DNA of 64,000 nucleotides from Glycera tridactyla (taxonomy: Eukaryota), in the NCBI GenBank assembly GCA_965644265.1, contig OZ286468.1, positions 20,584,001 through 20,648,000 on the forward strand, read 5' to 3'. Position 1 is the stretch's first letter; each line of letters begins with the position of its first letter. A model generated the notes under the pieces. That model had not been told where the DNA came from, ran no database searches, and saw only the letters and a program-made list of their open reading frames with translations. The translations under genes were made by a program, and so were the position numbers. Of the stretch, positions 1 through 64,000 are shown one piece after another.

Positions 1-1539
1 ATCATCATAAGCTGTACTGGAATACCAAAAGCTTTCAGAAAATATATAGTCTGCATGCTCTGCCACCCCCCCCCTCCCATGTCTATATTTTTGGGATAAT
101 TCCTATCTTACGATGACTATGATATTCGCCATGAATTTTCAGAACACTATACTAGTTTCAAAAATCACCGAATGTATATTCATGCACCCTCTCTCTATTG
201 AAAAGAATAGCAAGTGCTCTTATGGTGTTTTGTACTACTTTAGTTGGGAATGTACCAAATTCTTTTTCGTTTCAGTCAATAAAACGTGAATGATATGACG
301 CTCTATGCTTCCTCAGAAAAAAAATCACAAAACACAAGAATGTCTGTAATCGATTGCACGCTTGCTAAGTGCAGCTAGTGACATTACGTTCCAATGTTTT
401 CATACCAATACAAATATAGGCATAACAGCAGGACCTCAACGCTAGGAATGAATGACAGCATAATTTTTTCAGTGCTTGCCGCAAAGAAAGACCCAGGGCC
501 ATCAGTCTTAGACCTCCTTGCCCCTGACTCGCAATGTATATGATTAGCTGGTCGAAGTCACTGTATACTATATCGTGACGCCCATGCAACAAGTATGGGT
601 GTAATCATCATGGGTTACCAATGACAGGTCAATTACATCATATTCACACACTATACGCGTGACTTCAGGGCAGCAACGAAGCACGAGAGTCACTGATCAT
701 CCTCCCAAGACGAGATGGTCTTATAGACATGCTGTGTTTGAAGCATTGCTTTTCTCATTTAAATGGGAAATTGCGAACATTTTGTGGAAATCCGATACAT
801 TCAAGATGATGGTCATAGATTAGCAATCATGCTATATCGATTTACCACAATGCCAAACAAAAAGCAACCTCATCTCAGCATACATACGTATTTCAGACAC
901 ATGCCGGCGCAAGAATGAAGGGGTGAAATTCAACTACAAGCAAGAGGCTGCGTCCCTTCCAGATCACAACGTGACACCTGGCTGTAATGAAATTCGTCTG
1001 GAACAAAACCATAGAAACAATATTACAAATGAATATTCACAGAGGAGATGGCACATATGTGAAACCCATCACATTTCTTGTCACCAAACATTCGGGAAAA
1101 TGCATATGAGCCTGTTTTGCATCGATTGGATCTGAAATGTGAAAGAGACAGCGAAAAAAAATTACCCATTCTCGATGATCGAGAATGTACTCCAAGAAGT
1201 GGTTTTGATGTCACAGGTGAGAGCCAGCAATTGATCTGCCAGGCTGTGTGACCAATATTAGATGTGCGGTGTAGTCCGCTTCACTCACACAGGCATATGC
1301 TATCATATGCAAAACAAAATCAGCAGGGATTAGTTTACCCATAATCACTATGCACTGCTGTTAATGTCTACCATTGTTTGCCATCGTCACATAGATCGGC
1401 AGCATCATATATCCTGATGAATTACCATCCCTGATGGATCATTCAGAGAGGCCGAGTTGTTCATGGAGATACATGGTACGAGATGTCCTCTGAAGGAGCA
1501 CAGGGTACACAAAGCACAGGTGAGAAAAGCTGGCTTAAA

Positions 1540-3845
1540 CTCCTAGCTTAATTATCATTTCAGTGTCTCCATCAGCATATCTATGTTATCCCATGGATAT
1601 TGTCAGTGATACTCCCTGATGTTAGGATACACGATGATAGTTCTAGTCCTGTGACCCTGCTGATGGTATTGGTGAAGGTGCCAGTTGGGCAGTTTCTTCT
1701 CCTATTCCAGTTGGGGAACAATAATGCCAGGCTGGAAGAAGCTTCTTTCGGGTGCCTGACACAGTGACATACCAGCTTCATTCTTTTGGTCCTGATCTTA
1801 GCTCAGACCTTTGGTAGGTTCCTGTAGATCTCCTCATTTGTTGAGTGTTCCCTTCAGCTGATGTTGAGTACTTTTTCTCAACATCCATGTGTAGCTTTCA
1901 AGTTCTTTCCCCTGTTTCTTGCTCAGTGCTCATGTTTCACTGCCATATAGGAGAATGACTTCAACTGTTGAAGTTAGCAGTATGATCTTCAGGTCTTTTT
2001 CAGATTTGACTTCCAGATTTTCCCCATTGTGTTGCATGTTTTCCATGCCGACCCCCATTTCAGATCTCCGCGAGAGGCTGGAGATCTTTATGCCACCACC
2101 TCGCTGCCCAACCTGTGCACACATTTCGCCAATCCTGACTCTCATGGCCGATATCATCAACCTAATCAAGGTCGGGGCAACGTGAATGATATAAATGATT
2201 CAATCTGACACTATTTTAACATGATTTATTGATCTGATGAATGACAATTTGAAAAAAGTAGCAATTGCATAATAGGCATTACCTCCTCGTTTTCGTGGCT
2301 GATCACCGAAGCACATAGATTTCGGCAGCTTGGATATGTATAGCTCTGCACAAATAATTCTGTACCTCATTACTAGGTTTCATGGATCACTGCGCCCATT
2401 TTATGAATGAGGTTGTGGATTTGCCATAATAATGTGTGTAAAACTAGCCAATCAGAGATCAGCACCTAGGCAAAAGTATGTTCAGCCAAATATCACTTGA
2501 TCCATGAATTATATGATGTGAGAATACATTCTGTATCAAAAATAAGGACCAAACTATGATGGAGAGGGCGAAAAAGGGCAATTTGACGAAGGTTTTCGAT
2601 GGAATTCGGCCATGACGGCATAAAACAAATCCATGGGCGGCTTGCTCATGACTCACACTGGAAGGAATGCTGCCCCAGATTCCTGATGGAGGGCTTGTCA
2701 CTCTCTCTTTCTCGGAGATTTCTCGGTGTACGTGGGCGCTTTTGTTTGCTTTGATATCAGCTTCAGTGCTGCTCGCCATTGTGCCAAGGTATTTGAAATC
2801 CTGCAGTACTTCTAATACCGATCCATCTATGGCCGTGATTTCAACTTACTGTCTCGGATTGAATGCAAGCATTCTCTTCTTTTTGGTCATTCATCGCTGA
2901 ACCAACTACTGCTAAGACTTCTTCAACTGGTTTCAGCAATGTTTGTACTTGTCATAACTCTTCAAAAATGAGAGCGACATCATCAGCAAAGCACAGAACT
3001 ATGATGTATTCAACTTGACAGCGTTGGCTCCTTCATTGCTCGATCATCAGGCCTGGTCCTTTTTTCGCTTCCATTGATTGATTTCCTTAATAAATAGTCA
3101 AGGACTATGATGATGAGATAGGGTGCAAGGGTGTCTCCAAGCAGTACACCTGATGTGATATCCGTGAAATGAGTGAGCCATTGCATCGACAAGTGTTTTT
3201 GGAATTCCATAGTCCCTGAGAATGTGCAGCATCTTCCCTCTGTGTCTCGAGTCAAATGCCTTGTAGAAGTCAATAAAAGTGATTATAGCAGGGAGTTGAT
3301 ATTCCTACCCACCTTCAATGATCATTCCGAGGGTTAGGATCTGATTAGTTGTCATCTGGCCTGGTCTGAATTTTTTTTTCGGATCCTAAGCCTCTTGTCA
3401 ATCTCTGAGCGGACGTTTTGGCCACAATGAAGCTGAGACCTATTCTTTGGTAGTTTCCTCCCATACTGAGGTCACCTGATTATGGAATGGGAACTATATC
3501 CAGGATCGACCACTTTGCTGGTTTGCCTCGCTTGTTCAGGGCTGCATTGCAGAAGTCGAGGATGATGTCGATCTCACATCACTTCAGTACTTCTGGTGCT
3601 ATCCCATCCTCACCACAGCTTTTCCCCTCTGTGATGGATCTTTTGGCCTTGGTATATTCCTCCATGTTGTATGGGCCTGTTTTTGAGTCGAGTATTGTTG
3701 GTATTCCCTCGTCTTTTTTTTGAGTTTTTGAAAATGCTCGTACCAGTTCTTTATACTTTCTTGTTGTGCAGTTCCTTTTAGTCGACCATTGCTAGATATT
3801 CATCGCCTTCTGATTTCATTTATGAGCTGCAAACTTCAGCCATAC
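1540..3845 (-). mobile_element. Decayed RTE-clade LINE (RT and C-terminus), interrupted by an insertion of about 690 bp
   Basis: Minus-strand remnants: FRPGQMTTNQILTL, GVLLGDTLAPYLIIIVLDY, QDFKYLG, AWKTCNTMGKIWKSNL, STVEVILLYGSET, HCVRHP. Confidence 0.85.
2051..2737. mobile_element. Unclassified insertion splitting the RTE coding frame
   Basis: The RTE peptide DIKA.K resumes as AWKTCN on the other side; the ends share only a weak atctccg..gaga inverted motif. Confidence 0.5.
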
Positions 3846-4466
3846 TTGTGATGTCTTTATATATATATATATGAAACAAGCCGTAACTCCTCCCCAAATG
3901 ATTGATTGAATGTTCGATCAATCATATGTTTATTGATCTATCATTATTGATCTCCCAATTGATATATTCAGGATGGAATAACTTGATGATATAGAATATA
4001 TTGTGATGGCGCAGCAGATGACTTGTATGAGTATGAGAATAAATGGAACAATTCACACACGCCTCTATGAACCTCACATGAACCGCATGAACCAAGGATT
4101 GTATACCTATGCATGTAACTGTCTGTAAGCTGATACTTAAACCAGATGCTTTGCTTAATGGCAGAGGAAAGTAATCATCTTGTGAATAAGTTTGTTCACT
4201 TACGGACTTATCGTCTTCGAACAAGAATTACGCTATGCGTATACATTACGATAACATCACAAGCAAATCTGGTTGGAGGACTAGTTACCCGTAACTCATG
4301 TACCCTATACCCTGAATATCAAATTGACATCAGGTGGTTATAATTGAACTGGATAGTCGGAGCGGGAGGCATTTGCCAAGCAAGGCGCAATAGAATAAGA
4401 TGATCGATGCAGGCAGCAGCTTCCTAGGATAATTTGAATGATTTGACCGAGATAGGTAGTGGTCGG

Positions 4467-4488
4467 ATGGAATATTCAGAGCAGGCAG
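4467..4488 (+). CDS. Candidate first coding exon of the DEG/ENaC gene (MEYSEQA, phase 1)
   Basis: ATG at 4467 follows an in-frame TAG at 4425. The GTAATG donor at 4489 gives phase 1, matching the phase-1 start of exon 8243 (MEYSEQA-D-AGEDSK...). Inference only. Confidence 0.35.
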
Positions 4489-4974
4489 GTAATGCATGGG
4501 CAGATTGTTTGAACATTAGAACCGGAAGTCAGCCATGTTTGCATTCACTAGACACCAACCATGCATGTATGAGCACGCCATTATATGGATAAGTACGAGA
4601 TAGTGGCATCATGTTGGGCGGCAGAAAACCAATTTAATGATGGTGGTGTTGGTTATGTTGATGATGATAACGTTTTGTTGTTATTATTGTTGTTGTTGTT
4701 GTTATTGTTGTTGTCGTTGATGATCGAAATACCCCTGGGGATATTTCTTTGTTCTTTGAAGTTCAGCCTTATTTTCGATTTTTCAGGAAAAAACATTCTT
4801 TTCATAGGGTCCCATGCATCCCCGACAGAAGTGATTATAGGTGCTAGAATGAGCGAAATTGCACAAAAATGTGCGGAATAAAAAAAGCTTCACATAGGGA
4901 CCAGATTGCTGAAAAAAATGTTTCCATATATCGCCATTGAAAAACATCGGAACTGTCATCGATAATATAGCACT

Positions 4975-7760
4975 TCATGGTTCATGGTGCTGGCAGTGGT
5001 CAATGGTGGTAGGGGTGGTGGTCCATGGTGATGGTGGCAGTGGCCCATCGTGGTGGTGGTTCATGGAGGTGGTTGTGGACCATGGTGGTAGTCCATATGG
5101 TGGTGGTGGACAATGGTGGTGGTGGTGGGCCGTGATGGTGTTGGTAGACCATGATGGTGGATGTGAACCATGGTGGAGACTGTGGACCATGATGTTGGTG
5201 GTGGCAGTGGTGCGCGATGGTGATGATGGTCGTCGTCAATGATGGTAGTGGTCCATGATGGTGGTAGTGGTGGTCCATAGTGGTTAACTATGGTGGTGGT
5301 TGTGGATCATCTAGCTGGTGGTAGACCATGGTGATGGCAGTGGTCCATGGTGGTGGCGGTGATCGATTGCAGTGGTTGTGGACCATGATGGTGGCTTTGG
5401 ACCAGGGTGATAGTGGACCATGGTGTTGGACAATGGCAGTGGCTGTGGACCATCATGCGACTGTGGACCATGGTGATGGCTCATGGTTGTGGCTGTGGAC
5501 CTTTGAGGTGGTGGTCCAAGATAGTGGCTGTGGCTCACGGTGGTGGCTGTAGACCAGGATGGTGGTGGTAGTGGTCCGTGGTAGTGGCGATGGTCGTAAT
5601 GCATGTTGGTAGTGTCCATGGAGATGATGATGGTGGGCAATGGTTGTTGCTGTGGACTATGCCGTTGATGGTGAACCATGGTGGTTGGGATGGGCCATGG
5701 TGGGGGGCTGTGGTCCATGGTGGTAGCTGTGGCCCATGGTGGTGCCTGTGGACGATTCAGGTGGAGGTTCATGGCAGTGGCTGTGGACCATGCTAATAGA
5801 TATGAACCATGGTGGTGGTTGTGGATCATCTAGCTGGTGGTAGACCATGGTGATGGCAGTGGTCCATGGTGGTGGCGGTGATCCATTGCGGTGGTTTTGG
5901 ACCATGATGGTGACTTTGGACCAAGATGATGGTGGATCATGGTGTTGGTCAATGGCAGTGGCTGTGGACCATCATGCGACTGTGGACCATGGTGATGGCT
6001 CGTGGTTGTGGCTGTGGACCTTTGAGGTGGTGGTCCAAGATAGTGGCTGTGGCTCACAGTGGTGGCTGTAGATCAGGATGGTGGTGGTAGTGGTCCATGG
6101 TAGTGGCGATGGTCGTAATGCGTGTTGGTAGTGTCCATGGAGATGATGATGGTGGGCAATGGTTGTTGATGTGCACTATGCTGTTGATGGTGGACCATTG
6201 TGGTTGGGATGGGCCATGGTGGGGGGCTGTGGTCCATGGTGGTAGCTGTGGCCCATGGTGGTGCCTGTGGACGATGGTGGTGGAGGTTCATGGCAGTGGC
6301 TGTGGACCATGCTAATAGATATGGACCATGGTGGTGGTTGTGGATCATCTAGCTGGTGGTAAACCATGGTGATGGCGGTGGTCCATGGTGGTGGCGGTGA
6401 TCCATTACAGTGGTTTTGAACCATGATGGTGACTTTGGACCAAGGTGATGGTGGACCATGGTGTTGGTCAATGGCAGTGGCTGTGGACCATCATGCGACT
6501 GTGGACCATGGTGATGGCTCATGGTTGTGGCTGTGGACCTTTGAGGTGGTGGTCCATGATAGTGGCTGTGGCTCACGGTGGTGGCTGTAGACCAGGATGG
6601 TGGTGGTAGTGGTCCATGGTAGTGGCGATGGTTGTAATGCGTGTTGGTAGTGTCCATGGAGATGATGATGGTGGGCAATGGTTGTTGCTGTGGACTATGC
6701 TGTTGATGGTGGACCATTTTGGTTGGGATGGGCCATGGTGGGGGGCTGTGGTCCATGGTGGTAGCTGTGGCCCATGGTGGTGCCTGTGGACGATGGTGGT
6801 GGAGGTTCATGGCAGTGGCTGTGGACCATGCTGATAGATATGGACCATAGTGGTGGTTGTGGATCATCTAGCTGGTGGTAGACCATGGTGATGACAGTGG
6901 TCCATGGTGATGGTGGTGATCCATCGCAGTGGTTGTGGACCATGATGGTGGCTTTGGACAAAAAGTGATGATGGACCATGGTGTTGGTCAATGGCAGTGG
7001 CTGTGGACAATCATGCGACTGTGGACCATGGTGATGGCTCATGGTTGTGGCTGTGGACCTTTGAGGTGGTGGTCCAAGATAGTGGCTGTGGCTCACGGTG
7101 GTGGCTGTAGACCAGGATGGTGGTGGTAGTGGTCCGTGGTAGTGGCGATGATCGTAATGCATGTTGGTAGTGTCCATGGAGATGATGATGGTGGGCAATG
7201 GTTGTTGCTATGGACTATGCTGTTGATGGTGGACCATGGTGGTTGAGATGGGCCATGGTGGGGGGCTGTGGTCCATGGTGGTAGCTGTGGCCCACGGTGG
7301 TGCCTGTTGACGATGGTGGTGGTGGTTCATGGCAGTGGCTGTGGACCGTGCTGATACATATGGACCATGGTTGTGGCTATGGACCATGGTGGTGACTGTG
7401 GCCATGGTGGTGGTGATGGCTGTGACCATGTTGGGGTGGTGGTTGTGAACCATGGAGGTGATGGTGGTGGTGGTGCTCCATGGTGGTGGTGATGGCCATC
7501 GTCAATATTGGTAGTGCTCCATGGTGGTGGTGCTGGCAATCGTAAATATTGGTTGTGCTCCATGGTGGTGGTGATGACTGTGACCATAGTTCTCCATGGT
7601 GGTGAATGTGACCATGGTGGTGGTGATGGCTGTGACCATAGTGCTCCATGGTGGTGGTGATGGCCATCGTTAAAATTGGTAGTGCTTCATGGAGGTGGTG
7701 TTGGTGGTCCGTGGTGGTGATAGTGACGGTCCATGGGGGTTGTGGTGGTTCCACCATCTC
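4975..7760. repeat. GGT/CCATGG-rich minisatellite with a 519-bp higher-order unit (about 4 copies) and degenerate flanks
   Basis: ctagctggtggta recurs at 5311, 5830, 6349 and 6868, exactly 519 apart. Confidence 0.95.
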
Positions 7761-7814
7761 ATACAACTGGCGTTGCCATTATTATGGCTCACCCATTAGA
7801 CAGCCTTGATTATA

Positions 7815-7993
7815 CAGTCAAACCTGTTCTAAGCAGCCACCATTTGGGAAGGCAAAAAGTGGCTGCTTAGGGCAGGTGGCTGCTAAGAGCAGGTTAATTA
7901 AAGTGAAAAAACCTCCAGTGAGAAATTCAAAAGTGACTGTTTAGGGCAAATGGCGCTGCTTAGTACAGCGGCTGCTCAGGACAGGTCAGACTG
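7815..7993. mobile_element. Tc1/mariner-type MITE, 179 bp
   Basis: TA target-site duplication on both sides; TIR cagtcaaacctgt versus acaggtcagactg. Confidence 0.8.
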
Positions 7994-8242
7994 TATATCT
8001 CTCCATATAATTCATTTATTCATTCCCATATCTTATCACTCATCCATCAAGTCATCGAATTTGCATTCATTTATTCATTCATCCATCCACATGTGTTTGT
8101 TTTCTATTTCGTCATTCATTTATTCACTGATCTGTCAATATTTTTCATCATTTCATTTTCATTATTCTTTTTTCATCTATTCATGTTTCCTATATTTGTT
8201 TATTTGTATCCATGCATGATTCATGCATTCACTCTCTCGCAG

Positions 8243-8395
8243 ATGCTGGTGAAGATTCCAAGCGGGAGGGTGGAATAAAATGGCGCCTAAATCAGTTGCT
8301 GGCTGAAACGCACACACACGGTCTACCACATGCTCACCGTGCCAAAAGTCCTCAACGCAAAGCTTTCTGGGCTCTCCTCTTCCTTGGTGGTCTTG
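8243..8395 (+). CDS. DEG/ENaC exon: N-terminus, HG motif, start of M1
   Basis: ctctctcgcag acceptor, GTGAGT donor; reads AGEDSKREGGIKWRLNQLLAETHTHGLPHAHRAKSPQRKAFWALLFLGGL. Confidence 0.92.
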
Positions 8396-11300
8396 GTGAG
8401 TCGATGAGAAGAGTGCTGTTGCTTATTAAGGTGACGGCAACATGGCAATGTTTAGTTTTATTGGTTGGGTCGAATAGTCATATTGTTGAAAGTTCTGGGA
8501 TATATTGAACAGAAATCGCTCGGGAAGGGTGTGGGAAACAATCCTCTGCTCTATGCGAAAAGAAAACAGTGGTCCATCATGTGCATATAGAAGTGGGTCT
8601 ACATGACTGACTTTTGATATCTCGGTTGACGTGTACTGGCGTTGGTATCCATGCTCCACTTCTGTAAATTGTCACGACCGTTTGACTCAAAGTTCAATGA
8701 TGTGGTAGTACTTATATGCACTTTCCAAGGTCGCGGAATGTACAGAGTATGTATACAGCTTTTTCTTCGTTTTTTGAAAGCTATCATTCTCTGTATAATT
8801 CGTTTGGTGTAATAATTTCATCGGCAGTAAATTTTATGTGATACAATTTTCGGGTCAAGTGAATGTCGAGTAATGTATGTGTTATAATTTGAAGCCATCT
8901 CCGAGCCGATAGTAAAGGGGAAACTTCACGAGTCAATTCTCTTGTATATGTTATCCAGTTTTGTATTTTTGAATGTGCCTCCATTATGAAAATTGATGCA
9001 GTTGCCCATACATCTTGAGTCTGATATTCAGGTCCATCTATATTTTGATACAGGGATGTGTTTGGCCATGGTGACATCCAACTTTCTGCAGTACATAAGT
9101 CACCCAGTGAAGACAACGATTACAATCTCTGATGACCACTGGCTTCCATTCCCTGCAGTCACCTTCTGCAATCATAATCCTGCTCGATATTCTGCCATCA
9201 TGATGCTAGCTGAAAGGATTGCAAGGAGTAACTTATCGGTAGGTCAATGTGTCTTTTTTTTGACAAGATTGCAGCAATAAACTCATTGATACAGTTGAAC
9301 TTGTCCTGAACAGGAATGGTCTAAGCAACAGGCTTTTGTTCATTTCATCTGAGTATTCATCACTGTAATTGGCCTGTACCAAGCATGAACTTGCTTCACG
9401 CAAACGGTTTCAACTTGTCCGTTGGCTTCATGCTTGAGCAAAGTTTGAGTGTATATGAGAATGCACTTTCTCATGGTGAAGGCAGTTGCATGCACCATGA
9501 AGCGTGCCAGCTTTTACTCAAGTGAATAGTGAGATATTCAATCACTGGCCTTATCAGGTTGGTGTCGTGCATGTAGGGGTGCGTGTGTGTCCGAGAATTA
9601 ATGCCCGCACGGGGAAAAGTATTCAACCCATCCATTCATTCATCCGCCCATCCATCGATCTACTAGTTTACTCCATTCAGGAGAGTCAGCAAGACCGCTC
9701 CACCATGTTATCTATCTAGGAGCATACTCCTACAGCCTTCTGGCCTCAATCATCCAGGCTGCAGCCTGCCACTGCTAATGGAGCCAGAGTGACAGCACTG
9801 ATGCAGCCTACCGCTGGCTCCAGCTCCATGCGTGATGGCCGCGCCTATGAACAAGAATCGACCCCGTATCATAGAGTCGCCCACCCTGAACCACAAATGG
9901 ATGTACAGGGGCATACATGATCCTCGAAGTTGATACATGCCCAATAGAATCAGTCTGTCAATCATTCAATCATGAAAAAGGAACACGATTGCAGTTGTAG
10001 TATTGGATGTCGATTCTCAAACTGACATATCCACTAACCATGTGTTTAATGTTTACAGGACAACGAATCACCAATCGGGGCCGATCGAAACTCTACCGAA
10101 ATCTCCACAAGCAACATCTACAAGAGATTCTATGAAACATTGAATATATCTGAGAGGATGGCAATTGGTCATACACTAGAGGATACGTTGTATGTCTGCA
10201 CATTCAATCAAATAGCCTGCAACATAAGGTTCGTCTTCACCTTCTGTATCTCACTGTTCGATAAGATCCCATCCCATAATAGGAGTGATATTGGCTAGGA
10301 AAATTTCCGCACTCCTTGATTTGGGAATTAAGTTATTCACCGATAGGTCACCATTCATAACTTGAACATAAAATCCAGACAAATACAAAAATGCATGACG
10401 TAGAGAGCAGAACTGATATTTATTTGGTGCTGGTGAAGATTCTCGACTTATGTTGGTGAGAGTTCTCATATGCGTACGTTTCACAAGGGAATATAAATAT
10501 AATAAATCAATGATGTCTCACTTTGGATAATTCTTGAAACTGTTTTTCGACGTTTCGACTTCCCGACTAGGAGTCTTGATCGCGAGTGGTCACATGCGCG
10601 TCGTCGTGCTGCTCAGGTGACAGGATATGGTCGTAGACGGGGGGGCAGGTGGTAGCCATGGTCCCGGTTCATGTTGGGTGTCTGCTGCTGCAGCATGACA
10701 TGAGGTCCTATCGAGGGATCTCAAGTGGCACCGAACATGTGGATATGAGGGGACTAATTGTAAGAGCAAGGACTCTTCGAAAAGCTGCGTAGCGAGATGA
10801 TCAGTGAATCAAATTCCTTCCATCGGCCATTTTCCCACTTCTCATAATGGGTACAATTCTGCTTACACTTCAAACTAGATACAGGTAAAACAAGGATAAT
10901 TTTACTCTTTCAACTAACATCATCGTATTTATTAAAGAATTGAGTGCATTTTCAAAATGTATGTAAATGATGCATATATAATTTTTTCTAGTGACATAAT
11001 AACAATCTTGGATAGAGGATTCGGTAATTGCTTCATATTCAACAGTGGTGCCAATGGCCTTCCTATACTTGGGACAAAGAAATCAGGACCAGACTTTGGT
11101 GAGTATATGCCCAAAATAGCAGACCGACATCGGCACTGCCGTTGGTCCAATGTTGGCCTTCACCGTAGGTCCAATGTTGGCCTTCACCGTCGGCCCAATA
11201 TCAATCTGTCCAACGTCGGTCCTGATACAATTACAGCAGGCCTAACAGCGGGCCAATGTCAGGCAGATGCAATTGTCATGGGGCCGACGTTGGGCCGAAG

Positions 11301-14300
11301 TTGGACAGATGTTTGAGCCAACGTGGATCCCTACACAAGCGTTTGCGAGCCTGGGACAGTCCTCTCAGTGGAGCACGAATACGGATAGAAGAGGTTTATC
11401 ATCGTTCTACCATGACTAATTCACATTGAAATTCATTGGGGCTGGGCACAATCACTTGATGCTGATTCGCTAGTTGAGCATGGACGTTATGTGTCTGGTG
11501 CTCACTTTTTTATGGTGAGAGTTACTGAAGCACGCTGCCCGGGGTCTTCTTACCTGAGTGATCATAAAATGAGAACTTGCCCTAACCCACCCTAACCAGG
11601 TATGCATGTGGATGAATGTTAATGTATGTGTTCATTTGGTTTCTGTTATGGATGCAATATGAAAGAGAATGAAAGTCCTGTGTGCCGGCTCATTTTCCAA
11701 GAGTATGTGAGAGTGGGTAAGTGTGACATGGTATCACTGCTACTTATTCCCATTCTCGTTTGATATTGCTCCGACCCCTAACTGCATGAGAAAGCCTGTC
11801 ATAGCTAACTGCATATTTATATATATTCGTATATATTCTCCCGCGAGTTTGAATCAAGTTCAGTGGATATGAAGTTGAATTGAATTCCCAGACTAGTATT
11901 GATGTTGAGGTACATACATTTTCTTGCATGAATAGGAGAAATTCAATACTGCAGTGGCTTAGTGGGTCACCGGTATTGTATTCATGTCAGAGGGGTTAGA
12001 CATTATGACAAATAACATCCCTGAAACCTGGTACATATCGCCACAGAATGACCGCTTGGCTGCCCAGCACACATTAAAGTATAATAACAATTCTCCCATC
12101 CAATAGTTTTCAGCAAATTCGTACTTCACCAACTTAGTTGAATGATGCAGCACATCAATTCAGTTGATGATTCGTGAAAGGCTTGATTACTTCTCAATAT
12201 TTCCTCCATCTTTTCTTTTCCCGAAAGTTCATCTGTGCATTCTGTCATGGATACTCGACATTATGTGGGTAGGTATGAAATTGGGCCNNNNNNNNNNNNN
12301 NNNNNNNNNNNNNNNNNNNNNNNNNNNNNNNNNNNNNNNNNNNNNNNNNNNNNNNNNNNNNNNNNNNNNNNNNNNNNNNNNNNNNNNNNNNNNNNNNNNN
12401 NNNNNNNNNNNNNNNNNNNNNNNNNNNNNNNNTTTGGCTATGCGATTTTTCATCGACCAGAAAGAGTATACCCCTGGGCTATCCGAGACAGCTGGGATAC
12501 GAATGTTGGTTAACAATCAGACCTACACACCCTTTCCAAAGCAGGATGGCATCAGCGTGGCTCCAGGCGCAGCCACCTTCCTCTCCCTCAAACGGGTTTG
12601 TCTTCACCAATCATCTTTTTGTATATAAATAAAGTAGAGCCTGTATCAAGCAACCACCCCAGCTGAATGTGAAGTGATTGCTTGATACAGGTGGTTGCTT
12701 GATACAGCTAAATCATATTGAAAAATAATCCAGCTGGATATGGGGAAGTTATTGCTCAAGACAGGTGGTATTGAACACAGTGGTTGCTTAATACAGCTTC
12801 TACTGTATGTCAGTGCTGAATCACATCACATGATTCAATTGACCTACCAATGTGAATCATCTATATTCGAGATGGAACACTAGTCAGTCCTCCCTCTTTG
12901 ATAACGAGCACTGTGACGTCATAATTTACATTCAGGCGATTTGATGACGTCATTACAATCGGTATTGATCTAATCTGATCACCTTCAAATGTCATATAAT
13001 CCGGTTTGGGCTGAAGAGAACAAATCAATCAATCATCCATTCAATCAAGCCTCCTCAGAGCAGACAGTCCCTTGTTTGGTCTTTCGGCATATAAAACGTC
13101 GTGTGGATAACTACATGGCTGTATTGAGACGCCAATTGAAGACCGTCTGGCTGCGGTGTCTTCATATGGAATTGAACCTGATCTTCCGGTCTTATAGTAG
13201 CAGTGCAAATAAACAACTCAAAGTTGCTATCAGCCATCTGGTGATGCTACCTGTCGTTGTTGATGTGTTGCTAATCCTGTCACCTCATTAACTGGATGTG
13301 CTAGAAAATCAACTTTCAACCCCACCAACCAGCCTACTAGGTCAATTTGATGAAAGCTACCTGCCGATGGCGCGATTGCATCCCTTCGTCAGGCTGCAAT
13401 ACATCATGTCATTTATAAAGCCAGCAGTAAGGGTCTCATGACAGACATTGGCCTCATATTGCTGCGCATCCATCCAAGGTTTACTGCCAACATAAGATGC
13501 CGACACACGTCCTCTCTTGCCACTTGTGAATGTACAGTTAAAACATTCATTCTGTGCCAGTATGGTCTCAATACAGACCTGTTCTCTCTCTAACAGATGG
13601 AGTATGAACGAGCCTCATCCCCGTATGGCGATTGTGTGGATGGCACCACACTTGGATCTGAGCTGGGAGAGACGAACATGTGGCATCGAATGCACCCTCA
13701 CCTGGGATACACCACAGATGTAGGTTCGATAAGATAAGAGATATTGTCTATCTTTGTATATTCACCTTGAGATTAGATATTGAAAGGACGTTGATCAAAA
13801 TTGATCAATCAATCACCTTGAAATTCACGTTTGATATGATAGTAGATGTTGTCTATTTATGTAGTATTCACCACGAGATGCAGGATTGCTAGGATGTGAA
13901 ATGTTGTCTTTCTGTGTAGTAGTCACCTTGGAATTCTGATTTAATCACACAAAGATGTTGTCCATCTGTGTGGAATTCACTTTGGGATTCAGGGATTCAG
14001 GTTTGATGAGATGAGAGATATTGTCTATCTGTGTATATCCAGCTTGAGATTTGGTATTGAAAGGACGTTAATCAAAATCGATCAATCAATCACCTTGAGA
14101 TTCAAGTTTGATAAAATAAGAGATGTTGTCTATCTGTGTAGTATCCACCCAAATATGTGGGTTTGATTAGATAAGAGATTTTCTTCTATCTGTGTTGTAT
14201 CCACCTTGGGATTTAGGTTCGATCGGACAAGTGATGTGGTGCATTTCTGTAGTATTCACTTTGAGATTTAAAGATTCAGGGTTGATAAGATGAGCGATGT

Positions 14301-17300
14301 TATCTATCTGTCTAGTGTTTTCCCTGGAATCTGAGTTTGATAGGATGAGAGATATTGTGTATCTGTGTGGTATCCACCTTGAGATTTAGGTTTGATGAGA
14401 TGAGAGATGTTGTCTATCTGTGTAGTACTTATTATGATATTTAGGTTTGATTGGATAAGAGATATCGTCTATCTGTGTAGTATTGACCTTGGGTTTTAAG
14501 TTTAACAACAAGTTTGGTACTCTGCTACGTACCTGAAATGATCCATCTTTATGATGACGAGTCCCTCATCAAAAATATTCTCAATGGCTGCTTGGACATA
14601 TTCTGAGAAAGCAGGTAGAGAAGACGGATGAGCAAGGCATGAAGTAGAACGACTACAAAGAAGTGAAGCATCAAAATAGGAGATTGAGTAAAAGCAGAAG
14701 AATAGAGTGGGGAAAAGGAAGGGCAGCAGCAATAATGTATGCAACGATGCATTGATCATGTTCATGTTTGTTTCTCATTTGAGGCATGCAAGCGGACCTG
14801 TTATCAAATAAAAGTGAATAACCAATGTAAGTGTCATGACAGTGAATATCCTCCGCACCATACAGATTCATCAGGAAGAGTCCTGGGAGCATGCATCAGT
14901 GAGGAACAGGGTGAGTCTTGGCAATTGGAACATAGTTAACCTCACATACACCGACCTCAAACAGTGGAGGTTGAACTCTACAGTTTTCCCAATCATCACC
15001 ATACAAATAGCGTCTTGGGTTTCTCCACCCATAGGAATCTGATCATAAGAACACAATCATCACATTCATCTAATCTACCTTGGATGGGATCTGAATAACC
15101 GATTCACAACATGAGCATCATGGTAACTAACTATGAAAATCGGATATCAAATACCATTCACCAACCCTGAAATTTGAATGTTGTACACCTTGAACATCAC
15201 AGTCACCAACCATCGAAATATGAGGTGGAGAAACTATGGACATAGCATGCATCAACCATAGAAATTAGATCTCGAACCCAATGTAAATCACATTCACAAG
15301 CCTTGAATTGGATCTCAAACAGCATGATCATCACATGCAATAATATTATGAAAATATTCTGATCTGGAATACTATTTACATCAAATTCACCAACAATACG
15401 GATGGGATCCACAAAACATGGACATTCCATCCATTATTCATAGAAATAAGATCTGGAATACTATGTACATCACATTCACAAGCCATAGACATAGGATGTT
15501 GATCATCATGAAAATCATATTCACTACCAACAGGGATAGAATGTAGAGATTCATGCACAGCACATTCGAAAGCCATAGACATAGGATCTGGAACACTATG
15601 TACATCATATTCACAAGCCATGGACACAGGATCTAAGATAACATCACATCACATTCACAAGCAATAGACCTAGGATCCCGAATTCTATGTACATCACATT
15701 CACAAGCCATAGACATAGGATCTGGAACACTATGTACATCACATTCACAAGCCATGGACAATGGATCTAGGATTCCATTACATCACATTCACAAGCAATA
15801 GACCTAGATCTCAAATTCTATGTACATCACATTCACAAGCCGTAGAAATCGAATCTTGACCATCATCAATATCACATTCACCATCTCGAGAAATTAGATT
15901 TTAAACATCATGAATATCATATTCATCTACAAAATATATATGATCCACAACACACTGTCAATCACACTCACCAGCCATGGAAATATGATCTGGGCCACTA
16001 TGTACATCACATTTACCCTCAATAGGGGTTGGAACCATAACATCATGGACAAAATAATGATAAACCACAGAAATAGGATCTGGTAACCTAGGTACATCAC
16101 ATGAACCAACTCGGGATATCATGATATACCACATACACCTATCAGAGAAATATCACCACACTCATGACCATATTGATTAAATATATTCTATCATAGAGTA
16201 CCATGAACAAAGGCCTGAGTGTTAGTGTGAGGATCTCGCTTGGATCTGAAAACAATGTAGTGTGTCCAGTATATATCTGCATATATTTGCACTCAAAGAA
16301 GATCAGACCTCTGGTTTGAAGATAGATATGAGAGCAGCACTGGTGAGATCATAATCCTTCAACAAACACATATGAATTGAGATCTGACCACCAAAACAGC
16401 AAACAGTCATACACATATATCTAACAGTGGCCATATACCCACTCACACCAAATTCTATGTTTCTCAAAGCGTATCAAAAAATGTTACTCGCCATAGTAAA
16501 TCATTCCCAAAATTGTGATAAAAGTCATTGCCTTCAAATTGTTCAATCAATAGTGTAGATCTCAAAATGGAGAAATTATACTACACAGGGCAAGCAATCG
16601 AGTGCGAGTTTCATCGAATCGTAACACAATATTTTCGTGATCATTGATTTATCATATCATGTATGCTTTCAGAATCGTGCATGAATGATGTCTTCGACCA
16701 ATATGCTAACAAGTCACTCAAGTGCCCCATCGCATGTAACAAGTTGTGCAAGTGAGTAGATTGTTCTGATCGTCGAGTTTTCAATGCATCCAAACTGGGA
16801 CCCAATGATGTCCTCTACCATGAACATAACTTTACTTCGAGGTTTCGGCCAAATCTTCGGTCGAAATCATCAGATTGTGTCATTTTCCTCGCAATTACAT
16901 GTTATTTGAATGTTTGAGTCTTCTTGATAATGATTCGATGGATTTAGGAAACTACTCTTTTCACTCAATACTATCTCTAAATCAATAAATCAGGTGTCAA
17001 TCTGGGTGAAAAGAGCACACGAAACAGGACGTCGGATTTCTATCTAATCCATTGAGATGACTTCTGAATTGAACGATGGGTCTCCAACATTCGATGCGAA
17101 GTTGCGGAATTTGTTCATTTGATGCTCCACACATGCTTAGAGCAGTTCCCTCACATTCAATTAATATGATGCAAGAGAGGTTTCGAATAAATGATAATAT
17201 AGAAAGTGATATTCAGATATTGTAACTCCTAAGCGAGTAAAGGTAAAACAGTATTTGCTGTCATATAAAGACCAAATTGTATATTGTGAATGATGACAAT

Positions 17301-19768
17301 ACACTTTCAAACAATTGCTATGCATTTTTGGGGCTGTGAAGATCATGAAATGGAATGGATATTCGCTCGGTGAAGATGAGACATCAATAGAGTACGTTTG
17401 CTATTATATCACACATATTCTCTATGATCTTTTCAGGGAGGTGAATTACAACCAGGGAACTTCAGCAGGTCATTGGCCATCCGAAACAGCTCTGGTGAGT
17501 GTACATGTGACCTAACTAGCAAATTAATGTCAATAATGATAATGATGATAATAATACATAGTGATAATGATGATGATGACAATAATAATAATAGTAATCA
17601 TAATCATAATGACAATAGTAATGATAATGATGATAATGATGATAATAGTAATAATGATAATAATAATGTAGAGTCTGGAAGGGAGTCATTCCATTCTTTC
17701 CCAGGATAGGGCTGGTGGTGACTCTGTCAGAATTGCTGATAACATCCAAGCCTATGAGGTTGTTGCTATTAGGGAGAAGGAGCGCCGTTTCAAAGTCATT
17801 GAGTTTGAGTTCAAGGGTAATTACTGCAGAGGATTGTGTGAGAGGGTCATGAGCATGAAAATATGTTCCGATTTTCCCCTGTATTATGTCATTTAGAGGG
17901 AGGTTATGAATCATGAAGTGAGGGCTGGATCCTGGAGAGTCACCTCAGCTAATTCCCCCAGCTCCATCCCAAGAATATAAGATATAAGGTTGTATATCAT
18001 GCCCTGTTTTATGACTCAGATCGAAGAGATAAGTCTTCTGGAACAGAAATCGAACCGCTTCGTCAGCAGTGTTTCAAATATGAGTTCCATCGAAAAGGCC
18101 AGATATCTCAGGTGAGCATTCCTAATCCGTGGGATTGAGCGGGGACACTTACTGCCGCTCGCAGTAAAGATGATGTGGGCACTCTGTGATACATTCTCAC
18201 ACGGCAATACTGATTTCTCTCATCTCTTCTTCACAATCAGATAATTATAGCTATCCTCTCAAGATGAGTGATTATGTTGTTCTTCAAACTCTCATGTTCT
18301 CTACCCCTCGACCGCAGACAAAAAAAAAACATTCGAAAAAGTGGGGTTTCGCGTTGGAGGTTCGACGCTAAAAGTGATGTGAATCACCACCTGAGACCAT
18401 CAATAACTGCAGACATTTCCTGCCTATTATCATGATGAAATCACACTTAGCCCTCCGTAATGCATGTGATTCAAACTGCCGTTAGGGACCCAAGGCATAG
18501 GGTCTCACCCATGCCCATTGCATAGACAATACAAAGGGGATACATATAGCTGTCATGAAGTTCATTCGACTTCAGTCCAACGAACAATAGAATCAACTGT
18601 CAGAATAACTCCAACTTATTCAAATTTACAAAAACATACTTGAATCTATCATAATCGATAACTTGAGTTTCAGGTGTGAGGAGTAGGGTCACACCCATGC
18701 TCATTGCATGGATAATACAATGGGTCTGTAAATGGCTGCCATGACATTGATCCGACTATAGTCAAACGAACGAACAATCTTATCACACGCAATAATTACT
18801 ACACGTCATTCATATTTACAGAGACATACTTGAAGTATGACATCCATTGTGACGTCATCATGCATCATTCAAGTACACACTGATTCACTAGTTTTTGGAG
18901 AAAACCAGGGTAGGGCCGCACTTCTTTAATTTTGAAAACTGCTCTTGGACATTCAGCGAGGGAATGATGATGATATCAATAGTTCTGTGCATTCAACTGC
19001 TCCTGTTTTAAAAAATAGTGTCTCTCAATGTAACATTCTCTGGCCGTTGAAGTGATAAATATATTGCTGATTACTTCTTCAGAGAGAATACAGTGAAGAT
19101 CCACATCTACTTTCGGACCCTGTCTTATGAGACAATCAAGACCGAGGCGGCGTACTCTGTAAGTATCCAACCCTCCTCCTTACCCTCACTCGCATCTATC
19201 TCTACCCCCCCCCCCTCCACCCCTCTGCTGCTGGTGCTGCTTCTGCTCTTGCTCCCCCACCCCCTTCCCTATCATCATCGCAGTGGGCTTCAGTCTGCCA
19301 CCACCCTCTCTCTACTCTGCCTCTGTCTATTCCCCCTCCTCCTCATCAATATCATCGTAACCTTGATGTTCGTCGTGTCACTATGATCATCTTCATCATC
19401 ATAGTTATGATCGTCGTCGTCATCGTCATCGTCATCGTCTTCGTCTTCGTCTTCGTCTTCGTCATTGTCTTGATAGTCGTCATCATTCTTTCTGAAGTTA
19501 TAACCTTTTGGTCGCCTTGGTTTACTTTGCTGTCTTTGTCGTTCTCGTGAAGTGTCTTCTTCCAAGTTTCTCTCAGATTATTATGCAATTTTTGGCAACC
19601 CTTTTGTTTTAGTTTGTGGCTCTGCTATCAGACCAGGGTGGTCAGTTGGGCCTCTGGATTGGTCTGTCTCTCATCAGCCTGTTTGAGATCGTCGAGCTGG
19701 CCTTTGACCTGCTGCAGTACTACTACAACCTCCTACTGCAGACAGACAAAACCACCAGGAGAACATAA
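8243..19768 (+). CDS. DEG/ENaC (amiloride-sensitive sodium channel) family gene, 12 identified coding exons, about 495 aa plus an upstream N-terminal exon
   Basis: Exons join with GT-AG sites (one acceptor lies in a gap) and consistent phases; summed length 1490 nt = 2 + 496 codons including the stop. Family motifs appear in order: pre-M1 THG, M1, FPAVTFCN, GH..ED..C.F...C, GNCFIFNSG, GP..GL, PYGDC, Cys-rich thumb, WPS, and M2 GGQLGLWIGLS...E..E. Confidence 0.95.
9054..9238 (+). CDS. DEG/ENaC exon: end of M1 and post-M1 motif
   Basis: Reads MCLAMVTSNFLQYISHPVKTTITISDDHWLPFPAVTFCNHNPARYS...; GTAGGT donor. Confidence 0.95.
10059..10228 (+). CDS. DEG/ENaC exon: finger/beta-ball
   Basis: Reads DNESPIGADRNSTEISTSNIYKRFYETLNISERMAIGHTLEDTLYVCTFNQIACNI; phase 0 to 2. 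Confidence 0.9.
10992..11098 (+). CDS. DEG/ENaC exon
   Basis: Reads DIITILDRGFGNCFIFNSGANGLPILGTKKSGPDF; GTGAGT donor; phase 2 to 1. Confidence 0.95.
12288..12432. other. Assembly gap (N)
   Basis: N run. Confidence 1.
12433..12595 (+). CDS. DEG/ENaC exon (acceptor and first base lie in the N gap)
   Basis: Reads LAMRFFIDQKEYTPGLSETAGIRMLVNNQTYTPFPKQDGISVAPGAATFLSLKR; the phase implies a true start at 12432. Confidence 0.9.
12632..12805. mobile_element. Tc1/mariner-type MITE, about 174 bp
   Basis: TA flanks; TIR (c>a)agtagagcctgtatcaagcaacca versus tggttgcttaatacagcttctactg. Confidence 0.75.
13597..13719 (+). CDS. DEG/ENaC exon
   Basis: Reads MEYERASSPYGDCVDGTTLGSELGETNMWHRMHPHLGYTTD; ctctctaacag acceptor, GTAGGT donor. 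Confidence 0.9.
13720..14510. repeat. Intronic minisatellite, unit about 55-60 bp
   Basis: Recurrent gagatattgtctatctgtgtagtattcaccttgagatttagg variants. Confidence 0.85.
14784..14910 (+). CDS. DEG/ENaC exon: Cys-rich thumb
   Basis: Reads ACKRTCYQIKVNNQCKCHDSEYPPHHTDSSGRVLGACISEEQ; GTGAGT donor. Confidence 0.93.
15430..16130. repeat. Intronic minisatellite, 45-bp unit
   Basis: tgtacatcacattcacaagcc at 15688 and 15733, variant copy at 15778. Confidence 0.85.
16673..16751 (+). CDS. DEG/ENaC exon: thumb
   Basis: Reads SCMNDVFDQYANKSLKCPIACNKLC; phase 1 to 2; GTGAGT donor. Confidence 0.9.
17437..17494 (+). CDS. DEG/ENaC exon: WPS motif
   Basis: Reads EVNYNQGTSAGHWPSETAL; GTGAGT donor. Confidence 0.9.
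17530..17670. repeat. (AAT/GAT)n microsatellite
   Basis: Direct inspection. Confidence 0.9.
18020..18111 (+). CDS. DEG/ENaC exon: knuckle
   Basis: Reads IEEISLLEQKSNRFVSSVSNMSSIEKARYL; phase 0 to 2 bridges the neighbouring exons; GTGAGC donor. Confidence 0.85.
19083..19158 (+). CDS. DEG/ENaC exon: pre-M2
   Basis: Reads ENTVKIHIYFRTLSYETIKTEAAYS; GTAAGT donor. Confidence 0.92.
19613..19768 (+). CDS. DEG/ENaC terminal exon: M2 and short C-tail
   Basis: Reads FVALLSDQGGQLGLWIGLSLISLFEIVELAFDLLQYYYNLLLQTDKTTRRT*. Confidence 0.93.
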   Translation, partial: FVALLSDQGGQLGLWIGLSLISLFEIVELAFDLLQYYYNLLLQTDKTTRRT

Positions 19769-20965
19769 CAACGTTCAGAATGTGGTAGACTGCCCGGGAG
19801 GGTCGTCATCATTATCGACGACTTCACCTCTTACCAGCCATCATTCTGAGTGTTGAAGTCATTTGAGAGTCGGTTATCTAACCCCTGGACTTGCATGAAG
19901 ATGATCCAGTATTTGAGCCTTCTATTTAGCTATAAACTACTCAAGATATGTACACGAAAGCTCAAGATTGTTCGAATTTTACCATGTAGATGTGTTGTTT
20001 TAGCCATCTACAGCCCGAAGGTCATGAAGACAAACTTACCACCTCACGCCACCCCCTCCCACCAGACCATCGCATTTCTCAAATATTTATTACAGTGAAA
20101 CCCCACTTAGTAATGGACTGTATTATCAATAATCGTGCTTAATAGCCTTATGGGTCAGGGAGAGTGAGCATGGGTCAGGTCGAGGGGGAGCTCTCCAGCT
20201 GTCCCTTACGATGGCAGTGAGTGATATATGTGGGACCAAGCATGACGTCGATAGTCCAGTGACATGCTGGAGCAAAACTTCAAGCTAGGGAGTAAGTACC
20301 AATGACTGACTAGGTAAGAGGGGACCATTCATTAACCAATGGAAAAAGAATATGTTTGGGTATCCGGAGCTGTAGAATAGAGAATGGTGGAAAGGCTGAA
20401 ACTCATTGAAAAGCCATGACTGAAAAGTCTTGATTCGGGACCTAGAATATATGATGTCTGTGAATCTCACCATCCCTCAACACAGCTCTGGACCATTGTC
20501 TGTTACTCGCCATGTTGATGTACGATTGAAGGATCTTCAAGCCAGGAATCTTCGCTTCAGTGCTATATCGAGACACCCAGTGAATATAGAAACACCTTTC
20601 TGACACATGCATGCATCAAATCAATCAATATCCACTATGTGTGTGGGGGAGGGGGGGGGTGTAACTTGTAATGAAATATTGTCACTGTATAGTCAAGTCC
20701 AAAGACAGCTGCTAATATATTAATGCCTATATGATTTTCCTCTCACGGTGATGAGCAGTTTCCCAGTTTTCAGCGCTGATCCGACAATTATCCATTTTCG
20801 GTGCTATAAAAAACAATCTTCCATCATCAACAGAGTCCGCCCTTACATTCACTTTTATCTCTGCTATCATAGCTTTCAAATCCTTCGGCGTATCAAAAGT
20901 CGTCCATGTGCAAGAGGGTCTACTCCTATATGCACCTAGAAGGACTAAATAACAGGGGCTTGTTC

Positions 20966-21095
20966 NNNNNNNNNNNNNNNNNNNNNNNNNNNNNNNNNNN
21001 NNNNNNNNNNNNNNNNNNNNNNNNNNNNNNNNNNNNNNNNNNNNNNNNNNNNNNNNNNNNNNNNNNNNNNNNNNNNNNNNNNNNNNNNNNNNNNN
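20966..21095. other. Assembly gap (N)
   Basis: N run. Confidence 1.
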
Positions 21096-22389
21096 TGATA
21101 TGCACCTGATGGCACTTTCAGCTAGCTCGGAATAAAGATTCAGTTCATATGCTGCAACACAGGTGACAAGACCTAAAATCAGACAGTACTAATGCTTCTT
21201 CACCAGCGATACTCAAACGACCATGTCCAAATAATTCTCACTTATAATGTCACTGCTCCCGTGGCCATTGCATCAATTTAAACTTGATTGACAGAGATAT
21301 ACCTTCATTGGACTCGCTCATCTGCTCATGCTTGAGATTTACCTCCCTAGTGGCTCTGGATGTTGCCTTTGCCTTAGCAGTGAATATCACCTATTTGCCC
21401 TACATGGTCGCGCATGGAGTTCGTATATCGACTGCCATCATGTAGACCCTCTTCCTCTACGGCTATAATTGCATTGATTGCTACATACTGATGCATATAA
21501 TGGTGGTGGAAGTGATGATTGTGGTGGTGGTGATGGTGGCAATGATAATGGGGACGAGGAGGGAGGTGGATAGAACACCCTAGAAGGTATTCCTATATTT
21601 TCAATGTCAAATTGGTCAACTTCTATCCACAGAACCATTATTCGAGAAGAAATTCAAGATGTCTGCATACTTCCTCGCTATGGTAGTATATTTTTCATAC
21701 CTACTGAGAATACATAGCATAGTATATATTGCATGTATAGCATAGTATCAACTGCTAGTTTAATTAGATAATTAGGTCTGGACTCAGGGATACCTACAGC
21801 AACCCATGGATGATCACCAAATCGGCCTGCTTACTCATGTCAAAAGAACTGCCACATAGACATATGAATACATGTTCATATTCGAAATGCTGAATGGATT
21901 TGATTCCACATAGTCACCAGGGCCAAAGAGCTCTAATTGTGATTTCCCGATAGCCGCTGAGACGACGACAACAACGACAGATATGATGCAGGAGTTGTGG
22001 GGTGGCAATTTCAAAGACATTGATGAAGGTTGATCGATAGACGACTGATTGTGACGAGTTTACTGTATGACAATAATTTGCATTAATGAAAAGTATTATC
22101 GGCTTGCGAACAAAACACCCCGTCTGAAAAGTTCATACCAACGAGGATAGCGACTGTAGTATGAAGCGATGGTGATGATAGTGATGATATATGGTTGGTG
22201 ATGGTAGTGATGATATATGGTTGGTGATGATAGTGATGATATATGGTTGGTGATGATAGTGATGATATATGGTTGGTGATGGTAGTGATGACAGTGATGA
22301 TGTGTTCAGGCGGTGTTTTTGATCTTACTTTACAGGACCGGATATGTGGTGTGTCGAAGGGTATACAAATGCTAGTACATGTGACGTGT

Positions 22390-22627
22390 GTCAGGGTCTT
22401 ATATGGGTAGTAAACCTTAACTGGAAGCACTTCCCACATAAGACCACTACCCACATAAGACCCTGACAGTCAGGGTCTTATATGGGTAGTAATTCTTATC
22501 TGGAAGCGCTCCCCACACTAGCATCGCTACCCACATAAGACCCTGACTGTCAGGGTCTTATGTGGGTAGTGGCCTTATGTGGGCAGTGCTTCCAGTTAAG
22601 GTTTACTACCCATATAAGACCCTGACA
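22390..22627. repeat. Three 79-bp self-complementary units, the third inverted (compound palindrome)
   Basis: Each unit is bounded by gtcagggtcttat(a/g)tgggtag ... ctaccca(c/t)ataagaccctgac; unit 3 is the reverse complement of unit 1. Confidence 0.9.
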
Positions 22628-25600
22628 GATGTCCCATACTGGTTGGAAACTACCATTATCTCTCAAGTCATTTCATGTTCGATTTATCCAGAAACATCAC
22701 GTATTCAGAACATTCATCGGCCCTATCTAACTATTTTTCATTATTTCACCATCTCTTGCAATGAAACATATCATATTTTGAAGGGCAGGGGTCATCACGC
22801 TGGAATTTTGTTATATGCTGATTTGTAGCATGAAACCTGAATGCAGATGTAAACATGGCCACATGGCAACTGAGATACCCTCCCACCTGTCAGGCGCTCT
22901 GATGATACCTTATACCACTCGGAATTTCACAAAACTCCACACACCCGTCTAAACTTGATGTTACTATGTGTCTGCCAAATTTCATGCGGATACTATGCAG
23001 ATACCTCCTCCAGAAAGGAATTTAGCGTAAGCACTCTTTTGTTTTTAACGCACTACTTGATCGTACAACATCGCGCTGATTGGTCTGATAGTGTTTTCAC
23101 GTCTACTGATAAACAGATGCAGCCGTGGTTATTCAGATCAGCGGTTCGGTACAACCACCGCGTCTACTCATTCCGCCATTCACCGGATACACAAACGCTG
23201 AGTAAGTATGGAGAGTGAATGATGGAGAGTGCATGAGTAGGGGAGAGTGAGAGTGAGAGAGAGAGAGAGAGAGAGAGAAAGGGGGGGGGCAAGAGAAAGG
23301 GATAGAGGGGAGGGCAGTATCTAAAATACTCGAAGTTTTGGAAGTAATTTCATGGGCAAAACCCTGGCAGAGATTCGATGTCATGTATGTCCATCTGGAT
23401 GGTTGCGGGGAAGGGGGGGGGGGGGGGGGTTGTGAATCAGATATTCTGTTATAGGCTCATAGGATCACGACATGAACACTTTTATGTCGATTTGTTCCGA
23501 GATCACCGTATGTGAATTTATGGAAATATGGCTACACTGGCCTTGCAAGGACCCAATCACGAAACTGCACAAGTGGTGCCCTTCATTCAATCAAGTACAT
23601 GTTTTCCTCATATACCTCTACATCTATTCATTTCCCCATTCGCCCATAGCATCCACCATTGTTTTAATTTGGTCATCTATTGAATTTCTTTCCCTCGTAC
23701 ATTCCTCTGCTCATATATCTATTCACTCATTTTTCAATTCTGTTCTTTTTTTCTTTCTTTATCCATTTATCTATTCAATCGTCTCACCATTTCATTTCAT
23801 TGATCCGCGCTTTTATTTATTCATTCTCCTCTTCATTTATGTATTCACTTGACATTGTATCAATTTAACATCCAATGATTTATATGCTCAGTCACCTTTC
23901 GATATGTTTTTCACTCATTGTTTGAATTATATCTATCACAAATATATCTCATTTTTTTCATTCATTCCTACACTCATTTATGTAGTTGTCCACACACGTA
24001 CATGTGGCATATTATGAACGAATATAAACAAGTACATGGATGGATGACAGTAATTCAGGATGTTCAACGAATTCAGAGACTGTAACCATTTTCAGATAGG
24101 TGAAAATGTTCAATTATGGATATTGAATATATATTTGCTGTTCAATATTGAAACATCTAAAATGTCTCCTCTCACTTTGCCTTTTCAATTTGTTCTTCTG
24201 TGTTTGTACTCGTGAGGGGAGATATGGTCCCGGTACCTCCCATATGAGGTCAATTGTTGATAAATAAATCAAAAAAGAAAGAAAAAAGTACATTCGAGTC
24301 AAAAACCATATCGGGACTTGAAGGAAAGGGTGAGAAGGGAGGGTGGAATCATGTAACAAAGAGCTGATGAGATAGGTTCCAATTGAGTTGGAGATGAGTC
24401 TAAAATTGTGAACAAGAGAGTGAGTGATACGAGGCCACTTTAACCACATCGCATTGAGATTTTGTACGCACTGTGTACTTCACGTGGACCACTGAAAGAA
24501 GAAATATGCCAATTTCATGACCTTGCTGTCAATTGTCGCTCATGAAAGTATACAAGAGACATAATCCTCCACAAATTACCAGATATGCCAAAAACAATTG
24601 ATGCAGTCGTTGTGGGTAAATGCGAGACAATTTAATATAACTGGATGACACAAATGTGATATATGAATTTCATGCCCCTCTGCTTCATTCACGTAAAATA
24701 CTGGGGAAATGCAGCAACAACTGGTTCGGATACTACCCATATTGGAATTACTTGAAAGTTCCGTTAGTTTTGACGTATTGCAAGACGGGTTTTAGGGCTG
24801 TGTTGACTGTGGGAAAATATCACCATTCTCTTCTTTACTCTTTCCAACAGTCTCTCTGCCTCTCCTCTCCCTATGCCCTTTTCATCCTCGTATACCATCT
24901 CCAGTGTATCTATTGGTCTGTGTTTCTCCTATCTCCCCCAGCCCTTTCTCCTCTTGTGCTCGACCTACTTTTCTTCGCTCTATTCCCTTCTCTTCCCCAC
25001 CTGTCGTTGACTTCTCTCAACATTCTCACTCACGCTTTTCTTCTCTTGGTTATTCACTTTCTCCTCGCTTTCATCTTTCTGATAATGGATAATCAATCAG
25101 AGATTTGAAGCAAGAATATTAATCTCTCATACTGGTTAACGCTGAAAAATGGTCATATTCCACCCAACATCTGGCAATAATCACTTCAGATTCGAAAGTC
25201 ATCAGCGGTCTAGTTATTGGCACCATCATGTATCGTGAATAGAGGTTTCAATTGCTTCAGGGAGAACATGGTCATACTCATATTTCGTGATCGTGATCGG
25301 TGTTTGTTTTCATGGCACGGCCATATGACCCCATTGAGGAATAACTTTCTTTTCAAATCTCCAGTTTGATGTACAGGAGTATGGATATATCATAGCGGTG
25401 AATATGTAGTAATTCATTCAGAGGGCCAGCCTGTGCAGCATACTCGAATTTCCTAGAATCCCTGGAGAGGTAAACACAAGAATTCCCAGAATTTTTGGGT
25501 TTTTTAATAACAGGCTCGACCTTTCAAGTATCAAATCACTTTGGGGTACTCACAAATCATGATCTTGATATCACTGAATCGAGTGTTTCAGTGTATTTTC

Positions 25601-25679
25601 TTTAATATTCTGCGAAAAAACTTACGATTCACAAGTGTTGTGAGGTTGAATGGCATATATATAAATATGTATATATTTT

Positions 25680-28105
25680 CAGGCAGAATCTCACAAAGGC
25701 TGAACGCCAATGTATCAGAGAGCTTAAATCTGACCCTTCAATTATCATCAAGAAGGCGGACAAGGGCTCTAGTATAGTCATCATGAATCGGGAAAACTAT
25801 CTCGGGGAGGGATACCATCAACTATCTGATGGTAAATTCTATGAGAAAACCATGGAAAACCTGACTGAGTTGCACAACAAAAGAGTAAAATCACAAAATG
25901 GTGAAATCGGCCCCTAGGCTGCAGAATACATAGTGTTCAGTGAACCGAGGACATCCCAGTTTTATCTTCTTCCGAAAATTCATAAGAAACTTGATAGTCC
26001 CCCTGGACGCCCAATAGTTTCGGCTAATGAATGCCCCATGAAGAGAATTTCAGCATTTGTAGATTTTTTCTTAAATCCATTTTGCTGAAAATTAAGTCTT
26101 TCCTCAGGGACACCACTGACTTCCTTCTGGAAATAGATTATATAGGAGAAGTCCCGGCTGGTAGCATCTTGGCAACTCTGGATGTAACCAGCCTTTATAC
26201 CAATATCTCAACTGACAAAGGAATTGAGAGTGTTCGCAGGTTTCTGTCCATCCACAGGAGTACCCCAGGTAACCCGTCTAATGACTCTTTGTGCCGCCTC
26301 CTGGAAACCACATTGAAGTGTAATAATTTCCAGTTCAATGAAGAGAATTTCTTACAGGTGGGGGGCACAGCAATGGGCACCAGAGTGGCACCAAGCCTTG
26401 CGAATATTTTCATGGCAGATTTTGAGGAACATCATGTAAACTCACCAAAATCACAACCAATATTCTACAAAAAGTTTTTGGATGACATAATCATGAACTG
26501 GACCAAAGGGGCGGACGAATTGGACAAACTTGTCAGCTCACTCCATCAAATTCACATTGGAACAATCAACCGCCAATGTGAATTTTCTAGATACCATACT
26601 ACACCTGGACCCGGATGGAACACTTTGGACTGATCTGTATTGCAAACCTACAGACAGCCACTCATACCTGCACTACACATCTGCACACCCACGACACAAA
26701 GAAATGGGGGTACCTCATAGCCAGCTGCTGCAGGTTAGATGCATTTGCACTAGAAATAGTGATTTTGTCAAACATAGCACAGTTCTGATGTGTCATTTCA
26801 TGAGGAGAGGCTTTCAATTGGATATTCTCAAAGAGGCTTTCATGAAAACTCCTTGGAAGGACCAGATGGACCTCCCCAATGAGCACCGGTTGAAGAGTCT
26901 AGATACAAGGTCAAATACAGATGAATCAGATATCTTTCTGATTTTGACCTTCAACCCCAACTCAACATCTATACAGAGTCTGATCAGATCACAGTGGGAC
27001 CTTCTAAAAAGAGCCACCACAACCAAGCTCTTAGCAGAGACCAGGGTTATATTTGGTCACAGACAGGCACCAAATTTGAGGGATCTTTCAGTAAGAGCAA
27101 AGCTACCACAAATCTGTCCAGAAAAGGGGAAACATCCATGTAGCAAACACATCAATAAATGTAGCAACATAAAGTGTAGATTTTGCCCACTTTTAGACAA
27201 AACAGGTAGAATCACAAGTACCACCACTGGACGGGAATATGATGCCAAACGGAATATTACATGTCAAAGCAGTAATCTCATTTACTGTATTACATGTAAA
27301 ACATGCTCCAAACAGTATGTAGGGCAAACTGGGAACAGCATACATCAACGTTTTGGAGCACACTCAGGGGCCATAGGCAGGAAAAGTATGGCAGAAGATG
27401 TCAGCCTCAGAGACATGAAGATTCATGTAGTAGACTTTTTTTTTGTCCAAAAAGGGAACATAGTGTCACTCTGAGACTCCAAATAGAATTTAATTGGATC
27501 CACAGATTGAGGACCATGCTCCCACTTGGGCTCAACACCAAGGATAGAACCCCTCTTGAAAAAGGATGTCAAAATTAGAGGTTCTACCGGGAAAATGGGA
27601 AAATAAAAACAAAAGGGCAACCAAAATAAATTCTATGTGTCACCCTTTGAGCCCACCCAGGGATCACCCAGCCCTCCAGGGGACACCCACAGAAATGAAA
27701 TACTCATCATGATGACTTAGACTTGTAGGTGTGATCTGGTCATGCCACTTGCCTCATCACGTAATTCCTATAAATATTGACATGCCCACCATACACACCT
27801 TCATGATCAAGGCATCAATCTCCCCTGGCTGCCTGTACACCTACATTGGAATCCATAGAAAATGGTGATACAGGCACTCTCCACGGACATCATGCATTGA
27901 GAAACCAGTGTCATATACACAGTAGATCACCCCCTGAGAAGACTTTTCAGGTCAGAAAGTAACTAATTTTCAAACCTTTGGCCATCTGCTAGAATATCTG
28001 AGAAGAATAAATTATTCCATGATCCTGATATATTATCTAGCAGATTTGAATGATTCAATTCATTATGGCAACTGATGAGGCCTATATGGCTGGAACTCGG
28101 ATTAG
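25680..28105 (+). mobile_element. Penelope-like retroelement (RT + GIY-YIG, Neptune-type), 5'-truncated and frameshifted
   Basis: Motifs KKADKG, LLPKIHK, GRPIVS, LDVTSLYTNI, GTAMGT, FLDD, KPTDSHSYLHY, Cys-rich linker CSNIKCRFCP, LIYCITC..CSKQYVGQT, WIHRL.T..P.GLN. TAG at about 25915 and several frameshifts. Confidence 0.92.
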
Positions 28106-28106
28106 C
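28067..28106 (+). ncRNA. Degenerate hammerhead ribozyme motif at the 3' end of the Penelope-like element
   Basis: CTGATGA-GGCC(tatat)GGCT-GGAAC-tcg-G. GAAA has changed to GGAA and the cleavage-site U is missing, so it is likely inactive. Confidence 0.5.
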
Positions 28107-28310
28107 TAGAACCTGTTGCATACCTCAGGATCTGGTAAAGCAGTTGTGCCCACAAAATGGGCAGGGCCATCTGCTGGGATGTCAAATAGCGTTCAGTTGC
28201 ATAAGGATCCACTAGATGGCGTCGAAAATTGTTTTGCCCACAAAATGGGCAGGGCCATCTGCTGGGATGTCGAGTAGCATTCAGTTGCATAAGGATCCAC
28301 TAGATGTTTT
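28105..28310. repeat. Tandem duplication of about 89 bp just after the Penelope element
   Basis: gcccacaaaatgggcagggccatctgctgggatgtc...cagttgcataaggatccactagatg occurs twice. Confidence 0.85.
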
Positions 28311-28329
28311 GACGCCACTGCCGAGCGAC

Positions 28330-30130
28330 AAAATGCGACATCGTCTATGACTTCATGACATCTGTAGGCAGATATCATGACTGATCGAAGGCGGTCACAT
28401 TCGGGAGATTCTTGGAAGTGCATCCCACCCCAGTTACTGGCCTACATGCCACCATATATTCGGTCTGATGCCACATCACTAAGAAGGCCACACTTGGATT
28501 GTCCAGATGATCTTGCGAATATATAAGGGAACACTACAGATGTACTACACATGCTCCATTCTCCCCACTATCTGAGATTGTCGATGCATCTTAGGACCCT
28601 GATGTCCTCAGTGACACATGCCTGATATCGGGTGTTAACTTTGATCAACGGTATGTGTATATGATATTTTCTGAGATTCATTTTAAGTTTATGGCATGAA
28701 TTAACCTCGAAGTACGCACAGTGATGTGTCGACAGTTACTATCTCGTTGATGAGACGGGGAAGATGACTGTTTATCCAGAGTTGGTAATGAATCCAAAAG
28801 AATCTGGAAGGAGATCAAGCCACTCTCACGGAAGGCACCAGTTGTTCCCACAGTTGCTCTTGTTATTGACAATTGAGATATGTATTCTATCGCGGATAGA
28901 ACACATACGGAATTCGGGTCCAAATTGGCACAGGACATTGAATCACAGAACAAAACATTGCAGATCCAGTCCTCGATATGCTGAAGGATATTGACGCCGG
29001 ATTACTGAAAGAGCGACGTGATTGATTTCCATCGACCCTGATTACTGTTTCAGATGTTCATAAATGTATACTGGCATTCAGCAATACGTCGGCAGCGGGC
29101 CTAGACGATAACACTTTTTATTCTCTAAAGATATCTATACAAGTGATACGTCTTATTTTACCTGTTATCTACAACAAGTTGGTTGCCCAATCTATTTTCC
29201 CTAGCTGCTGGAAAGAGGCACTTTCGACTGTTATGAAGAAAGAAGGACCTTTTAATGACTTCGGGAATTTCAGGCCCATTATCTGTGATAAGGAAAGTGA
29301 TGGAGCGATCATTTCATGAACAGATTACCACCTATGTCAATGACAATAACATTTTCAACCCTGCCCAATTCGTGTTCAGGAAGGGCTACTCCACTGGCAC
29401 GTGCCTCCCCAGCCTCCTGGATAAGATTTACCAGGCGGCTGATGGGTGGGAGGGGGGGGGGGGGGCTAGTGGTGTGCTCTTCCCGAACCTGAAAAATGCG
29501 TTTGATACTGTCGACCCCCATCTTTGAGTGGAACAACTAAGATGACTAGGCTTCAACCGGGATAGTGTGACTTGAATGTACTACTCCTTTCTTGTACGCC
29601 AATGATACAGCCCGTCTCGTGACAGGGAGGGACATACAGGAAATAGGAGTAAATTGAATTTAGATTTAATGTCGATCTCCAGTTGGTTCAAGCGACACAA
29701 GCTCACATTAAACTTGAATAAGTCTAATTGTAAGGGACTGAAGAAAGTCTAATTCAGTATCAGGCATTGAGAGTAATGTACAATAACCGACAGGCTGAAC
29801 AAGTCGATGAGGTCAGATACCTTGGCATCCAACTTGATCTCACTTTAACGTTCCGTCTTCATATTGCCTCCGCAAAGTGAATCTCAGAAAAAAGGGCACT
29901 ATATTATCTGCGCTCTTCGAAAGATAGGAAAGTTGCTCTCTTCTCATCTGAAAGCCCGATTGACCATCAAGCATAGTTATGATGCCTGCTGTGAGACACT
30001 GAGAAACAGACTATAGGTGTCTCAGAACAGGTGTCTCAGTGTGATCTGTGAGTCTGATTGGGACTCTTCGGCTCATGATGTGGGGGGGGGGGGGTTATTC
30101 ATTGGAATGACTCAACTGTCGCAGTGAGGC
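28330..30130 (+). mobile_element. Decayed CR1/L2-type LINE
   Basis: Remnants KVMER, QFVFRKGYSTGT, LKNAFDTVD, LYANDTA, YLGIQLD spread across frames. Confidence 0.75.
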
Positions 30131-30399
30131 AAGCTGAGTTCTCAGGGGCACTTGAGAAGATGTTACGAAAAGGTCCAGCCACAGGCCGTAGATACATGTA
30201 GATAGTAGCAACGGTCTCGGGAAGGGAAACTTAGATCGAAATATGATCTTTTGTAAATATCATTGTAATCCTGGTATTATGTGTATTTGGGAATTTATAA
30301 TTTGTTTGCATATGCATGCAACACGACCATTTTAGGTCACATGTGAATTAGTATATCAACGTCGGAGATGACGAGAAAGATGAAAACCATCAAGAATGT

Positions 30400-30940
30400 G
30401 ACAATGAAGACGGTGACAGTGATTGAGATCATGCTGCTGCTGCTGCTGCTGATGATGATGATAATGTGGCAAAGGAGGTAGAGGAGAGGGGGGGGGGGGG
30501 GATTACGGTATTAGGGAAGTAGAAGTTGTAGAAGAACAAGTAGGAGCAGTAGGAAGAGGAAGAGCAGAAGGAGGAGGAAGAGGAGGAGGAGGAGGTTCGT
30601 TGTTTGGTTCTTGCAGAACATGTTAGCTCCATTTGTGCTATATCGTGACACCCAATGCAATAGGCACGACTGCGATCATTCAAGACCTTCTTATGAGGAA
30701 GAAGGGGGGTGGGGGAGACAACGACGGAGGAAAAGGGGGATGGCAAATGTGGTGATGATGATGTGGATGGTGGTGGTCGTGATGGTGGTGGTGACAGTAT
30801 TTATTGCGATGCTGATAATAGTGGTGTTGGTGGTGTTGGTGGTGTTAGTGGTGGTGGTAATGATGGTGTTTGCAGCAGAAACGTTGATGGTTGGTATGAC
30901 AGCGATGGTAACAACACTGTAATAATAATGTCTGGTTGCT
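30400..30940. repeat. Mixed trinucleotide low-complexity tract (GAT/GAG/GGT)
   Basis: Direct inspection. Confidence 0.85.
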
Positions 30941-32629
30941 GGTCTGACATTCAGCGACTCGCCTCTCGAATGCCATGCCCTGGCCTGGTTACGAGCGTTA
31001 TTCAACTCGGTCGACAATAAGACAGAATGCACTGCAACGGACGAGTTAGCAGACCATTACGTCCCGCTCACCGACCTGCTCATTCATTCAGGCCGTAGCT
31101 GCCAGCCTGAAGAGCGACTGATCTGAGCAGCAAATCCCAGGCGGATGAAACCATGAATACAACCACGGGGTACACTCCTCAATATTGCTGTTATCAACAC
31201 TATCTCATCTCGGTGGATGTAACCACCGACAAAACCATGAGGCCTAGATCTACTTTTTCAAAGTTCCGTCTCGAATGGAGGGATATGACAAAGCGCTGCC
31301 ATGGGAAGAGTCCTTGCATACTTTGCCGCTCCCACCCTACGAAACTCAAATTATGACATAACAAGGCAATCAAACCAAGAACGTACATTGGATGTGATAT
31401 ACGTCCTTGGAGAAAACATAAAAAAACGTTTACTGAGTGGGCGGAACGGTCCGTAGTGATCATGATGAGTGATAAACAAGAGTTTGTGTCTGAATTGACA
31501 TAGCTGCTGCTCCCGCATGACCTAGTTTGAATTCACCGAACCCGACAAATAACTGCTGCGAGGTGGCAGTCACAGTTGACTCGGCACTTGACATTTTTAT
31601 CAGGAGTGACCCCGATGATGGTATCGCGTCGGCGAGAACACAAAACCACGAGTAATAACCACCGCGGCTTTTACGTTTCGGAGTGAAGATTCATTGGAAA
31701 ATACCCTTTACAAAGGCCAAAAATTCGGGACATGCAGGTAAGGAACCGTGTGACATATGTCACATACCAACCATGATATCAGAATAGTCATTTGACGTCT
31801 ATAAACATTGTGAAGTTGCTATACGTTTCGCGTTCGTGATCGCGCCCACATATGCACGGGTTTGACCCTCTCCACCCTGACTCATAGAGATACCCACGTC
31901 AAATCTCAATTCAGATATATCAAACTAAGCTGTGTTTGTATGGTGAGTGATACTGATTTTGCCTAAATGCAGAGAGTTCATAGGAACCACGATGAGATTA
32001 TTCACTTCATCGTCTGAATATGCACTTTGTTCGCCATATACGGACTTCGCAGTTATGATATGTCACATAGTTATGATATGTCATATACAGGATAAAGGAT
32101 TTCTAGCGAAACCAATCTGCGAAAAAGGCAACCCATCGGTCTGATACAATATGATGTCGGATTTAACCTATTTTTTTTAATTCGGTCTTTCCACCCCTGA
32201 TTCTATCTAGCAGTACATGGATATTACCTACCCTGGGCATGTTCAGGACTATTTGTGCACGCAGTATCAATGAATAAATCAGCCGTCCTGATTCCTGCCG
32301 AATGGGGTTCGAACGAGGACCGGAATAGCTAGTGGCTGTCTCTTCACCATCGCCGATTATTGTTGTCCGTACGCCTCTCCATTATGTGGAAATTCAAAGA
32401 TAGCTGGTTGACTGTTTTAGGGAATGAGACAGAAATTGAACCTACAAGTACCTGACATTATCGTGGATCAGGGTGGCATCTGGCAGGCAGATTCATAACA
32501 TTACCTGCCCTATCGATAAATCAACCTACCTGTGCCAGTAGGGCGACCCTTAGCCTAGAGCCCTGTAAAGAGGTAGGTCAGCCACCCAATCTTCTCGACT
32601 GAGCTACATGCTCCCTCCCCTTGGGTATG

Positions 32630-33047
32630 AACAGGGAAAACGAAGAGCGAAAGTTAGTAATAACAGGGAAAACAAAAAGGGAAGGTTAGTAATAACAGGG
32701 AAAACGAATCGGGAAGGTCAGTAATAACAGGGAAAACGAAGAGGGAAGGTTAGTAATAACAGGGAAAACAGAAAGGGAAGGTTAGTAATAACAGGGAAAA
32801 CGAATAGGGAAGGTCAGTAATAACAGGGAAAACGAAGAGGGAAGGTTAGTGATAACAGGGAAAACAGAAAGGGAAGGTTAGTAATAACAGGGAAAACGAA
32901 TAGGGAAGGTCAGTAATAACAGGGAAAACGAAGAGGGAAGGTTAGTAATAACAGGGAAAACGAAGAGGGAAGGTTAGTAATAACAGGGAAAACGAATAGG
33001 GAAGGTTAGTAATAACAGGGAATACGAAGAGGGAAGATTAGTAATAA
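32630..33047. repeat. 32-bp minisatellite, about 13 copies
   Basis: aacagggaaaacgaagagggaaggttagtaat with period 32 (32630, 32662, ...). Confidence 0.95.
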
Positions 33048-33399
33048 AAGAGAGTATTGATAACAAAAGCCGAAAACCGGAATCCGTACAAGATCAGTCA
33101 AATGATGAGAGTCGCATCAACCAAAAAGACACTTTGAGAAACTTATGCACCAAGCTCCGGGCATCCCTACCAATGTCTTCAGTGAGATGATCCAATATGG
33201 GAAGGCTTTAAAAGAATAATCTGAAATAAAGAAGCACTCAAATGTAGCTATAGTATCAAGTGGAATGGTTTACAAGGTGACTAAATGAAGTCAACAAAAG
33301 TATCTTGAAAGCAGGGAAGCAATCGGATTGAGTGTAGGATGGTCTGTCTTTCGATTGAAACTAGGCTTGAAATGGTAAACAGCAAGTGGATGGACATAT

Positions 33400-34049
33400 G
33401 GAATTAGTTGGAGGGGTAGATTGCTGTGTAGGTAGGTGATAGGGTTGGTGAGTGCTTTTGTCGATGAGTAGTATTGGGTAGGTGGGTGGATGATCAAAGC
33501 TGATCGGTTGGTGGTTGGGTCGGTCTGATGGCGGCTGGTGAGTGGCTAGGTGGGTTGGTGGAGGAGTCGATGGGTAGATTGGTGGGTAGGAAGGTAGGTG
33601 GGTGGGTGAGTCAGTGTGTAGGTGGGTTGGAGAGTCGGTAGGTGGGTGGGTGGGTGAGATGTGGATTAAGTGTTTAGGGGAGTGGTCGGGTAGGTCGGTG
33701 GTTGAATGGGTTGGCAGGTTAGTGTGTAGGTGGGTTGATAGTCGGGTGGATGAATAGGTGGACAGGTTGACAGGGTTGGGTGAATGACTGCATAAGTTGG
33801 TGGATGGATGTTTGGGTAGGTGGGTGGGTGAATAGGTGGTTAGGTTTATAGGTGGATAGTGGACAGGTACTTTGCAGGGTGTTGGATGGGTTGGCAGGTG
33901 GGTAGGTCAATTGGTGAGTGTATTGGTAAGTTTGGAGGGTTAGGGGTTGGGATTGGGAGTAAAGGTAAGTGGGTAGGTCGTTGGGTTGATGGGTTGGTGG
34001 GTGGTCAAATTGGTGGATGGATTAGAAGATGGGTAGATGTGTAGGTTGG

Positions 34050-34132
<83 letters not shown>

Positions 34133-35200
34133 ATGGGTAGGCGGTTGGGTGGGAAGGGGCGGGTAAGTGGGTGCATGGGTGCGACGGCAGGTTCATGGAT
34201 AGATGTTTGAGTAAGATGATGGGTAGATTGGTAGGTTGATGGGTAGGTGAACAGGTATGTGGGTGGTTGAATGAGTGGATTGGTGAGTTAGCAGTGAGGG
34301 GAATGGTAAGTAGTGGATAAGTAGGTTGGCTTGTGGGTGGTCAAGTCAAAGGGTAGTTGGGTGGGTCGGTTGATTGACAAGGTACTTGGGGTGGGTAGGT
34401 GATTGGGTGGATAGGTGGGTGGGTGGGTTGGTAAGTACATTTGTCGATGGTCAGTGGTGGATAGGTGGGTGGATGTTCAGGGGAGGGTGAATGGATGGGT
34501 GGGTCTGTTGGTGGGCGGACTGGTGAGTGGTTAGGTAGGTTGGTTGATAGATGCGTAATTGAAGGGTAGGTGGGGAAGGTTGAGGTATGGGTTGGTGGGT
34601 TGGTATATAGGTTGATCGAGGAGTGTTTGGGTAGATCGGTGGGTAGTAGGAAGGTAGGTGGGTGGATGAGCGATCGGGTAGGTGGGTTGGGGAGTAGGTA
34701 GGTACGTAGGTGGGTGGATGAGTGAGATATGGTCAAGTGTTCAGGCGAGTGAATGGGTAGGTGGGTAGTCAAGTTTGTTGGAAGGTTGGTCTGTAGGTGG
34801 GTTTGTAGTCGGGTGGATGGATAGGTGGACGGGTGAATAGGCAGCTAGGGCAGGACGGTAAGTAGACGGGTTGGTGGGTGGTCAAATTGGTGGATGGGTG
34901 AGTGGGTGGGTAGATGGGTGGGTGGGAAGGAAGGTGGGTATTTGTGTGTGGATGGATAGGGTGGGCAGGGGATGGGTGAGTGGGTGCATTGGTGGGTCGT
35001 TAGGTTCGTGGATGGATGTTCAGGTAGGTAGATTGGTAGATTGGTAGGTTTGTGGGTAGGTTGACAGGTGAGTGGGTGGGTCGATAGGTGGACACGTGAG
35101 TTGTTAGGTGGATGAGTGGATTGGTTGGTAGAGGATGATAAGTCGGGTCGGTGAGTGGGTAGGTCGGAGTGTCGGTGGGTAGGTTGATGGGTGATGTACT
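33400..35200. repeat. GGTG/GGTA-rich low-complexity tract with (GT)n at about 34052-34130
   Basis: Direct inspection; strong G/T strand bias. Confidence 0.9.
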
Positions 35201-35229
35201 CAGTTAGAGAGAGATGGGGTCATGAAAAA

Positions 35230-36450
35230 TACTGCGAAGCCAGACTGTTTGTCTTGAGGTCAGACTCGAAAGTGCTCAAATGAAATGCAACTTCGGTTTC
35301 GGATGTTTTCGTATGCAGCATAGGCAAAGACGCGGCTCTCGGTTTTTTTTCGGAACTATGAACAGGTGTTCCACGAAGGAGCATAGAGAGCAGCAGGGGG
35401 TGTAATGATCAAGCAGTTGTGACAATTTGCAGGAGGGCTTTGTGGATAAAGGACAGTTTTTCAAAGTCAGTTGTTGTTCGATAGGAAGCCGGTGTATTTG
35501 GTTCGGTATAGACGACACAGAGATTCTTAGCCAACTGAATCTTGCGAAGGTGAGGTATTTGGGTTGTCAGCATCCATAATCTGATTTCAGCATTGCATCT
35601 AGTACGGGTATTTAATGTCATTATTTTGAGAACTTGTCACCATCATAAAGATAGAAGTTCACTTAGTGCTCCGTAAAGTATCACATAGGAGCAGATTTTA
35701 TTTGTTAAAATTGGTTGGGCCAGGGACAGATCCTTGAGATATGGCATAGGTCAGTTTCTGGCCTGGGGACTGAGAGCCAGAATCGTATACCCTTTCATTG
35801 ATATTTAGTGTAGGTTTGAGTGAGACCAGGGAAGGAACAATCTTGTTTGCTAGCCTGTTCTGTAAGATTGTTTGATAGTCACTATTGAAATCTGCATGCA
35901 GTTCAAGCAGAATAAAACAGAGGGGTTTCATGCATCCAAAGGCATGAGGTTATCCTTGAGGGCATAGCTCAGTGATATAGGGAGGATTGGAAATGGGGTA
36001 GTATATGTTCTGATTTACAGATTCAGATGTGATTTCTCAGTATGGGTCTTATGTGAGTTGAATTGAGATGATGCATCTATCGAGCACATGGATCAAGTGT
36101 TGACTGAGTCATGAGAGCATGCCATGGAGGTGTGGAGGAGATCAACTGTGAGATTTCCGGGAAAGTCACAGGTGTGAAAGATAAGAGATCGATACAAGAT
36201 GCTAGTTTCTGACAAGTAGCGTCGGTTATGGTATTATGGATTCTATCTATTTTTTTGGAGAAAGAGTTGGGAAGTCAACATCTCGGGAGACCACTGGCCC
36301 CTTGAATGACAGTGCCCACTGGGTACTGACCCACAGTATGACTACATCCTCACAGAATACTGACCCCCGAAATAACAGAATCTGAACTGAGTACCAACCC
36401 TGACCAATTGACCACTTGGAAGAATCAGCTTCTGAAATATCAGAGTCATG
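35230..36450 (-). mobile_element. Decayed L2-type LINE fragments
   Basis: QGSVPGP remnant and L2-like C-terminal remnants on the minus strand. Confidence 0.6.
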
Positions 36451-37989
36451 GTGACTGTGCGATGTCGCAGCTCGTTTGCCAGATTATCGTACACTAGCTC
36501 AACATACAGAGTTTATCCCCGTCGTCCTTGAATCCTTCGCAGTTGATTGCCAATCTCCCAAATAATGACTTAATTTATCATGAACTTTTGGGTCATCGAC
36601 CAGTTCAACAGGGCAACTTGTGTATGAAATTAACTTTCACCGCGATAATTCATGCCGCTACATAAATTAAATTCAGTTATTGTCAGGATTTGTTTCAATG
36701 AGATGACAAAATATTTCAACTAATCATGACTGATATCCAAAATTTTAACCATGCTTCTCAGAAGTATTTTGTATCTCATCCAGTGTGTAGGTCATCTATG
36801 GAACAAACGCAGGTACACTAAATTGTATTTAAATAACAGGTTGTTCATCATAGCTGACGGTATGGTGAATCTGATTGTTCGTTTATCTTAACACTTTAGT
36901 TTTGTTCGTCACAACAATTGAATGCATGCAAAAATACATAACATCTTTTTTCAGTTAGACGAAACTGAAGAAGAACTTAACACATAAGCTGAACATATAA
37001 CTCGATGGCGAGAAGATGGTGTATTATATACAGTATGAGTGATTATGGAGGCGCAGATTAATGAGATGAATTGAGATGGGATGATATTCGCATCAACAAA
37101 ATGTAAATTATATTATGTAGCTTGTCGATTGTTTTACTAACTTTCTAATGGAAGAACTACTCGAGAGAAATATTTTGAGGAAGTTTTAACAAAAGTATTT
37201 TTTTTTATGTTCACCAAAAATACCACGAGAAACAGAAAATAGTTTATATATGAGAATAGGTGAGAACCAGTAATTGGGCTCCACCATGTATATTACAGTC
37301 AGATTTTTGATATCACTTTCGAGCCCAGTAAGTAAATGCAATCAACGAGCTGAATATGAGTCTAATTCTGACATTGAGTCATATAAAAACCTACATGTTT
37401 GCATCATGATATAATGGTTATCTAAGATACGATATAGTATACAATGATGTAAATCATGAAACTAATCATGAAATAAGTTGTGGAAAAAGTCATGGAAGGA
37501 GTCATAGATTGAGGAATTTCAATTATTTTAGAAACCTTTCAAATGGCTCAATCACCATTTCAGACGTTTCAGGATATGATATGATAAATCTATTCCACGT
37601 GGTGGCACCTCGGTGCCTGAAGTTTTTCTCACATAATTTATACTTGACTCGATCTATTCGAGTAGAAACTTGTCTCGAGATCGTGTTTCATATTCATTCT
37701 GATACTGCGCCGATTCAGAAATTTGTATAGAGGAGAAGGCTCCCTCCAAAACTTTCTTTACATGGATCAGATCATGCTCCCCTCTTCTATCTTTGATACT
37801 TTGTAATTTAAGTGCTTGATGTAATGCATGTGTATTGTATCTCTCAGATTTCTACTGATCATACGCATTGAATTGTTCTGCGTGACTTGCAGACATCGAG
37901 TATCTCTCTCAACAACCTATCGAACACACGTTGCAATAGTCAAAATGTGGTAAGATTAGTGATGTGAATAGAATTTCCATAATGTCCTC

Positions 37990-39300
37990 ACTTATGACCA
38001 GTAGTAATCGACCTAACACACCTGATTTTTGCTTTTAACTTCAGATTTACATATGCGATGTGGTATTTGAATGATAAGGATGGATCAGATATGACCCTAG
38101 GATACCTAATTTCTTCAACTGTTTCCAGCTGTGATCATAGTATCATACCCATAACTTCGACCATTTTCGATGATTGATGGGGCAATCTAAATTTCATGAT
38201 TTTTTTTTCAATATTCAGTGAAAGTTCATTCCTATTCACCCCAATTGCAACCGAATGTAGTACTTCGTCAAAGCCTGATTGAAAAGTAGCTGACGAGTCG
38301 CTAATAATACTTATAGCTGTGTCATGTGCGTATAATTTACTGCTTAGATCACAGTTGGTTTGGAAGAATATATCTCCACAGGTGGCGTTCCTCACGAAAT
38401 ATGGAAGGTCGTCAATATATAAAGTAAAAAACAGAGGTCCTAGTATGGACCCCTGAGGGACGCTGCATGTCACTGGAAGTTGTAATCAAACATCCTGGTT
38501 TCTTCTAGTTTCACATGTTCTAGAACATAAGTAACTATGCATCCATTTGACATTTGTTTCACATGAACCATATTTGCTAAGCTTGATTAGCAGAAGCACA
38601 TGTGTCGTCAGTGAGCCTGTCATTTATTTAGTCGAAAATGACATGGATGCAGGAGTTTTCAGTATCTCTGTCGTTATCTAAATGCAGCATTTGATGATAT
38701 AGTATTCAAAACGTCCCTCTTTTATGAGATCAGGAAAGAACATCCAGCTCTCGAAGATCAGGAACATGTGGCATACATAATACTTTTGTGGCAACCTGCC
38801 ATCAAAATCAAATCGATAAAATCAACTGTTTCTGCAAAGGTTGATGCTAGTCATCCTTGGCGGATCTATCACAGAGTGTTCCTCCGGTGGCGTTTTGAAT
38901 TTGTCCACCCGTGAATCTGATTCCAGGATGGAGAGCGTAGATGTGTTCAGTAGGACCTACGATCTTTAATCAGGGACGATGACTCACGATACTTAAATTC
39001 CTCTTTGGGACATCATATCATCTCTGGAACTGAAATTTATTGATCCATGAATCATTTGGAAAGTTAGGTGCACAGACATTCTTTCGATGACAGCCATCAA
39101 TAGGCTTTCGACATTTTAAAGTGTTCCCGGTAGAATGGCGTGGCCTGTGTCAGTATGATCCCTCAAAATGTTCACACTAATCTTAGTTCTGGGGTCAAAT
39201 GATGATACAACATTGAGATTATCTTCTGTCTCTCTAAAGGTGTCTTCCAGAAAGTTCGTTGCGGGTCTCTTTCCGTGGAGAGTGTACTAATAATGGCAGG
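37990..39300 (-). mobile_element. Decayed CR1/L2-type LINE RT fragment
   Basis: SVPQGSILGPLFFTLYIDDLP...LYAHDT (ORF 38135-38473). Confidence 0.75.
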
Positions 39301-39354
39301 TGTTTCATCGAACACGCTTCATTGATATGAATCTCCGTTTCATATAGGAGTTGA

Positions 39355-39909
39355 ATTCAACTGTGCATTGTCCCGATGGGATATTGTAGCAGTGACAAGA
39401 TAATTTCCCTGACTGTGCATTCACCTGGCCTCGTATTGTTTATATTCCCATCGTTTGTGGAATTGGTTGCTGTGGTATTGGCGATTATGGCCATGGTTGT
39501 CATTACATCGGTGATCGTTGTCATGGTCATCATGATATCCGTCATGATCATGATGATAGTGGAGATCAAGATCTTGCTCACTTTTTTATTGGTGTTTGTG
39601 GCGATTGTCGTCATCAACTTGGTGATCGTAGCAGGGATACTCAAGGTGTTGGTCATGGTCATCATTGTATTGGTGACCATGGTTTTCATCATTATGGTAG
39701 CGGTGATTACACCCATGATATTTCTGTGATGTGAGAATCAAGTATTGGAGTTTTCTTGCTTCCATGTCAAGCGACTGCAACTGTATGCTGTGGTGCAGGT
39801 GGTCCGTGTATTCTGTCTCTGCTCAGGATGTCTTTCTCATATCTTGCCTGTATCAAACTGAGACAAGAATATAATATTTGTCAGAGAGAGAGAGAGGGAG
39901 AGAGAGAGA

Positions 39910-39953
<44 letters not shown>

Positions 39954-40060
39954 AGGGCGAGGGGAGGGGAGACAGAGAGGGGACAGGCAAAGAGAGCTTG
40001 AGACAAACAGACGGACAGAAATACAGACAGATAAAGAGAGAAAGAGAGACAGCAAGAGAC
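39355..40060. repeat. (ATC/GTC)-rich and (GA)n low-complexity tracts
   Basis: Direct inspection. Confidence 0.8.
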
Positions 40061-40326
40061 AGCGATTTTGTGTGGACAGTTTGCCGATAGTCATCAGATT
40101 AATGCATGATTCCATCCACATGAAAATGGTAGGGTATGTCATGAACTGATGAATACTTCCACTTGACAGACTTTCCGAGAGCGATGATTGTAGGGTCCGG
40201 ATGATCCATCGTTCATAAATTATGAGAACGCGTCATACATACTCAACCGGCCTATTGCATGCCATCGAACCACAGCCAACCAATTACCCAACCATTCGAA
40301 CAAACCTCTGTTGCAGGTCACTAGTG

Positions 40327-40531
40327 ATGGATGACAATAATATAAGTTCCAGCCCGTATCGCGGGCATGCCATCCTCATTTGCAATGGGGTGGTCAACGA
40401 AAAAGGAAAATTCAGGTCGGGCGTCGCAAAGGATTTCGAGATGCTGAAAGAGACATTCGAGAAGCTCAGATTCCAGGTCATTGAACTGTTCGGTAAGACA
40501 GACCTAGAGATCCTCAAGGCAGTCAAGAAAG
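40327..40531 (+). CDS. Caspase exon 1 (p20 N-terminal part)
   Basis: Reads [51 protein letters not shown]...; acceptor before 40317, donor GTACGG. Confidence 0.9.
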
Positions 40532-43500
40532 GTACGGATTTCATCAGTTGTTATGTATTTTGTTATTTGAACCGAGAAAATGTTAGCCCATCGTTCCTCC
40601 GTCTGTACCAGGAACCGCCTTTCCAATTTGAGTCATATTTTCGCCGAATGATAAATATAGCCAACCCAGGACATCTAGTTGTCACAGCACAGAATTTACC
40701 TGATGGTACAAAACATATCTGCTCTTTTGATTCACTCCTGAAGTTCGACAAGTGAACAGGTCCTGATGCTCAAAGTATCTCGAGTTGGAATCAGCTCCTT
40801 ATACTGGAGCGTAGTTTGACATGAATCCTACGATATTCACCTGCCACTAGTTCTGATATAGATTCCCAAAAGCGCTACGATTTTGATATCCACCTAGTGG
40901 TACAAAATATATCCGACTTTTGGGGTACTTAGGATCCTGGAACGTTCACTGTCACTCAGTAACCATGAAGGTTTGATTCCCACCATTTTTTAGGATATCC
41001 AGGAATTATTATAACATTGCGCAACTTCAGACCGCTCTAATCATTCAATCGATCATGAGCTATATGCCTATTTGATGAGGTAGTCGATAAAACAATCACA
41101 GAGTTTCAGCCTATTCTCATTCAAATATCTCAAACATTGTTTACAAACCATGCCCATTCTAAATTCGTACCCAGATTGATTCTATGAAAAAACGAAACCT
41201 CATAATGCCAGAATATATGAGGATCTGACTGATATTAATCAAGTTTATATTCTCGATAATCTGAATGTTTAACCATATACCTTACTTTATCGGATGTCTC
41301 GAGAGTATGGAACACATGCACAATCTGAAAGAGGCTGTCCCGTCAGAGTGGATAAGTGGAAATTGCAGCGATCATGGGCCTAATGATGTTTTGACCATCC
41401 CACCGCCCATGATACTGGCACATTCTACACGAAATCACAATGCAGATTCGTGCTCTGTCTCTGCCCATTGACCAGCTCACCCGTTCAGGGGTACAGAATA
41501 TGGCATGAACATCTCCGGTGAAACTACATTCATTCGGCTGGATGATGGGACCCCAAACCAAAAACATCAGATCATGGAATAGGGTGGTTGTACCGTACAA
41601 CCCAAAATGAACCATGAAAAAATCAACCTGAATTTCAATTATACTCATTTAGCTTGCTAAAAGGCCACTGGGCGCAGGGAAATTGTCCGCAGGCTGATGA
41701 ACCATTTTCGTTGATTTGAACCTCTGTTGTCTTTGATTGCAGTCGCTAGAATGGACCATTCTCAGTGCGACTGTTTGGTTGTGGCCATATCAAGCCATGG
41801 TGGGACAAGAAAGAAGCAGATGGACCTGGGCTATGACATGGAGGGTTACGATTTCTACGAGGAAACGGAGATCTTTTACGCAGAGGACGGCGGATCATAT
41901 GAGATTGGCCAACTGACAGAAGAATTTTCGGAGGAGAAATGCCCCTCACTGAAGAAAAAACCGAAGTTGTTCTTCATACAGGTAAGGTTACTTCATTCTC
42001 TTCTAAGACTGGCACTTTCCACACTGAGCTTTATGATTGGTATCATCCAAAACGTTCACTTGGAAGTGTGGTGGTATCCCAAGATATATCCCTATTTGCA
42101 TCTTCCTATTTCACGATCTGCACATTTTCGTGAAGTATTGTTATCAGGCATAACTATGAGCTTCCAGTCAGCCACATAATTTGAGTATGCCATTGATAGG
42201 TTCCTTGTATATCTGTTTCTGGAGGTGTGTCACAATCATTTTTTGTCAGCTGATGCTGCACTTGAACCAAACTATGATATACAAGTGAGAAATGATGCAG
42301 GGGAAACATACTGCAATCACAGTAGGTCATGTTTCGATGACGAACTAGTACCAGTTCTGGCTCTGTCGGGCTGTGGCGAGATTCACAGGTATGTGTGGGG
42401 GCATTGTACTGTGAACAGAGCAGGACGATTGGACTGCTAGTTCGGGGTTGACACTTCACTTCGTTGAAACGAAAGGTAAGATCGAGATAGGCCCGTAGTT
42501 AGACGGATCAGTTCTATCTCCTTCTTCGTACAATGGGGTTACCTGCGACGTTTTCCAGGATTGAGGAACAATACCAGATGTCAGAGACAAACAGATCATA
42601 TCATGCAGAATTGGTGATAATATATCAGATGCATCCTGTAAGAATCTCGCATATATTGTGTATGCCCCTGACCAGATACACTACCTCTTTCTAGGTAATG
42701 TACTTTGTGTAAATCATTGCTTTGAACTCAAGTGTTGGCCTCAAATAAGTCAATTATGCTATCAGTGAGTACCATTCCATTTTCAAATGATGTTCTGCAG
42801 ACATCGCTCACAGAAACCTTGAACGCAGCATGATAGGGAACTTGAAAGATCATCAAGTGGAAGTAGCAGACAGTCCGGACACACATTTACCAACCTCACA
42901 TAAACATATCGAACCTGATGACAGCATATCTAACTATGTGGTTGGCTAGATCCGGACATTCATGCCCGATAGCTATGCTTCTATTTCAAGCAATTTGCAA
43001 CACTTTAGACAAGAAAAAGCATCAGGTTCGGAAAATACTCAACCAAAGTTTTCAATTACGCACTGTCATATCCAAACCAACTAGCAATAATGGGGACCTT
43101 ATACTTGCAGTACAATCATGTCTTTGTTGCCCCCTTCCTTCCAAACCCTAACCAGGACTATGGGAGGGTGATGATGATGTGGTCCTCATCTGCCAGTCCA
43201 AGCATCCATGTGTGCGTTCATCCATGCCTCTATAATGATGATAATGATGATGGCAATGGTCATTTATATAGCGCCTTCCCCTCAATGAGCTCATGGGCGC
43301 TTTACAATGATATGTACCTGAAAAGCAAAACATAGAATCGAGTTGGTCGGAAAGCAATATTGAACAAATGAGTTTTGAGTCTGCTGTTGAAGGTGTTGAA
43401 GGTAGGTGAAAGTTTGATGTCCAATGGCAATGAGTTGTACAAGGATAGGGAAGCATGGGAACAGGCACAATTCCTCAGTTTCTGACAGAATGTTTTGACA

Positions 43501-45726
43501 GCAGTTGTGACAGGTAGTTGAGTGTCATGCCATGGAGAGCCTTGTAGTTCATGGACATGATGTTAAGAAAATCCGATGTTCGATAGGGAGCCAGTGAAGC
43601 TTTTTCAAGATATGAGTGATGTGTTGGTGGTGACTGCAGGATACTGTTTATCTAGCTGCACAGTTCATGACATGCTGTAGTTCACTGATGTGGATCTTCG
43701 GTTTACCGTGAAGAGCTCTATAAAAGTAATCAAGTTTGGAGGAGATTAGTGAGTGGACAAGGACTTCTGTCCATTCATTATTCTCCTATCAGCATCTTCA
43801 GATTCAGTGCACCGATCATAACCAAGTCAACTTTCCTTGTAGCATCAATATGTCCAGATGCGCACTCGACAGATTGATTCTGGGGCTCACTGTAATTCAT
43901 GTCACATCCGCGGGGAACATTGCATCACTGTTGCCTTATTTTTATAGGCCTGTCGAGGCGAGGATCTGTGTGAGTCGGTGAAAGTTGGGGGAAATGCACC
44001 GAAGAAGAAGGAGTCAGACTCAATTGAGGAGCAGGAAGGGGTGGAACATACGCTGGATAGGCCAGACGTACTGGAGTTCGAGGTCCTGCCTACCACTCTC
44101 TCCGTCCTGGATCCCCCGATCAAGTCATCGCTGGTGGACGACGCGAGCCCGGGCCCTCCCGAACCTGAAACCAAACATGATGATAAAAACATGATGAAGG
44201 AAATAAACGAGCCAGTCGAGAAGAATGAAGAGATTGTCTCCAGGAAGATGGTGCTGAGTCGGGACTACCTGGCCATGTGGGCATGTCCGCCAGGTAAAAC
44301 AGATCTCAGTTCCTATATATTTCTACGTTCCGATCTTAGTCCCTTCCTCTTCCTCCGGGTATTCCCATCCACATCCTTCCCTGACTATCTATCTTTGTAT
44401 CTATCGTCATATCTATCTCTGTATCTATCTATCTATGTATCTATCTCTGTATCTATCTATCCCTGTATCTATCCCTGTATCTATCTATCTCTGTATCTAT
44501 CTATCTATCTCTGTATCTATCTATCTCTGTATCTATCTCTGTATCTATCTCTGTATCTATCTCTGTATCTATCTCTGTATCTATCTATCTCTGTATCTNN
44601 NNNNNNNNNNNNNNNNNNNNNNNNNNNNNNNNNNNNNNNNNNNNNNNNNNNNNNNNNNNNNNNNNNNNNNNNNNNNNNNNNNNNNNNNNNNNNNNNNNNN
44701 NNNNNNNNNNNNNNNNNNNNNNNNNNNNNNNNNNNNNNNNNNNNNNNNNNNNNNNNNNNNNNNNNNNNNNNNNNNNNNNNNNNNNNNNNNNNNNNNNNNN
44801 NNNNNNNNNNNNNNNNNNNNNNNNNNNNNNNNNNNNNNNNNNNNNNNNNNNNNNNNNNNNNNNNNNNNNNNNNNNNNNNNNNNNNNNNNNNNNNNNNNNN
44901 NNNNNNNNNNNNNNNNNNNNNNNNNNNNNNNNNNNNNNNNNNNNNNNNNNNNNNNNNNNNNNNNNNNNNNNNNNNNNNNNNNNNNNNNNNNNNNNNNNNN
45001 NNNNNNNNNNNNNNNNNNNNNNNNNNNNNNNNNNNNNNNNNNNNNNNNNNNNNNNNNNNNNNNNNNNNNNNNNNNNNNNNNNNNNNNNNNNNNNNNNNNN
45101 NNNNNNNNNNNNNNNNNNNNNNNNNNNNNNNNNNNNNNNNNNNNNNNNNNNNNNNNNNNNNNNNNNNNNNNNNNNNNNNNNNNNNNNNNNNNNNNNNNNN
45201 NNNNNNNNNNNNNNNNNNNNNNNNNNTCTGGCCGTCCGTCGGTCCGTCCGTCTGTCCACCCATCCGTCCATCCACTGTTCGTCTATATCTCTATACATCT
45301 ATCTATCCATCTATCCATCTATCCAACTACCTATACACTTCTATTCATGCATCCATCCTCGCACTCCAATCTATCTATCCATCCATCCATCCATCCATCC
45401 ATCCATCCATCCATCCATCCATCCATCCATCCATCCATCCATCCATCCTCTCTGTCATACTATGGTATGTCGCAGGTTACTTCGCCTTCCACACGAGTGA
45501 GGGCTCTCCGTTCATCAGGCGGCTGTGTAAAGTCCTGGGTGACGAGAAGAACGAGGATGACCTGCTCACCAAGCTGACAGAGGTCAACCGGCTGGTGGCC
45601 ACCGAGTACCAGATGCAGGGAGACCAGGAGTTCCTGAAGGGCAGGCGCATTGTACCCTCCATTGAGCATATGCTATGTCATCCAATCCACCTCCAGAAGA
45701 AGAATGGACTATCGTATGCAGGTTAG
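40327..45726 (+). CDS. Caspase (peptidase C14A) gene, 4 coding exons, 346 aa, no prodomain identified
   Basis: Exons 40327-40531, 41743-41981, 43948-44293 and 45476-45726 sum to 1041 nt with consistent phases. Motifs: RG.AILICN, RSG, SHG catalytic His, [12 protein letters not shown] catalytic Cys, PGY...GS.FI..LC. Confidence 0.95.
41743..41981 (+). CDS. Caspase exon 2 (catalytic His)
   Basis: Reads [16 protein letters not shown]...[15 protein letters not shown]; GTAAGG donor. Confidence 0.95.
43240..43730 (-). mobile_element. L2-type LINE 3' end in caspase intron 2
   Basis: Triplet-repeat tail followed by atttatatagcgcc, characteristic of L2 3' ends, plus degenerate C-terminal coding remnants. 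Confidence 0.5.
43948..44293 (+). CDS. Caspase exon 3 (catalytic Cys, long linker, start of p10)
   Basis: Reads [10 protein letters not shown]...[12 protein letters not shown]; tttttatag acceptor, GTAAAA donor. Confidence 0.95.
44380..45447. repeat. (ATCT/CTGTATCT)n and (ATCC)n microsatellites flanking an N gap in caspase intron 3
   Basis: Direct inspection; gap at 44599-45226. Confidence 0.9.
44599..45226. other. Assembly gap (N)
   Basis: N run. Confidence 1.
45476..45726 (+). CDS. Caspase exon 4 (p10)
   Basis: Reads [21 protein letters not shown]...[14 protein letters not shown]...[23 protein letters not shown]. Confidence 0.93.
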
Positions 45727-46789
45727 ATACCTAGCAGTCAGGTATCTAGCACGGACCTGAAGGGGCGAAACGGTGCTCAAATGCCAAATGATGCGTCATT
45801 CCATGGCAACCACACACTGAGAAATGATGACAAATGCGAAATGTGAAATATCAAATATAGCTCCATACACACCCTAGCTCATTTTCATGTCAGTCATAAT
45901 CATGGTGGCTTCGATATCATGTTGGTGATCAGGATGATCGGGATGATTTTTCATAGGGTCTTCGTTCGGCATTTACACACCATTCTGTGGTACTTCCTGG
46001 CAGGTAGCAACCAGGGAATGGCACTAAAACGCCAAAGGGAGCAGTCATTGGACAATGTTCATGATCACGGTCATCAACATGGTATCATGTCGATCATGGC
46101 GATGGTGATCAACATGATGATGATTTACAGAGGGTAGGTAGCTATATTGATAAATTGGCGTAATTCACATTTGACATCATTTCACGGTATAGAACTGCCA
46201 TGGAATGATGCTGATACGCAAGATGAAGCCAGCATCATTTCGTCTCTCGGAATCATTCTGCAGGTAAGGGCGGGAAAGCTTTCAATGACGTAGCCATTTT
46301 TAGCTGCCTTCGATTGCTTGATCGAAGCCTCAGTGGAATTGCATTCGGTTTTCTCGAAGGAACCTTGTGTTCTCTTCGATATGACGTGTATTCTTTTTTT
46401 TTTCCATGAAACTGGATATATTGTATCGTTTGGTGAATGCTTCCTGCATCAAATTTTGTCATGGGAATGCTGATATTCCGATAAGGCGTTGTTTGTACGT
46501 GCCGAATATTCAGAAATATGTGCCACCTTGTCGGTACTTAATTCATAAAATTATTTGAAGATTTATATGTCCCACGACAAATAATCTTCCTCAATCTTCC
46601 TTTCACTGAATATGATGGAAGAGGGACATTGACTTCCGAGTGATTCCCCAAAAAATGAAGTCATATAACACAGTATTGTGGACTGATGGATGTTTTCAGT
46701 CATCCAGCCATATTCCAATATGGGGAATTAAATCAAGAAACTAAACTTAGTACTCACAACGAAGTGCCGTAGCGGCTAGAACCTCTAGC

Positions 46790-47900
46790 CTTCTACAGAC
46801 TGTAAACTCCTCAAGCTGTCATCTTCTATAAACAACAATATATGGGTGTGCCATGGGGTCTTCGGTCAGCTCAATCGTTGTCAACCGTTATATGGATATG
46901 TTTGAGATTAAAGCACTAGTCACCATCAGTGGTGAAGATACGTTGCGACACATCTCTGATTGTCAATGAAACTTCAAGAGACTCGTTTCTCCGACACACC
47001 AACCAATTGGACGATAATATGAAGTTCACTGAAGGGAAAAAACTGGCTTTTCTAGACTGCCTTATCAACAAGGAGTCGGATAAGTTGTTGACAACAAGTT
47101 TGTATCGAAAGTCAACACTCAAAGAGTTTACAGATCGTAGAAGCTGGAGGTTATACCGCAACGTCGCTTCATTGTGCATACCAAGTCCAGTTCCTTGATT
47201 TAATTCTCCCTACAGTATTATGTGTTTCCATATGTGCTGATGAATTTATACCTTTGCCATATGAGAACAGGGCTACCACGTTACCATTGTTTTGGGGATT
47301 TTGGAGAAAAAAATGTAGTAATATCTATGAATCCGTTCATGTTTCGACAGCTATTTTGTATGAGGGATAGATTTTGCAATACATTTCTCGATTCTGAGTT
47401 ATACGTCAAAAAGTGTTTTCATGATCAGTGGGAATACAAAAACACAAAGTCGCCTGAATTTGATATAATCACGGAAAGAGCATTCCTCTAATGCCTAGGT
47501 GTTTTAGATCGTGGAAATACGTGACATAGTTGCTACGTTATTTCTCAAGAAATCCAATGCTACTCTACAGCACATCTTTGCATCACAGCAACTGCCCATG
47601 AAAAAATTGATTCATTTTCGAGTACGGAAATTCCTTCACTTGAATTACATTACTGCCTGCAGTATCTGAGTTGAGATTCTGACTATGAACTTCTCCAAAG
47701 TATTCAAAAATCTAACAACATTTTCGAATGCCTTGAGAATGACAAACACAAATATAAACCACTACTTATAATGTCTGATCAATTTATACCTTGACTCACA
47801 CTTCATTCCTAGGATAAGAGCAGGCAGTCATCTCGAAAACTGAATAGTGAAGGAGTCTTCTCTGTACTTGGAAGGAGAGGTAGCATTCACACATTTGCAT
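46790..47900 (+). mobile_element. Highly decayed Penelope-like (Poseidon-type) RT fragment
   Basis: G-CAMGS remnant (gggtgtgccatggggtct) and NMKFT..KLAFLD...TSLYRKST. Confidence 0.65.

Positions 47901-64000: not shown

Follow-up and report, generated by a model that had tools for sequence, protein, structure and literature searches.

A caspase gene in the analyzed window (64,000 nucleotides of Glycera tridactyla contig OZ286468.1, positions 20,584,001 to 20,648,000 of the forward strand, assembly GCA_965644265.1) carries His in place of the conserved S1-pocket Arg (caspase-3 R207, caspase-1 R341), and this His, together with a set of subsite changes, is a fixed, selected trait of a whole clade of paralogs rather than a lone mutation. 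Animal caspases are defined by their strict cleavage after aspartate, for which two arginines and a glutamine are held responsible. The sequence comparisons incline us, with moderate confidence, toward a clade of active effector-type caspases with putatively remodeled S1, S2 and S4 pockets and a changed substrate preference.

Organization of the caspase gene

The gene spans positions 40327-45726 on the + strand, consists of four exons (all on this strand) with GT/AG at all three introns, and encodes 346 aa. When each exon was scanned on its own against Pfam PF00656 (Peptidase_C14), with the curated gathering score as the cut-off (21.4 bits), exons A, B and D scored 23.7, 40.0 and 28.0 bits, respectively. 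Exon A (40317..40531) has its ATG at 40327 and encodes approximately 11 residues followed by strand beta-1 and the p20 Arg of the FRSG motif (AGG, 40414-40416 in the spliced model). Exon B (41743..41981, AG/GT boundaries) contains the catalytic His of SSHG (CAT, 41796-41798), an insertion behind this His and, as its last codon, the Gln of QACRG (CAG, 41979-41981). The QACRG motif spans the exon B/C junction, and exon C (43948..44293), defined by its AG/GT boundaries and frame continuity, starts with ACRG, including the catalytic Cys (TGT, 43951-43953), then encodes the intersubunit linker (about 100 residues) and the beginning of the small subunit, its last base being the first of a Gly codon. 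Its motifs CRG..ESV and IVS..RDYL..PPG are common to the paralogs. The Gly codon at the C/D junction is split (G at 44293, GT at 45476-45477), and the PPG that the preliminary description had placed in its small-subunit motif is the end of exon C, not part of exon D. Exon D (45476..45726), preceded by an AG acceptor, supplies the rest of the small subunit, comprising loop L3 and strand beta-6, and terminates with the stop codon TAG at 45724-45726.

The intron between exons C and D (44294..45475) is microsatellite-rich and contains an assembly gap of 628 N at 44599-45226. Because intronless homologs from a metagenome (P0002, P0153 and P0154) continue uninterrupted across PPGYYAFH, no exon is concealed in this gap. 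At the 5' end, no Pfam family other than PF00656 was found on exon A, and no coding-looking CARD or DED exon was found in the 14 kb upstream of the gene, although a further upstream non-coding exon is possible. These 14 kb are occupied by a Penelope-like retroelement and repeats. A transposon ORF matched mostly unnamed metagenome proteins, along with one Pocillopora protein at 30% identity and an Atlas cluster most frequent in Cnidaria. Exon D finds its best PDB matches among small subunits, those of caspase-3, caspase-7 and a resurrected ancestral effector caspase (E ~5e-5). As judged from its sequence, the gene is an intact effector-type C14A caspase essentially without a prodomain.

Histidine at the S1-pocket arginine position

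The preliminary description had reported a His encoded by CAC at 45490-45492 in the small subunit, and the spliced exon D reads the same. Alignment columns place this residue at caspase-3 R207 (caspase-1 R341), and they likewise assign Phe (TTC, 45487-45489) to caspase-3 Trp206, Pro (CCG, 45508-45510) to Trp214, which turns GSWF into GSPF, and Glu-His (GAG CAT, 45664-45669) to the dimer-interface positions Val266-Ser267. With the register anchored on the Pro of KQxP, the Gln of this motif (caspase-3 Gln261) is replaced by Ile (ATT, 45649-45651). The neighboring changes named earlier, from S-W to A-F, of the GSWF Trp to Pro and of the KQ.P Gln, are thus all real, and the elements listed as retained, namely the catalytic His (SHG), QACRG and the p20 Arg (FRSG), are all present in the spliced model.

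The register of loop L3 deserves attention, as pairwise HMMER alignments to PDB caspases set the His opposite Asn208 and leave Arg207 gapped. Counted from the aromatic residue to the GS motif, the loop lacks one residue relative to caspase-3; in relatives whose loop is equally short, the aromatic residue is followed immediately by Arg (P0017 reads FRRAS-GSWF, the window protein FHTSE-GSPF). In two MAFFT alignments, one of 8 and the other of 55 sequences, the His falls in the Arg column; the pairwise register was rejected in favor of this column, which is supported by multiple alignments that include the loop-length intermediates. The L3 loop lacks Arg in either register.

We also considered, and rejected, the possibility that the KQxP Gln had been replaced by a compensating Arg. 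The Pro-anchored register gives Gln to Ile at this position, while the Arg corresponds to a Lys to Arg exchange two residues earlier, and the RRIVP motif therefore provides no new candidate for an S1-pocket Arg. A replacement S1 Arg was sought in the sequence alignments and none was found, the sole conserved new Arg nearby being the conservative Lys to Arg change at caspase-3 position 259.

Conserved signature of the clade

Signature columns were defined as those conserved within each group and differing between the groups, with the clade compared against 49 canonical caspases in caspase-3 numbering. Position 207 is His in 15/15 clade sequences and Arg in 47/49 canonical ones. Phe occupies position 206 in 18/18 (canonical Trp, 36/49) and Pro occupies position 214 in 18/18 (Trp, 47/49), while position 119, which adjoins the catalytic His, is Ser in 17/17 (Leu, 39/49) and position 191 is Arg in 15/17 (Ala, 39/49). 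Toward the C-terminus, the clade has Arg at position 259 (18/18; canonical Lys, 42/49), Ile at position 261 in the Pro-anchored register (16/18; Gln, 46/49) and His at position 267 (17/18; Ser, 40/49), with mostly Glu at position 266. Position 266 of caspase-3 is the center of the dimer interface. V266 is the subject of interface-mutant studies named in PDB titles among the Foldseek matches described below, and in the top PDB match of exon D, the caspase-3 chain 3itn_A, the site reads IESML instead of the IVSML of other caspase-3 chains.

Residues kept in the clade include Arg64, His121, Gln161, Cys163 and Ser213. The Ser of the caspase GS motif lines S1; three of the four S1-lining residues, namely the p20 Arg, the QACRG Gln and this Ser, are accordingly retained. 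In the alignment, the clade members also share some 19-20 inserted residues behind the catalytic His. No conserved autoprocessing site that might hint at the P1 residue was found in the clade alignments; Asp residues are present in the linker, none of them at a clade-conserved position, and the position equivalent to IETD of caspase-3 is variable.

For structural context, AlphaFold2 was applied, with a 54-row alignment, to P0154, a member of the clade sharing 34% identity with the window protein; the resulting model has pLDDT 89.1 and pTM 0.87. Disorder is confined to the linker, the L3 region scores above 90, and the post-His insertion is predicted as a long beta hairpin (residues 89-95 and 105-115). 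Foldseek with the P0154 model retrieved caspase-7 and caspase-3 as the best PDB matches (E ~1e-26, target TM-scores 0.93-0.95).

Paralogs in the Glycera tridactyla genome

A search of the 2.04-Gb assembly with exon D revealed at least 25 paralogous exons, among which a His-type profile separates 15 loci (118-131 bits) from the next locus (75 bits). Nine of these lie on the window's own contig (C28), with a cluster of five at 86.6-86.8 Mb, and the others are found on C58 (three), C51 (two) and C26 (one). The copies on C58, a 388-kb contig, have C28 partners at dS 0.02-0.12, of which they may be haplotigs. Over the 15 exon-D peptides, identity to the window copy is 40-61%, and Phe4, His5, Gly9, Pro11, Arg56, Val59 and His64 are invariant.

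The His is encoded by CAC in 11 of the copies and by CAT in 4, and the conserved Arg56 uses AGG, AGA, CGC and CGA, which belong to both Arg codon families. Values of dS to the window copy are at least 0.85 and mostly saturated, and the median dN/dS over usable pairs is 0.24. This mixture of codons, together with saturated dS and the low median dN/dS, indicates that the signature residues are under purifying selection.

In 10-kb stretches examined around 14 paralogs, upstream exons lay within range for 13, and the four-exon layout recurs. The motifs S[ST]HG and [AG]CRG occur in 13/13 checked paralogs, and every exon A that was located encodes the p20 Arg. The earlier claim of a catalytically armed enzyme, based on the dyad, the p20 Arg and the QACRG Gln, hence extends as a prediction from the window gene to its paralogs, and that of a remodeled substrate pocket is likewise borne out at the named positions as far as sequence can indicate.

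Distribution and phylogeny

A profile built from the 15 exon-D peptides matched 870 proteins at E <=0.001 among 1.84 billion representative proteins. Within the best 150 of these 870 matches, 137 motifs could be parsed, with Arg at the L3 position in 123 and His in 5; the full signature (His, GSPF and RR(I/V)VPS) was seen among the best 150 only in P0001 and P0002 (with P0151). A word search of the protein collection with exon D gave no match, and the proteins of this species appear to be absent from it; one started from P0002 yielded two further proteins, P0153 and P0154, of 311 aa each. These full-signature proteins were all recovered from a single metagenome sample (GCA_013332675.1 / SAMN14350216 and its ENA re-assembly), and the type was not found in the annotated proteomes of the searched collection. 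P0002, P0153 and P0154 are encoded by full-length intronless genes, are 34-36% identical to the window protein, and combine the catalytic dyad and p20 Arg with the insertion and the signature. No Pfam families were detected in the ORFs neighboring the metagenome gene on the same contig. The nearest named proteins, such as a Babylonia caspase-3-like protein and an ant caspase-1, are approximately 34% identical and keep the Arg.

The tree was calculated from the small-subunit piece and is weakly resolved because this comprises only 76 columns. All 19 rows with His and GSP fall into one group (SH-aLRT 88), with the metagenome genes nested inside. Two members of this group, L019 (FSS) and P0027 (FN), are long-branch derivatives without the His, and the branch of the window copy measures 0.73 against a median of 0.31. 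The neighbors of the His group are own-genome copies with a shifted Arg (L014, L015 and L018), followed by an FRR-type clade.

These FRR-type relatives (P0009, P0010, P0017, P0025 and P0031) and the shifted-Arg copies share the short L3, Phe206 and the insertion with the His clade and similarly lack the KQxP Gln (R-x-I/V-V-P). They differ in that L3 still contains an Arg, placed canonically or displaced by one residue in the C-terminal direction, and in that most of them keep GSWF. By sequence, they look like a stage preceding the loss of the Arg, and the simplest history we infer is that the loss of the KQxP Gln and the shortening of the loop came first, with a single Arg to His change afterwards.

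Predicted specificity and alternative explanations

In caspase-3, Trp206 and Trp214 wall S2 and S4. The P1-Asp pocket of caspases is formed by Arg179, Gln283 and Arg341 in caspase-1 numbering (PMC11121540); in the clade, equivalents of the first two are present and the third is His. Since the dyad is conserved throughout, the clade members are predicted to be active cysteine proteases. A shorter, partly charged His in place of Arg would make S1 wider and less positive than in ordinary caspases, and Phe and Pro in place of the two Trp residues would reshape S2 and S4. With such subsites, P1 Asp would be bound more weakly, and another P1 residue would probably be preferred, for example the longer acidic Glu, or binding might depend on His protonation; preferences at P2-P4 would also be expected to differ from those of canonical caspases. 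The replacement of Arg by a conserved His in all ~15 paralogs argues that their targets probably differ from those of ordinary caspases. A more far-reaching proposal, which we put forward tentatively and regard as possible rather than probable, is that the clade represents a new C14A specificity class in which strict P1-Asp recognition may have been abandoned (in favor of Glu, an uncharged P1, or an acidic P1 only at low pH) and whose growth to roughly a dozen genes may have served a lineage-specific function, possibly in immunity or in cell death triggered by stress.

A changed P1 preference has to be weighed against the view that these are ordinary Asp-specific caspases with a tuned pocket, differing in kinetics, pH dependence or P2-P4 rather than at P1. 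The retention of three of the four S1-lining residues is consistent with that view, as the remaining Arg and Gln might suffice for Asp and a protonated His is able to bind a carboxylate, and so is the caspase-7/3-like fold of the P0154 model. However, the Arg is kept in 47/49 canonical caspases and in 123 of the 137 motifs parsed from the best 150 of 870 matches, which implies that canonical function requires it; several further subsite residues have changed along with it, and even the mild Arg341 to Lys exchange of mouse caspase-12 has been interpreted as predicting that normal caspase function is lost (PMC11121540). We consider unaltered P1 specificity rather unlikely, and changed preference of an active protease remains our preferred reading.

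Activity itself would be absent if the proteins served as non-proteolytic regulators or decoys, like cFLIP or caspase-12, pairing with active caspases through the small-subunit interface. Vertebrate caspase paralogs with damaged pockets do act as regulators (PMC11121540), and the dimer-interface strand of the clade is remodeled, with Glu-His for Val-Ser. Conversely, the catalytic His and Cys are kept in 13/13 checked paralogs and in three metagenome homologs, at 34-60% identity, and a decoy would have no need of the dyad, which makes the regulatory paralog offered as an alternative in the preliminary description less likely and leaves this role improbable. The chance that the His reflects a sequencing or assembly error, or that the window gene is an unexpressed, decaying copy, is very slight. 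The assembly gap in the adjacent intron and the relatively long terminal branch of the window copy might be seen in this light, but the His recurs at 14 further loci and in metagenome data obtained independently, the four exons join at canonical splice sites into one open frame, and dN/dS to the paralogs is below 1. Exon D is, moreover, contained in nine small sequencing runs from three studies, which hold 46-64% of its sampled words; the run totals of 5-88 million letters, compared with a 2-Gb genome, suggest that these are transcript data, the record type 'RNA' being itself a guess.

Significance

Large and divergent caspase repertoires are known in invertebrates. The searchable literature yielded no report of caspases in which a whole clade has His at Arg341, and nothing relevant on QGCRG or on the role of Gln261. 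The clade offers a natural experiment on the evolution of caspase specificity, in which the catalytic machinery is kept, one S1 Arg has become His and the neighboring subsites have been rebuilt. Should its members cleave after residues other than Asp, substrate predictions and DEVD-type assays would miss these enzymes in that animal lineage. Since the proteins are small, lack a prodomain and are in some cases encoded by intronless genes, they should be easy to express and profile.

Comparison with known caspases and related systems

Caspases-3 and -7 are the closest counterparts of the clade in the predicted fold (P0154 model), in the short N-terminus without CARD or DED, in SHG and QACRG, and in the subunit-linker-subunit order; the p20 Arg (caspase-3 R64) and the Gln (Q161) are shared as well. 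The clade differs from them by Arg207His, Trp206Phe, Trp214Pro, Gln261Ile, Leu119Ser and the exchange of Val266-Ser267 for Glu-His, as well as by an L3 that is one residue shorter, the insertion of about 19-20 residues and a linker of about 100 residues without a conserved Asp at the IETD position.

Mouse caspase-12 is likewise a natural paralog in which the S1 Arg of L3 has been replaced by another basic residue (Arg341 to Lys; PMC11121540). It is, however, a single CARD-containing gene of the inflammatory type and probably non-functional as a protease, whereas in the clade the change is to His, is accompanied by further fixed subsite changes, and extends over multiple genes that keep the dyad. 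Pseudo-caspases of the cFLIP type differ from the clade, which retains the catalytic Cys and His (13/13 checked paralogs). Metacaspases and paracaspases (C14B) possess an acidic S1 suited to Arg or Lys as the P1 residue, in contrast to the basic p20 Arg and the Gln kept by the clade, whose best matches are all C14A caspases and not C14B.

Variation among caspase L3 loops and other caspase elements

The L3 loop, which carries the S1-pocket Arg or His, takes several non-canonical forms among caspase paralogues of the Glycera tridactyla genome (L014, L015, L018 and L019, on contigs C32, C17 and C34 of the same assembly). In some of these paralogues the loop Arg is displaced by one residue (FTRENGS, FSRPSGS and FSRRSGS), while the loop FSSPKGSPF contains neither Arg nor His. 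Judged from these sequences, several distinct remodelled caspase pockets are present in one genome.

The His-type clade shares with its FRR-type relatives, neighbouring caspases that have the same shortened L3 loop but keep the Arg, an insertion of about 19-20 residues immediately C-terminal to the catalytic His. This insertion lies in exon B of the window protein (41799-41900) and corresponds to residues 89-115 of P0154, an intronless metagenome homologue; in the predicted structure of P0154 the insertion is folded as a long beta hairpin.

P0002, another intronless His-type homologue (L021:245-1159, metagenome contig JAAUYI010013899.1), starts with a hydrophobic, signal-peptide-like stretch beginning MCMSIGQALLLLLVIMSS, which is lacking in P0153 (a homologue from the same metagenome sample), P0154 and the window protein. 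Such a start could be a sign of a secreted or membrane-anchored caspase, or could result from a miscalled start codon.

Repeats and other features

Downstream of one paralogue, the terminal part of exon D (…RHIVPSITHML) recurs in at least four tandem copies spaced about 155-200 bp apart (L033:9442-10000, equivalent to G000:C51:5413141-5413699), with further matches extending to 5414038. Within the window, G-over-C skew is strong (0.35-0.63) at 4000-8000 and 32000-36000, both consisting of G-rich repeats, the latter including a 32-bp tandem array of 13 copies (32630-33047). In a Penelope-like retroelement remnant (26031-27474, forward strand), an ORF for a reverse transcriptase precedes one for a GIY-YIG endonuclease; the closest relatives of the remnant are mainly unnamed metagenome proteins. 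Immediately after an N gap, an exon-like ORF (12433-12628, forward strand) matches the Pfam family ASC (amiloride-sensitive sodium channel; E 9e-6).

Dimer-interface strand

The clade has Glu-His (window 45664-45669) in place of Val266-Ser267 of caspase-3, within the strand that lies centrally in the dimer interface; the top PDB sequence match, caspase-3 chain 3itn_A, reads IESML at this site. The dimer interface of the clade may differ from that of caspase-3, and the mode of zymogen activation may therefore differ as well.
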